This document shows, piece after piece, positions 1 to 62,525 of a stretch of DNA of 62,525 bases. A model generated the notes under the pieces. That model made no database searches and had not been told where the DNA came from. It saw nothing but the letters and a program-made list of their open reading frames with translations. Numbering within the stretch: the stretch's first letter is position 1; each line of letters begins with the position of its first letter. This DNA comes from Acidobacteriota bacterium (GTDB taxonomy: Bacteria > Acidobacteriota > Polarisedimenticolia > Gp22-AA2), in assembly GCA_018606725.1 (NCBI GenBank), contig JAGYID010000029.1, positions 1 through 62,525 of the forward strand, in the 5' to 3' direction. A program made the translations under genes and the position numbers.

Positions 1-29
1 TATGTCGAATACGTTTCGGGTCCTCGCCG

Positions 30-94
30 CTGCGGGTGCCCGTCATGACGGCCATCTGCGCGGTCTCGCGACGAACCCCGGTGAGAAATCCGGG

Positions 95-98
<4 letters not shown>
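30..98. repeat. Probable end of a short palindromic interspersed repeat (REP/MITE-like) abutting a CTAG
   Basis: Hairpin CCCGG-TGAGAAAT-CCGGG is directly followed by CTAG (95-98), which supplies the stop codon of the adjacent minus-strand gene. An internal palindrome CCGTCATGACGG lies at 40-51. Only one copy is in the window and it may be cut by the window edge. Confidence 0.35.
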
Positions 99-1501
<1,403 letters not shown>

Positions 1502-1514
1502 GGCGCGAAATCCT

Positions 1515-3284
1515 TTATGCCGCGGGCGCCGCTCCGGCGATCGGCATCCTGACGAGAACCCGGGCGCCCCCCTCCGGGTCATTGTCCGCTTCGATGACGC
1601 CGCCGTGATCGAGCACGATGCGTCGGGCGATCGACAGGCCCAGGCCGGTGCCACCGGGTCGGGTGGAAAAGTACGGCTCGAACAGACGCAGGCGCGCTTC
1701 GTCGCTCAACCCCGGTCCGCTGTCGCGCACGGTCAGCGCCGCGACGCCGCCGCCGGCCCGCGTCGTCACCGTGACGACGCCGGCCCGGTCACCGACCGCC
1801 TGCAGGGCGTTGCCGACCAGATTGTTGATCACCTCGCCGAACAAGTCCGGATCGATCGGCAGCAGGGGCAGCGCCGGGTCGAGGTCGGCGACGATGCGCA
1901 CCCCCGAGCGATCGTCCCGATACAGACGCAGCACCGACTCGACGAGCCGGTTCAGGTCGGTCGGGCGCGGCTGCGGCGCCGGCAGGCGGCCGAAGCGGGA
2001 GAAGTCGTCGAGGACGCGGCGCATGCGGCGGATCTCCTCCTGGATGGTCTCGATCGCGAGTTCGAAGGCGGCGTCGAACTCGGCGGGTCGCACCTCCCGG
2101 GTCCGACGCAGTCCCTCCAGGGTCAGGGCGATCGGCGCGAGCGGATTCTTGATCTCGTGTGCCACCCGGCGTGCCACTTCTTCCGCCGCCGCCCGGCGCT
2201 CGGCCCGGCGCAGGCGCTCGCGGCTGTCACGCAGGGCCTCGACCATCCGGTTGAACGCCCGCGCCAGGTCGCCGACCTCGCCCGGTCCGCCGACCTCCGG
2301 CACCGCCTCGTAGCGCCCGCTGGCGATTTGCCCGGTCATGTCCTCCAGTTGTCGCAGCGGCCTGGTCACGCCGCGAGCCAGCGCCAGTGCGACGAGCAGC
2401 GAGACCGCAGCGCCGACCGCCATGACGCCGAGTGCCGCCCGGCCGAGCGAGCCGGACAGACGTTCGAACCGCTCCATCGACACCGCCGCCACCAGCGCCC
2501 CGAGGACCGTCCCGTCGCCGGCGCGCAGCCGGCGGGCGCGATAGCTGAAGGCCACGCCGCGGTCGGCGATGTCCCCGACGCTCTGATCGTCACCGCCCTC
2601 CCCCGCCCGGCGCAGCCGCGCCGCGACCTCCGGAGGCACCGGCAGCGGATCGTCCGGACGGCTGGCGGCGACGATGCCGCCGTCGCGGTCGAGCAGCAAC
2701 GCCTTGACCGCGCCGCCCGGCGACAGCCGGCGGAGGAAACCGGCGTCGAGGAGCCTCCCGCCGACCAGCTGAGTGCCGGGACCGTAGCCGGGCAGGGGTC
2801 GTCGCGCCTGCAGCGTCAGGGCGCGACCGACGCCCGGATCGATCTCATCCTCGACGATCGACGCCGCCGCTCCACCAAGCTGGCGCTTCACCTGGTCGAC
2901 CTGGCCGGCGCGACCGGGGGCCTGCCCGGACGACAGGGTGACCCCCTCCGGATCGAGGATGACGAGACAATCCAGCCCGGACGTCTCCAGCAAGCGGCCG
3001 GCATAGTCGCGCATGGCCGGCTGGCCGGGGGCGGGGCGGGACCGATCGGCGGCGATCGCTTCGGCGAGGATCTCCAACGCGTCGCGGACATCATCGCCTT
3101 CGCGGCGTACAGCGGCGTCGAACTCGGCGAGCGACTCGTCGATCCGCCCCCGGTCCTCGGCGCGCACGAGCGATCGAACCCGCTCGCGGATGAGCCAGAC
3201 GACGGCAGTCGGGGGGCCGACGCTCAGAACGAGCAGCAGAGCGGCGATGCGCGTCCGTAGGGAGGTGTTGGAAGGTCTCTTCAG
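1515..3284 (-). CDS. Membrane sensor histidine kinase (TM-periplasmic-TM-HAMP-HisKA-HATPase, NtrY-like)
   Basis: H-box AHEIKNPL, N-box NLVGNA, DSGPG, FEPYFST and GTGLGL, with a HAMP after TM2. TM1 (SLRTRIAALLLVLSVG) lies upstream of the ORF-track GTG at 3167, so I placed the start at CTG 3284, overlapping the hup stop. Confidence 0.88.
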   Translation of the reverse strand: MKRPSNTSLRTRIAALLLVLSVGPPTAVVWLIRERVRSLVRAEDRGRIDESLAEFDAAVRREGDDVRDALEILAEAIAADRSRPAPGQPAMRDYAGRLLETSGLDCLVILDPEGVTLSSGQAPGRAGQVDQVKRQLGGAAASIVEDEIDPGVGRALTLQARRPLPGYGPGTQLVGGRLLDAGFLRRLSPGGAVKALLLDRDGGIVAASRPDDPLPVPPEVAARLRRAGEGGDDQSVGDIADRGVAFSYRARRLRAGDGTVLGALVAAVSMERFERLSGSLGRAALGVMAVGAAVSLLVALALARGVTRPLRQLEDMTGQIASGRYEAVPEVGGPGEVGDLARAFNRMVEALRDSRERLRRAERRAAAEEVARRVAHEIKNPLAPIALTLEGLRRTREVRPAEFDAAFELAIETIQEEIRRMRRVLDDFSRFGRLPAPQPRPTDLNRLVESVLRLYRDDRSGVRIVADLDPALPLLPIDPDLFGEVINNLVGNALQAVGDRAGVVTVTTRAGGGVAALTVRDSGPGLSDEARLRLFEPYFSTRPGGTGLGLSIARRIVLDHGGVIEADNDPEGGARVLVRMPIAGAAPAA

Positions 3285-3553
3285 CGGACCTCGGCCTTGA
3301 GGCTCTTGCCCACGGTGAAGCGTACGACGCGGCGGGTCGGGATCTTGATCGGCGCGCCGGTTTGCGGATTGCGCCCGGTGCGCGCCCGTCGTCGCGCGAC
3401 GGTGAAGGTGCCGAAGCCAACCAGGCTCGCCCGGTCCCCCTTCTTCAACGACCGGCTGATGTGCCCCAGCATCGAATCAACGACGCGTCCCGCCTGCACT
3501 TTGGTCATGCGCGTGTCCCGCGCGACTCGGTGGACCAGCTCGGCCTTGTTCAT
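3281..3553 (-). CDS. hup: HU family DNA-binding protein
   Basis: MNKAELV...GFGTF...RTGRNPQTG signature. SD AGGAGGTG lies upstream of the ATG at 3553. Confidence 0.96.
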   Translation of the reverse strand: MNKAELVHRVARDTRMTKVQAGRVVDSMLGHISRSLKKGDRASLVGFGTFTVARRRARTGRNPQTGAPIKIPTRRVVRFTVGKSLKAEVR

Positions 3554-3619
3554 CAAGGCACCTCCTGGCTCGTGGTTCCTGGATCGGAAAAGTCAGGGCT
3601 CTCGATCAGTGTTGCCGCG

Positions 3620-3649
3620 CTTATAGCAAATGCGCCGAGAATCTGTCAA
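3620..3649 (-). promoter_or_regulatory. Sigma70-type promoter for the hup-HK-RR operon
   Basis: TTGACA-18 nt-TATAAG on the minus strand, with TG one base upstream of the -10. Confidence 0.65.
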
Positions 3650-3765
3650 TGCACCGAGCGTGAGTTGTCGTGAGTGCGGCGGGTGTGAGCCGCCAGGCGG
3701 GCTATAATGCCGCACCGGCGGGTCTTCCCCCCGCCGTTTCCGAGGGGTGGCGGTTGTCGACGCTC

Positions 3766-4632
3766 ATGCAGATCGAGTTGCCACGCCGGCAGCGCGGGCG
3801 GGCCGCCGCGGCGGCCGGCCCCAATTTGATGAAACTGCTGGCACGCCGGGTCGGGCGGGCGATCCAGGACTACGGCCTGATCGCGGACGGCGACCGTATC
3901 CTGTGCGGCATGTCGGGCGGCAAGGATTCCTACGCCATGCTGCACGTGCTCGATCACCTGCGCCGCCGCGCGCCGGTGCGCTTCGAGCTGGTCGCCGTGA
4001 CCGTCGATCAGGGCTATCGGGGCTTCCAGGTCGAGGCGCTGGAAGCGTACTTCAAGGAGAAGGGCTACGAGCACCACATCGAGCGGACCAACATCGCCGA
4101 GGTCATCGACGACACCATGCCGCTCGGCGACACGCATTGCTCGATGTGCGCCCGCCTGCGGCGCGGCGTGTTGTACCGGCTCGCCGGCCAGCTCCGCTGC
4201 AACAAGATCGCCCTCGGCCACCACGCCGACGATTTACTGGAGACGCTGTTGATGAGCCAGTTCTTCAACGGCGAGATCTGCTCCATGCCGCCTGTCCTGA
4301 AGGCGCGCGATGGCCGCAACACCGTCATCCGACCGCTGTGCTACGTCTGGGAGGACGAGATCAGGAAGTTCACGACCCAGGAGGGTTTCCCGGTGATCTG
4401 TTGCGCCTGCCCGGCCTGCGGCGATCACTCGTTGCAGCGGACCCGGATGAAGACGCTCCTCGCCAAGCTGGAGTCCGAGCACCCGGGCATCAAGAATTCC
4501 CTGCTGCGGTCCCTCTCCAACATCCGGCTCAACCACCTGCTCGACCCGCGTTGGCTCGAGGGCGGTGCGCCGGCGCCAGCCGGGGCGCCGATTCGGTCCG
4601 CGGACGAGCGATCGCACACACCGGAAGGATAA
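3766..4632 (+). CDS. ttcA: tRNA 2-thiocytidine(32) synthetase TtcA
   Basis: PP-loop SGGKDS, CSMCARLRRG, KIALGHHADD, VIRPL and a C-terminal CCACPAC Fe-S motif. TATAAT at 3703-3708 suggests the start is ATG 3766 rather than 3670. Confidence 0.93.
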   Translation: MQIELPRRQRGRAAAAAGPNLMKLLARRVGRAIQDYGLIADGDRILCGMSGGKDSYAMLHVLDHLRRRAPVRFELVAVTVDQGYRGFQVEALEAYFKEKGYEHHIERTNIAEVIDDTMPLGDTHCSMCARLRRGVLYRLAGQLRCNKIALGHHADDLLETLLMSQFFNGEICSMPPVLKARDGRNTVIRPLCYVWEDEIRKFTTQEGFPVICCACPACGDHSLQRTRMKTLLAKLESEHPGIKNSLLRSLSNIRLNHLLDPRWLEGGAPAPAGAPIRSADERSHTPEG

Positions 4633-4668
4633 AAAAAGGGGGCGGCGGAGAACCCGTTCCGCCGCCCC
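4631..4668 (-). terminator. Intrinsic terminator with its U-tract on the minus strand, possibly bidirectional
   Basis: Perfect 11-bp stem GGGGCGGCGGA/TCCGCCGCCCC next to an A7 run on + (U7 on -). Confidence 0.8.
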
Positions 4669-4800
4669 GACACGGGCGGGCGAACCCGCTCGTGGGAGGG
4701 AGCTTGAAGCGGCCGCCGTTCCGGGTCACGCCCCGGCTCGCCGCAAACCAGAACGCCACGTCCCGGGACGGCGGCCGATGTCTTGTTGCGTCGGCGCGGT
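4631..4800 (-). ncRNA. Candidate structured small RNA of about 170 nt, family unknown
   Basis: Three stacked hairpins (4711-4776, 4671-4694, 4639-4668), an unpaired CUCCCUCC on -, promoter-like TTGACA/TTGACG boxes at 4825-4845 on -, and no credible ORF. Confidence 0.4.
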
Positions 4801-4967
4801 CTTGCTATTGCGACATGAACCTACCGTCAAATTTGTAATTGTCAACATGAAAAACATTCAGGTCATTTCTTCGACCCGGCCCTTTGATTCCTCCCCAGGC
4901 ATGAGAAGCGTGGATGGTGTGCATTTGCGGCCGGGAGACTTGTTATAAGAGCAATACAGGACGGAAC

Positions 4968-6227
4968 TTACTGCTCGAACCGCAGCGCCGTCGCGGCCGA
5001 GATCTCCGGCAGCGCGACGAGGTCGGACGCCAGGTCCCGCAGCACGGCGTGGACCTCATAGCGCCCGGCGGCGAGCACCGGCCCCGCCACAAATTCGCGC
5101 CGCAGCATCTCCCCCGGCCCGAGATCCACCAGCACCGCCACGATGTCGACCGCCGTCGCGCCCGGGGAATGGGCCTCCGACCTCGCGATCGAGGGGTCAT
5201 CACGCCGGGCCGCCGGTCCGGAGGAGGCGCTCTCCCCGGATGTCGTTCCGGGCCGGGATGATGTCTGTTTCCCGGCCGGCCGGCTGCCCGGGGGCGACGG
5301 GGTCGGTGCCGGGACGATCCGGATCAGTCTGACCCCGGGGCCGCCGGGATCGGGGGCGATCGCCAGCCTGCGGCGCGAGACGTTCTGCACTTCCAGAACG
5401 CAGGAGATCTGGTCGCCCACTCTGGGCGGCTCCTCCGGATTGCAGGAGACCTTCGCCTGCAGATCGGCAGGGCCTCTGTCGAACGCACCACGCAACGTAG
5501 TTGCCGCCAGCGCGCCGCACAGGGCAAGCGTCCTGAACGCTTCAGTCCTCGCCGCGCCGTCGTCGCGCGCCAGCGCGGCGCGAGCCAGGGCGATCCCCGA
5601 TTGCGTCCACTCGTCACCCGGATCGTCGCGATGCAGGTCGTACCAGCCTTTCCAGTCGGCGACCGCCACCGGTCGCGCCGCGGAAGAAGCGAGCGGACCA
5701 TCGTGGAAGGAATGGCAGGTCAGCCCGACCAGCGCGTCGTGGGCGAGCCTGCCGATCGTCGTCGTCCGATCGTCCCGGATGATCCGGCGCCGGTCGCCCA
5801 GGCGCTCGATCAGGTACGGCACCGCCTCACGGAGTCGCTGGCGCCTGGCAGCATGGATCAGCGCCTCGACGACCCAGGGGCTCCGGTCGCCCAGGAACGG
5901 ACGATAGGAGGTGAAATCGGCGCATCCGCCGGCGTCGAGGGCACGGACGGCGTTCTCCCGAACGCGGTCACTGGAATATGTCGCCAGCCGGCCGAGAGTG
6001 CCGCACGGGTCGGAGAGCTTCGCCAGTTCGGTCTCTATGAACGGGCGCTGCGCTTCGAAATCGTCGTCGAGGAGAAGCGTGATGAGGGTCTCGAGCGGCC
6101 CTGCCGCCGCCGGCCCGGACCTCGCGGCGGTCGCCGGGACCGCCGCAGCCGTCACGGTCAACCAGCAGATCCAGCAGATTAGCCCGATCCAATAACCCGT
6201 ACGGCGCTCGGACCGGGAGGCTCTCAT
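4968..6227 (-). CDS. Exported HEAT-repeat protein with a C-terminal beta-rich domain
   Basis: N-terminal hydrophobic signal (YWIGLICWICWLTVTAAA) and HEAT-like repeats (DRVRENAVRAL, PWVVEALI, AVPYLIERLGD). Start is uncertain (6227 or 6263). Confidence 0.65.
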   Translation of the reverse strand: MRASRSERRTGYWIGLICWICWLTVTAAAVPATAARSGPAAAGPLETLITLLLDDDFEAQRPFIETELAKLSDPCGTLGRLATYSSDRVRENAVRALDAGGCADFTSYRPFLGDRSPWVVEALIHAARRQRLREAVPYLIERLGDRRRIIRDDRTTTIGRLAHDALVGLTCHSFHDGPLASSAARPVAVADWKGWYDLHRDDPGDEWTQSGIALARAALARDDGAARTEAFRTLALCGALAATTLRGAFDRGPADLQAKVSCNPEEPPRVGDQISCVLEVQNVSRRRLAIAPDPGGPGVRLIRIVPAPTPSPPGSRPAGKQTSSRPGTTSGESASSGPAARRDDPSIARSEAHSPGATAVDIVAVLVDLGPGEMLRREFVAGPVLAAGRYEVHAVLRDLASDLVALPEISAATALRFEQ

Positions 6228-6334
6228 CAGCCAGTCCGGTCCGCGCCGGATACCTTTTTGCATTTCACCCTTGCGTCAAGTGATTGGCGGTCACTATATA
6301 TGGCTGCGGAGCGAAGGGACAAGGGCCCGTTTTC

Positions 6335-6363
6335 TTGACGCTCCCGGGACCGTGTGTTAGATT
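6335..6363 (+). promoter_or_regulatory. Sigma70-type promoter of the bactofilin operon
   Basis: TTGACG-17 nt-TAGATT. Confidence 0.6.
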
Positions 6364-6370
6364 CCCGCGC

Positions 6371-6500
6371 ACCCTGAACGTGCGCATGCGGTTCCGAGTG
6401 ACTCTTTAGGGGAGCATCGGCTCCCGCGTCACCTTCCCGCAGCCGCCCGGTTGCCCCGGTCGGCGGTTTGATGCCTGCCCTCCCTGGATCGTTCAGGGCA
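6371..6500 (+). promoter_or_regulatory. Structured 5' leader, candidate cis-regulatory RNA
   Basis: Closing stem CCCTGAACG/CGTTCAGGG (6372-6380/6490-6498) encloses several nested hairpins. Confidence 0.4.
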
Positions 6501-6567
6501 GCAGCCTCATCGCGCGGGAAGACAACGATCCCCCGGAGCAATCCGGGTTTTCCTAAGGAGGTCCTGC

Positions 6568-7083
6568 ATGTGGGATAAGAGAGACAATGCCGGCCAGCCA
6601 GGAGCGACGTCCGTGAGCCCGAGCTACTCGTCCGATCCGGTGAAGTCGTCCGCCCGCCTGACGAACATCAACATCGGTCCCTCGATCCAGATCAAGGGCG
6701 AGCTCCAGGGCGACGAGGATCTGACCATCGATGGCCGCATCGAGGGGAAAATCGATCTGCGGGATCACAACCTGACGATCGGGCCGAACGGCAAGATCAA
6801 GGCGGACCTTTACGCCAACACGATCATCATCGCCGGCGATGTGACCGGCAACGCCTTCGCGGCCGAGCGCGTCGAGATCGCTCCGACCGGCCGCCTGACC
6901 GGCGACATCGCCTCGCCCCGCATCACCATCGCCGATGGCGCCCACTTCAAGGGCAGCGTCGACATGGAGCGGGCCAACGAAGCCGCGCGTCGGACCGCCG
7001 GCGCCGCCAAGACCGAGACAACCGGCCGCCTGCCGGAGGTCAAAGACACGGCATTCAAGACGTCACAGCCGCCGCGGGTCTGA
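6568..7083 (+). CDS. Bactofilin (CcmA-like polymer-forming cytoskeletal protein)
   Basis: Beta-helix pattern IGPSIQIKGELQGDEDLTIDGRIEGKI...ITIADGAHFKGSVDM. SD AAGGAGG. Confidence 0.95.
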   Translation: MWDKRDNAGQPGATSVSPSYSSDPVKSSARLTNINIGPSIQIKGELQGDEDLTIDGRIEGKIDLRDHNLTIGPNGKIKADLYANTIIIAGDVTGNAFAAERVEIAPTGRLTGDIASPRITIADGAHFKGSVDMERANEAARRTAGAAKTETTGRLPEVKDTAFKTSQPPRV

Positions 7084-7163
7084 AGACGCCCGGCGCCGAA
7101 ACCGGTCCCGCCCGGGGTCGCCGACTCCGGGCGGGGCCGAGCCGGCCACCTCCGGGTTCATCG

Positions 7164-8279
7164 ATGCTGCACTTCTTCACCAGAAAAGAGGGCAAGGACA
7201 AGGCCGATACGCAGCGTTCCCCGGCCCTCGCCCTGACCTCGTACATCCTCCCGAAGTTCCTGAAGCGCCTCGCCCCCCGGCAAAAGCCGTACGTCCTCGA
7301 CCTCGGCCCCTTGAGTGGACCCAACATCGAGTTCTTCGCCCATCTTGGTTTCAAGATCCGGGTGGAGGATCTCCTGTCCCCGGTCCCGGACGACCGGGCC
7401 TCCGGAGAGAACTCCGCGCCGGAGTCCGCCGCCGCGATGGAGACGGCCGCCGCGCCTGCCGACATCGCGGCCCCCCTGCCGCTGGAGCAGGAGGCACCCG
7501 CGCCGGCGCGAGCCGCCGCGCCGCCGGCAGCCATGCCTGCCGCCGGACGAGCCGGCGCGGTCGAGGCGGGCGCGTTCCTCGGGGGCGCCGCCGTCCAGGC
7601 GGTCCAGCCGGACGGCGTGCCGCCTGCCGCCAGGACCTCCGGGCCGGCACCCGCCGTCGGCGCCGGCGGCGGGGCGTCGGCGGCGGGCGCGCCGTCGTTG
7701 ACCCGGCCGGGTGCGCGTCCGAGCCGCAGGATCGTTCTGCCGCCGCGTACTTTCCCCCGTCATGACGCAGGGCAGGGGTCGGCGCATCCCGGCCGCGGCG
7801 TCAGCAGGGGTGCGACCGGCGCGGCCGCGGCCGCGCCGGCGGTCCGGCTGCAGACGTCCTTCCCGTATCCCGACGAAACCTTCGACGCGGTGATCGCCTG
7901 GGACCTGTTCAATTTCTACGACCCGGCGTCGGTCCGGCTGATTGCCGCGGAGACGCGCCGCATCCTGAAGCCGGGCGGCTACGTCCTGGCATATTTCCAC
8001 GCCCGGCAGGCGTCCGGGCCGGACACACCGCGGCGCTTCCGGGTCGTCGATGAGCGTCACCTGGTCGCCGAGGCGGGGGCGGCGGCGGCGCAGCCGCGGC
8101 ACGTGTACCAGAATCGCGACATCGAAAAGATGTTCGCCGGGCTGGCCATCGTCGAGCTGTACTTCCTGAAGAACTCGCTGCGCGAGCTCCTCATGGAGAA
8201 GCGGACCGGAGTCCAAACGCGGTCGAAGCCGCTCGTCGGCCCGGCCGCGCCGAAGCCGCCGCGTTTCACCATCGAGTAA
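7164..8279 (+). CDS. Class I SAM-methyltransferase-like protein with a long Ala/Pro-rich insertion
   Basis: Motif-I-like VLDLGP, followed after about 160 aa of low complexity by FPYPDETFDAVIAWD and ILKPGG. Confidence 0.7.
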   Translation: MLHFFTRKEGKDKADTQRSPALALTSYILPKFLKRLAPRQKPYVLDLGPLSGPNIEFFAHLGFKIRVEDLLSPVPDDRASGENSAPESAAAMETAAAPADIAAPLPLEQEAPAPARAAAPPAAMPAAGRAGAVEAGAFLGGAAVQAVQPDGVPPAARTSGPAPAVGAGGGASAAGAPSLTRPGARPSRRIVLPPRTFPRHDAGQGSAHPGRGVSRGATGAAAAAPAVRLQTSFPYPDETFDAVIAWDLFNFYDPASVRLIAAETRRILKPGGYVLAYFHARQASGPDTPRRFRVVDERHLVAEAGAAAAQPRHVYQNRDIEKMFAGLAIVELYFLKNSLRELLMEKRTGVQTRSKPLVGPAAPKPPRFTIE

Positions 8280-8321
8280 TTACCCGCGATCGAGTAAAAT
8301 CTGCAGTTTCCGGGGGACATC

Positions 8322-10169
8322 GTGAGCGTCCATCTGCGCCGCGCGGATATCCGCAACATCGCCATCATCGCCCACGTCGATCACGGTAAGACGACGCTGG
8401 TCGACCGCCTGTTGCAGCAGACGGGCACCTTCCGGGCCAACGAGCGGCTGGTCGAGCGGGTCATGGACAGCAACGACCTGGAGCGCGAGCGCGGCATCAC
8501 CATCCTGTCGAAGAACACCTCCATCCACTACAACGGCGTGAAGATCAACATTGTCGACACCCCCGGCCACGCCGACTTCGGCGGCGAGGTGGAGCGCATC
8601 CTCGGCATGGTCGACGGCGTGCTGCTGCTGGTGGACGCCGCCGAGGGGCCCCTGCCGCAGACCCGGTTCGTGTTGAAGAAGTCGCTCGAGCTCGGGCTGA
8701 GGCCGATCGTCGTGATCAACAAGATCGACCGCTCCGACGCCCGGCCGCACCAGGTCCTCGACGAGGTCTTCCAGCTGATGCTCAACCTCGGGGCGGCGGA
8801 CGAGCAGCTCGACTTCCCGCATCTGTACGCCTCGGCCAAGCTGGGCTACGCGCGGCGCGAATTGGAGCACACCGACACCGACGTCCGGCCGCTGCTCGAC
8901 ACCATCCTGAAGGAAGTGCCGCACCCGCCGGGCGACGCCGCCGCCCCGCTGCAGCTCCAGATGACCACGCTCGACTACAACGATTACGTCGGACGCATCG
9001 CCATCGGACGGGTTTTCCGCGGCACCATCCGGCAGAACGCGCCGATCGCACTGTTGAAGCTGGACGGCACGGCGCAGGCCTGGAAGGTGACGCGCCTGGA
9101 GACCTTCGAGGGGCTGAAGCGGGCGCCGGTCGATGAGGCGGCCGCCGGCGAGATCGTCGCCGTCGCCGGCATCCCGGAGATCCAGATCGGCGAAACAATC
9201 ACCGACCCGAACGCCCAGGACGCCCTGCCGCCGATCCGGGTGGACGAGCCGACGATCTCGATGGACTTCGTGGTCAACGACTCGCCGTTCGCCGGTCAGG
9301 TTGGCCGGTTCGTCACCTCCCGCCATCTGCGCGAGCGGCTGCAGAAGGAGGCGCGCGCCAACGTGGCGCTGCGCGTCGAGGAGACCGACAGCCCCGATAC
9401 CTTCAAGGTCTCGGGACGCGGCGAGCTGCACCTGGCGATCCTCGCCGAGACGATGCGCCGCGAGGGGTACGAGTTCCAGCTGGCGCGGCCCCAGGTCATC
9501 TTCCGCAAGGACGCGCAGGGACGGACGCTCGAGCCGATCGAGTACCTGGTGCTGGACCTCGAGGAGGCGTACCGCGGCCGGGTGATGGAGATGCTCGGCT
9601 CCCGGCGGGCCGAAATGGCCGACATGATCGGCGCCGGGACCGGGCGGATCCGGTTGGAATTCACCGTGCCGGCGCGGGGGCTGCTCGGCTTCCGGCGCGA
9701 GTTCCTCACCGAGACCCGCGGCACCGGGATCATGTCGCACGTCTTCCATGAGTACGGGTCGTACCGCGGTGACATCGCGGCCCGCAATCGAGGCGCGCTC
9801 GTCGTCAAGGAGCCGGGCGTCACCGTGACCTTCGCCCTGCACAACCTCGAGGATCGCGGCACGCTGTTCTGCGGTCCGGGGCTGCCGGTGTACGAGGGGA
9901 TGATCGTCGGCGAGCACTCGCGCGATACCGACCTGGTCGTCAACCCCTGCAAGAAGAAGCACCTGACCAACATGCGCGCCTCGACCTCCGACGACACCAT
10001 CCGCCTGACGCCGGCGCGCGTCATGTCGCTCGAGGACTGCATCGAGTTCCTCGCCGACGACGAACTGGTCGAGGTCACTCCCAAGACCACGCGGCTGCGC
10101 AAGCGGCTGTTGTCGGCCCACGGTCGCAAGCGCGATGAGAAGGCGCGCGCCGAGGTGACCGCCCCTTGA
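8322..10169 (+). CDS. typA: Translational GTPase TypA/BipA
   Basis: [42 protein letters not shown] and the BipA C-terminal KHLTNMRA...DELVEVTP. Confidence 0.98.
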
Positions 10170-11071
10170 CCAGGGGCCGCGGGACGAGCGCCGGCCCCGG
10201 ACTCCGCATCGACCTGCGCGCTGCATCGTCCGGCCATGGGGGCGCCGCCGCCGGCCGGCCGGCGTGTTCGGCCCCGCTCCGGTTCGCGCACCGGGGCGCG
10301 CGCACTCTGGCGCCGGAAAACACTCTGGCGGCCTTCGAAGCGGCCCACCGGCTCGGCATCGACGCGATCGAGTTCGACGTGCGGCTGTCGGCCGACGGAG
10401 TGGCGGTGGTGATCCATGACGAGACGGTCGATCGGACGACCGACGGCGATGGTCGGGTCGGGGATCTGGCGCTCGAGCAGTTGAAACGCCTGGATGCCGG
10501 CTGCTGGTTCGCACCGGAGTTCCGCGGCGAGCCGATTCCCACGCTCGAGGAAACGCTCGCCTGGGCGCGCGGGCGCTGCGGCGTCAACATCGAGCTGAAG
10601 GAGGCCCGGGGGCGCGGCGCCGCCACCGGGTCGCCCGCGACCCGGTGCGCCTCCCTGGCGCAGGCAGTGGCGCGCGCCATCCGCCGCACCGCCTTCCGTG
10701 ACTTCCTGGTCGTGTCGTCGTTCGCGACCCCCGCCCTGGCGGCGGCCCGGACCTCCATGCCCGCGGCGCGTCTCGGATGGCTCGCATCGCGGTCGCTGCG
10801 CGGCCTGGCGTCCTTGCACCACCGCCTCCGCCTGTACTCGCTGCACCCGCACGTGCGGCTCGCGTCACCCCGGCGGGTCGTCCTCGGACGGCGACTGGGG
10901 CTGCGGGTGTTTTTCTGGACCGCCAACGATGTCCGGCTGATCCGCCGCCTCGTCGGACTCGGCTGCGACGGCGTGATGACCGACGATCCGGCCCTGTTCC
11001 GGCGTGCCGGGCTGACCGGTCCGACGATGCAACGCGGCTCAGAGGCCGTCCGGACGCGGGTTTCCGATTGA
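10166..11071 (+). CDS. Glycerophosphodiester phosphodiesterase family protein
   Basis: AHRGA...PENTLAAF, EFDV, HDETVDRTT, IPTLEE, NIELK, WTAN and GVMTDDP. Starts by TTGA overlap with the typA stop. Confidence 0.92.
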   Translation: MTRGRGTSAGPGLRIDLRAASSGHGGAAAGRPACSAPLRFAHRGARTLAPENTLAAFEAAHRLGIDAIEFDVRLSADGVAVVIHDETVDRTTDGDGRVGDLALEQLKRLDAGCWFAPEFRGEPIPTLEETLAWARGRCGVNIELKEARGRGAATGSPATRCASLAQAVARAIRRTAFRDFLVVSSFATPALAAARTSMPAARLGWLASRSLRGLASLHHRLRLYSLHPHVRLASPRRVVLGRRLGLRVFFWTANDVRLIRRLVGLGCDGVMTDDPALFRRAGLTGPTMQRGSEAVRTRVSD

Positions 11072-11096
11072 CAGGGACCGGCCGTCACCGTATAGT
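11068..11096 (+). promoter_or_regulatory. Strong sigma70 promoter for the leader-sat transcript
   Basis: TTGACA (11068-11073)-17 nt-TATAGT (11091-11096). Confidence 0.85.
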
Positions 11097-11133
11097 CACG
11101 GGCGCACTCGATACTTGGAGGGCGCGGGGTTTC

Positions 11134-11226
11134 ATGAGCGGCAACGGCGGCACGTCCCATCGCTTCACCGGCAGGCTGGTTCGCTCCCGCGCTCACCTCG
11201 GTTGTTGTTGTCCTATCTGTCCATAG
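11134..11226 (+). CDS. Cys-rich attenuator leader peptide MSGNGGTSHRFTGRLVRSRAHLGCCCPICP
   Basis: ATG downstream of GGAGG (11117-11121). Ends TGT TGT TGT CCT ATC TGT CCA TAG and overlaps hairpin segment 1. Confidence 0.78.
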   Translation: MSGNGGTSHRFTGRLVRSRAHLGCCCPICP

Positions 11227-11320
11227 CATCACGGTCGTCGACCGGGAGATAGGACAAGTCAGGGAACGTCGCTCAATAGCCCGAACCCTTTCCGGTCTCC
11301 CGGAAGGGGTTTTTTGTTTC
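11208..11320 (+). terminator. Attenuator: 1:2 hairpin, 2:3 antiterminator and 3:4 intrinsic terminator upstream of sat
   Basis: 1:2 is TTGTCCTATCT/AGATAGGACAA (11208-18/11247-57). 2:3 is CCGGGAGA/TCTCCCGG (11242-49/11296-303). 3:4 is AACCCTTTCCGG-TCTC-CCGGAAGGGGTT followed by TTTTGTTT. Confidence 0.82.
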
Positions 11321-11343
11321 AGGGCGCGGAGGCGCGAGGAGAG

Positions 11344-13086
11344 ATGATGTCGGAGCAGAAGCAGATCGTGGAGGCAGGTCCCGGGGCGGTCCTGCGCGAC
11401 GGCGTGTCGCGGCAGGCGGCGCGGAGCGGTCCGACGCCCGTCGGCGGCAAACTGGTCGACCGGGTGCTGAACGGCGCGGCGCGCGAGGCGGCGCGGTCGC
11501 TCGCCGGCAAGCTCCCGAAGCTCACCCTGACGCTCGATCAGATCGTCACGCTGGAAATGATCGCGACCGGGGTGCTCAGCCCGCTCGAGGGTTTCCCCGG
11601 GCGCAAGGACTACCAGTCGATCCTCGACCGCGGCCGGCTTGCCGACGGCACGCCGTGGACCCTGCCGCCGACGCTGGCGCCGGCGGACGAGGAGAGCCGC
11701 CGCGTCATCGACCGGGTGCGCGAAGGGGACGCCGTGGCCCTGGCCGACGAGAAGGGCCAAGCGGTGGCGATCCTGCATCTTCAGGAGAAATATTCCTTCG
11801 ACAAGACCGAGCGCGCCCAGAAGCTGTTCGGCACGACCGAGCGGAAACATCCCGGCGTCGACGCCATCCACCGCCGCCTCGGCGACCTCGCCCTGGCCGG
11901 GCCGATCGACCTCATCGAGAAGACCCACTGGGGGCCGTTCGAGAGATACCGTCTCGAGCCGAAGGACGCCTGGCGTCTGTTTCACGAGGAGCGCGGCTGG
12001 AACACGGTGATCGCGTTCCAGACCGCCAACCCGCTGCACCGCGGCCACGAGCATCTGCAGAAGTGCGCCCTGGAGATCTTCGACGGGCTGTTCATCCACC
12101 CGGTCGTCGAGACGACCCGGCGCGCCTATTTCCGCAACGAGTTCCGCATCAAGGCCTACGAAGTCGCGCTGCGCGAGTACTTCCCCGCTGACCGCGTCGC
12201 CATGGCGCCGCTGCGGATCACCATGCAGTACGCCGGGCCGCGCGAGGCGATCCTGCACGCCCTCATTCGCCGCAACTTCGGCTGCACGCACTTCATCGTC
12301 GGCCGCGACCATGCCGGCTTCGGGAGCTACTACGACCCGTACGCCTCGCAGAAGATCTTCTCCGACTACGACCGCACCGAGCTCGGCATCGAGCCGGTCT
12401 TCTTCCGCGAGTCGTATTACTGCACGCGCTGCGGCAGCGTGGCTTCCGAGAAGACCTGCCCGCACGGCCGCGAGTATCACATCACCATGAGCGGCACCGG
12501 CGTGCAGGACATTCTGCGTTACGGCTATCTGCCCCCCAAGGAGGTCCTGCGTCCGGAGGTCGGACAGGTGATCCTGCAGGGGATCCAGCCGAAGGGCGTC
12601 GGGCCGGACGGGAAGGCGATCCGCCCGGTCGGCGACACCATCAAGGGCCTGTTCCCCTTCTACCTGACGCACGCCCGCCTCGGCGGTCCGAAGCGCGAGG
12701 TGCCCCTCGATCCGGCGACGCTGACGAAGCGGGACCTCGAGGCGGCCCTGCATGACGCGCGGGACAACGCATCGCGGGTCTACGACCGCGTCTACGAGAC
12801 TTTCACCTCCCTCTTCGATCTCGATCGGGCCCTCGAGGTGTCTCTCCTTCAGCAGGCGCGTCTGAAAGCGATCGCCATCCAGGAGGAGCTGGTCGAATCC
12901 CTGGAGCAGAAAGTGGCGGTGGCACCCGAGACGGTCGAGGACGCCTACATGTACCAGGATCGGGCGGAGGCGGAGCGCGAGCTCCAGGTCGCGCGCCGGA
13001 TTCTGGAGGAGCTGCGGCGCGGCGAGGGAGCCGATTTCAAGTCGCGCGTCTGGAATCAACGCCCGTACGAAGACTACTCGATCTGA
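11344..13086 (+). CDS. sat: Sulfate adenylyltransferase (Sat-type ATP sulfurylase) with a C-terminal extension of about 165 aa
   Basis: SPLEGF, WTLP, FQTANPLHRGH (HxxH), YAGPREAILHALIRRNFGCTHFIVGRDHAG and the Zn motif CTRC...CPH. SD GAGGAG. Confidence 0.9.
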   Translation: MMSEQKQIVEAGPGAVLRDGVSRQAARSGPTPVGGKLVDRVLNGAAREAARSLAGKLPKLTLTLDQIVTLEMIATGVLSPLEGFPGRKDYQSILDRGRLADGTPWTLPPTLAPADEESRRVIDRVREGDAVALADEKGQAVAILHLQEKYSFDKTERAQKLFGTTERKHPGVDAIHRRLGDLALAGPIDLIEKTHWGPFERYRLEPKDAWRLFHEERGWNTVIAFQTANPLHRGHEHLQKCALEIFDGLFIHPVVETTRRAYFRNEFRIKAYEVALREYFPADRVAMAPLRITMQYAGPREAILHALIRRNFGCTHFIVGRDHAGFGSYYDPYASQKIFSDYDRTELGIEPVFFRESYYCTRCGSVASEKTCPHGREYHITMSGTGVQDILRYGYLPPKEVLRPEVGQVILQGIQPKGVGPDGKAIRPVGDTIKGLFPFYLTHARLGGPKREVPLDPATLTKRDLEAALHDARDNASRVYDRVYETFTSLFDLDRALEVSLLQQARLKAIAIQEELVESLEQKVAVAPETVEDAYMYQDRAEAERELQVARRILEELRRGEGADFKSRVWNQRPYEDYSI

Positions 13087-13179
13087 TCACCGGGGCCTTT
13101 CCGCTCGTCTTGACAAAGGCATATCCTTGTGATGTATTGACCGCGGCTTCCAGACAACGCAACCAAAGGGGGTGAGACC

Positions 13180-13503
13180 GTGGCCAAGAAACGAGCGAAG
13201 CGGAAAGCGTCTCGCCGCAAGGGCGCAAGCCGCAAGGCTTCCGCCCGGAAGGCACCCAGAAAGAAGGCGGCCCGCAAGGGCGCGAAAAGAGCCCGACCGG
13301 CGAAGAAGTCCGCGCGGCGCAAGGGCAGCGCCCGCAAGGCCGCCCCGCGCAAGGCGGCGGCCAGGAAGGCGGCGCCGCGCCCCAGCGCTCCCGCTCCAAC
13401 GCCGGCGGTGACCCCGGTGGTCACTCCGACGACCCCGTCCTCCTACACGCCGACGTACGGCAGCGGTTTCGGGTCCGACATCGGCAAGAACGAAGAGGAA
13501 TAG
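13180..13503 (+). CDS. Histone H1-like Lys/Arg/Ala-rich protein with a Thr-Pro-rich tail
   Basis: Repeated ARK/RKAA units, SD GGGGGTGA, its own promoter-like TTGACA at 13110, and a downstream terminator. Confidence 0.75.
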   Translation: MAKKRAKRKASRRKGASRKASARKAPRKKAARKGAKRARPAKKSARRKGSARKAAPRKAAARKAAPRPSAPAPTPAVTPVVTPTTPSSYTPTYGSGFGSDIGKNEEE

Positions 13504-13521
13504 ACCCAACCTCGCATCCCA

Positions 13522-13559
13522 CGCCCCGGCACCGATGACGGCGCCGGGGCGTTTTTTTG
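13522..13559 (+). terminator. Intrinsic terminator
   Basis: Hairpin CGCCCCGGC...GCCGGGGCG followed by T7. Confidence 0.85.
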
Positions 13560-13642
13560 CCCGGGTGGACCGTTGACTCCCGCCGGGAGCGGCCTATATT
13601 GGGTTATGGTTTCTGCACGATACGCAACGTGTGCGAGGGACG

Positions 13643-14173
13643 ATGCCCGAAGCAGCGACCGCACCATCCGGCAATCCCACCGGCGCCCCCCAGTCGGATT
13701 CGACTTTCCGTGGCGGCATGTCCGCCCTGGAAAAGCGCTGTTACAAGGAAGCGATCGCCTTGTTCCAGCAGGCGATCGATCTGGAGCGTCAGGAGGGGGC
13801 CAAGAATCCGAAAATGAAATTCGTTTCCTGGCTCGGCCTGGCTCTGACCCTGTCGCAGGGGCGGTCGGAGGAGGGATTGAAGCTGTGCGAGCAGGCGGTC
13901 AAGCGCGAGTTCTTCGACCCGGATCTGTACTGCAACCTCGGAATCGTCTACCTGCGCAGCCGCCAGAAAGCCCGCGCCTTCGAGGCGTTCCAGAAGGGGC
14001 TGAATCTCAAGCCGGGGCACCGCCGGATTCTCGAGGAGCTGGAGAAATACGACCAGCGCAGCTACCCGGTGTTCGCTTTCCTCCCGCGCCAACACCTGAT
14101 CAACCGCCTGGCGGGCCGCCTGCGCCACCGCCTGCGTCACCTGTTCGGGAAAATCTCTCCCAACGAAGCCTGA
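13643..14173 (+). CDS. Small TPR protein
   Basis: TPR-like helices (YKEAIALFQQAI, YCNLGIVYL...AFEAFQKGL). SD GAGGGA. Promoter TTGACT-16-TATATT at 13573-13600. Confidence 0.85.
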   Translation: MPEAATAPSGNPTGAPQSDSTFRGGMSALEKRCYKEAIALFQQAIDLERQEGAKNPKMKFVSWLGLALTLSQGRSEEGLKLCEQAVKREFFDPDLYCNLGIVYLRSRQKARAFEAFQKGLNLKPGHRRILEELEKYDQRSYPVFAFLPRQHLINRLAGRLRHRLRHLFGKISPNEA

Positions 14174-15789
14174 GCCGTTCGAGGGCCGCCTCCGGCCCCG
14201 GCCGGGCCTACCGCCCGGCGGCCGGAACTTGCGCAGCCCTCGCATTCGTCCTGTCACAGGCGCCCGTCCTCGCCGACCGGGCGGCGGCAGCGGCGCCGGC
14301 CTCCGAGCCGCCCGGGCAGGAGGCGCCGGAGCGCGATGGGCCGCGGCGGGAGGCGCAACGCCTCGACGCCGACGCTTACGTCCGGCGCGGTTTCGAATAC
14401 CTGGCGCGGCCGCGCCCGGAGGACCAGGATGAGGCGGCGCGGCTGTTCCGGAAAGCGATCGATCTCGAGCCGGATCGGAGCGAAGCGCTCCGGGGTCTCG
14501 CCCGGGTCGACACCTACCTGTACACGCTCGGCCTCGATACCAGACGGGAGCGCCTCCAGGACGCCCTCGATGCGGCCGGGCACGCCGTCGAGCGGGCGCC
14601 GCAGGACGCCCCGGCGCGCGCCGCTCTGGCCCTGGCGCTGGCCGCCGCCGACCGGCTGACGCCGGCCCTCGAGGAGGCCAGGCGGGCGACGGCGATCGAG
14701 GCGGGCTCGGCCGAAGCCCAGGCATCCACGTGTGTCGTGCTGCGGCTGCGGGGCGATTTGGATGGAGCCCTGGCGGCCTGCCGGCGGGCCGTGACGGCGG
14801 CTCCCCGCGACCCGCGCCTGTTGACCGCCTTCGGCGACGCGTTGCGTGACAAGGGTCTGTACGAGGACGCCATGGAGATGTACGGGCAGGCGGTCGACCT
14901 GGACCACGAGGCGATCGCGCCGCAGCTCGGGGCGGCGGTGGCGCTGCACAAGGCAGGCCGGTACCAGTCGGCGGGCGGCATGTTCAATCTGCTCCTCGAG
15001 AAATGGGACTACGCCCAGGACCGCGTCCGCCTCGGCGCGGCGGCCCTGTTGCTCAGCATGCAGCGCTTCGACGACGCCCTGGCGATGTACGAGAAGGTGC
15101 CGGTGCCCGAGGGCGGCTCGCTGCCTGTCCTGGTGACGCTGTACGGCAAGGCCTACTGCCTGCAGCGGCTCGGACGCAGCCCCGAGGCGGAGTACTTCCT
15201 CAGCGGTCTCATCGAGCGGGTGCCACGGGCCTATGACGGTCCGGCGCGGGGTCGCGATGTGCTGTTCATGGCCTACGGCGACCTGGTCGGTTATTTCCGG
15301 GAGCGCGACAAGGTGCACAAGGTCGAGACGCTGCTGCGAGAGGCGGCCGCCCGTCCGCTGGCGCCGACCCGCTTCGCCCGCGACCTGGCCGGGCGTCTCG
15401 ACGCCGCGGGGGAAGCCGGCAAGGCCGCGGCGATTCTCGAGACCGCCGTCCTCGGCGCCGACCCGGCGGAGGATCCGATCGAGCTGTCCGAGAGCGCGCT
15501 GGCGATGGTCCGCGTGCGGACCGCCGCCGGCAACCGGCGTCTGCCGGCCGACAGCGCCGCGGCGCGGGCCCTGCAGCAGGCCGTGGACCGCATCGCGCCC
15601 TCCCCGATCGGCATCGCGCAGTACCGCCTGGCCCGGGCTCTTGCGCTCGCCGGCTGGAACGACGAGGCGATCGCCTGCCTGGCACGGGCCCGGCAGGGCG
15701 GCTACCTGCCCGCCGACCAGGTTGCCGACGAGAAGGACTTCGACCGTCTCCGCGACCTGCCCGCCTTCAAGAACCTGCTCGCCGGCTGA
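14170..15789 (+). CDS. Exported multi-TPR protein
   Basis: Signal-like AALAFVLSQAPVLA, many TPR repeats and a C-terminal DFDRLRDLPAF. The CTG at 14170 overlapping the previous stop is the only plausible start. Confidence 0.75.
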   Translation: MSRSRAASGPGRAYRPAAGTCAALAFVLSQAPVLADRAAAAAPASEPPGQEAPERDGPRREAQRLDADAYVRRGFEYLARPRPEDQDEAARLFRKAIDLEPDRSEALRGLARVDTYLYTLGLDTRRERLQDALDAAGHAVERAPQDAPARAALALALAAADRLTPALEEARRATAIEAGSAEAQASTCVVLRLRGDLDGALAACRRAVTAAPRDPRLLTAFGDALRDKGLYEDAMEMYGQAVDLDHEAIAPQLGAAVALHKAGRYQSAGGMFNLLLEKWDYAQDRVRLGAAALLLSMQRFDDALAMYEKVPVPEGGSLPVLVTLYGKAYCLQRLGRSPEAEYFLSGLIERVPRAYDGPARGRDVLFMAYGDLVGYFRERDKVHKVETLLREAAARPLAPTRFARDLAGRLDAAGEAGKAAAILETAVLGADPAEDPIELSESALAMVRVRTAAGNRRLPADSAAARALQQAVDRIAPSPIGIAQYRLARALALAGWNDEAIACLARARQGGYLPADQVADEKDFDRLRDLPAFKNLLAG

Positions 15790-15844
15790 GCCTGCCCGTC
15801 CGCCGATCCAGGCCGTCCGCTGAACCAGGCCGCCCGCCGGCGCC

Positions 15845-16039
15845 GGACAGGCGCGTTCCACGGCACAACGGACAAAAGAGTCGCCCGCCTCGTCGGCTTT
15901 TGTCCGGCGATTTCGTAATTTGTCCAGAACCCGCTCAGGCGTGGGCTTTCAGAGACTGCGGCAATTGCGCCCGGTGACGGGGGTTAAGGGCGGGTGCGGC
16001 ACCCGGCGACCAGAATCGCGACATGGTACCGGCCTTGCT
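15845..16039 (+). promoter_or_regulatory. Sigma54 promoter with an upstream inverted-repeat activator site
   Basis: TGGTAC-CGGCC-TTGCT (16024-16039, GG-N10-GC). Inverted repeat CGGACAAAAG...CTTTTGTCCG at 15870-15906, plus extra GGACA/TGTCC half-sites. Confidence 0.6.
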
Positions 16040-16099
16040 CTCTCCACCTGCCGACCGCGACCCGTCACCATGAGGCGCGCGTCAGGAGGTGTCGTGCTC

Positions 16100-16558
16100 A
16101 TGAAACGCGCACTTTTTGCTGTGGCAGTAGCCATGGTCGCTTCGGTTCTGGTGGCCACACCAGTCGCGGCCCAGTCGGTGGTCAGAGAAACGAGCTGCAC
16201 CGACACGTACGGCTCCAACACCATGACCTACGACTGCCGTTTCCACGTGAAGGACTACACGGTTGGTGCGCCGGTGACGTTCACCGTCAACTACTCGTGC
16301 ACCGGCGCGTGCGGTCCGGTCCTGTCGTTCGGTCTGCGTGACCGGGGCTTCACCCCGGCGGGCACGAACGGTCACCTGGTGGGCGGACGCCGCATTCCCG
16401 GCGGTCTCGAGCTGACCTTCGCCTTCGACTCGCTGAAGTCGATGGGTAAGGGCGTCACCGGGCAGGGCCACTTCAAGATGAACGTCAACGTCGACGACGG
16501 CTCCGGTTACATGACCGCGGTGCCGTGCAACATCGACGTGCACCTGAACACGGAATAA
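16100..16558 (+). CDS. Secreted hypothetical beta-rich protein with five Cys in the mature region
   Basis: SD AGGAGGT, signal peptide MKRALFAVAVAMVASVLVATPVAA, and a downstream terminator. Confidence 0.8.
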   Translation: MKRALFAVAVAMVASVLVATPVAAQSVVRETSCTDTYGSNTMTYDCRFHVKDYTVGAPVTFTVNYSCTGACGPVLSFGLRDRGFTPAGTNGHLVGGRRIPGGLELTFAFDSLKSMGKGVTGQGHFKMNVNVDDGSGYMTAVPCNIDVHLNTE

Positions 16559-16615
16559 CGCCGGCTCCGCTGGCGTAAGGGGCGCACGCCCCGCAGCCGC
16601 CTCAGGCGGCAGGAG

Positions 16616-16674
16616 CCCGGCGCACGCAGGCCCGACGGATAATCGGGCTGGTGCGCCGGGCACCTTCTTTTTTT
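16616..16674 (+). terminator. Intrinsic terminator
   Basis: Long hairpin CCCGGCGCAC...GTGCGCCGGG followed by TTCTTTTTTT. Confidence 0.65.
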
Positions 16675-16689
16675 CCGGCGACTGTTTCT

Positions 16690-17469
16690 CTAGCGGGGAA
16701 CCGTGACCTTCGCGGCCTGCTCGAGCGCCACCGACAGCATCTCCTCGGTGCCGATCTTCGCTTCCTTGCCCTTCGTCGATCCGGCCACGGCGGTGCCGAC
16801 CGCCGCGCCGACCGCCGCCGCCCCGGCGGCGTTCTTGTCGAGGAGCTTGCCGAGCAGGGCGCCGCCGGCGGCGCTGCCGCCGATGATGCCGGCCTTCTTG
16901 CCGGCGCTGCCCTCCGCGATCCTGCTGAGACCGGCGGCGATTGTCGCGGCCCGGCCGTTCGGGCTGACGATCCGGTTGAAGTTCAGCGCCAGGGCGCCGC
17001 CGGTGTCCTTGAACCCCTTCTTGGCCGGCTTCACGTCAGTCACCGTCCCTTCGACCGTGCTGCCGGCGGGGAAGACGACACGCTCGCCGACGAGCAGCGG
17101 CTGCTGCAGTGTCGCCGTGACCTTGTCGCCGACCAGCGCCGTTTCGGACGTCAGCGGCGCGGCAAGCTGCAGGCCGAGGGCGGTGCCGGAGGGAATGGTC
17201 AGCGTGACGGTCGTCGGCGCCGGCGGCGTCTTCGGCTCGATCCGGCGCGGCCGCTCCTCGGGAACCGCTTCCGTCCGCGTCGCACTCTGGGGCGGCGGGG
17301 GCGGCGGGGTCACCACGTCGCTGCCGCCCGTGGCCGGGGCCGGCGGCGGAGCCGGCTCGGTCTGCTCCGCCACCTGCGACGTACCGGTCTGCTGGCCGCT
17401 GCACCCGGCGAATCCGAGCGGCAGCAGGGTCACCACGAGAACCAGAGTCAGAAATCGCGACTTCGTCAT
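16690..17469 (-). CDS. Lipoprotein with a Pro-rich linker, a TrbI/VirB10-like beta domain and a glycine zipper
   Basis: Lipobox FAGC, IPSGT...PLTSET..VGD...FPAGSTVEG and GGSAAGGALLG. SD GGAGGGG. Confidence 0.75.
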   Translation of the reverse strand: MTKSRFLTLVLVVTLLPLGFAGCSGQQTGTSQVAEQTEPAPPPAPATGGSDVVTPPPPPPQSATRTEAVPEERPRRIEPKTPPAPTTVTLTIPSGTALGLQLAAPLTSETALVGDKVTATLQQPLLVGERVVFPAGSTVEGTVTDVKPAKKGFKDTGGALALNFNRIVSPNGRAATIAAGLSRIAEGSAGKKAGIIGGSAAGGALLGKLLDKNAAGAAAVGAAVGTAVAGSTKGKEAKIGTEEMLSVALEQAAKVTVPR

Positions 17470-17497
17470 GCTTCCCCCTCCCTGAATTAAGGAACCT

Positions 17498-18097
17498 CTA
17501 TTCCCGGACTTTGATTTGCAGCGGTTTCTCCAGAACCACCGTGAGCGACGCCTCCGGCGGCAACAGTACCGACCGGCCCGGTGCGCCACCGCCGATGACG
17601 CCATCGCGCACCACCTGGGTCGCGACACCGGTCTTGACGACGCGGGCGGCGATGTCGGCCGCCGCTCCGAACGGCGTGGTGATCCGCTCGAATTGCACGA
17701 TTAGCGTGCCGCCCTGCCTCCCGGCGCCCTGGCCCGCCGCGATCGCGCCCAGCACTTTCCCTTCGACGATCGAACCGCCCGGCAGAACGACCCGGCTTCC
17801 CTGGACGATCCCGTCGACCATCCTGCCGCGGAAGCGGTCGCCGGTCCGATTGGTCTCGGAGCTGAGCGGCTCGACGAGCGCCAGGTCCAGCGTGGTGCCT
17901 GCCGGGATCGTCGCGTCGCTCCAGCGAACCGGCGGAGCCGGCTTGTTGTCCGGCACGAGTCCACCAGCCTGGGCGGCCGGCGTGCCGCCTTCCGGAGCCT
18001 GCGGACCGCCACCGCAACCGATCGCCAGCGCCGAGACCATCAGTATGGCCGACAGAGGACGCACCTTCGATCTCCGACCGTCCAATCGATCGTTCAC
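17498..18097 (-). CDS. Lipoprotein, paralog of the downstream gene
   Basis: Lipobox AIGC and IPAGT...PLSSET..TGD...LPGGSIVEG, matching the neighbour. Confidence 0.7.
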   Translation of the reverse strand: MNDRLDGRRSKVRPLSAILMVSALAIGCGGGPQAPEGGTPAAQAGGLVPDNKPAPPVRWSDATIPAGTTLDLALVEPLSSETNRTGDRFRGRMVDGIVQGSRVVLPGGSIVEGKVLGAIAAGQGAGRQGGTLIVQFERITTPFGAAADIAARVVKTGVATQVVRDGVIGGGAPGRSVLLPPEASLTVVLEKPLQIKVRE

Positions 18098-18161
18098 TGC
18101 AGTCCCTTATATAGACGATTCCGAGCCAGAGTCAAACAGACCAGGCGATCCTGTCATGCGC

Positions 18162-18321
18162 GTCCATTTCGTTGGACTAAGGTCCAATTGGTTGGCGATT
18201 TGGATCTCCTCCAGCCTCCATTGATCGCCCGACATGATGTGCTGTCGTGCTCCAAGTAATTGCTTTCCATAAGCTTATGGTTTTATCCAGAATCGTGCGG
18301 TGAATTGGCAGCGGCCTTGCT
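18162..18321 (+). promoter_or_regulatory. Sigma54 promoter with an upstream palindromic site
   Basis: TGGCAG-CGGCC-TTGCT (18306-18321). GTCCA-N6-TGGAC and TTGGAC-TAAG-GTCCAA at 18162-18187. AT-rich tract in between. Confidence 0.6.
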
Positions 18322-18555
18322 TTTAGTGGCTCCGGGACTACTGTGTTCGCATGTCTTCAGATTCGTTTTGATTGAGTTCGACAACCAAAGCATGAGGAGG
18401 TGAGCGGGGGGGAAACACAAGAACAGCGGCCCGGCAAGACAGGGGGTACCCGACCCCATGCCGAAGTGAACCGCCGGCGCCGTAATCGGACTTGGACGTT
18501 TCACTCTTTCGCACAGGCGCAGTTGCAGTTCTCAACCCCACAGGGAGGTTCCCGA

Positions 18556-19878
18556 ATGAAGAAGTTCCTGTATCTGGCAGTCCTGGCGCTCGGCGTGGTG
18601 CTGCTGATGGCCCCGCCGGTGATGGCCCAGGAAGAGAAGCCGTTCACCATCCACGGCGAAGTACGGTTCCGGGGCGAGTACCAGAACAACGCCCAGGACC
18701 TGGACGACAACACGGACGACGGCGCGCTGTTCTGGCCGTATCGCGTCCGCATCGCCGCCGAGGGCCGCTTCACGAAGAACGTCACCGGCTGGATCGAGTT
18801 CCAGAACGGCGGCGTGGCCGGCGACACTCTTCCCTACCGAACCGGCGCGGGTGCTGACAGCGTCGAGCTCTACCAGGGGAACATCACGCTCGATCAGTTC
18901 ATCGGCAAGAACTTTAGCCTGAGAATCGGCCGCCAGGAGATCACTGCCGGCACCGAGCTGTTGCTCGGCGATCTCGACTTCTACCAGGGCCTGTCGCACG
19001 ACGGGCTCGTCGGCACCTGGCGCCTTAAGAAGGGCAGCATCACCGGCTGGTACACGAGGCCCTTCGAAAACAGCGTCGCCAGTGGCGGCTTCCTTCCACC
19101 CGACCAGGTCACGATCGGTTCCGCCGATAACACCACCCACTTCATGGGCGCCTATGCGACCTGGACAATTCTCAAGAATCAGTCGATCGACGTCTACCTG
19201 ATGGACACCATCGTGCGCCGCTCCGCCGCCGGGGCCTCGAGCGACGGCATCGACATCTACACGATCGGCGGCCGCTACGCGCGCGACATGTCTGGCAAGA
19301 CCGGCCTGTTCTGGAACGTCGAGTACGCCATCCAGAGCGGCAGCTTCGCGCAGGGTCCCGGCCCGGACGCCGATCTCTCCGGCAACGTCGGCGAGGGCTG
19401 GCTCGGCTGGAACATTCACAACAAGCAGAACAACCACCGCTTCTATGCCAAGCTGGCCATGGCGAGCGGCGATGACTCCACCACCGCAGACAACGAGGGG
19501 TTCCAGCCGTTGTTCGGCGATTTCCACAACCGCCTCGGCCGCGGTGACTGGTTCCAGCTCGCCGACAACACGACCGGCCTGGTGGGCGGCGTGTCGGGCG
19601 GCATCACCGCCCTATCGATCGGCTACACCGGCAACTACGGTGACAAACAGGAGTTCGGCGCGGCGCTCTGGCAGTACTCGCTCGACCAGGTTCCGTCGGG
19701 CGCCGACGACAATCTCGGATCCGCGATCGATGTCTGGTACGGCTACAACTACAGCCGCAATGTGGCCTTCCAGGCGTCTCTGTCGCAGCTGAGCCCGGGG
19801 GATGCCCTGACGGGCGGCGGCGGGGCTCCGGATGACGCCGTGACCCGTCTGTACGGTCAGGCTCGCCTGCGCTTCTAA
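18556..19878 (+). CDS. Outer-membrane beta-barrel, alginate export (AlgE)-like family
   Basis: Signal peptide MKKFLYLAVLALG, GEVRFRGEY, LRIGRQEI, alternating aromatic strands and a terminal Phe. SD GGGAGG. Confidence 0.82.
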   Translation: MKKFLYLAVLALGVVLLMAPPVMAQEEKPFTIHGEVRFRGEYQNNAQDLDDNTDDGALFWPYRVRIAAEGRFTKNVTGWIEFQNGGVAGDTLPYRTGAGADSVELYQGNITLDQFIGKNFSLRIGRQEITAGTELLLGDLDFYQGLSHDGLVGTWRLKKGSITGWYTRPFENSVASGGFLPPDQVTIGSADNTTHFMGAYATWTILKNQSIDVYLMDTIVRRSAAGASSDGIDIYTIGGRYARDMSGKTGLFWNVEYAIQSGSFAQGPGPDADLSGNVGEGWLGWNIHNKQNNHRFYAKLAMASGDDSTTADNEGFQPLFGDFHNRLGRGDWFQLADNTTGLVGGVSGGITALSIGYTGNYGDKQEFGAALWQYSLDQVPSGADDNLGSAIDVWYGYNYSRNVAFQASLSQLSPGDALTGGGGAPDDAVTRLYGQARLRF

Positions 19879-19904
19879 CCGAAGTCGAAGACAGCGCAAT
19901 ACCA

Positions 19905-19941
19905 GCCCCCGCGGGGTTCACCCCCGCGGGGGTTTTTCTTT
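19905..19941 (+). terminator. Intrinsic terminator
   Basis: CCCCCGCGGGG-TTCAC-CCCCGCGGGGG followed by TTTTTCTTT. Confidence 0.85.
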
Positions 19942-19968
19942 GCCCTTCGCGTTTTTCGGAAGAGTCGG

Positions 19969-21309
19969 TCAGGCCGGGCGCGCGACCAGATCGTCGAGCT
20001 GCGTCCAGAATTGCGGGAACGACTTGCTGACGCAGGCGGGGTTGCGGATGACGACCCCGGGGACGCGCAGGCCGGCGACGGCGAGCGCCATCGCCATCCG
20101 GTGATCGTTGTAAGTTTCGATTGAAGCGCCCCGCAGGGGCCGGGGATGGATGCTGAGGCCGTCCGGCTCCGCCGTGGCGTCGCCGCCGAGTCGGTTGATC
20201 TCGGCGACCAGCGCGGCGATCCGGTCGGTCTCCTTGATCCGCAGATGCGGGACGCCGGTGATGCGCGTCGTCCCGGCCGCGAAACAGGCGACGACCGCCA
20301 GCGTCGGGACGATGTCCGGCATGGCCCCGCAGTCGGCCTCCAGCCCGCGCAGGCGGCTGCCCCCCTCCACGGTGACGCTGTCGCTCCCCTTCTCCACCCG
20401 GCAGCCGATCGCCTCGAGCAGCGTGACGAAACGCGCATCCCCCTGGGCCGACTTCGGGTCGAGACCGTCGACCCGCACCCGCCCGCCGGTCACCGCCGCA
20501 GCGGCGAAGAAATACGACGCCGAAGAGTAGTCCCCCTCGATCGCCAGATCCCGGGGTGCATACGCCCGTCCGGGGGTCACCGCGAAGGCGCGCGCCTGCG
20601 GCCCCGGCGGCGACGCCTGGACCTCGGCGCCGAAGCGGCGCATGACGTCGATCGTCAGGTCGACGTACGGCCGCGACACCAGGTCGCCCTCGATCTCGAC
20701 GCGGACGGCGCCGCCGGCCGCCGGGGCGGCGAGCAGGATCGCCGACAGGTACTGGCTGCTCTTGTCGCCGCGCAGACGGGCCGACCCGCCCCGCAATCCA
20801 CCGCCGACGCGGACCGGCGGGCAGCCGTTCCCGTTCACCGCCTCGGCCCGCCCCCCGAGGGCCCGCAATGCCACGAGCAGGTCCTCGATCGGTCGCTGCC
20901 GCATCCGCGCATCGCCATCGAGAATGTAATCGCCACGCCCCAGCGCCAGGAGCGCCGTCAGGAACCGCATCGCCGTGCCGGCGTTGCCCACGGCGATCGC
21001 GCCGCCGGTCGCCGGGATCTCCCCGCCGCGTCCCTCAACGGTCACGACCGGCGCCGCAGCGGACGACCGGGCCGGGTCGGAGGACCTGGCCGCACTCGCC
21101 CCCCCGACCTTGGCGGCGATGCCGACCAGGTTGAGCCCGCCGATCAGGTGCAGCGGATCGTCGGAGAGCAGCGGATTCCTCAGGGTCGAGCGGCCCGGAG
21201 CCAGTGCCGCCGCGATCAGGGCGCGCTGAGTCACACTTTTGGAAGGGGGGGCGGTCACCCGGCCGCGGATCGGGCCGCTCACGGCAATGGGACGGTCGGC
21301 GCTCGTCAC
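19969..21309 (-). CDS. aroA: 3-phosphoshikimate 1-carboxyvinyltransferase (EPSP synthase)
   Basis: PPSKSVTQR, GNAGTAMRF, SSQYLSA, EGDYSSASYF, LRIKETDRI, DHRMAM and KSFP. Start trimmed to GTG 21309. Confidence 0.96.
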   Translation of the reverse strand: MTSADRPIAVSGPIRGRVTAPPSKSVTQRALIAAALAPGRSTLRNPLLSDDPLHLIGGLNLVGIAAKVGGASAARSSDPARSSAAAPVVTVEGRGGEIPATGGAIAVGNAGTAMRFLTALLALGRGDYILDGDARMRQRPIEDLLVALRALGGRAEAVNGNGCPPVRVGGGLRGGSARLRGDKSSQYLSAILLAAPAAGGAVRVEIEGDLVSRPYVDLTIDVMRRFGAEVQASPPGPQARAFAVTPGRAYAPRDLAIEGDYSSASYFFAAAAVTGGRVRVDGLDPKSAQGDARFVTLLEAIGCRVEKGSDSVTVEGGSRLRGLEADCGAMPDIVPTLAVVACFAAGTTRITGVPHLRIKETDRIAALVAEINRLGGDATAEPDGLSIHPRPLRGASIETYNDHRMAMALAVAGLRVPGVVIRNPACVSKSFPQFWTQLDDLVARPA

Positions 21310-21437
21310 TCGAACCTCGCACGCCGATCCTATACGAGGTGACGCCGCGGGAAGAACAATCCGATCTTGACGGCGCGGGCGGGCGTCTCTATCTTCTGCA
21401 CCCCGACGTTTCGGGCCCTTGCGGGAGTCGTCATCTC

Positions 21438-22847
21438 TTGATCCTCCGCCGCACGCGCTTCTTCGGCACGGCAATCGTCGTGTTCCTGGCCGCGTTCGTC
21501 CTCGGCCTCGGCAACTTGCTGACCGAGGGACCGTCGCCGCGCGGGTCCGTCCGCGCGACCCCGGAGATCCCCGCCGAGCCGCAGCGGAGCGGCGACGACG
21601 GCGGCTTCTCGATCCTGCTGGTGCAACCGGGCCAGCCGTACCTCCTCGGCCGGCAGCCGATCCGGATCGAGCCGACGCTGCCGTCGGGCGACCGCATTCA
21701 GCAAGTCGACTTCTTCGTCGACGGCCGATTGCTGCTGACCGACCGCAAGCCGCCCTACGGCACCGAATTCGACTTCGGCGAGGAGCTCAGGCGCCACACC
21801 ATCGTCGTGCGGGCCCTGACCGCGGGGGGCCGGCGCGCCAACGTGTCGTTCCTGTCGCGCTCCGGCGACGTCGCCGACCGCGCCGCCGGACCGATCGTCG
21901 TCGTGCCGGCGGTGGTGCGCGACACCGACGGCCGGCCGGTGAAGGACCTGTCGGTGAGCGACTTCACCCTGCTGGAAGGCGGCGTGCGGCAGCCGATCGT
22001 GCATTTCGAGAGCGCCCCGGCGCCGGTGTCGATCGCCGTGGCGGTGCAGTCGCTATCGCGCGACGCGGCGGCCCGCTCGGCGCTGCTGCGGGGCACGGTG
22101 GCGTTCGTCGAGTCGCTGCCCGCCTACGACTCGCTCGGCCTGTTTGACGCGGTCTCCGATCCTTCCGGCAGGGCGGTGGGGGCGCTCCGCGTCGCGCCGG
22201 CGACCGGCAGGACGACCGGCGCCGCCGCGGCGCCCTCCCCGGGCGACGCCGCGACGCGCGCGGCATCGGCATTCTCGTATGACCACCGACGCTTCCTCGA
22301 GCGCCTCAGCGACGCCGGGTCCGGAGCGCCGCCGCCCCACGCCTCGCTGCCGGAGGCGCTCCTCGCTGCGGGCGCGGCGCTGCGGGCGCGGCCGGTCGGG
22401 CGCGTCGTGCTGGCGGTCGTGGCCATCGATCCGGAGCCGCTCGGACCGCCGGCGCCGCCGGAGCTGTCCGGCGCGTCCGGCTCGGCGTCCACCCAACGCA
22501 GCGGCCCCGATAACGACGCCGCCCGGCCCCTGACCCTGGAAAACGCCCTCGAAGAGATGCGCAAGGCGGGCGCCACGCTCTACGTCATCGTGCTCGGCAA
22601 CCCCGAGGCGGCGCCGGCGCGGGCTCTGAGCCAGGCCGCCGAGGACAGCGGCGGGGAATTCCAGGTCGCCGCGACGGACGGCGACCTTGCCGATGCCTGC
22701 CAGCGGACCGCCGACCTGCTGCTGCACCGCTACCTGCTTTCCTACGCCCCGGCGAACACCGACCGCAAGGGGTGGCGCGGGCTGGAAGTGCGCGTCAGTC
22801 GCGCCGACCTCGAGGTGCGGGCGCGCAGGGACACCTACGCTGAGTAA
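21438..22847 (+). CDS. Membrane-anchored protein with an Ig-like domain and a degenerate Acidobacterial-type VWA domain
   Basis: TM segment, VDFFVDGR Ig-like domain, VRDTDGRPVKDLSVSDFTLLEGGVRQPI and YLLSY...WRGLEVRV...RDTY. Promoter TTGACG-17-TATCTT at 21367-21395. Confidence 0.75.
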   Translation: MILRRTRFFGTAIVVFLAAFVLGLGNLLTEGPSPRGSVRATPEIPAEPQRSGDDGGFSILLVQPGQPYLLGRQPIRIEPTLPSGDRIQQVDFFVDGRLLLTDRKPPYGTEFDFGEELRRHTIVVRALTAGGRRANVSFLSRSGDVADRAAGPIVVVPAVVRDTDGRPVKDLSVSDFTLLEGGVRQPIVHFESAPAPVSIAVAVQSLSRDAAARSALLRGTVAFVESLPAYDSLGLFDAVSDPSGRAVGALRVAPATGRTTGAAAAPSPGDAATRAASAFSYDHRRFLERLSDAGSGAPPPHASLPEALLAAGAALRARPVGRVVLAVVAIDPEPLGPPAPPELSGASGSASTQRSGPDNDAARPLTLENALEEMRKAGATLYVIVLGNPEAAPARALSQAAEDSGGEFQVAATDGDLADACQRTADLLLHRYLLSYAPANTDRKGWRGLEVRVSRADLEVRARRDTYAE

Positions 22848-23397
22848 CTGGTGGCGGGCGCCGCTGGTGGCCCTGTGCGCCTTCTGGACGGCGCGCCTCG
22901 TGTTCGACGGGGCCGGGTGGTGTTTCCTCGACAACGTCAATGTCGTCTTCCACGAGGCGGGTCACCCGATATTCTCGATTCTCGGCGAGACGATGATGGT
23001 GCTGGGCGGCACTCTGGGGCAGTTGCTGGTGCCGTCCCTGCTGTGCGGATATTTTCTGGGCAGAGGCGGCAACCGTGGCGACAATCGCTTCGCGGCGGCG
23101 CTGTGCGCCTTCTGGTTTGGCGAGAACTTCCTGAACGTCGCCCGCTACATGGCGGACGCGCGCGATCTCGCCCTGCCGCTCATCGGCGGCGGTGACGAGC
23201 ACGACTGGAACCGCCTGTTCTACCAGTTCGGTCTGCTGGGCGAGTCGAGCGTCCGGGCGGTGTCCGGGGCGACGCGCGCTTTCGGAGCGGCGGTGATGCT
23301 CGCGGCGCTCGCCTGGTCGGTCGCCTTCCTGCTGCCGGAGAACCGCCGCGGTCGTCTGGCGGCCCGGATGCCGGCGCTCAGGTTCCTGCTGGGGTAG
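22840..23397 (+). CDS. Integral membrane protein with an HExxH motif (zinc-metalloprotease-like)
   Basis: FHEAGH, GGTLGQ, YMADA and HDW, with several TM helices. Start uncertain (CTG 22840 or GTG 22867). Confidence 0.72.
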   Translation: MSNWWRAPLVALCAFWTARLVFDGAGWCFLDNVNVVFHEAGHPIFSILGETMMVLGGTLGQLLVPSLLCGYFLGRGGNRGDNRFAAALCAFWFGENFLNVARYMADARDLALPLIGGGDEHDWNRLFYQFGLLGESSVRAVSGATRAFGAAVMLAALAWSVAFLLPENRRGRLAARMPALRFLLG

Positions 23398-23430
23398 CCG
23401 CTCGGCTGGCCGGCTGCGCGACGGGAGGAG

Positions 23431-23664
23431 CTATTTGGTGCCGCCCGCGGCTCCTTCGCCGGTCGCGTCCTGGCCCTCCCGGCGGCGTGCGACGACCGTG
23501 CCGGCCGGCTGCTCCCCGCCGGTCCAGTTGATGGCGCGGCACTCGGCCAGGAGCTCACAGCGCACGCACTCCTTCATCTTCCGGAGGCTGGCGATGACGG
23601 TCCCGAAGCAGTCTTTGGTGATCCGCGGCAAGGAACTCTCCGACGGGCGTTGCGGCAGCGGCAT
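23431..23664 (-). CDS. Small four-Cys protein, putative metal-binding, probably leaderless
   Basis: C-x13-CxxC-x5-C (DCFG...ECVRCELLAEC). TTGACA-16-TAGATT ends 6 nt before the ATG. Confidence 0.6.
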   Translation of the reverse strand: MPLPQRPSESSLPRITKDCFGTVIASLRKMKECVRCELLAECRAINWTGGEQPAGTVVARRREGQDATGEGAAGGTK

Positions 23665-23748
23665 GCGGATAATCTATTGACTGCGCAGCGCTTGTCAACC
23701 TGATGCAGAATTGAAAACCCCTCTCCCCTGCTCTATACTCGCGCCGCG

Positions 23749-24198
23749 ATGACCTTCCCGTACCGGATCTCCTGCATCGCCCTGGCGTGCGTCCTCCTGG
23801 CGGCGGCGCGTCCGCCGACCCCGAAAGAGCAGATGCGCTTCGGCGTGGAAGCGGCTCAACAGGGGCTGTGGCGCGAGGCGATCTTCCGCTGGGAGAGGCT
23901 GGTCAAGACCCAGCCCGACAACCCCCGGCTGCGCAACAACCTGGCGGTGGCCTACGAGAGCATCGGCGACGTCGACAGCGCGCGCCGGTCGTATCGCGAG
24001 GCCCTGCGGCTCAATCCGGCCAGCAAGGAGATCCGCGACAATTACAATTCCTTCCTGGATCTCTGCAAGTCGTTCCGGCAGTGTGGCGACGGCGACGCGG
24101 CCCCCAGCGCCGGAGGCGCCGGCGCGGCGGCCACGCCGGACGCGCCACCCGCCGGCGCGCCCACCCCGGAGGCGACGCCGACCGATGCCGCGCCCTGA
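23749..24198 (+). CDS. Exported TPR protein
   Basis: Signal peptide and a TPR (GLWREAIFRW...NNLAVAYE...YREALRLNP). Promoter TTGAAA-17-TATACT at 23711-23739. Confidence 0.85.
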   Translation: MTFPYRISCIALACVLLAAARPPTPKEQMRFGVEAAQQGLWREAIFRWERLVKTQPDNPRLRNNLAVAYESIGDVDSARRSYREALRLNPASKEIRDNYNSFLDLCKSFRQCGDGDAAPSAGGAGAAATPDAPPAGAPTPEATPTDAAP

Positions 24199-24886
24199 CG
24201 TCCGTTCCCGACGCTGCGCCGCGCTGGCGGCGCTGGCGCTGGCGGTGTTCCCGCTGACCACGCCGGCGCGCGCCGCCGATGTCACCCGGGTCACGGTCGC
24301 GGCCCCGCTCCCCGCCCGCCTCGACATGTCGGGCATGCGCCGCGTCCTGGTCACCCGCTTCCTCGTCGACCACGACGTTCCCGAGTTCGATCTCAACAAG
24401 GACTTGATCGCTCTGCTGCGCCGCGAGCTGCGCAAGCGGACCGACCTCGAAATCCTCGAAATCGACCCGCCGCCGCTGCCGGAGCAGCCGTTCGCCGATC
24501 TGCTGACGAACACCGGCTTCTGGCGCCGGATGGCGGAGACCACCGGCGCCGATCTCATCATCTCGGGGCGGACGTCGTTCGTCGTAAGCGACCGCTCCGG
24601 CTTCGTACAGGTGGACGAGATCTCCCCCCTCACCGGGCAGCGCATCCGGCGCACCAGGTTCGTGGATCGGGAGGGATTCGACCTCGATCTCAACCTGTTC
24701 TTCATCCGGGGCAGCACCGGCCTGATCCTGTACGAGGACCATTTCACCGCCGCCAAGACCGAGGTCGGGCGCGGCAGCGATCGACTGACCGTCATGTACA
24801 GCCTGTTCGAGCAGTTCGAGGACGAAGTCGTCGGCATCCTGGCACCGCGCGTCAAGACCGTGCAGCGACTGCTGTTCACCGAGTAA
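24185..24886 (+). CDS. Exported hypothetical protein, possibly a TolB-N/CsgG-like alpha/beta fold
   Basis: Signal peptide and an ADLIISG pattern. Overlaps the upstream gene. Confidence 0.7.
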   Translation: MPRPDVRSRRCAALAALALAVFPLTTPARAADVTRVTVAAPLPARLDMSGMRRVLVTRFLVDHDVPEFDLNKDLIALLRRELRKRTDLEILEIDPPPLPEQPFADLLTNTGFWRRMAETTGADLIISGRTSFVVSDRSGFVQVDEISPLTGQRIRRTRFVDREGFDLDLNLFFIRGSTGLILYEDHFTAAKTEVGRGSDRLTVMYSLFEQFEDEVVGILAPRVKTVQRLLFTE

Positions 24887-24924
24887 GATCCCGGAGCCGC
24901 GTCACCCCGGGGAGCGACCCGACC

Positions 24925-27900
24925 GTGAGGAGCCGCCCGATCCGCCATCGATCCCGCCGCATCGCCCCCGCCGCCGTCCTCCTGGCGGCGCTCGCGGCGC
25001 TGTGCGCGCCCGCGCCGGCCTTCGCCTTCGGCAAGAACAAGATCGTCTACGAGAAATTCGACTGGAAGTATTACAAGGCGCCGCACTTCGACGTCTATTA
25101 CTACCCGGAGGAGGCGGCGCTCCTGCAGCAGATGGTGTCCAACGCCGAGAGCCAGTACGCGCGCCTGTCGCAGATCCTCGACCACGAGATCAAGTTCCGC
25201 ATCCCGCTCATCTACTACAAGACGCACGTCGAGTTCGAGCAGACCAACATCCTCCTGGAGTTCATCCCGGAGTTCGTCGGCGCCTTCGCCGACCCGATCG
25301 AGCACCGCATGGTCATCCCGGCGGACCAACCGCCCGACAAGCTTTACACCCTCATCGGCCACGAGCTGACGCACGTCTTCGAGTTCAGCATCCTGTTCCA
25401 GGAATCGCTGTCGCGCGCCTTCCGCTCCACGGTGCCGCAGTGGGTGATGGAAGGGCTGGCGAGCCACCTCGGCAAGGACGAGGACTCGCTCGACCGGATG
25501 ATCATCCGCGACGCCGTCGTCAACGGCCTGATCCCGCCGATGCACCGCGTGCAGAACATCAATTTCCTGATCTACCGCTTCGGCCAGGCGGCTTTCGACT
25601 TCATCGAGCAATCGTACGGCGTCGAGGGGGTGCGGAACTTCCTGTGGGAGTTCCGCAAGAGCCTGCTGGCCAACAACATCTCCAAGCCGATCCGCGACGC
25701 CTTCGGCATCGAGCCCGACGAGTTCGACCGGCAATTCAAGAAATACCTGCAGCGCCGCTACCTGCCGGCCCTGCTCGACAAGAAGGAGGCCGAGGACTAC
25801 GGCAAGGAGATCACCGCGCGCGACAAGCGCGACGTCGACCTGGACCGCGAGTGGGTGACCTTTTCGCCGGCGCTGTCGCCGTCCGGCGAGCTGATCGCGG
25901 CGATGACCAGCCGCTACCAGGATCTCGACGTCGTCCTGATCTCGGCCAAGGACGGCAAGATCTTCCGCAATCTCACGAAGGGGTTCACCAACAAGTACGA
26001 GTACCCGGTGTACGGCGCCTTCTCGGGCAAGAAAGACCTGACCTGGTCCCCGGAAGGCGACCGGGTGGCGTTCTTCGGCCGCCGCGAGAACGAGCGCGCG
26101 CTGCTGATCTACGACGCCCTGCACGGCGACCTCGACAAGATGATCAGCATCCCCGAGGTCGACGACGAGCTGTCGCCGGCCTGGAGCCCCGACGGCAGCA
26201 AGATCGCCTTCGAGGGGAACAGCGCCGGCCAGGTCGACATCTTCACCATCGATCTCGAGACCCGCAAGGTCGCCAACCTGACGCAGGACGAGTTCTACGA
26301 CGCCAACCCGGCCTGGTCGGCGGACGGCGCCCAGATCCTCTACAACCGTCGCATCAACTCCTCCGCCAAGGTGTTCCTGCTCGACGTCGACGACCCGTCG
26401 CGCAAGGTGCAGCTGACCTTCGGCGACAGCCTGGACCTGCAGCCGGCGTTCGCTCGCGACGGCAAGACGGTCTACTACGCCTCGGACGCCGACGGAGGCA
26501 TCTTCAACCTGTATGACCTCAGCCTGGAGAACGGCGAGATCCGGCGCTTCACCGACGTCGTCGGCGGCGTGTTCACGCCTTTCGAGCTGCCGGGCGAGGG
26601 GGGCAAGCCGTCCATCGCCTTCACCTATTACGGCCGCGGCCTGTTCCGGCTGTTCCGCATGACGCCGGGCCAGCCGGAGAGCATCGTCCGGCCGGAGGAC
26701 CAGGCGAAAGAGCCGGCGGAGCTGGTGCCGTTCCAGGCGCCCCTGCAGCTGACGCTGGACGACAAGAACCACAAGAACTACGACAAGCTGACGTTCCACA
26801 TCGAGAGCAGCCCGTCGGTCCTGGTCGGCGTCGCCGACGACGGCACCATCCTGAGCAACGCCAGCATCGCCCTCTCGGACCTGCTCGGCGATCACCGGAT
26901 GTTCTTCAACTTCCAGTCGGTGTCGACCTACTCCAACTTCAGCTTCGATTACCTGAACCTGAAGCGCCGCTGGCAGTGGAACACCTACGCCCTCGACTTC
27001 CGCGACTACTACGTGACGCTCTCCGGGAACAGCCTGCAGACGCGCCAGGCGAACCGCTACACCAGCGCCGGCGTCGGCATCGCCTACCCGATCAACCGCT
27101 ATTACCGGATCGGCACCGGGATCGGATACCTCAACCAGACCACCGATCGACCGGTGGATGCGTTTACCTTCGAGAACTTTTCCACGTCGGGCGCCGTGTT
27201 GAACTGGAGCTTGAGCGGCGATACGACCCGCTACAAGGAATTCGGTCCGTACCACGGCCAGCGCTACGAGCTCCGGCAGATCTGGGTCCCGATGGTCCGC
27301 TCCTCCGGCTTCGCGAGCGATTATTCGGGGACCCATTTCGACACCCTGCTCGATTACCGGATGTACCGGCGCACCACTTCGCGGTCCCTGTTCGCGCTCC
27401 GCGCCGTGGCGCGCACCAGCACCGGCGATGGCTACAGCATCTACTCGTTCGGGGGACTGAACACCCTGCGCGGGTACGACTACCGGGAGTTCTTCGGCAG
27501 CAGCGTCTCGTTCGTGAACCTGGAATTCCGCTTTCCGCTGGTGGACGCCCTCGCCTTCCCGATCGGCATCATCCGCGACATCCGCGGCTTTCTCTTCTTC
27601 GATGTCGGCGCCGCATGGTTCGGCGGCGACAACTTCTATCATCCGCGGCTCGGCTTCGCCATCGCCCCGGTCAGCAACGGGCAGGTCCTGCCGGGGTTCT
27701 GCTTCAACTGCGGCCCGGGCGAGCAGGCGATCACCCGGACCTTCGATTTCTGGGATTCCAAGAACAACAAGCTCGGTGACGGACGGGCGGCCTACGGCTT
27801 CGGCTTCAACTTCTACTTCGGGCCGTTCATGCTCACCTGGTCCTACGCCCACCAGTTCGAAAACACACTCGAGGTGTGCGACATCTCGACACCCGACTGC

Positions 27901-27984
27901 ACGCCGCAGGACCGCTTCCGGATCGACGACCCGTACCACAAGAAGGGCATGATCAGCACCTTCTACATCGCCACCGATTTCTGA
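24925..27984 (+). CDS. Omp85/BamA-TamA family protein with an N-terminal zincin metallopeptidase and a PD40/WD40-like propeller
   Basis: GHELTH...WVMEGLA (HExxH plus E), repeated P(A/T)WSPDG, LRGYD in the barrel L6-loop, EFRFP and a terminal Phe. Confidence 0.88.
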   Translation: MRSRPIRHRSRRIAPAAVLLAALAALCAPAPAFAFGKNKIVYEKFDWKYYKAPHFDVYYYPEEAALLQQMVSNAESQYARLSQILDHEIKFRIPLIYYKTHVEFEQTNILLEFIPEFVGAFADPIEHRMVIPADQPPDKLYTLIGHELTHVFEFSILFQESLSRAFRSTVPQWVMEGLASHLGKDEDSLDRMIIRDAVVNGLIPPMHRVQNINFLIYRFGQAAFDFIEQSYGVEGVRNFLWEFRKSLLANNISKPIRDAFGIEPDEFDRQFKKYLQRRYLPALLDKKEAEDYGKEITARDKRDVDLDREWVTFSPALSPSGELIAAMTSRYQDLDVVLISAKDGKIFRNLTKGFTNKYEYPVYGAFSGKKDLTWSPEGDRVAFFGRRENERALLIYDALHGDLDKMISIPEVDDELSPAWSPDGSKIAFEGNSAGQVDIFTIDLETRKVANLTQDEFYDANPAWSADGAQILYNRRINSSAKVFLLDVDDPSRKVQLTFGDSLDLQPAFARDGKTVYYASDADGGIFNLYDLSLENGEIRRFTDVVGGVFTPFELPGEGGKPSIAFTYYGRGLFRLFRMTPGQPESIVRPEDQAKEPAELVPFQAPLQLTLDDKNHKNYDKLTFHIESSPSVLVGVADDGTILSNASIALSDLLGDHRMFFNFQSVSTYSNFSFDYLNLKRRWQWNTYALDFRDYYVTLSGNSLQTRQANRYTSAGVGIAYPINRYYRIGTGIGYLNQTTDRPVDAFTFENFSTSGAVLNWSLSGDTTRYKEFGPYHGQRYELRQIWVPMVRSSGFASDYSGTHFDTLLDYRMYRRTTSRSLFALRAVARTSTGDGYSIYSFGGLNTLRGYDYREFFGSSVSFVNLEFRFPLVDALAFPIGIIRDIRGFLFFDVGAAWFGGDNFYHPRLGFAIAPVSNGQVLPGFCFNCGPGEQAITRTFDFWDSKNNKLGDGRAAYGFGFNFYFGPFMLTWSYAHQFENTLEVCDISTPDCTPQDRFRIDDPYHKKGMISTFYIATDF

Positions 27985-28028
27985 GGGCGGGGCGCTGCGG
28001 GTGCCCCGTCCTGCTCCCGGACGGGTTC

Positions 28029-28937
28029 CTAGAACGTCCCGGCCCGGCGCAGCGACAGGGCGGCGGCGACCAGGCCGAGCAAAGCACCAGCCGCGGCCAG
28101 GGCGGCGAGGTGCGGCGCCGGCGGCAGCCGGCCGACGACGATCGACAGGAACGGGTTGGCACGGTAGAACTCGGAGCGCACCACCAGCCGGAAGGTCAGC
28201 AGCAGAGCCCCGGCCGCCAGCGCCCCGCCGAGGAGCCCCTGCACCGCGGCGGCGAGCAGGAACGGCGCCCGGATGAAGGCGGCGGTGGCGCCGACCAGCT
28301 TCATGATCTCGATCTCCTCGCGCCGCGCCAGGACGGTCAACCGGACGGTCGCGCCGACGCTCACCAGCGCCGCCAGCGCCAGGAGCGCTCCGACCGCGAA
28401 GCCGCCCCGCTCGACCAGCGCCACGATGCCGCTCAGCCGCTGCAGCCAGCCGAGATCGAAGCGGATGTCGGCGACGCCGGGCGCCTTGCGGTACGACTTG
28501 ACCAGCAGGTCGATCGCCTCGACGGTGCGGTAGGCCGGGCGCAGGGTGACGTCGATCGACGCCGGGAACGGCGCGCCGCCGATCTGGCGCGCCAGGTCGC
28601 GCAGCGCCGGAAAGGTGGCCTCGAACCGCTGGCGCGCCTGATCGCGGGACACGGTGGCCACCCCCTCGACGGCCGGGTCGCTGAGGACCTCGTTCTTCAG
28701 ACGCTCGACCGTCTCCGCGGTGGCGTCATCCGCCAGGTAGATCTGCACCTGAAGATCGCTGCCGAGGGCCCGGACGAAGCGCTCCAGATTGAAGCGCACC
28801 AGCAGGAACAACCCGCCGATGTACAGCGCGATGCCGATCGCCACCGCCGCCAAGAGACTGAGCGAAGCGTTGCGATGCAGCCCTTCCCAGGCCTCCCGCG
28901 CGCACTGCCGCAGGGCGCGCAGGGGGGTGCGCATCAT
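28029..28937 (-). CDS. ftsX: Cell-division permease FtsX
   Basis: RREEIEIMKLVGATAAFIRAPF, four TM segments, adjacent to ftsE. Confidence 0.92.
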   Translation of the reverse strand: MMRTPLRALRQCAREAWEGLHRNASLSLLAAVAIGIALYIGGLFLLVRFNLERFVRALGSDLQVQIYLADDATAETVERLKNEVLSDPAVEGVATVSRDQARQRFEATFPALRDLARQIGGAPFPASIDVTLRPAYRTVEAIDLLVKSYRKAPGVADIRFDLGWLQRLSGIVALVERGGFAVGALLALAALVSVGATVRLTVLARREEIEIMKLVGATAAFIRAPFLLAAAVQGLLGGALAAGALLLTFRLVVRSEFYRANPFLSIVVGRLPPAPHLAALAAAGALLGLVAAALSLRRAGTF

Positions 28938-29629
28938 GCGCGGCCGCCGGCGGGCAGCTCCGCCATGGTGTCGCCGCCGGCGACCAGCATGCCGTTCTCG
29001 AGCGCGATGACGCGCCGCTGCATGCGGCGGATCATCTCGCGGTCGTGCGTGGCGATGAGGACGGTCGTGCCGTGCGAGTTGATCTGCTTGAACAGCGTCA
29101 TGATCTCGAGCGCCAGGTCGGGGTCGAGATTGCCGGTCGGCTCGTCGGCCAGCAGGATCAGCGGCCGGTTGACCAGCGCCCTGGCGATCGCCACCCGCTG
29201 CTGTTCGCCACCGGAGAGCTGCTCGGGGTAGTTGTGCAGGCGGTGGTTCAACCCCAGCATCTCGATCACCTGGTAGGTCCGCGCCCGCTGCTCGCGGGGC
29301 GGCATGCCGATCACCTGGGTGGCGTAGGCGACGTTCTCGAACACCGTCTTGCGCGGCAGCAGCTTGAAGTCCTGGAACACCACGCCGATCTGGCGGCGCA
29401 GGCCCGGGACCCGGCGGCGCGGCATGGTGGCGATGTTCTCGTTGCGCACCAGCACCTGCCCGGCGCTCGGGATCTCGTCGCGGAACAGCAGGCGCAAGAG
29501 CGTCGTCTTGCCGGCGCCGCTCGGCCCGGTGAGGAAGACGAACTCCCCCTTCTCGATGTGCAGGCTGACGTCCGACAGCGCCGGCGTCGCGGCGGCGTAT
29601 TTCTTGGTGACGTGGAAGAGCTGGATCAA
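28934..29629 (-). CDS. ftsE: Cell-division ATP-binding protein FtsE
   Basis: GPSGAGKT, VFQDFKLL, LSGGEQQR and ADEPTGNLD. Confidence 0.96.
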   Translation of the reverse strand: MIQLFHVTKKYAAATPALSDVSLHIEKGEFVFLTGPSGAGKTTLLRLLFRDEIPSAGQVLVRNENIATMPRRRVPGLRRQIGVVFQDFKLLPRKTVFENVAYATQVIGMPPREQRARTYQVIEMLGLNHRLHNYPEQLSGGEQQRVAIARALVNRPLILLADEPTGNLDPDLALEIMTLFKQINSHGTTVLIATHDREMIRRMQRRVIALENGMLVAGGDTMAELPAGGRA

Positions 29630-30978
29630 CGGTCGAGCCGCTCTTTGAGGAGCCGGTTGACCAGCGCCGGGTTGGCCTTGCCGCCGGTCGCCTTCAGGAC
29701 CTGGCCGACGAAGTAACCGAGCAGCGTCGTCTTGCCGGCCTTGTACTGGGCGAGCTGCCCCGGGCTGGCGGCGACGACCTTCTCGATCGCCTCCTCGAGC
29801 GCCCCCTCGTCGCTGACCTGCGCCAGCCCGCTGGAGCGGATGACCTCGTCGGGGTCCTGGCCGGTGCGCAGGATGGTCTCGAGCACCTCCTTGCCGGTGC
29901 TGCCGGAGACGGTGCCGTCCTTGACGCGCGCGATCAACCCGCCAAGGCGCTCTGGCGGCAGCTTGCTCTTCAGGACCACGATGTCGAAGCCCCCCTCCTT
30001 CATGCGGGCGAGGACTTCGCCGCTGATCCAGTTGGCGGCGGCCTTGTGATCACCGGCCGCTGTCGCAGTCGCCTCGAAATAATCCGCCATAGGCTGACTC
30101 GAGGTCAGGGTGGTCGCGACCTGCGCGAGCAGCCCGTATGCCGTGATGTATTCCTCGCGCCGCTGCGACAAGAGCTTGGCCGGCAGGCTCTTCCGGACCT
30201 CCTCGATCCACTCCTTTTCGACCAACAACGGCAGCAGATCCGGCTCGGGGAAATAGCGGTAGTCGTGCGCTTCCTCCTTCGAGCGCATCGTATACGTCTT
30301 GTCCTCCTCGGAGTCGTACAGGCGGGTCTCCTGCGCGACCCTTTGTCCGGCGTCGAGCAGTTGAGTCTGCCGGCGGATCTCGTACTCCAGCGCCTTCTGC
30401 ACGAACCGGAACGAGTTGAGGTTCTTCAGCTCGGCCTTGGTCCCGAAGGCCGCCTGCCCCTTCGGGCGCAGCGACACGTTGGCATCGCAGCGCAGCGAGC
30501 CCTCCTCCATGTTGCCGTCCGTGACGCCGATGTCCACCAGGAGATTGCGCAGCGCGGAGTAATAGGCGTGCGCCTCCTCCGGCGAGCGCAGGTCGCCGGC
30601 GTCCTCCTCCATGTGGATGCGGGTGATGCCGATGCGCCGCCTGGCGCCGCCGGCCTCGATGTCGAGGTGCCCGCCGACCGCCAGCGGCTGGTCGTACATG
30701 GAGATCTGGTACCCCTTCGGCAGGTCGGGGTAGAAGTAGTTCTTGCGCGCGAAGATCGAGCGCGGCCGGATGTCGCAGTCGAGCGTCAGCGCGGCACGGA
30801 TGGCGTAGTCGACCGCCGTCCGGTTGAGCACCGGCAGCGAGCCCGGCATGCCGAGGCAGATCGGGCAGACGTTGGTATTGGGCGGATCGCCGAAGCGGGT
30901 CCGGCAGCCGCAGAAGATCTTCGATGCGGTCAGGAGCTGACAGTGGACTTCCAGGCCGATGATCGTTTCGTAGGTCAT
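29626..30978 (-). CDS. gatB: Asp/Glu-tRNA amidotransferase subunit B with an apparent internal in-frame deletion
   Basis: GLEVH, RKNYFYPDLPKGYQ, EGSLRCDANVS, KNLNS, DYRYFPEPDL and a YqeY tail. HMEEDAG is joined directly to DLRSPEE. Confidence 0.93.
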   Translation of the reverse strand: MTYETIIGLEVHCQLLTASKIFCGCRTRFGDPPNTNVCPICLGMPGSLPVLNRTAVDYAIRAALTLDCDIRPRSIFARKNYFYPDLPKGYQISMYDQPLAVGGHLDIEAGGARRRIGITRIHMEEDAGDLRSPEEAHAYYSALRNLLVDIGVTDGNMEEGSLRCDANVSLRPKGQAAFGTKAELKNLNSFRFVQKALEYEIRRQTQLLDAGQRVAQETRLYDSEEDKTYTMRSKEEAHDYRYFPEPDLLPLLVEKEWIEEVRKSLPAKLLSQRREEYITAYGLLAQVATTLTSSQPMADYFEATATAAGDHKAAANWISGEVLARMKEGGFDIVVLKSKLPPERLGGLIARVKDGTVSGSTGKEVLETILRTGQDPDEVIRSSGLAQVSDEGALEEAIEKVVAASPGQLAQYKAGKTTLLGYFVGQVLKATGGKANPALVNRLLKERLDR

Positions 30979-31031
30979 GGGGTGCGCCGGCGGGGATTAT
31001 ACTGCGTGGCCTCGTGGCAAGGAGATCATCC

Positions 31032-33419
31032 ATGTCGCCTGCGTCGGTCCGGAGACTGGGGATTGTCATGCTCGCCATCGCGCTGGCGCCGGCTGTGGCC
31101 GTCCGCTCCCCGGCGCAATCGCCGACGGCGCCCGCCCCCGCTGCCGCCGGCGGTATCGACTTCGGCGCCCAGCGCGAGGCGATCTTCGACGCCTTCTACA
31201 AGACCGGCCTCGATACCTCCAAGGCGTATACGGTCAAGGACCTGGCGATCAAGAAGGACAACGTGACCCTGCTGCTGAAGCAGGGGACGGTGTTCCTGCT
31301 ACGGCCGATCGCCGGCGAGGTCACCGGCGCCGTCTTCCTCGGCGACGGCGAGGCGCAGATGATCCCCCCGAACCGCACCCAGCGCTACATGCTGAAGAAG
31401 GCGTCGGGCGCGGAGATCCTTCAAGAGCAGTTTACCGAGGCGGCTTTGCGGTTCTGCGACGGCACGCACCGCGTGATCATCGGCGCCGGGTCGCCTGATC
31501 CGGGCGGCGTCGACAAGGCGGAACGGGCTTCGAAGGTCCTCGAGGAGCGCAACGCCTGGCTGAACGGCGATCGCGACCTGCAGCTCGAGATGCAGCTGCT
31601 GGAGGCCAGGATTTCGGGTCTCAAGGGTCAGGACTTCTTCGTCGCCGACCTGCACACGCTCCGGCACGACTGGCTGCTCTATCTCTACAATCCGCAGACC
31701 ATCCACGAGAACACCCTGATGACGAGCGAGACCGTCGGTGCCAAGGGTCGCCGTTACTTCATCGACTGGGCCCGCTGGCACAAGAGCGGCGACTACGACC
31801 AGGCCGGTCACTACGTCATGCTGCCCGGCCGCGACGGGCCGCGGGTCATGCGGATCGCCAACAACGACATGACGCTGACCCTGGAGAACACCAAGACGCT
31901 GCAGTGGACCTCGACCACCACGACCAATCCGCTCATCGACAATCTCCGGGCCCTGCGCTTCGACCTGGTGAACAACGCCAGCGTCGAGAGCCACTGGTAC
32001 GACGATTCCTTCTACCCGGTGCGCGTGACCTCGGTGGTCTCCGCCGACGGCCAGCCGCTGCCGTTCATGCACAGGAGGGATCAGCTCCTGGTGCTCCTGC
32101 CGCAGCCGGCGAGGCTGGGGGCCCCGGTGAGCATCACCGCGGTCGGGACCGCCGAGGTCATCTACCAGGTCACCCCGGAGTCGTTCGGTCTGCTCGAGGC
32201 CCCGTTCTATCCCCAGTACGGCGAGCGGGGCGGTCGGGCGACCTTCCACTGGACCATCAGGGCGCCGAAGCAGTTCACCATGGCCGGGTCCGGCCGGGTG
32301 GTCAGGGAATTTCTCGACAAGGACAGGGGACAGAACGTCATCGAGCTGCAGAGCGACATCCCGGTCAACTTCCCATGGGCGCTGTTCGGACAGCTGTACA
32401 AGTCGGACGGCTCCTACACGAGCGAGAGCACCGGCAAGACGGTCCATCTCACCATTCACACGACGACGATCGGCGGCTCCGGGACGCCCATGAAGAAGGT
32501 GCAGGGCTTCTTCGAGCAGACGCAGCAGATCCTCAAGACCTTCGAGACCGTGTACGGCCCCTACCCCTACGACGAGCTGCACATCGCCCAGATGGGTCCG
32601 GGGCTCGGTTTCGGCCAGGGACCGCCCTATTTCGTGCAACTGACCGGCGAGGCCTTCAGCGACGTGTCGAGTCTCGGCAGCGGCTCGGTCCACGGCTTCC
32701 TGTCGCACGAGATCGCCCACCAGTGGTGGGGCAACCAGGTCGGCTGGGCGTCCGAAGACGACGACTGGCTGAGCGAGGGATTCGCCGAGTACGCCGCGGG
32801 AACCTACATCCAGGGACTCCAGAAGCAGGCCGGTCTGCAGCGCACGCTCGACGACTGGCGCCTGGAGGCCAAGAACGCCGACAAGGAGGCGCCGATCGCC
32901 GCGGCCAGCATGCTCAACGGCCCGAATGCCGCGATGTACCGCACCGGTCTGCTGTACAACAAGGCGCCGTATGTCCTGCACATGCTGCGCGTGCAGCTCG
33001 GTGACGAGACGTATCTCAAGGCCATGCGCGCCATCCAGGAGACCTGCAGGAACCAGGACGTATCGACGGAGATGATCCTGCGCGAGATCAATCGCGCCGC
33101 CGGCGCGGATTACAGCTCGTTCTTCGACCAGTGGATCTGGGGCGTCGGCATCCCGACCTTCCGCTATTCGTGGCGCTCCGAGAAGCAGCCCGACGGCAAG
33201 TTCCTGATCACCGTGCACATCGGCCAGGACGACAAGGTCAACTTCAAGAAGGTGCTGATGCCGATCCACCTGCACTCCAAGGACAAGACCATCCCGACGC
33301 AGTTCAGGCCGGTCGTTCAGCCCGAGCAGGACATCAAGCTGCTCTCTCCGATCGACCCCAAGGACGTCACCCTGGACGACGATCGCACCCTGCTGGCTGA
33401 CTTCTTCAAGGCCGGGTGA
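31032..33419 (+). CDS. Exported M1-family (gluzincin) aminopeptidase-like protein
   Basis: Signal peptide, HEIAHQWWG-x-WLSEGFAEY, LYNKAPYVLHMLR and FFDQW. GFGQ replaces GAMEN. Confidence 0.88.
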   Translation: MSPASVRRLGIVMLAIALAPAVAVRSPAQSPTAPAPAAAGGIDFGAQREAIFDAFYKTGLDTSKAYTVKDLAIKKDNVTLLLKQGTVFLLRPIAGEVTGAVFLGDGEAQMIPPNRTQRYMLKKASGAEILQEQFTEAALRFCDGTHRVIIGAGSPDPGGVDKAERASKVLEERNAWLNGDRDLQLEMQLLEARISGLKGQDFFVADLHTLRHDWLLYLYNPQTIHENTLMTSETVGAKGRRYFIDWARWHKSGDYDQAGHYVMLPGRDGPRVMRIANNDMTLTLENTKTLQWTSTTTTNPLIDNLRALRFDLVNNASVESHWYDDSFYPVRVTSVVSADGQPLPFMHRRDQLLVLLPQPARLGAPVSITAVGTAEVIYQVTPESFGLLEAPFYPQYGERGGRATFHWTIRAPKQFTMAGSGRVVREFLDKDRGQNVIELQSDIPVNFPWALFGQLYKSDGSYTSESTGKTVHLTIHTTTIGGSGTPMKKVQGFFEQTQQILKTFETVYGPYPYDELHIAQMGPGLGFGQGPPYFVQLTGEAFSDVSSLGSGSVHGFLSHEIAHQWWGNQVGWASEDDDWLSEGFAEYAAGTYIQGLQKQAGLQRTLDDWRLEAKNADKEAPIAAASMLNGPNAAMYRTGLLYNKAPYVLHMLRVQLGDETYLKAMRAIQETCRNQDVSTEMILREINRAAGADYSSFFDQWIWGVGIPTFRYSWRSEKQPDGKFLITVHIGQDDKVNFKKVLMPIHLHSKDKTIPTQFRPVVQPEQDIKLLSPIDPKDVTLDDDRTLLADFFKAG

Positions 33420-33428
33420 CGCGGCGCC

Positions 33429-34367
33429 GTGGGCTGGGAGTCGACGTCGTTCCAGGTCATCCGCACCCTTCTCGTCGCCGGCGGCCTGTGCGTGGCCGCG
33501 GTGCTGGGGTTGAAGGTGCTCGTCCTGGTCGCCGAGCCGCACATGGCGTTCATGCCGCCTTCGGGCGACGCGGCGGCGCCATCGGACTTCGCCCTGCCGG
33601 CGGAGCCGTTCGAGACCGTCACCGTCGACGGGATGCGGCTGCGCGGCTGGTTGATCCCGGCCAGGGCGCCCGGCGGAGCCGGCGCGCCGCGGATGGGCGC
33701 CGTCGCCTCCAGAGCGCCGCTCACCATCCTGTTCTTCCACGGCAACGCCGAGAACATCAGCCACTGCCTCGAGCTGGGGATGTTGACCCGGTCGGCGGGG
33801 TACAACCTGGCGCTGGTCGACTATCGCGGCTACGGCGGGAACCGGGGGCAGCCGTCCGAGACCGGACTGTATCGCGACGGCGAGGCGGCGCTGCGCGCCG
33901 TGCGCGGCCTGCGCGGCGTCGACCCGGCGCGCGTCGTCGTCTGGGGCCGTTCGATCGGCGCGGCCGTGGCGGTGCACCTGGCCGCCGCGACGCCGGCCGG
34001 CGCCGCGCCCACGGCGACCGGCGATCAGGCGGGCCCCCCGGCCGGGGTCATCCTGGAGTCGCCGTTCACCTCGGTGCAGGATCTGCTGCGGGAAGGCGGT
34101 CACCCGCTGCTGCTGGCGTTGTCGCGGCTCGGCACGTTCCGGTTCGATTCGGCGGCGGCGATCCGACGGGTTCGGTCGCCGCTCCTGATCATCCACGGCA
34201 CCGCGGACGAGATCGCGCCGTTCGCGCTGGGGCAGCGGCTCTACGGCCTGGCGCCGGGACGGAGGGAGCTGGCGGCGATCGCTGGCGGCGGCCACAACGA
34301 TCTGATGGCGCTGCACGCCGCCGAGTTGTGGGCCGCCGCCGACCGCTTCCTGAAATCGCTCGACTGA
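33429..34367 (+). CDS. Membrane-anchored alpha/beta hydrolase (ABHD17/BEM46-like)
   Basis: FHGNAEN, DYRGYG, nucleophile GRSIG, HGTADE and GGGHND. Confidence 0.92.
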   Translation: MGWESTSFQVIRTLLVAGGLCVAAVLGLKVLVLVAEPHMAFMPPSGDAAAPSDFALPAEPFETVTVDGMRLRGWLIPARAPGGAGAPRMGAVASRAPLTILFFHGNAENISHCLELGMLTRSAGYNLALVDYRGYGGNRGQPSETGLYRDGEAALRAVRGLRGVDPARVVVWGRSIGAAVAVHLAAATPAGAAPTATGDQAGPPAGVILESPFTSVQDLLREGGHPLLLALSRLGTFRFDSAAAIRRVRSPLLIIHGTADEIAPFALGQRLYGLAPGRRELAAIAGGGHNDLMALHAAELWAAADRFLKSLD

Positions 34368-34403
34368 GCGAGGCCGGCCGCGCGTGTCTCGCGGAACGGG
34401 ATC

Positions 34404-35582
34404 CTAATCCGGGAACGGCTCGGCGAGGCTGATGGTCGTCTGCGCCCCGCGCGCCTCGAGCTCCTTGAAGAACGCCGCCGCGTCGACCGCCTGTTCCGGC
34501 GCCAGCACGCCGGTCTGCTTGATCTTTCCCTGCGCCAGCCAGCGGGCGACGATTGCCGGCGGCGAGGCGACGAGCACCGTCCCGCCGGAGATGCCCCACG
34601 TCTTGTGGGGCCAGCAGGTGGTCTCGGCCTTCCCGGCCACCGGCTTGCCGTTCTTCGTGCCGCGCACCTCGGTGACGATGTCCTTGAAGCCGAGGCTCTT
34701 CGTGCGCTCGCTCTGCGGCGCCCGCTTCAGGACCTCCAGCAGCACGTCGCGCGGTTTCACCTTGACGCCGCGCACCTCGACCGGGTCGGCGCTGGCGAGC
34801 CCGAGCTCGGCCAGGAACTGCAGCTGCCGCAGCGCCTTCTCGGTGTAGCCGAAGAACGAGATCTTGAAGAAACAGTCCTTGATCCCCTTGGCGGCGTAGG
34901 TCAGCGGCAGGGTGGCGACCTCGGAGTGCAGCGACAGGTGCACCTTGGAGACCCCGATCGGCTGCTGGAAGCGGTACAGCTCCTCCTCGCCGAGCGGGGC
35001 GGTCTCCTGGAACCGCCCCTCGCGGAACACCATCGGCGGCTGGGTGATCTCGTCGAAGATCGTCTGGATCGAGTAGGCCCAGGCGAGCGAGTCCCCCTGA
35101 TCCGGCGTGGCGCCGTTGAAAATGTGAACCGACTCGACCGTGTCGAGGCGGTCGGCGATGGCGCGCGCCTGGACGTTGGCGATCCCCGGACACGAGCCGA
35201 GACCGAGCACCGCCACCAGGCCGGCGCGCTTGTAGTCATCGTGCAGCTCGAGCTGCTTGCGGGTCGTGTGGAACAGGCCGCCGAGGTCGATGTACGGCAC
35301 CTTGGCATCGAGGCAGGCCTTCATGACCGGCAGGTTGAAGTAGTACTGCACCGAGTTGATGACCGACCCGGCGCCGCGCAGCAGCCCGGCCAGCGCCGCG
35401 CCATCGGTCACGTCCGCCTTGACCGCCGTCACGCCGGAGCGGTTCAGCGAGGCGGCGACCTTCTTCGCCCCCTCCAGATCCAGGTCGGCGATGACCAGCT
35501 CCTTGACCTCGCGGTCGTCCGCCAGATCCCGGGCGATCGCCTTGCCGATGATCCCCGCCCCTCCCAGAACAACAATGCGCAC
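34404..35582 (-). CDS. Saccharopine dehydrogenase family oxidoreductase
   Basis: Rossmann GGAGIIG, YIDLGG, GLGSCPGIAN, HSEVATLP and GVLAPE. Promoter TTGACT-18-TAGCAT upstream. Confidence 0.88.
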   Translation of the reverse strand: MRIVVLGGAGIIGKAIARDLADDREVKELVIADLDLEGAKKVAASLNRSGVTAVKADVTDGAALAGLLRGAGSVINSVQYYFNLPVMKACLDAKVPYIDLGGLFHTTRKQLELHDDYKRAGLVAVLGLGSCPGIANVQARAIADRLDTVESVHIFNGATPDQGDSLAWAYSIQTIFDEITQPPMVFREGRFQETAPLGEEELYRFQQPIGVSKVHLSLHSEVATLPLTYAAKGIKDCFFKISFFGYTEKALRQLQFLAELGLASADPVEVRGVKVKPRDVLLEVLKRAPQSERTKSLGFKDIVTEVRGTKNGKPVAGKAETTCWPHKTWGISGGTVLVASPPAIVARWLAQGKIKQTGVLAPEQAVDAAAFFKELEARGAQTTISLAEPFPD

Positions 35583-35681
35583 GGAGAACCCCCTTCCTTC
35601 AGACCTGCGACATGAGAATGATGTCGAGGAGACGGCCGGAATGCTAGCGCGGCGGCGCGTTCCCAGTCAATAATACCGGCC

Positions 35682-38600
35682 ATGCAGTGCCCCTCCTGCG
35701 GCCACTCCAACGCCGACGACCTCCGCGCTTGCCTGCGCTGTGGCTCGGACCTCGGACTGCGTCCGGCCCGGCCGGCCGCAACCGCCGTACAGACGCCGGT
35801 CCCCGAAACGCCGACGCTCGCGCTTGGCGCGGACGGCGCGGCACCGGACGCGACGCGCACCGCGTCCGGCTCCCGCGCAACCCCGACCTCCGGAACGGCG
35901 GGCGGCGGCTCCCCCGCCGGCCGGCTGGCACCCGGCCACCGGCTGGGGCCGCGTTACGAAATCGCCGGCGTCCTCGGCGAGGGCGGCATGGGGACGGTCT
36001 ACAAGGCGGTCGACCACGAGCTCGGCCGCACCGTGGCGCTGAAGGTCATCCGGCCCGACATGGCGGCGCGCCCGGAGGTCCTGGAGCGCTTCCGCCGCGA
36101 GATCCTGCTGGCCAGCAAGGTGACGCACCGCCACGTGCTGCGCATCCACGACCTGGGCGAGGCCGGCGGCATCCGCTTCATCTCGATGGCCTATGTCGAG
36201 GGGAGCGATCTCAAGTCGATCCTGCGGCGCGACGGAGCCCTGCCGGCGGAGCGGGCGCTGCCCCTGTTCAACCAGATCGCCGAGGCGCTGCAGGCGGCGC
36301 ACGATGCCGGCATCGCGCACCGCGACCTGAAGCCGCAGAACATCCTGGTCGACGGCGACGGCCAGGCGTTCATCGCCGACTTCGGCATCTCGCGCTCGCT
36401 CGACGCCGGCTCGACGATGACCGAGACCGGCGCCGTCCTCGGCACGGTCGACTACATGTCGCCCGAGCAGGCGCGCGGCGAGACGCCGGACCACCGCGGC
36501 GACATCTACGCCCTCGGGATCATCATGTACGAGGTCCTCACCGGGACGCTGCCGTTCCGGTCGGACAATCCCCTCTCCGTCATGGTGAAGCGGACCCACG
36601 AGGACGCGCCGGCGGTGCGCCGCGTTCGCCCCGACATCCCCGCCTGGCTGGAGGCGATCGTGGCGCGCGCCATGGAGCGCGACCCCGCCGCCCGGTATCA
36701 GAGCGCCGCCGCGCTGCGGCGCGATCTGGAGCGGCGCCGCGCCGCGGTCGGCTGGCGCCGGTTGGCGAAGACGAAAATCGTCGCGCCAGCGGCCGCCCTG
36801 ATCGCCGCCGCCGCGATCATCCTGCTGATCACGACCTTCAGGCGGGGCGGCGCCGGCGGGACAGTGCCCCCACCGACGCCCACCCTGCCGAAGACGGCCC
36901 TGGCAGTGCTGCCTTTCCGCAACGCCACCGGCGATGCGCGGTTCGACTGGGCCAGGAACGGGCTTCCAGAGCTGCTGCGCGGCGAGCTCGGGCGGACGGC
37001 GGCGCTGCGGGTGGCGGGCGACGACCGGGTGCGCGGCACCCTCGGCGCCCTGCAGGCCGCCGGCGACGATCTCGAGCGGCCCGCCACCATCCAGCGGGTC
37101 GCCTCGCTGGCCGGGGTCGACACGGTCCTGACCGGCAGCCTGATGAAGGTCGGCGGTCAGTTCCGCATGAGCGCCACGCTGTGGCGCGCCGGCGCTTCGA
37201 CCGCGACCTCCGATCCGCCGCTCGACGTCAGCGGCAGCGGCGAGGAGGCGATCTTCACGATGGCGCGCGAGCTCGCCGGCAAGGTCCGCGGCGACCTCGG
37301 GATCTCCGCCTCGGCGGGGCTCCCCGGCGGCGCCGCAGCGGCGGAACCGGCCCTGTCGACCCGCTCGGTCGAGAGCCTGCGCCTGTTCGAGGAGGGGCTC
37401 GAGCTGCGGCGCGCCGGCAACGATCTCGAGGCCGCCAGGAGGTTCGAGGGGGCGGCCGGCGCCGACTCCGGCTTCGCCCTCGCCCGGGCGGAGCTCGCCG
37501 CGACCTACCAGAGCCTTGGCGAGGCCGACAAGGCGGTCCGCGAGGCCGACGCGGCGGCCGGCGCGCTGCGGGGCGCGGGGCCGCTCGAGGCGGCACGAGT
37601 GCGCGCCATCCGTGCGGAGGTGACCAATGATCTGCCGGCGGCGGAGAAGGCGCGGGCCGAGATCGCGGCGCTCCTGCCCGGCAGCGCCGACGCGCTCTAC
37701 GACCTCGCCGCGGTCCAGGAGGACAAGGGCGACCTCGCGGCGGCGCGCGCCTCCCTCGAACGCGTCGTGGCCCTCGATCCCAAACATGCGAGCGCCCGCT
37801 TCATGCTCGGCCGGGTGCGTTTCAAGACGGGCGACCCGCAGGGGGCGCTCACCGATTTCAACGGCGCGCTGGGGCTGCACCTCGAGTCCGGCAACGAAGA
37901 GGGGCGGGCGACCGCCCTCAACGGCCTGGGCGGCGCCTACCGGACGCTCGGCAAGAACGACGAGGCCCTCAAACACCTGCACGAGGCCCTGGAGATCCGC
38001 CGGCGGATCGGCGACCGGCGCGGCACGGCCGCGACGCTCACCAACATCGGCCTGATCCTGGCCTACCAGGGGAAGACGGCGGAGGCGATCACCGCGCTCC
38101 AGGAAGTGATGTCGATCGATCGCGACATCGGCAACCACAAGGGGCTCGCCGAGGCCCACACCTATCTCGGGGACATCTATCAGGGGGTCGGGCGCAACGA
38201 GGAAGCGCTGGCCGCTTACCAGGAGAGTCTCAAAGTGGTGAAGGAGATCGGCGACGACAGCCTTCTGGCCGGCAGCCTGAGCAGCGTCGGTTACGTCAAC
38301 ATGCTCCTCGGGCGGTACCTCGATGCGTTCTTCTTCATGAAGGACGCGCTCGACAAGCGGCGCGCCCTCGGGGACAAGCTCGAAATCCTCCGGTCGCTCA
38401 TCGATATCGGCGTGATCGAGCAGGTGCAGGGGCGCTATGACGAAGCGCTGAAGTACGACGACGAGGGGCTGGCCCTGGCGCGCGACACGTCCAACCAGGC
38501 GGGGATCGCCACGCTCGACATCAACCTGGCGAACATCCATGAGGACCGGGGGGATTTCGGCGGAGCGCTGGCCCTGCTCGACGACGCGGTGGCGCTCTGC

Positions 38601-39332
38601 CGTCAGGGCGAGGACCCCTCGACCCTGGCGGTGGCTCTCTCCTACACCGGCAGCGTCCGTTTGCGGATCGGAGACTTCGCCGCCGCCGCGGCGGCACTCG
38701 ATGAGTCGGACAAGGTGGCCGCCGAGATGGGGAGCCGCGCCACCGCCGCCGAGACCGGCATCTACCGCGGCGAGCTCCTGGCGGCGCGCGGCCGGTCGGC
38801 CGAGGCGGCGGCCGCCTTCCGGAAGGCGGTCGCGGAGGCCCGGCAGGTGGGCGACCGTCGCCTGTTTCTCCTCGCCCGACTGCGCGCCGCCGAGGCCGGC
38901 CGATCGGCGGGCGGGCTCGAAGCGGTGCGCCGCGAGGCGGAATCCGCCGGCCTGCGGCCGCTCCTCGCCCCCGCCAGTCTGGCCGCCGCGCGGCTGAACT
39001 CCGCCGCCGGGCGCTTCGAGACCGCCGCACGCCATGCCGCGCTGGCGGAAACCGCCGCATCCTCGCTGGGACAGCGCGACCTGCTCTTCCAGTCCCGGCA
39101 CCTGGCGGGTTCGCTCCTGGCGCGCCAGGGGAAGACGTCCGAGGCCGCCGCCCGCTACCGTGCCGCCCTCGACCCGCTCACCGACATCCTCGCCGGCCTG
39201 AAGGGAGACCCGCGCACCAGGTTTCTCGCCCGCCCCGCCACCGCCTCATTCCGCGCCGAGGCGTCCCTGTTGTTCCAAAATGCGAACCTCGGCGACGACG
39301 CCCGCCGCCTCGAGAGCGCCACTGCCCCCTGA
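35682..39332 (+). CDS. Hanks-type Ser/Thr protein kinase with an N-terminal Zn ribbon, a TM segment and an extracytoplasmic TPR array
   Basis: CPSC...CLRC, GEGGMG, VALK, HRDLKPQN, DFG and YMSPE. TM AAALIAAAAIILLI, LAVLPF and many TPRs. Confidence 0.95.
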   Translation: MQCPSCGHSNADDLRACLRCGSDLGLRPARPAATAVQTPVPETPTLALGADGAAPDATRTASGSRATPTSGTAGGGSPAGRLAPGHRLGPRYEIAGVLGEGGMGTVYKAVDHELGRTVALKVIRPDMAARPEVLERFRREILLASKVTHRHVLRIHDLGEAGGIRFISMAYVEGSDLKSILRRDGALPAERALPLFNQIAEALQAAHDAGIAHRDLKPQNILVDGDGQAFIADFGISRSLDAGSTMTETGAVLGTVDYMSPEQARGETPDHRGDIYALGIIMYEVLTGTLPFRSDNPLSVMVKRTHEDAPAVRRVRPDIPAWLEAIVARAMERDPAARYQSAAALRRDLERRRAAVGWRRLAKTKIVAPAAALIAAAAIILLITTFRRGGAGGTVPPPTPTLPKTALAVLPFRNATGDARFDWARNGLPELLRGELGRTAALRVAGDDRVRGTLGALQAAGDDLERPATIQRVASLAGVDTVLTGSLMKVGGQFRMSATLWRAGASTATSDPPLDVSGSGEEAIFTMARELAGKVRGDLGISASAGLPGGAAAAEPALSTRSVESLRLFEEGLELRRAGNDLEAARRFEGAAGADSGFALARAELAATYQSLGEADKAVREADAAAGALRGAGPLEAARVRAIRAEVTNDLPAAEKARAEIAALLPGSADALYDLAAVQEDKGDLAAARASLERVVALDPKHASARFMLGRVRFKTGDPQGALTDFNGALGLHLESGNEEGRATALNGLGGAYRTLGKNDEALKHLHEALEIRRRIGDRRGTAATLTNIGLILAYQGKTAEAITALQEVMSIDRDIGNHKGLAEAHTYLGDIYQGVGRNEEALAAYQESLKVVKEIGDDSLLAGSLSSVGYVNMLLGRYLDAFFFMKDALDKRRALGDKLEILRSLIDIGVIEQVQGRYDEALKYDDEGLALARDTSNQAGIATLDINLANIHEDRGDFGGALALLDDAVALCRQGEDPSTLAVALSYTGSVRLRIGDFAAAAAALDESDKVAAEMGSRATAAETGIYRGELLAARGRSAEAAAAFRKAVAEARQVGDRRLFLLARLRAAEAGRSAGGLEAVRREAESAGLRPLLAPASLAAARLNSAAGRFETAARHAALAETAASSLGQRDLLFQSRHLAGSLLARQGKTSEAAARYRAALDPLTDILAGLKGDPRTRFLARPATASFRAEASLLFQNANLGDDARRLESATAP

Positions 39333-39495
39333 GCGGGGGCGGCGCCCCCGCCGCCGGGGGGCTCCCATCGGCGGTCACCGATCGATAGGACCTTGACAGC
39401 GGCCTCCGTTCGGGCATATTTTCGCGCCAGTGCTTTCGGAAACTTCCCGTCCACTTTGAACAATTCGCCGGCCCCACCGGTGGAGAGACAAGCCC

Positions 39496-41511
<2,016 letters not shown>

Positions 41512-41517
41512 GTCGCC

Positions 41518-43227
41518 ATGGACTTTCTGACCATCATTGCGGCGGACGGCCGGACCATCCGGCAGGACATCACCGCGTCGTCGCTGCGCATCGGCCGGGG
41601 CTCCGGCAACGATCTCGTCCTCCAGGACTTGAACGTGTCACGGGTGCACGCCGAGATCCTCCGGCGCGAGGACGGTTATTACGTCCTCGACGCCGGCGGC
41701 AAGAACGGCACCTTCCTGAACGGCCGGCGGATCACCGAGCCGGGGCTGCTCGCCCCCGGCGATCGGGTGCGGCTCGGGACGACCACGCTGGTGTTCAACG
41801 GCCTGCCGGCCAGCCCGGTCGAGTTCGACGACCGGCCGCTGGCCGGCCAGGGGACGGCGATCCTGCCGGCCGGGTCGGCGGTGCTGCGCGCCGGCGCCGC
41901 GGCGATGCCGACGCCGGCCGGGCGCGGCGAGGTGCCGACTCCGGCGCCATTCAGCGGCGGGTTCGGCGGCCTGCCGACCCCGCCGGCGGTCTCCGGCGCC
42001 GCCTTCCAGGAGATCTACGAAGAGGCCGACCGCGAGCTGGTGTTCCATCGCCCGCTCGACGAGATCCTCGACACCATCATGGACCTCGCGTCGAGGGCGG
42101 CCCGCTTCGAGCGCGGCGTGCTGATGCTCCTCGAGAACGACCGGCTGGTACCGCGCGTCGTCCGCGTGCCGGCATCGGAGGCCGGCCGCACCGTTTCGAT
42201 GAGCCGCACCATCACCGACCGCGTGATGCGCCAGAAGGAGTCGGTGCTGACGGCCGACGCGTTGTTCGACGATCGGTTCAAGGCCGGGCAGAGCGTCGAG
42301 GCGCAGCAGATCCGCTCGGTGATCTGCGTGCCGTTGTGGAACAACCGTGACGTGATCGGGTTGATCTACGTCGACAGCCGCCGCCTCAGCGGACTGTTCA
42401 CCGAGCGCGACCTGCGCCTGTTGACCCACCTCGCCAACGTCGCGGCGGTCAAGATCGAGAACGCCCGCCTGTTCGAGCAGGTGGTGGCGGCCGAGCGCAT
42501 GGCGCAGGAGCTGGAGCGCGCCGCCGAGATCCAGAATCATCTGTTGCCCGCCGAGGGGCCGCCGATCCCCGGCTATCAGGTGTGCGGCAGCAGCGTCCCC
42601 TGCCGCGCCGTGGGGGGCGACTATTACGATTACATCCCCCTGCCGGGCGGGCGCTGCGCCATCGCCCTGGGGGACGTCGCCGGCAAGGGACTGCCGGCGG
42701 CCCTGCTGATGTGCTCGCTGCACGCCACCCTGCGGGCCCTCATGGAGCTGGACCTGCCGCCGGCGGAGACCATGAGCCGCATGAACCGGCTGCTGGCCCG
42801 CTCGATCCCGGCCAACCGTTTCGTGACCTTCTTTCTCGGAATCCTCGACCCGGCGCGGCACGCGCTGCTGTACGTCAATGCCGGGCACAACGCGCCGTTT
42901 CTGGTGCGCGCCATCGGCGGCGACCCCGAGCGCCTGGAGCGGACCGGGCGGCCGCTGGGGCTGTTCGAGACCTCGCCTTACGAGGCGCGCGAGACGGCAC
43001 TGCGGCCGGGGGACCTGCTGGTGTGCTACAGCGACGGCGTGACCGAGGAACGCAACGCCGGCGGCGAGGAGTTCGGCGAGGAGCGTCTGCTCGAGCTGGC
43101 GCGCCGGCCGGCAGACGACCTGCCCACCGCCATCGTCGAGCGGGTCACCGCCGCCGTCGGCGAGCACCACACCGGCAGCCCGCCGCAGGACGACATCACC
43201 CTGGTCGTCCTGAAGCGCACCGGCTGA
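41518..43227 (+). CDS. FHA-GAF-PP2C (SpoIIE/RsbU-like) phosphatase
   Basis: FHA (IGR...VSRVH...NGTFLNG), GAF (RSVICVPL) and PP2C (GGDYYD, DVAGKG, SDGVTE, DDIT). Confidence 0.94.
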   Translation: MDFLTIIAADGRTIRQDITASSLRIGRGSGNDLVLQDLNVSRVHAEILRREDGYYVLDAGGKNGTFLNGRRITEPGLLAPGDRVRLGTTTLVFNGLPASPVEFDDRPLAGQGTAILPAGSAVLRAGAAAMPTPAGRGEVPTPAPFSGGFGGLPTPPAVSGAAFQEIYEEADRELVFHRPLDEILDTIMDLASRAARFERGVLMLLENDRLVPRVVRVPASEAGRTVSMSRTITDRVMRQKESVLTADALFDDRFKAGQSVEAQQIRSVICVPLWNNRDVIGLIYVDSRRLSGLFTERDLRLLTHLANVAAVKIENARLFEQVVAAERMAQELERAAEIQNHLLPAEGPPIPGYQVCGSSVPCRAVGGDYYDYIPLPGGRCAIALGDVAGKGLPAALLMCSLHATLRALMELDLPPAETMSRMNRLLARSIPANRFVTFFLGILDPARHALLYVNAGHNAPFLVRAIGGDPERLERTGRPLGLFETSPYEARETALRPGDLLVCYSDGVTEERNAGGEEFGEERLLELARRPADDLPTAIVERVTAAVGEHHTGSPPQDDITLVVLKRTG

Positions 43228-43261
43228 CGCGCCCGACGCATCCGCTGCGGGGCCGGCGGGC

Positions 43262-45007
43262 TCAGCCGATCAGATCCTCGCCGTAGCCGCCCATCTCGCA
43301 GGTGAGATCGCTGACGCGGGTGACGTTGGCGTCCTGGTTGTTCTCGACCTGGTACAGCAGGCGCCGGATCCGCCGCCAGGCGGCGTTGCCGAAGGTGCGG
43401 GTCATCAAGATGTCGCGCCGCGCCGACGCTTCCCCCGCCTGGGCGATGCGGGTGTTGGCGCGCGACAGGCAGGCGATCAGGGCGTACAGGTCGCCGGCCG
43501 CCTCCGACAGGCGTTCCTGCACGTACTCGCGCTCGATGATCCCCTTGCCGTGCTGCCGCAGCGCCTTCTCCGCCGTCACCGACAGCGCCTCGGCGTAGTG
43601 CGCGGCGCGCGCCGCGGTCTTCTGCAGCGGCGGGCGGATGTCCGGGAACTGTTCGTCGGTGATCGCCTGCCGGATCTTCTTCACCGCGAACTCCGACAGC
43701 ACGCCGATCTGGGAGATCGGGTCCTTCAGCGCCTGCCCCACCTTCTTCAGCTCCTCGCCGAGGTTCTGCACCCCGGCGAGCGCCACGAACACGCGCAGGA
43801 TCTCGTTGGTGCCCTCGAAGATCATGTTGATCCGGCAGTCGCGCAGGTAGCGCTCGTACGGGTACTCGCGGATGAAGCCGTTGCCGCCGGCGATCTGCAC
43901 GGCGTGGTTGACCACCCGCCAGGCGTTCTCGGAGGAGAAGATCTTCGACAGGGCGGACTCGATCGAGTAATCGATGCCGCCGCGCTCCGCCAGGCCGGTC
44001 GTCAAATAAACCATGCTCTCGGCGGCGTAGGTGCCGGTCACCATCTCGGCGATCTTGGCGCGGATCATCTCGAACTCGGCGATCGGCCGGTCGAACTGGC
44101 GGCGCTGGCGGGCGAACTCGACCGCCCGGTCGATCATCTCCTTGGCGCCGCCGACGGCGCCGGCCGCCAGCGACACGCGGCCGTCGTTGAGGATCTCCAT
44201 GGCGTACTTGAAGCCGCGCCCCGGCTCGCCGAGCAGGTTCCCCTTCGGCACCGGTACGTTCGCCAGATACAGATCGGTGGTCGACGAGCCCTTCAGGCCG
44301 AGCTTCTCCTCCTCCTTGCCGGTCGACACGCCGGGCAGGTCACGCGTGACGATGAAGGCGCTGATCGTGTCCTTGCCGCCGATCTCCGTGCGGGCGAAGA
44401 CGGTGTACAGCCCGGCGTGGCCGCCGTTGGTGATGTAGCGCTTGGTGCCGTTCAACACCCAGACATCCTTTGCGGGGTCCCAGACGGCGCGGGTTTTCAG
44501 CGACGCGGCGTCCGAGCCGGAGGTCGGCTCGGTCAGGGCGTAGGCGGCGAGCAGCTCCCCCTTCGCCACCAGCGGCAGGAAGCGTTTCTTCTGATCGTCG
44601 CTGCCGTACAGGAGGATCCCCTTGCTGCCGATGCCGAGGTGGGCCCCGACGATGGTGCAGGTGCTGGCGCAGTAGCGGCAGACCTCCTCCATGACCCGGC
44701 AGTAGGAGGTCAACGGCAGCCCGGCGCCGCCGTACTCCTCCGGCACGGTCAGGCCGAGCATGCCAAGATCCTTGAGGTCCTTGACGACCTGCACCGGGAA
44801 CGTGGCGGCGTGGTCGATGGCCGCCCCGTCGAGGTGTTCCTTCGCCCAGTCGCGGAACGACTCGAGGACCAGCCGCAGCGTGTCGCGCGCCTCGTCGCTC
44901 TGCCGCGGGTACGGGAAGACCATCGAGCTTTCGAGGTGGCCCGCGAACAGCGCCTTCATGAAGCTCTTCGCCGGCACCCTGTCGCCGTCCTTGCCTCCCT
45001 TGCCCAT
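43262..45007 (-). CDS. Acyl-CoA dehydrogenase (long form, VLCAD/ACAD9-like)
   Basis: ALTEPTSGSDA, GTKRYITNG, KLGLKGS, RRQFDRPI, GGNGF and IFEGTNEILR. Confidence 0.94.
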   Translation of the reverse strand: MGKGGKDGDRVPAKSFMKALFAGHLESSMVFPYPRQSDEARDTLRLVLESFRDWAKEHLDGAAIDHAATFPVQVVKDLKDLGMLGLTVPEEYGGAGLPLTSYCRVMEEVCRYCASTCTIVGAHLGIGSKGILLYGSDDQKKRFLPLVAKGELLAAYALTEPTSGSDAASLKTRAVWDPAKDVWVLNGTKRYITNGGHAGLYTVFARTEIGGKDTISAFIVTRDLPGVSTGKEEEKLGLKGSSTTDLYLANVPVPKGNLLGEPGRGFKYAMEILNDGRVSLAAGAVGGAKEMIDRAVEFARQRRQFDRPIAEFEMIRAKIAEMVTGTYAAESMVYLTTGLAERGGIDYSIESALSKIFSSENAWRVVNHAVQIAGGNGFIREYPYERYLRDCRINMIFEGTNEILRVFVALAGVQNLGEELKKVGQALKDPISQIGVLSEFAVKKIRQAITDEQFPDIRPPLQKTAARAAHYAEALSVTAEKALRQHGKGIIEREYVQERLSEAAGDLYALIACLSRANTRIAQAGEASARRDILMTRTFGNAAWRRIRRLLYQVENNQDANVTRVSDLTCEMGGYGEDLIG

Positions 45008-45008
45008 A

Positions 45009-47225
45009 TCACCCTCTCTCGTAGAAGCCGCGCCCGTCGCGGGCCAGCTCAAGAAGATAGCGCGCCGCGAGGAAGCGCGGGCCGTAGCGGCCCGCCATCG
45101 CCTCGAGCCCCTGGACGATGGTCGCCGTCCCCAGGCTGTCGGCGTGCCGCAGCAGCCCGCCGCGGAATGCCGGGAAGCCGGTGCCGAACACCATCGCCAG
45201 GTCGACCTGTCCCGGGGCGCGCACGATGCCCGACTCCAGGCAGCGGGCGGCCTCGTTGATCATCGGGAACACCAGTCGGTTCTCGGCGGCCGCCGGATCG
45301 ATCGGCTGCCGCGCCGCCGACGCCAGGAGACCGTAGACCCCCGTGTTCGCCTCGCGCGGCGCGCCCGGGCGCCGCCCGCCGTCGTCGTCACCGCCGCCGT
45401 CGCCGGGCGGACCGGCGTAGACGTAGAAGCCGCGGCCCGACTTGCGGCCCAGCCAGCCCTTCTCCTTCATCGAGGCCAAGAGCCCCGAGCGGGGCGCGCG
45501 GTCGCGGAACGCCTCGGTCAGGACGCCGGCCACGTGCAGGGCGACGTCGAGACCGATCTGATCCAGCAGCGCGCACGGCCCCATCGGCATGCCGAACGCC
45601 AGCATGGTCCTGTCGATGTCGTCGATGCGCGCCCCCTCCTCGACCAGCAGCAGCGCTTCGCCGAGGTAGGCCATCAGGATCCTGTTGACCAGGAAGCCGG
45701 GCGCATCGCCGACCACGACCGGCGTCTTGCCGATCCGCTTCGCCAGGGCGACCGCGGTGGCCACCGTCTGGTCCGAAGTCTGCGGCCCCCGCACCACTTC
45801 GACCAGCGGCATCTTGTGGACCGGGTTGAAGAAATGCAGCCCGACGACGTTCTCGGGGTGGCGCGCCCGGGAGGCGATCGAATCGATCGGCAGCGACGAG
45901 GTGTTGGTCGCGAAGATGCAGGCCTCGCCGATGACCTCCTCGATGTCCCGCAGGACGCGGCGCTTGACCTCGAGCGATTCGACGACCGCCTCGATGACGA
46001 TGTCGGCGCGGCGGAAGCCGGTCGGGTCGAGGGTCGGGCGCAGCAGCGCCATGCGCCGGTCGAACTCGCGCCGGTCGATCCGTTTCTTCTTCAACTCGGC
46101 GCGATTCAGGTCCCAAGCGGCGCGCATGCCGCGCGCCAGCGGCGCGAGATCGATGTCCTTCAGACGGACCGGCAGGCCGGCGCGCGTCAGGGACTGGGCG
46201 ATGCCGCCCCCCATGACGCCTGCTCCGAGGACCGCCGCGGCGCGCAGATCGCGCGGCCGCACCGACGGGTCCTGGACGCCCGGGTCGCGGCGCGCTTCCT
46301 GGCGCAGGAAGAACAGCGACACGAGGCTCTTGCATGTGCGGCTGGCGGCGAGCTGGCCCAGCAGGTGGGCCTCGCGACGCAGGCCGGCCTCCATGCCGTA
46401 ACGCAGCCCGTGCACCACCGCCTCGATCGCCCGGTACGGCGCCGGGTACTCGGCTTCGTGGACTCGTGCGCGCAGCGTCCGCCGCGCCATCCGCCCCGCG
46501 GCCGCGGTCACCATCCAGCGAACCGGGTTGTAGCGCGCCGCCGGCGAGTCGCTCAGGGCGCGGCGCGGCCGGCGGTGCCCCGCGGCGGCGGCCAGGGCCA
46601 GCCGCTCCGCCGCCTCCAGCAGCGTCTCCGGCGGGGCGACGGCATCGACCAGGCCGAGCTTGAGCGCTTTGCGCGCATTCACCGAGCGCGCCCCGAGGAT
46701 CAGGTCGAGGGCGGGGCCGATCCCCAGCAGCCGCGGCAGGCGCTGCGTCCCGCCCCACCCCGGGATGATCCCCAGGCTCACTTCCGGCAATCCGATCTCG
46801 ACCCGCGCGTCGTCGGCGGCGACGCGGAAATGGCAGGCGAGGGCCAGCTCGGTGCCGCCACCGAGACAGGTGCCGTTGATCGCCGCGACCACCGGGAACG
46901 GCAGCCGGTCCATGGTGTCGAACAGCCGCTGTCCGCGGCGCGAGGCGCTCTCGGCGTCCTGGATGGTCCGCAGCGCCGCGATCTCCGAGACGTCGGCGCC
47001 GGCGATGAACGAACCGGGCTTGGCGCTGGTGACGATCATGGCGCGCACGTCCTTGTCGCGCGCCGCCTGGTCGAGCAGGATCTCGAGCACCGCGACCACC
47101 GGCCCGCCGAGGACGTTCACCTTCTCCTGCGGCCGGTCGAAGATCAGGAACGCCAGGCCGTCGCGCCGGGTCTCGAGGGTGACCCCCGGGCCATCGAGGC
47201 GCAGGGTGCGGTCGCCTTCGTCCAT
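45009..47225 (-). CDS. fadJ: Fatty-acid oxidation complex alpha subunit (enoyl-CoA hydratase/3-hydroxyacyl-CoA dehydrogenase)
   Basis: FIAGAD, CLGGGTELAL, GLPEV, GAGVMGGGIA, TNTSS and HFFNPV. Confidence 0.92.
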   Translation of the reverse strand: MDEGDRTLRLDGPGVTLETRRDGLAFLIFDRPQEKVNVLGGPVVAVLEILLDQAARDKDVRAMIVTSAKPGSFIAGADVSEIAALRTIQDAESASRRGQRLFDTMDRLPFPVVAAINGTCLGGGTELALACHFRVAADDARVEIGLPEVSLGIIPGWGGTQRLPRLLGIGPALDLILGARSVNARKALKLGLVDAVAPPETLLEAAERLALAAAAGHRRPRRALSDSPAARYNPVRWMVTAAAGRMARRTLRARVHEAEYPAPYRAIEAVVHGLRYGMEAGLRREAHLLGQLAASRTCKSLVSLFFLRQEARRDPGVQDPSVRPRDLRAAAVLGAGVMGGGIAQSLTRAGLPVRLKDIDLAPLARGMRAAWDLNRAELKKKRIDRREFDRRMALLRPTLDPTGFRRADIVIEAVVESLEVKRRVLRDIEEVIGEACIFATNTSSLPIDSIASRARHPENVVGLHFFNPVHKMPLVEVVRGPQTSDQTVATAVALAKRIGKTPVVVGDAPGFLVNRILMAYLGEALLLVEEGARIDDIDRTMLAFGMPMGPCALLDQIGLDVALHVAGVLTEAFRDRAPRSGLLASMKEKGWLGRKSGRGFYVYAGPPGDGGGDDDGGRRPGAPREANTGVYGLLASAARQPIDPAAAENRLVFPMINEAARCLESGIVRAPGQVDLAMVFGTGFPAFRGGLLRHADSLGTATIVQGLEAMAGRYGPRFLAARYLLELARDGRGFYERG

Positions 47226-48514
47226 CACGATCGCTCCACGATGATCGCCGCGCCCTGCCCGCCGCCGATGCACAGCGCCGCCAGCCCGAGGGCCCGGTCG
47301 CGCCGGGCCATTTCCTTCAGGAGCGTCAGCACCAGCCGGACGCCGGAGCAGCCGACCGGGTGGCCGAGGGCGATGGCGCCGCCGTTGACGTTGGTGCGCG
47401 ACGGGTCCGGCTCGCCGAGCGCCGCGGCCAGCCCCAGCTCGTCGCGCGCGAAGGCCTCCGAGCCGAACGCCTGCCGCACCGCCAGCACCTGCACGGCGAA
47501 CGCTTCGTTGATCTCGAACAGGTCGAGGTCTCGCATCCCGACTCCGGCGCGCTCCAGCGCCACCGCCGCGGCGTACACCGGCCCCAGGCCCATCACCGCC
47601 GGGTCGAGCCCGGCGAAGCCGAACGAGCGGATCCTCCCGAGGTACGGGATGCCGAGGGCCCGCGCCTTCTCCTCCGAAGCGATCACCAGCGACGCGGCGC
47701 CGTCGGTGATCATGCAGGAGTTGCCGGCGGTCACCGTGCCATAGTCGCGGTCGAAGACCGGGCGCAGCCCGGCCAGCTGCTCGAGGCTCTGGTCGTCGCG
47801 CGGCCCGACGTCGTCGCGCACCGGATCCAGCCGGGGCGGCGGGAAGATCGGGACGATCTCCTGACGCAGCCGCTCGCGCGCCGCCACCGCCCGCCGGTGG
47901 CTCTCGAGCGCGAAGGCGTCCTGATCCTCCCGCGAAATGTGGAAGCGGCGCGCCAGCAGCTCGGCGGTCTCCCCCATGTTGAGCCCGCTGACGGCGTCAC
48001 GCAACCCGACCTCGAGCGCCGCGATCGGCTTCAGGTGCCGCAGCGGCACGCGCCACAGGGCGGCCAGCCGCCCCAGCGGCGTGCGCGCCTTGCGCAGGCG
48101 CATCAGGTCCTCGGTGAACGCCAGATCGAACTGCAGCGGGATGCGTGACATCGATTCGACGCCCCCGGCGACGACCACGTCGGCCAGCCCCGACTCGATG
48201 CGGTGCCAGGCCGAGACGATCGCCTGCATGCCGGAGCCGCAGTTCTGGTTGACGGTGAAGGCCGGCACCCGGCGCGGGATGCCGGCCTTGAGCGCCGCGA
48301 CCCGCGCCAGGGTGGTCGATTCGGCCGGCTGGGCGATGTTGCCGACGATGACCTCGTCGACCTCCGCCGGGTCGAGATCGATGCGGGCCATCGCCTCGGC
48401 GATGGTGAGGCGGGACAGCTCGTCGGCCGGGACGTCCTTGAGGATGCCCCACGACTTGCAGAACGGCGTGCGCACGCCGTCGAGCACGACGACGCTGCGC
48501 CGGGCCGGATTCAT
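47225..48514 (-). CDS. fadI: 3-ketoacyl-CoA thiolase
   Basis: RTPF, NCGSG, TAGNS, NEAFA, GGAIALGHPVG and CIGGGQG. Confidence 0.92.
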   Translation of the reverse strand: MNPARRSVVVLDGVRTPFCKSWGILKDVPADELSRLTIAEAMARIDLDPAEVDEVIVGNIAQPAESTTLARVAALKAGIPRRVPAFTVNQNCGSGMQAIVSAWHRIESGLADVVVAGGVESMSRIPLQFDLAFTEDLMRLRKARTPLGRLAALWRVPLRHLKPIAALEVGLRDAVSGLNMGETAELLARRFHISREDQDAFALESHRRAVAARERLRQEIVPIFPPPRLDPVRDDVGPRDDQSLEQLAGLRPVFDRDYGTVTAGNSCMITDGAASLVIASEEKARALGIPYLGRIRSFGFAGLDPAVMGLGPVYAAAVALERAGVGMRDLDLFEINEAFAVQVLAVRQAFGSEAFARDELGLAAALGEPDPSRTNVNGGAIALGHPVGCSGVRLVLTLLKEMARRDRALGLAALCIGGGQGAAIIVERS

Positions 48515-48536
48515 GCCGCCTCCCCGAAGCAACCGC

Positions 48537-49988
<1,452 letters not shown>

Positions 49989-50172
49989 GTCCTCGGACCC
50001 GCTCCCCGGCGGGATGATAGCGCAGAGCGCCCCCGGTGGCCCCTCCGACATCCTCCAAACCCTCCTCTCCACCTTCACGAGACGACCCGTGCGGCGGCCC
50101 GCGGGCACGACCATCCACTGCGACGGGTGAAATTGCCCCGGTCGTTGACTCCCCTCCGGGGACTGCCGCAGA

Positions 50173-51729
50173 ATGCCACGCATGCCCGGGACCGAGACCC
50201 GCCTTCCGGAAGGGCAGCGGGGCGGCGGCGCGATCCTTCCGGCGCTCTGCCTGCTGGCCGCCCTGCGCGTCGCCTTCATGAGCGCCGCCTTCCCGTTCTT
50301 CAACAACGTGGACGAGGAGGCGCATTTCGACCTGGTCTGCAAGTACTCCCATGGTCACGTCCCGCGCGGGCTCGAGCCGTACGGCGAGGAGGCGGCGCGG
50401 CTCATCGTCCGTTTCGCGACCCTCGAATACGGGCGCAGCCCGGAGGAGTTCCCGGGGGGGAGCGTGCCGCCGCCCCCCTGGCTCGGGTTCGAGCGTCCCA
50501 CCGCCGAGGTGGAGGCGGCGCGCGCCTCCTGGCAGAGCCAGGGGAACCACGAGGCGACCCAGCCACCCGCCTACTACGCCGTCGCCGGGCTCTGGTACCG
50601 CCTTGGGAAGGGGATCGGACTCCAGGGTGGGCGGCTCCTGTACTGGATCCGCATCCTGAACGTGCCGATCTACGCCGCGGTCGTCTGGATCGCGGGGAGG
50701 ATCGCGGCGCGCGCCTGGCCCAGGTCGCCGACCGTGAAGTATGGAGCGCCGTTCCTGCTCGCGTTCCTGCCCCAGGACGTCTTCTACACCATCAACAGCG
50801 ACGTCCTGTCCCCCCTCATGACGGGGCTGGCGCTCCTGGGGCTCCTGGCGATCCGCCGGGACGGTGGGCGCTCGCTCCCGCTCTGCGGCGTGACCGGTCT
50901 CGCCGCCGCAGCCGCATGCCTGACCAAGGTCACGAACGCCGCCGTGCTGCCGCTCGTGGCGTACGTCGGCATGACGGGGCTGCTGCGGGCCGGGTCGCCG
51001 GAGGAGCGCCGGCGTCGCCTCCCCGGGGCTGCCCTCCTGGCGGGGGCCGCCGCCGGCCCGGTGCTGGCCTGGGTGGTGCGCAACGCCGTGGCGATCGGAG
51101 ATCCGACCGGATCGGCCGCCAAGATCGCGTCGCTCGGCTGGGCGACCAAGCCGCTCGGGGCGATCCTCGACCATCCGTTGCTCACGCCGGCCGGGCTGTG
51201 GCTCTTCTGGCGGGAGCTCATGGCCTTGTTCTGGCGCGGGGAGCTCGTCTGGCACATGCAACCCCTCGGAATCGGGTGGGTCGACCTCGTGTACGCCGTC
51301 ACGTCGCTCGTCCTGCTCGCCGCGGCCATCGCCGGTCTGATGTGGGATCGGAGGCGGCGTGCCGAGCCGCCCGACCCCGGCCGGCCCGCCGAGGCGACCG
51401 GCCTGCCCGGTGCGACCGAGCCGTTCTGCCTCGCGCTCGTCGCCGGCGCGATCGCCTCGTTGATGGTCCTGTCGCTCCTGTTCGATTTCGGGGATTCCTG
51501 GTATCCGTCGCGCGATCACCCCTACTTCGTGTCGGGGCGATTGATCGCCGGGGCGCTCATCCCGTTTGCCATCCTGTACGCGCGCGGCCTGGAGCGGATC
51601 CTGCCGCCGGGCGCGCGCCGCCGCGGGGGGCTGGCGGTTCTCGTGGCGCTCGGGATGGTGTCCGTCGCGTCGGAGGCGTGGCTGGCGCGCGGTCCGGTGG
51701 CCAGCCTGTACAACTGGTTTCACATGTGA
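50173..51729 (+). CDS. Polytopic membrane protein, GT-C glycosyltransferase-like (DUF2142-like)
   Basis: DEEAH in the first loop, EATQPPAYY, and about 11 TM helices. Confidence 0.7.
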   Translation: MPRMPGTETRLPEGQRGGGAILPALCLLAALRVAFMSAAFPFFNNVDEEAHFDLVCKYSHGHVPRGLEPYGEEAARLIVRFATLEYGRSPEEFPGGSVPPPPWLGFERPTAEVEAARASWQSQGNHEATQPPAYYAVAGLWYRLGKGIGLQGGRLLYWIRILNVPIYAAVVWIAGRIAARAWPRSPTVKYGAPFLLAFLPQDVFYTINSDVLSPLMTGLALLGLLAIRRDGGRSLPLCGVTGLAAAAACLTKVTNAAVLPLVAYVGMTGLLRAGSPEERRRRLPGAALLAGAAAGPVLAWVVRNAVAIGDPTGSAAKIASLGWATKPLGAILDHPLLTPAGLWLFWRELMALFWRGELVWHMQPLGIGWVDLVYAVTSLVLLAAAIAGLMWDRRRRAEPPDPGRPAEATGLPGATEPFCLALVAGAIASLMVLSLLFDFGDSWYPSRDHPYFVSGRLIAGALIPFAILYARGLERILPPGARRRGGLAVLVALGMVSVASEAWLARGPVASLYNWFHM

Positions 51730-51781
51730 CCATGCCCGGCGGAGGCGCGGTCGTTTCCCGCGCTGCTATACTGCCGGCCGC

Positions 51782-53089
51782 ATGCGAAGCAGTTCCCGCC
51801 GCCCCTTCTATCTCAACCTCTGGTACACGGGGGAGGCTGCGGCGCGCCGGGCCACCGCCGCCAACACCGTCGTCGGCAGCCACGGGATGAGCCTCACCTT
51901 CGGGAACGGGGCCACCGTCGAGGACTGGTTCGGGCAGTACTTCGTGAACAACATCGGCGCCGGGCGCGTCGATGTCGCGCGGGCCCTGGCGGACCAGGCG
52001 CGGCGGCTGTCGTGGGTCTCCCCTTCCAGCTTCGCCGAGGTGCGCCTGGAGCTCACGCGCGATCTCCTGAGCGTGTTGCCGCGACGTCTCACGACGCCGC
52101 AGTTCGGCGTCGGGGGGTCGGACGCCATCGAGAACGCCATGCGGGCCGCGCGGCGGGTGACCGGTCGGACCCGCGTCCTGACATTCTCGCCGTGCTACCA
52201 CGGCGACACGATCACCATCGAGAACCTCTGCGGGTTGCCGCTGACGCCCTACGGCGACCGGCGGCCATGGGCCGTCAAGACCTCCTCGCCCTACGAGCTG
52301 TGGGAGGCTGCCGGGAGGGACTGGGCGCGTGCCAACGACCTGGCGCTCGAGCGGGCGGAGCGGACGATGGCGCGTCATGGGGCGAAGACGTTCGCCGCCG
52401 TGGTCGTCGAGCCGGTCATGTGGATGTCGGGGGCGGTGCCCCTGTCGCCCGCGCTGTCGCGCGGGCTGCGCGCGCTCTGCGATCGTCACGGCATCAAGCT
52501 GATCGCCGACGAGGTGGTCACCGGCTTCGGGAGGACGGGCCGCTGGTTCGGCTCACAGACAGTCGGGCTCGTTCCCGACGCCATCGTCTGCGCCAAGGGG
52601 ATGACCGGCGGGTATGCGCCGCTCGGAGCGGTGGTGTTCGAGCGTTCGTGGGGAGAGTGGCTGCGGCGCAAGGGGTTCAACCACGGCCTGACCTTCGGCG
52701 GCCACCCTCTCGGCTGCGCGGCGGCGCGCGCCACGATCCGCATCCTGAAGGCGGAGCGCCTGGTGGAGCGCGCCGCGGCGATGGGCCGGCGGCTGCGTGA
52801 CGGCCTGGAGGCGCTGCGCGCTGCGCACCCCGACCGGGTCGCGGACGTGCGCGGCAGCGGTCTTCTCCTCGCCCTGCAGATCGAGCCGGGCCGCGCCCGC
52901 CGTTCGCGCCCCCACGTGACCGCCGCGGAGCGCGTCACGGCGCTCTCCGCCGCCGCGCGCCAGGCGGGCCTCCTGCTCACGACCACCGGCGACGGCTCGG
53001 GGCTCCTGTTCGCCCCGGCGTTCATCGTCACGCCGCGTCAGATCGACAGGCTCTTCGGGGTGCTCGACCGCGGGCTCGCCGCGATCTGA
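51782..53089 (+). CDS. Class III PLP-dependent aminotransferase
   Basis: GSDAIENA, YHG, VEPV, ADEVVTGFGRTG, AKG (PLP Lys) and HGLTFGGHP. Extended -10 TG-C-TATACT ends 9 nt before the ATG. Confidence 0.9.
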   Translation: MRSSSRRPFYLNLWYTGEAAARRATAANTVVGSHGMSLTFGNGATVEDWFGQYFVNNIGAGRVDVARALADQARRLSWVSPSSFAEVRLELTRDLLSVLPRRLTTPQFGVGGSDAIENAMRAARRVTGRTRVLTFSPCYHGDTITIENLCGLPLTPYGDRRPWAVKTSSPYELWEAAGRDWARANDLALERAERTMARHGAKTFAAVVVEPVMWMSGAVPLSPALSRGLRALCDRHGIKLIADEVVTGFGRTGRWFGSQTVGLVPDAIVCAKGMTGGYAPLGAVVFERSWGEWLRRKGFNHGLTFGGHPLGCAAARATIRILKAERLVERAAAMGRRLRDGLEALRAAHPDRVADVRGSGLLLALQIEPGRARRSRPHVTAAERVTALSAAARQAGLLLTTTGDGSGLLFAPAFIVTPRQIDRLFGVLDRGLAAI

Positions 53090-53125
53090 CATGCGCTGCC
53101 GGGGACGGTTCTCGATCGAGGGGCG

Positions 53126-54709
53126 TTACTTCTCCTCGTCCCCCTGCACGCGCAGAGTCACGTAGCGCGAGATTGGGTCGGCTCCGGTGCGGGTCGAGGG
53201 ACTGAGGATGTAGAACACCACCAGGCCGCCGGTCTTGACCTTGCGGATCTCGCGGCGGTAATCGGCGACGTTGCCGATCGGGGTGCGGTTCACCTCCAGG
53301 ATGATGTCGCCCTCGCTGATCTGCTTCTCGTAGGCCTCGGAGACCTTCGAAACTTCGGTGACGACCACGCCTTTGGTGTCGTTGGGCAGATCCAGCTGGC
53401 GCATCACCTGGGGGCTGAGGTCCTGGACGGTGAGGCCGAGGCGCCTCTCATTCGGCTCCTCCTGCTCCTCGCCGCCCTCCTCCCCGCCTTTGCCGGCACC
53501 GGCCTGACCGATGAAGTCGGCCCGATCGGCCAGCTTGGCGTTCAGCGTCGTCTCCTTGCCGCCCCGCAGAACGGTGAGCTTGACGGTCGCGCCCGGCGCC
53601 TTGGCGGAGATGATCCTCACCACTTCGCTGGTGCTGCCCACCGGCTTGCCGTCGACACCGACGATGACGTCGCCGCGCTTGATGCCGGCCTGTTCGGCCG
53701 GCAGCCCGGGCTTGACCGCCTGCACCAGCGCCCCCTTGTCGTTCGGCAGGTTCCAGGCCTCGACGACGTCCGGGGTGACCTCGCCCAGCTCGATGCCCAG
53801 GTAACCGCGCGCCACGCGGCCCTTCGACTTGAGCTGGTCCATGATCTCCTTGGCGACGTTGACCGGCACGGCGAAGCCGATCCCCTGCCCGACGCTGCTG
53901 ATGGCGGTGTTGACCCCGACGACCTCGCCGGCGAGATTGACCAGCGGCCCGCCGGAATTCCCGAAGTTGATGGCGGCGTCGGTCTGGATGAAGTTGTCCA
54001 GGGAGAAATCGCGCGACAGGTCGCGCAGCACGCGCCCCTTGGCGCTGACCACTCCCACCGTCACGGTGTGGTCGTAGTTGAGCGGGTTGCCGACCGCCAG
54101 CACCCAGTCGCCGACCCGCATGGCGTCCGAGTCGCCGAGCGCCAGCACCGGCAGACGGTTGTCCGCCTTGATCTTGATCAGCGCCAGGTCGGTGCCGGGG
54201 TCGGAGCCGATGATGTCCGCCTGGTAGTCGCGCCGGTCACCGGTCAGGCGGACGCGGATCTTGGTGGCGTCCTCGACGACGTGATAGTTGGTGAGGATGT
54301 AGCCGTCGTCGCTGATCAGGAAGCCGGAGCCGCCGCTCTGCTCGAAGCGCGGCTCTTCGGGCTGTTGCTGGGGCGAGCGGCGATCGGGGCCGAAGAAGAA
54401 CTCGAAGGGGTCGCCGTGATACGGGCGGCCGCCGCGTCCGGATTTCGGCTTGACGGTCTCGGTCGAGGTGATGCTGACGACCGCCGGATTGACCCGCTCG
54501 GCGATGTCGGCAAAGGTCGCCGGCACGGTCGCGACCGGGCCGGACGCCGCCGCCATCTGCGCCTTGGCCGCCGCGTGCAGCGGCCGGTCATCGAGGTTGT
54601 CGGCCCGTCCGGGAACGGTGAAATTCAAGCCGCCGGCGAGCACCAGTCCGAAGATGACGGACGCCGCGGCGATCAGCGCCACCGTCACCGGTTTCGTGGT
54701 CTTCTGCAT
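53126..54709 (-). CDS. HtrA/DegP-DegQ serine protease with two PDZ domains
   Basis: GSGF, TNYHVV, DLALIK and TDAAINFGNSGGPL. N-terminal TM/signal. Start ATG 54709 after AAGGAG. Confidence 0.95.
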   Translation of the reverse strand: MQKTTKPVTVALIAAASVIFGLVLAGGLNFTVPGRADNLDDRPLHAAAKAQMAAASGPVATVPATFADIAERVNPAVVSITSTETVKPKSGRGGRPYHGDPFEFFFGPDRRSPQQQPEEPRFEQSGGSGFLISDDGYILTNYHVVEDATKIRVRLTGDRRDYQADIIGSDPGTDLALIKIKADNRLPVLALGDSDAMRVGDWVLAVGNPLNYDHTVTVGVVSAKGRVLRDLSRDFSLDNFIQTDAAINFGNSGGPLVNLAGEVVGVNTAISSVGQGIGFAVPVNVAKEIMDQLKSKGRVARGYLGIELGEVTPDVVEAWNLPNDKGALVQAVKPGLPAEQAGIKRGDVIVGVDGKPVGSTSEVVRIISAKAPGATVKLTVLRGGKETTLNAKLADRADFIGQAGAGKGGEEGGEEQEEPNERRLGLTVQDLSPQVMRQLDLPNDTKGVVVTEVSKVSEAYEKQISEGDIILEVNRTPIGNVADYRREIRKVKTGGLVVFYILSPSTRTGADPISRYVTLRVQGDEEK

Positions 54710-54801
54710 GGTCAATCCCGACTCCTTGAGGTCCAGCGTGGACTCTCGTTCGTGGGCCACCTGTACGAAGAACGGCAGTATAGGACCGCCCTCCCCGGCC
54801 G

Positions 54802-55239
54802 TCAAGAAACGCCCCGGTCGCGCAGCTCATCGCGCGCCGGGTTCGCCGCCGCCGGTTCATCCTGCAGCGCCGCCCGGATGCTGGAGAGCAGGCGGGCCGC
54901 GTCGACCGGTTTCTCGATGACCTCGGTCACGCCCAGGCGGCCGGCCCGGCGTCGCAGCTCGTCGCTGATCAGGGCGCTGATCAGCAGCACCGCCGGACCG
55001 GAAGCGCGAGGGACCGCCGTCTCCGCACGGCGCACGCATGCCAGCAGGTCGAGCCCGGCCATGCGGGGCATCATCTGATCGAGGATGAGGAGGTCGATTC
55101 CCGCGAGGGGGGCCGGATCGCTGAGCAGGCGCTCCGGCTCGTCGGAAAGCACCACCCGGTGTCCGAGCCGCTTCAGGAGGCGTCCGTAGGCCTCGAGGGA
55201 AGCGCGGTCGTCGTCGACGACGAGGATGGTTCGCACCAT
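54802..55239 (-). CDS. Single-domain response regulator
   Basis: ILVVDDD, LDQMMP, ISA and EKP. Confidence 0.88.
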   Translation of the reverse strand: MVRTILVVDDDRASLEAYGRLLKRLGHRVVLSDEPERLLSDPAPLAGIDLLILDQMMPRMAGLDLLACVRRAETAVPRASGPAVLLISALISDELRRRAGRLGVTEVIEKPVDAARLLSSIRAALQDEPAAANPARDELRDRGVS

Positions 55240-55254
55240 GACCCGGAGTGAGAC

Positions 55255-55428
55255 AGCAAGCGGTGTGCCACGGTCGGGAGCGGCGCGGGGCCTGCCCGTC
55301 GACCGGCTGCAAACCGCTCGTCCCTTGCGGCTTGCGGGACACGCCGGCTTTCCTCGTCGAAGTTTGACGGGCGTCGCGACGGGGATGGCGTGCTCCGTCG
55401 CGGACCGTCTGGCACGCCATTTTGGCGT
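55255..55428 (-). promoter_or_regulatory. Sigma54 promoter with a palindromic upstream activator site
   Basis: Consensus TGGCAC-ACCGC-TTGCT (55270-55255). Palindrome ACGCCA-TTT-TGGCGT at 55414-55428. Confidence 0.75.
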
Positions 55429-55431
55429 CGA

Positions 55432-60478
<5,047 letters not shown>

Positions 60479-60533
60479 TCACCGGGTTCGCGCAGATGGG
60501 ACGCGGTGTGCTCGTGCCGACCGCAGAGGATCC

Positions 60534-62324
60534 GTGACGCAGCGCCGCAACTTCGCCGCAGCCCTTCCGGCAGCGATAAGTCTCGCCGCAACCCTCATGT
60601 TCTCCTCCCCCGTCGCGGCGGAGGAGCGCAAGGGCTCGTGGGAGCTCGGCCTGTTCACCGGCGTCACGGCCTACGCCGACGAGTTTCAGCTCACCAACGA
60701 ACTGGACTACGGAGTCCGGTTCGGCTACAACTTCCAGCCGTCCTTCGAAATCGAGTTCCAGGCGGTCGGGACCGGGTGGGCTTCGATGCGCGAGCCCGAC
60801 TCCACCCTGCTGACGGGGCTGGTCCCGTACCTCGCCGATACGGATCGCCAGTTCCGGTCCCTGGCCTACACCGGCCGTTTCCTGATCAACCCGCGCAACG
60901 AGCGGCGGCGCCTCAAACCGTACGTCGCCTTCGGCGCCGGGGTGATCGATTTCACCCCCAGCCCGGAGCTCGACGAGGCCGACGAGGGGGGCGGGATCCA
61001 CGCCAAGCTCGTCACCGTGGGCGGGGGCCTGCGGATGCGATTCACGCCCCACATGTCGGGCCGGGCCGAGCTGGAAGTGCAGTACGCGCCGACCGACATC
61101 TACAGCAACACGCTCATCAACGTCGGGCTCACCTGGGTCCTGGGCGGCGGCAGCCCGAAGGATACCGATGGCGACGGCGTCCTCGACCTGCACGACCAGT
61201 GTCCGGACACGCCGGCGGGCGCGCTGGTCGACCGCCACAACGGCTGTCCGTGGGACACCGACCTCGACGGCATCATGGAAGGGATCGACAAGTGCGGCGA
61301 TACGCCGAAAGGCTGGCCGGTGGACGCGGCCGGCTGCCCGCTCGACACCGACGTGGACGGCGTCCCGGACGGCGCCGACAAGTGCGCCGACACCCCGAAG
61401 GGCGCGATTGTCGATGAGGCCGGCTGCCCGCTCGACGCGGACGGCGACAGCGTCCCGGACGGCATCGATAGGTGCCCGGACACGCCCAAGGATCTGAAGA
61501 CCGGAAAGAGCGCCGTCGTCGACGGTCTGGACGGCGCCAATCCCGGTTGCCCGCACGACAACGACAAGGACGGCATCCCGGACGGCATCGACGAGTGCCC
61601 CCTGACGGCCCCGGGCGCCACCGTCGACCCGCTCGAAGGGGAGCACCCGGGCTGCCCGCGCGACAGCGATGGCGACAAAGTGTGGGATGGTCTCGACCAG
61701 TGCCCGGACACCCCGAAGGGCCAGAAGCTCGACAAGGAAGGCTGCCCGCGCGTCCGCCTCGACAAGGCCGAGCCGCAGGTGTTGCAGAACGTGAAGTTCC
61801 TGCAGGGGACCGAGCTGTACCCGGGGACCGACGCCTGGCTCGAGCTGGCCGTCGATGCGTTGAACTACTGGTCCGATCTGAGCATCGAGATCGGCGTCTA
61901 CACCGACAAGAGCGGCTCGCCGTCGTCCAATAAGCTGGTTGCTCAGCGTCGCGCCGAGGCGATCAAGGCGTGGCTGGTGAATCACGGCATCGACGCGAAG
62001 CGCCTGACGGCCAAGGGCTACGGGGCCGTCAACTTCATCGCCGATAACGACACCGAGGAGGGGAAGGACAAGAACCGCCGCGTCGAGCTCAGGCGGCTGT
62101 CCGGCGATCCGCGCCGGCATCCAAGGCCGATCCCCGAGGCGCCCGTCCCCGCGGAGCCGGAGCACGAGGCCACCCCGGCCGCTCCCGCTCCCGCGGCGCC
62201 GGCAGCGGCCCCGACCGCACCCACCACGCCGCCGGCCGCCGAGCCTGGAGCGGCTCCCACCGCGCCCGCCCCGGCCGCAACCCCCGAACCGTCCCCAACC
62301 CCCACCGCCCCCGCTGGAAACTAG
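60534..62324 (+). CDS. OmpA-family outer-membrane protein: beta-barrel, six thrombospondin type-3-like repeats, OmpA_C and a Pro/Ala tail
   Basis: Signal peptide, PYVAFGAG barrel strand, six DxDxDGxxDxxDxC units, and YTD...N...RRA...GYG...NRRVE. Confidence 0.9.
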   Translation: MTQRRNFAAALPAAISLAATLMFSSPVAAEERKGSWELGLFTGVTAYADEFQLTNELDYGVRFGYNFQPSFEIEFQAVGTGWASMREPDSTLLTGLVPYLADTDRQFRSLAYTGRFLINPRNERRRLKPYVAFGAGVIDFTPSPELDEADEGGGIHAKLVTVGGGLRMRFTPHMSGRAELEVQYAPTDIYSNTLINVGLTWVLGGGSPKDTDGDGVLDLHDQCPDTPAGALVDRHNGCPWDTDLDGIMEGIDKCGDTPKGWPVDAAGCPLDTDVDGVPDGADKCADTPKGAIVDEAGCPLDADGDSVPDGIDRCPDTPKDLKTGKSAVVDGLDGANPGCPHDNDKDGIPDGIDECPLTAPGATVDPLEGEHPGCPRDSDGDKVWDGLDQCPDTPKGQKLDKEGCPRVRLDKAEPQVLQNVKFLQGTELYPGTDAWLELAVDALNYWSDLSIEIGVYTDKSGSPSSNKLVAQRRAEAIKAWLVNHGIDAKRLTAKGYGAVNFIADNDTEEGKDKNRRVELRRLSGDPRRHPRPIPEAPVPAEPEHEATPAAPAPAAPAAAPTAPTTPPAAEPGAAPTAPAPAATPEPSPTPTAPAGN

Positions 62325-62525
62325 CCACCCCTCCTGACGCCCGACTGCTCAAGCGCGACCTCCGCGCCTTCGCCCATCGACTCGCGGGGATCACGTCCCC
62401 ATAGATCCGCGAAGCCGGTGGGCGGCCCGGAGTGGGATTGGCGGGGACGCGGTCGCCGCGCCCGGATCGGCTGGAGAACGCCGACAGGCGCGGCGCCGCT
62501 CGTCGCTCCCGCGCCCGGCCGCCGA

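What the first reader, a model, noticed from the sequence alone, without database searches (positions are those of the whole stretch)
11068..11346. Cysteine-sensing leader-peptide attenuator controlling sulfate adenylyltransferase
Seen in sequence: a promoter TTGACA-17-TATAGT; a 30-codon ORF (11134-11226) ending GGT TGT TGT TGT CCT ATC TGT CCA TAG (GCCCPICP*); a perfect 11-bp stem pairing the Cys/Pro/Ile codons (11208-18) with 11247-57; an alternative 8-bp pairing of 11242-49 with 11296-303, which would disrupt the GC hairpin plus U-tract (11284-11319) lying just before the sat SD. All four Cys codons are UGU, whereas the sat CDS uses UGC. Established: this is the 1:2/2:3/3:4 geometry of trp/his-type attenuators, and Sat is the entry step of sulfate assimilation toward cysteine. 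Cys-run leader ORFs are known in Actinobacteria. Inference: when Cys-tRNA is scarce the ribosome stalls on segment 1, 2:3 forms and sat is transcribed; otherwise transcription terminates. I know of no classical intrinsic-terminator Cys attenuator on sat in this kind of organism.
Basis: partly seen in the sequence, partly recalled or inferred. Interest (0 to 1): 0.9.

Follow-up and report, generated by a model that had tools for sequence, protein, structure and literature searches.

The report
Cysteine-sensing leader before sulfate-activating gene
A short upstream reading frame packed with cysteine codons, followed by a transcription stop signal, very likely lets this soil/sediment bacterium switch on its sulfate-activating enzyme only when cysteine runs low; it is a familiar kind of switch found here in an unfamiliar group of bacteria.

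Summary

The element is conserved. I found 30 instances:
- 14 of 29 genomes of the same Acidobacteria family (14 distinct leaders).
- 16 leaders in metagenome contigs (4 repeat others; 26 distinct in all).

All sit before the same 580-aa Sat. All but one carry an in-frame run of 2-5 Cys codons, although uORF length and sequence vary. The exception reads Cys-Arg-Cys.

A genome-wide scan found one other such element in this genome. It has a six-Cys uORF plus terminator before cysH-sulfite reductase, and is conserved before 16 of 16 close cysH orthologs. So both transcription units of sulfate reduction carry Cys-codon leaders.

This is strong comparative support for ribosome-mediated, Cys-tRNA-sensing transcription attenuation.

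How well each pairing is supported:
- The terminator and the 1:2 helix show compensatory changes.
- The antiterminator is not resolved. An alternative pairing with the terminator's 5' arm fits all but shows no covariation.

No expression data were obtained.

The kind is known: predicted Cys uORF attenuators before cysS, and mycobacterial polycysteine uORFs. This is a new member in a new phylum.

The parts
11068..11096 (+). Sigma-70-type promoter: TTGACA (11068-73), 17-nt spacer, TATAGT (11091-96); the CCGTATAGT stretch is conserved
   Evidence: 11 of 12 consensus positions. The same -35/-10 with CCGTATAGT is present in all 14 genome leaders. The transcription start is not mapped.
11117..11122 (+). 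Shine-Dalgarno-like GGAGGG, 11 nt before the uORF ATG
   Evidence: Read. Purine-rich stretches lie at similar distances in most orthologous leaders. The spacing is long and function is inferred.
11134..11226 (+). Leader ORF, 30 codons plus TAG: MSGNGGTSHRFTGRLVRSRAHLGCCCPICP*
   Evidence: An ATG at 58-68 nt from the -35 hexamer (40 nt in L002), in frame with a Cys run, occurs in 14 of 14 genome leaders. ATG-to-run distances are 27-96 nt, 11 distinct values, all multiples of 3.
11203..11220 (+). Regulatory codons: UGU UGU UGU (11203-11), CCU AUC, UGU (11218-20); proposed ribosome stalling site
   Evidence: TGT is 12%, CCT 4.9% and CCA 4% of their codon families in this genome. In the Cys runs of the 14 leaders there are 33 TGT and 7 TGC.
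11208..11218 (+). Segment 1: 5' strand of the anti-antiterminator helix, overlapping the Cys-Pro-Ile codons
   Evidence: Exact complement of 11247-57. The duplex with the box is -19.9 kcal/mol. The equivalent duplex is -19.3 to -28.8 kcal/mol in 9 of 9 leaders of this architecture. CCUAUC/GAUAGG is replaced by CCUGUC/GACAGG in L009, L144 and L143.
11232..11244 (+). Small hairpin CGGUC-GUC-GACCG that ties up the 5' end of the box in the off state
   Evidence: MFE and centroid structures. Larger inserted hairpins take this place in L006, L008 and L009.
11242..11257 (+). Conserved box (segment 2), CCGGGAGAUAGGACAA. The 3' half pairs with segment 1. The 5' half is complementary both to the terminator 5' arm and to the loop plus 3' arm. 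It is the presumed antiterminator strand
   Evidence: Alignments A1, A2 and A4 show invariant or nearly invariant columns. In 9 of 14 genome leaders the uORF stop codon lies in or just after this box.
11262..11282 (+). Spacer hairpin (GGG 11262-64 with CCC 11280-82) between box and terminator
   Evidence: Fold. Orthologs have a hairpin here with different stem sequences (GGCA/UGCC, GGCGC/GCGCC, GGGAU/AUCCC), read. Not formally tested.
11283..11319 (+). Intrinsic terminator: 5' arm 11283-95, loop UCUC 11296-99, 3' arm 11300-12, U-tract 11310-19
   Evidence: 13 bp, 7 G-C pairs. Hairpin energy is -19.6 kcal/mol. Across 26 distinct leaders 97.1% of cells pair, 4 pairs have compensatory changes, and 0-1 of 500 shuffles reach this.
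11336..11343 (+). Shine-Dalgarno of sat (GAGGAGAG)
   Evidence: Read. It lies 17 nt past the U-tract.
11344..13086 (+). sat, sulfate adenylyltransferase, 580 aa (or 579 from ATG 11347). Residues about 420-580 have no assigned domain
   Evidence: Pfam PUA_2 and ATP-sulfurylase. NCBIfam NF003166 and TIGR00339 above cut-off. PDB relatives cover residues 30-417 only. The C-terminal 160 aa have no Pfam match below E = 0.08. Strain variants in DNA runs change 11345 T to C, which removes the first ATG.

Best explanation
This is a ribosome-mediated transcription attenuator that senses charged Cys-tRNA and gates sat, the first step of assimilatory sulfate reduction.

Transcription starts a few bases after TATAGT. 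A ribosome then translates the 30-codon leader.

When cysteine is plentiful:
- The ribosome runs through UGU UGU UGU CCU AUC UGU, terminates at UAG 11224-26 and leaves.
- Segment 1 (11208-18) pairs with the 3' half of the conserved box (11247-57), and a small hairpin ties up the rest of the box.
- The terminator 5' arm stays free, the 13-bp hairpin 11283-11312 forms, and RNA polymerase stops in the U-tract.

When Cys-tRNA is scarce:
- The ribosome stalls on the rare UGU codons and covers segment 1.
- The freed box pairs with the CCGG-containing top of the terminator. This is either the 5' arm (11242-48 with 11289-95) or the loop plus 3' arm (11242-49 with 11296-303).
- The terminator fails to form and sat is transcribed.

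In most related leaders the uORF instead reads on and stops at the UAG inside the box. There a non-stalled ribosome would mask the box directly.

What is shown: the parts, their conservation, the reading frame, and compensatory changes in 1:2 and 3:4.

What is inferred: stalling, which antiterminator pairing is used, the timing, and any response to cysteine.

A second leader of the same logic controls cysH-sir, so the two together would form a small Cys-tRNA-sensing regulon.
For: 1. All parts are present at the stated coordinates.

2. Distribution. A covariance model of box, spacer and terminator, which leaves out the Cys codons, hits strongly (E <= 2e-11) once per genome in 14 of 29 family genomes. 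Every hit lies before the 78-84% identical Sat. There was no strong hit in the other 90 genomes of the class.

3. Cys run. All 14 genome leaders have an in-frame run of 2-4 Cys codons.

4. An independent sample. A metagenome scan was anchored only on the promoter and TTCATG.
   - It gave 54 stretches, of which 16 are homologous leaders.
   - 15 of the 16 have 2-5 consecutive Cys; one reads C-R-C.
   - 14 of the 16 are followed by sat; the other 2 contigs are too short to tell.
   - None of the 38 unrelated matches has sat.

5. Reading frame. It is kept across indels: 11 different ATG-to-run distances, all multiples of 3. TGT/TGC vary synonymously within the runs.

6. Rare codons. There are 33 TGT and 7 TGC in the runs, against 12% TGT genome-wide.

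7. Terminator. 97.1% of cells pair and 4 pairs have compensatory changes; 0-1 of 500 shuffles reach this.

8. Segment 1:box duplex. It is -19.3 to -28.8 kcal/mol in 9 of 9 leaders with an early stop, with the compensatory CCUAUC/GAUAGG to CCUGUC/GACAGG change.

9. Regulon. Among 210 terminator-like sites in the genome, only the sat and cysH leaders have 3 or more consecutive Cys codons upstream.

10. The cysH leader (...MPCCCCCCRPTRPAGGSGMGVR*) precedes an APS/PAPS reductase and a sulfite reductase.
   - It is conserved before 16 of 16 cysH orthologs of 67% identity or more that have upstream sequence. Their longest Cys runs are 3-7 codons.
   - In all 16, a box (GGCAGCGGG) that mimics the terminator 3' arm pairs with the 5' arm (8 of 9 pairs invariant).

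11. No Rfam family matches either leader.
Against: 1. No experimental signal was obtained. The one RNA run that holds part of the region covers only 11900-12042 inside sat, and it is held as contigs.

2. At equilibrium the terminator forms with probability above 0.96 whether or not the stalled or terminating ribosome footprint is masked. This holds in 13 of 14 leaders. The switch must therefore be kinetic, which I could not model.

3. The antiterminator is not established.
   - Box with 5' arm: 93.5% pairable but with no double change, and not above shuffles.
   - Box with loop and 3' arm: 86.9% pairable, 7 double-change cells against 3.3 expected (42 of 500), and only 6 of 10 pairs possible in the three GAGA-loop leaders.
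   - Shuffling the sequence upstream of the 5' arm gives segment energies as low as the native ones (z from -1.8 to +1.3).

4. In the window a ribosome sitting at the stop codon would also free the box (5' arm paired 0.83). Termination would then need prompt ribosome release.

5. The Shine-Dalgarno spacing of 11 nt is long.

6. UGUUGUC also takes part in pairing with the box, so the preference for TGT could be partly structural.

7. The related genomes are kin, so the counts are not independent events.
Confidence: 0.8

Rival explanations
1. The Cys-codon uORF is translated and senses Cys-tRNA, but the output is not intrinsic termination. Stalling could instead change sat translation by remodelling the mRNA, as in the mycobacterial polycysteine sORFs. 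Or it could control Rho-dependent termination. The hairpin with its U-tract would then play a constitutive or accessory role.
For: - In mycobacteria, polycysteine sORFs act by freeing a sequestered ribosome-binding site (10.1101/834739, abstract and Discussion read).
- Actinobacterial Cys leaders lack terminators, and Rho was proposed for them (PMC1262725, passages).
- Here the terminator wins at equilibrium in every modelled state.
- No antiterminator is proven.
Against: - A strong hairpin (12-13 bp; -18.5 to -22.4 kcal/mol for the 14 genome leaders) with a run of 4 to 7 U is conserved, with compensatory changes, in 26 of 26 distinct sat leaders. The cysH leaders have one too in 16 of 16.
- The sat Shine-Dalgarno lies 17 nt beyond the U-tract and is not part of the conserved structure.
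- The boxes in both leaders mimic a terminator arm. That is the signature of termination control.
Confidence: 0.08
2. The leader is a ligand- or protein-binding RNA switch: a riboswitch-like element, or the target of an RNA-binding regulator of sulfur metabolism. The conserved box would be the recognition site, and the open reading frame would be incidental.
For: - The box CCGGGAGAUAGGRCGGC is more conserved than base pairing alone requires.
- GGUUUCAUG...AAYGG around the start is conserved at the nucleotide level.
- TGT-rich sequence is also what lower-GC non-coding DNA would give.
Against: - There is no Rfam match.
- Between ATG and Cys run the sequence and length vary freely, yet the frame is kept in 14 of 14 genome leaders (11 distinct lengths).
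- In the 16 metagenome leaders the ORF from the anchored ATG reaches the Cys codons in frame in all, and 15 have a consecutive run.
- Cys codons vary synonymously.
- A second leader with a different box and terminator but the same Cys-run logic sits before the next pathway genes.
Confidence: 0.06
3. The small ORF encodes a functional cysteine-rich micropeptide, for example a metal- or redox-active peptide or a precursor of a modified peptide. It would be co-expressed with sat, and the hairpin would simply end its transcript.
For: A C-terminal motif (CCCPIC, CCCCPIC, CCCPV) recurs in several leaders.
Against: - Only the Cys run is shared.
- The N-terminal two thirds vary in length (22-43 aa) and sequence.
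- The C-terminus differs completely between the two architectures (CCCPICP* against CCCRTGGRADSGG*).
- The peptide tail coincides with RNA pairing elements.
- The promoter-uORF-terminator unit always sits directly before sat in the same orientation, with no second promoter detected.
Confidence: 0.04

Closest known systems
Classical leader-peptide transcription attenuators of amino-acid operons (E. coli/Salmonella trp, his, leu, thr, pheA, ilv); named from established knowledge
   Same: - A short translated leader carries tandem codons for the pathway's end product near its end.
- There are overlapping alternative helices (1:2, 2:3, 3:4).
- An intrinsic terminator sits just before the first structural gene.
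- Ribosome position selects the fold.
- In the common form of this leader the terminating ribosome would cover segment 2, as in trp.
   Different: - The amino acid sensed is cysteine.
- The controlled genes are for sulfate reduction (sat, cysH-sir), not the last steps of cysteine synthesis. No such leader lies before cysK-cysE or cysS.
- The host is an Acidobacteria lineage.
- The antiterminator is ambiguous, because a palindromic CCGG lets the box pair with either arm of the terminator.
- Two architectures coexist among close relatives.
uORFC-8-2 motif upstream of cysS in Rhodobacterales (PMC8632094; passages read)
   Same: - It is a predicted ribosome-mediated attenuator with a conserved AUG.
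- It has tandem Cys codons lying in the first stem.
- It ends in a U-run consistent with an intrinsic terminator.
   Different: - It precedes cysteinyl-tRNA synthetase in alpha-proteobacteria.
- It has two Cys codons, and UGC dominates.
- Here the genes are sat and cysH-sir, runs are 2-7 codons and mostly UGU, and the sequences are unrelated as far as the Rfam scan can tell.
- I could not compare directly with that motif's alignment, because supplements are closed.
Polycysteine leaderless sORF attenuators of mycobacteria (10.1101/834739; abstract and Discussion read)
   Same: - Consecutive Cys codons in an upstream sORF sense cysteine through ribosome pausing.
- Several cysteine or sulfur loci are controlled in parallel (the authors' 'ribulon').
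- Two consecutive Cys codons can suffice.
   Different: - Those sORFs are leaderless, and the studied case acts on translation by unmasking a ribosome-binding site.
- Here the predicted transcript has a leader of about 30 nt with a Shine-Dalgarno-like element.
- Here the conserved output element is an intrinsic terminator.
Cys-codon leader peptides before cys/cbs operons in Actinobacteria (PMC1262725; passages read)
   Same: Short ORFs with runs of Cys codons near the stop codon lie upstream of cysteine-metabolism operons.
   Different: The authors found no conserved terminator hairpins and suggested Rho-dependent termination. Here a covarying intrinsic terminator is present in every instance.

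Membership tests
Leader-peptide (ribosome-mediated) transcription attenuator | Short translated ORF in the 5' leader with its own start codon and ribosome-binding site | tested here: met
   ATG 11134 follows GGAGGG at 11117-22. An ATG at a nearly fixed distance from the promoter, with the frame kept, occurs in 14 of 14 genome leaders and in the 16 metagenome leaders. Translation itself is not measured.
Leader-peptide (ribosome-mediated) transcription attenuator | Clustered codons for the amino acid whose synthesis the downstream genes serve, near the end of the leader ORF | tested here: met
   Cys at codons 24-26 and 29 of 30. Runs of 2-5 Cys occur in 29 of 30 instances, and the other reads C-R-C. 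Sat is the entry step of sulfate assimilation.
Leader-peptide (ribosome-mediated) transcription attenuator | Intrinsic terminator (G+C-rich hairpin plus U-tract) between leader ORF and first structural gene | tested here: met
   Across 26 distinct leaders 97.1% of cells pair and 4 pairs are compensatory.
Leader-peptide (ribosome-mediated) transcription attenuator | Helix that overlaps the regulatory codons and sequesters the antiterminator strand (1:2) | tested here: met
   11208-18 pairs with 11247-57 (11 bp). The duplex is -19.3 to -28.8 kcal/mol in 9 of 9 leaders with an early stop, with a compensatory change. In the other architecture it is only a 7-bp, G-U-rich helix, and the stop codon lies in the box instead.
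Leader-peptide (ribosome-mediated) transcription attenuator | Antiterminator (2:3) mutually exclusive with the terminator and favoured when the ribosome stalls | tested here: inconclusive
   There are two candidate pairings. Box with 5' arm is 93.5% pairable with no covariation. Box with loop and 3' arm is 86.9% pairable with weak covariation, and fails in 3 GAGA-loop leaders. Truncated-transcript folds show the box paired to the 5' arm in the stalled state, but shuffles do as well. The equilibrium full-length fold always gives the terminator.
Leader-peptide (ribosome-mediated) transcription attenuator | Readthrough rises when the cognate aminoacyl-tRNA is scarce | not testable with these tools
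   The only RNA data found are contigs covering 11900-12042.
Mycobacterial polycysteine leaderless sORF attenuators | sORF starts at the transcript's 5' end (leaderless) | tested here: not met
   The ATG lies 37 nt after the -10 hexamer, so the predicted leader is about 30 nt. The transcription start is predicted, not mapped.
Mycobacterial polycysteine leaderless sORF attenuators | [quoted passage not shown] | tested here: inconclusive
   The sat Shine-Dalgarno (11336-43) lies outside the conserved structure. The MFE shows only a local hairpin near it. Not examined across orthologs.
Known RNA families (riboswitches, T-box, described leaders) in Rfam 15 | Match to a curated covariance model | tested here: not met
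   For 10500-12000 the best overlapping hits had E of about 4 and bit scores far below gathering. There was no hit at E <= 1 for the cysH leader.

The most novel reading that the evidence does not exclude
One family of Acidobacteria runs its whole assimilatory sulfate-reduction pathway (Sat; APS/PAPS reductase with sulfite reductase) on a two-member regulon of Cys-tRNA-sensing leader-peptide transcription attenuators.

The sat leader arose from the older, more widespread cysH leader. The two share TGTTGTCG...ACCGGCGG and a CCCR...GG...GG* peptide tail.

The sat leader has since evolved between two ways of silencing its antiterminator. In one, the terminating ribosome parks on a UAG inside the antiterminator strand. 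In the other, an early UAG is combined with a new RNA helix made from the Cys-Pro-Ile codons. The invariable UAG stop, read only by RF1, would act as a timing device.
Probability: 0.3. Interest if true: 0.65.

Novelty: new member of a known kind. Interest (0 to 1): 0.5.

Why it matters
Leader-peptide attenuation is a textbook mechanism, but it is documented mainly in Proteobacteria, Actinobacteria and a few Firmicutes. [quoted passage not shown]

If confirmed, these would be leader-peptide attenuators in an uncultured Acidobacteria lineage. They would be cysteine-specific ones that act by intrinsic termination on sulfate reduction genes. That would add to the few known ways bacteria regulate sulfur assimilation without a CysB-type protein.

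The set of 26 sat leaders in two architectures, plus the cysH leaders, is also a natural experiment. It shows how attenuators are rewired while their function is kept.

For annotation, it shows that the small Cys-rich ORFs before sat and cysH in these genomes should be treated as regulatory leaders rather than as hypothetical proteins.

Tried and rejected
- **Rfam scans** of both leaders at permissive thresholds found nothing.

- **Box motif in the own genome.** The pattern search gave one exact hit, the finding itself. The one-mismatch hits were no more frequent than the reversed-pattern control: 24 against 13, none with the other parts. The covariance model R1 also found no second copy.

- **Weak R1 hits** in relatives are only terminator look-alikes, without Cys uORFs: L062, L065, L067.

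- **Equilibrium folding with ribosome footprints masked** showed no switch; the terminator formed in 13 of 14. I rejected it as a test because attenuation is kinetic.

- **Folding full 5' transcripts cut before the 3' arm** was noisy, because of long-range pairings with the 5' leader. I replaced it with folding only the RNA 3' of the ribosome.

- **Shuffle control for the antiterminator** gave no specific stability. I therefore make no energy-based claim for it.

- **Public reads.** Of 19 runs listed, I laid one RNA run and three DNA runs.
  - The RNA contig covers only 11900-12042. It says nothing about the leader or its 3' end.
  - The DNA contigs show no differences in 11123-11312.

- **Genome-wide search for further Cys-run sORFs.** The 94 CCC-containing short frames are almost all out-of-frame CTGCTG repeats inside genes. 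Five were inspected, and each is overlapped by long open frames of 200 aa or more, so I took them to lie inside genes.

- **cysK-cysE, cysS and two cysK paralogs** have no Cys uORF upstream.

- **More distant R2 hits** precede other genes. L113 and L114 have only one Cys in the leader frame, so I did not count them as Cys attenuators.

- **Rejected ideas:** a riboswitch, a Cys-rich micropeptide, and chance (see the rival explanations).

- **Tools and files not available.**
Table S2 and Fig. S4 of 10.1101/834739 and the motif alignments of PMC8632094 might list further Cys uORFs that I could not see.

- **Literature.** Five full-text searches found no paper describing a Cys-codon leader before sat or cysH, or in Acidobacteria. 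This holds only for the held library.

- **The unpublished genome G013** appears in the tallies.
  - Without it, R2 hits are 20 of 118 class genomes and 18 of 28 family genomes.

Full report
**Observation.**

- The promoter is TTGACA (11068-73), a 17-nt spacer, and TATAGT (11091-96). It matches 11 of 12 consensus positions. It is one of only two promoter-like sites in 9000-14000, against 0.2 expected.
- GGAGGG lies at 11117-22.
- The ORF runs from ATG 11134 to TAG 11224-26 and encodes MSGNGGTSHRFTGRLVRSRAHLGCCCPICP*.
- 11208-18 is the exact complement of 11247-57. This helix appears in the MFE and centroid folds.
- 11242-49 is the exact complement of 11296-303.
- The terminator is a 13-bp hairpin, 11283-95 with 11300-12, followed by a T-run.
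- sat starts at 11344 or 11347. It has PUA_2 and ATP-sulfurylase domains and is named sulfate adenylyltransferase by NCBIfam above cut-off.
- All four leader Cys codons are TGT. sat has 0 TGT and 5 TGC. TGT is 12% of Cys codons in 1124 long ORFs of the genome (GC 69.4%).

The whole leader is not unusually stable (z = -1.3). No Rfam family matches it.

**Organism and distribution.**

The closest named public record is an Acidobacteria MAG (subgroup 22 by its title).

The 580-aa Sat has 78-84% identical orthologs in relatives. Every ortholog with upstream sequence has the same promoter, uORF, box and terminator.

I built a covariance model of box, spacer and terminator only, leaving the Cys codons out (R1).
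- It finds one strong hit per genome in 14 of 29 genomes of the family, spread over six genera.
- Every hit lies before this Sat.
- It finds nothing comparable in the other 90 genomes of the class, and no second copy in the own genome.

Other sat types (35-63% identical) lack the leader.

I then made an independent sample by scanning metagenome contigs with a pattern of the promoter plus TTCATG only.
- It returned 54 stretches. Sixteen are homologous leaders and 38 are unrelated.
- Fourteen of the 16 are followed by a sat ortholog. Two contigs end too early to tell.
- None of the 38 unrelated stretches has sat.

**Is the uORF read?**

In the 14 genome leaders the ATG lies 58-68 nt from the start of the -35 hexamer (40 nt in L002).
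- The peptides are 22-43 aa long and unrelated in their first two thirds.
- The ATG is always in frame with a run of 2-4 Cys codons.
- The ATG-to-run distance takes 11 different values from 27 to 96 nt, all multiples of 3.

In the 16 metagenome leaders, 15 have 2-5 consecutive Cys in the ORF from the anchored ATG. One reads Cys-Arg-Cys.

Within the runs there are 33 TGT and 7 TGC. TGT and TGC interchange among orthologs while Cys is kept.

This pattern is what selection on a translated Cys run predicts. It is hard to explain by RNA structure alone, although UGUUGUC also takes part in pairing.

**A second leader.**

I scanned the whole genome for terminator-like hairpins with an upstream ORF containing Cys runs.
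- There are 210 such sites. Only two have 3 or more consecutive Cys codons upstream.
- One is the finding itself. The other lies on contig C50 (L076, minus strand, about 5800 to 5500).
- It has a TTGACA...TATATC promoter-like sequence (read by eye) and a uORF ending ...MEAMPCCCCCCRPTRPAGGSGMGVR* (TGC then TGT x5).
- A terminator AAACCCACTGCC-ATC-GGCGGTGGGTTT with a U-tract follows.
- Downstream come an APS/PAPS reductase and a sulfite reductase.

This cysH leader is conserved.
- It precedes 16 of 16 cysH orthologs of 67% identity or more that have upstream sequence. Their longest Cys runs are 3-7 codons.
- It is absent before five distant cysH genes of 45-51% identity.
- One locus was cut at a contig end, and two loci of an unpublished genome were left out.

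In all 16, a box GGCAGCGGG nearly identical to the terminator 3' arm pairs with the 5' arm.
- Eight of nine pairs are invariant, with a conserved C-A mismatch.
- 88% of cells pair, against 26-60% when the partner is slid.
- The uORF stop lies 12-24 nt beyond that box. A ribosome that reads through would therefore cover it.

Model R2 finds this leader in 21 of 119 class genomes. These are 19 of 29 in the family and 2 of 5 in the sister family. Without the unpublished genome the count is 20 of 118.

No Cys uORF lies before cysK-cysE, cysS or two cysK paralogs.

Both transcription units of sulfate reduction, and only they, thus carry Cys-codon leaders.

**Structure of the sat leader.**

Across 26 distinct box-to-terminator sequences (alignment A4), the three helices compare as follows.

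| Helix | Cells pairable | Double (compensatory) changes | Shuffles reaching it |
|---|---|---|---|
| Terminator (3:4) | 97.1% | 4 pairs, 5 cells | 0-1 of 500 |
| Box with terminator 5' arm (window 11242-48 with 11289-95, plus GG/CC) | 93.5% (main helix 96.7%) | none | not above shuffles |

Two architectures exist.

*Type A* comprises the window, L006, L008, L009, L010 and four metagenome leaders.
- The uORF stops 12-72 nt before the box.
- The Cys-Pro-Ile/Val codons form a duplex of 10-15 bp with the box, at -19.3 to -28.8 kcal/mol.
- CCUAUC/GAUAGG (5 leaders) is exchanged for CCUGUC/GACAGG (L009, L144, L143).

*Type B* comprises 9 of the 14 genome leaders and most of the metagenome ones.
- The uORF reads on and ends at the UAG of the GAUAGG box, or just after it in L003.
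- The 1:2 helix shrinks to 7 G-U-rich pairs.

For the antiterminator there are two candidates.
- Three leaders have a GAGA loop instead of UCUC and keep only 6 of its 10 pairs.
- The pairing with the 5' arm has the geometry of a classical antiterminator, because it can form before the 3' arm exists.

Folding only the RNA downstream of a stalled ribosome, cut before the 3' arm, puts the box on the 5' arm.
- The segment energy is -15.4 to -23.5 kcal/mol, against -18.5 to -22.4 for the terminator.
- Masking the box with a ribosome at the type-B stop frees the 5' arm in 9 of 9 type-B leaders.

These folds are not specific. Shuffling the upstream part gives similar energies. At equilibrium the full-length leader always forms the terminator.

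The antiterminator is therefore plausible but unresolved, and the switch must be kinetic.

**Mechanism, with its status.**

Shown:
- the parts and their order;
- conservation of the frame and the Cys run;
- compensatory support for helices 1:2 and 3:4;
- exclusive association with sulfate-reduction genes.

Inferred from the established logic of trp/his-type attenuators:
- With ample Cys-tRNA the ribosome clears the Cys codons. In type B it then sits on the box at UAG. In type A it leaves, so that segment 1 captures the box. Either way the terminator forms.
- With scarce Cys-tRNA the ribosome stalls on the rare UGU codons, the box is free, it engages the CCGG top of the terminator, and sat is transcribed.

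One weak point in the window is that a ribosome still at the stop codon would also free the box.

**Comparison with what is known.**

| System | What was read | Main features |
|---|---|---|
| Cys leaders before cys/cbs operons in Actinobacteria (PMC1262725) | passages, | Cys-codon leader peptides; no terminators found |
| Mycobacterial polycysteine leaderless sORFs (10.1101/834739) | abstract and Discussion, | experimentally shown; act on translation |
| uORFC-8-2 motif before cysS in Rhodobacterales (PMC8632094) | passages, | predicted; tandem Cys codons plus an intrinsic terminator |

Five literature searches found nothing on sat, cysH or Acidobacteria. Supplements were closed.

The element is thus a new member of a known kind in a new phylum and on new target genes.

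**Expression data.**

The only RNA run holding any part of the stretch covers 11900-12042, as a contig. It says nothing about the leader.

**Verdict.**

The 2:3 helix remains open.
- The novelty is moderate.

Noticed in passing
Own genome contig C50, locus L076:5500-5800 (minus strand); outside the window: A second Cys attenuator candidate. It has a promoter-like sequence, a uORF with six consecutive Cys codons, and a terminator. It precedes an APS/PAPS reductase (L076:4760-5494) and a sulfite reductase (L076:2954-4735). It is conserved before 16 of 16 close cysH orthologs.
   Followed up: yes
window 11224-11226 and the uORF stops of L002-L010, L027, L050, L055, L061: All 14 sat-leader uORFs end in TAG, although TAG is only 21% of stops of long ORFs in this genome. 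The five early-stop leaders and L003 use non-homologous TAGs. A role for RF1-specific termination timing is possible but untested.
   Followed up: partly
Terminator loop, window 11296-11299; L002, L010, L055: The loop is UCUC in most leaders but its exact complement GAGA in three leaders from two genera. It looks like an inversion of the loop between the palindromic CCGG arms. In those leaders the 5' arm plus loop becomes a copy of the box.
   Followed up: partly
window 11125-11150 and the same place in orthologs: The nucleotides around the uORF start are conserved (GGTTTCATG, then AAY GG at codons 4-5), although the peptide is otherwise variable. I found no pairing partner or other reason.
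   Followed up: no
window 12604-13086 (Sat residues about 420-580): The Sat that carries this leader has a C-terminal extension of about 160 aa. It has no Pfam domain (best E = 0.09) and no solved relative. It is not an APS-kinase domain. The leader occurs only with this form of Sat.
   Followed up: partly
window 11345: DNA contigs of two other runs read C instead of T here. That removes the first ATG of sat and leaves ATG 11347, which has the better spacing to the Shine-Dalgarno. The true start is probably 11347. The other strain differences (11088, 11105, 11107) lie outside the uORF, box and terminator.
   Followed up: no
L115 (G029:C140) and L114 (G027:C38), sister family: A leader related to the cysH one (R2 hits, E about 1e-8) precedes a protein of about 200 aa with an N-terminal hydrophobic stretch (a signal peptide by eye), not cysH. 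L115 keeps a W-C-C-C-W-C uORF, while L114 has a single Cys. The leader may have moved to another gene and partly decayed.
   Followed up: partly
Own genome contig C129, about 4550-4810 and 14500-14700 (plus strand): Two similar stretches are full of GGTTCGAAC-type palindromic repeats and end in strong terminator-like hairpins. They look like a repeated element. Their CC* frames are probably incidental.
   Followed up: no
L065 (G011:C114:about 900-1130) and L067 (G005:C173): Structured leaders with terminators lie before genes whose products begin ...ARYSRQ, which I recall as ThiF/MoeB-like. L065 looks like a SAM-type riboswitch by eye. Neither the gene family nor the RNA family was tested.
   Followed up: no
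window 13180-13503 (+): A 107-aa ORF between sat and the TPR-protein gene has a weak, below-cut-off match to histone H1-like HC2 (29 bits against a cut-off of 40). A terminator-like site lies at 13540-53, and a promoter-like site at 13573-13600.
   Followed up: no
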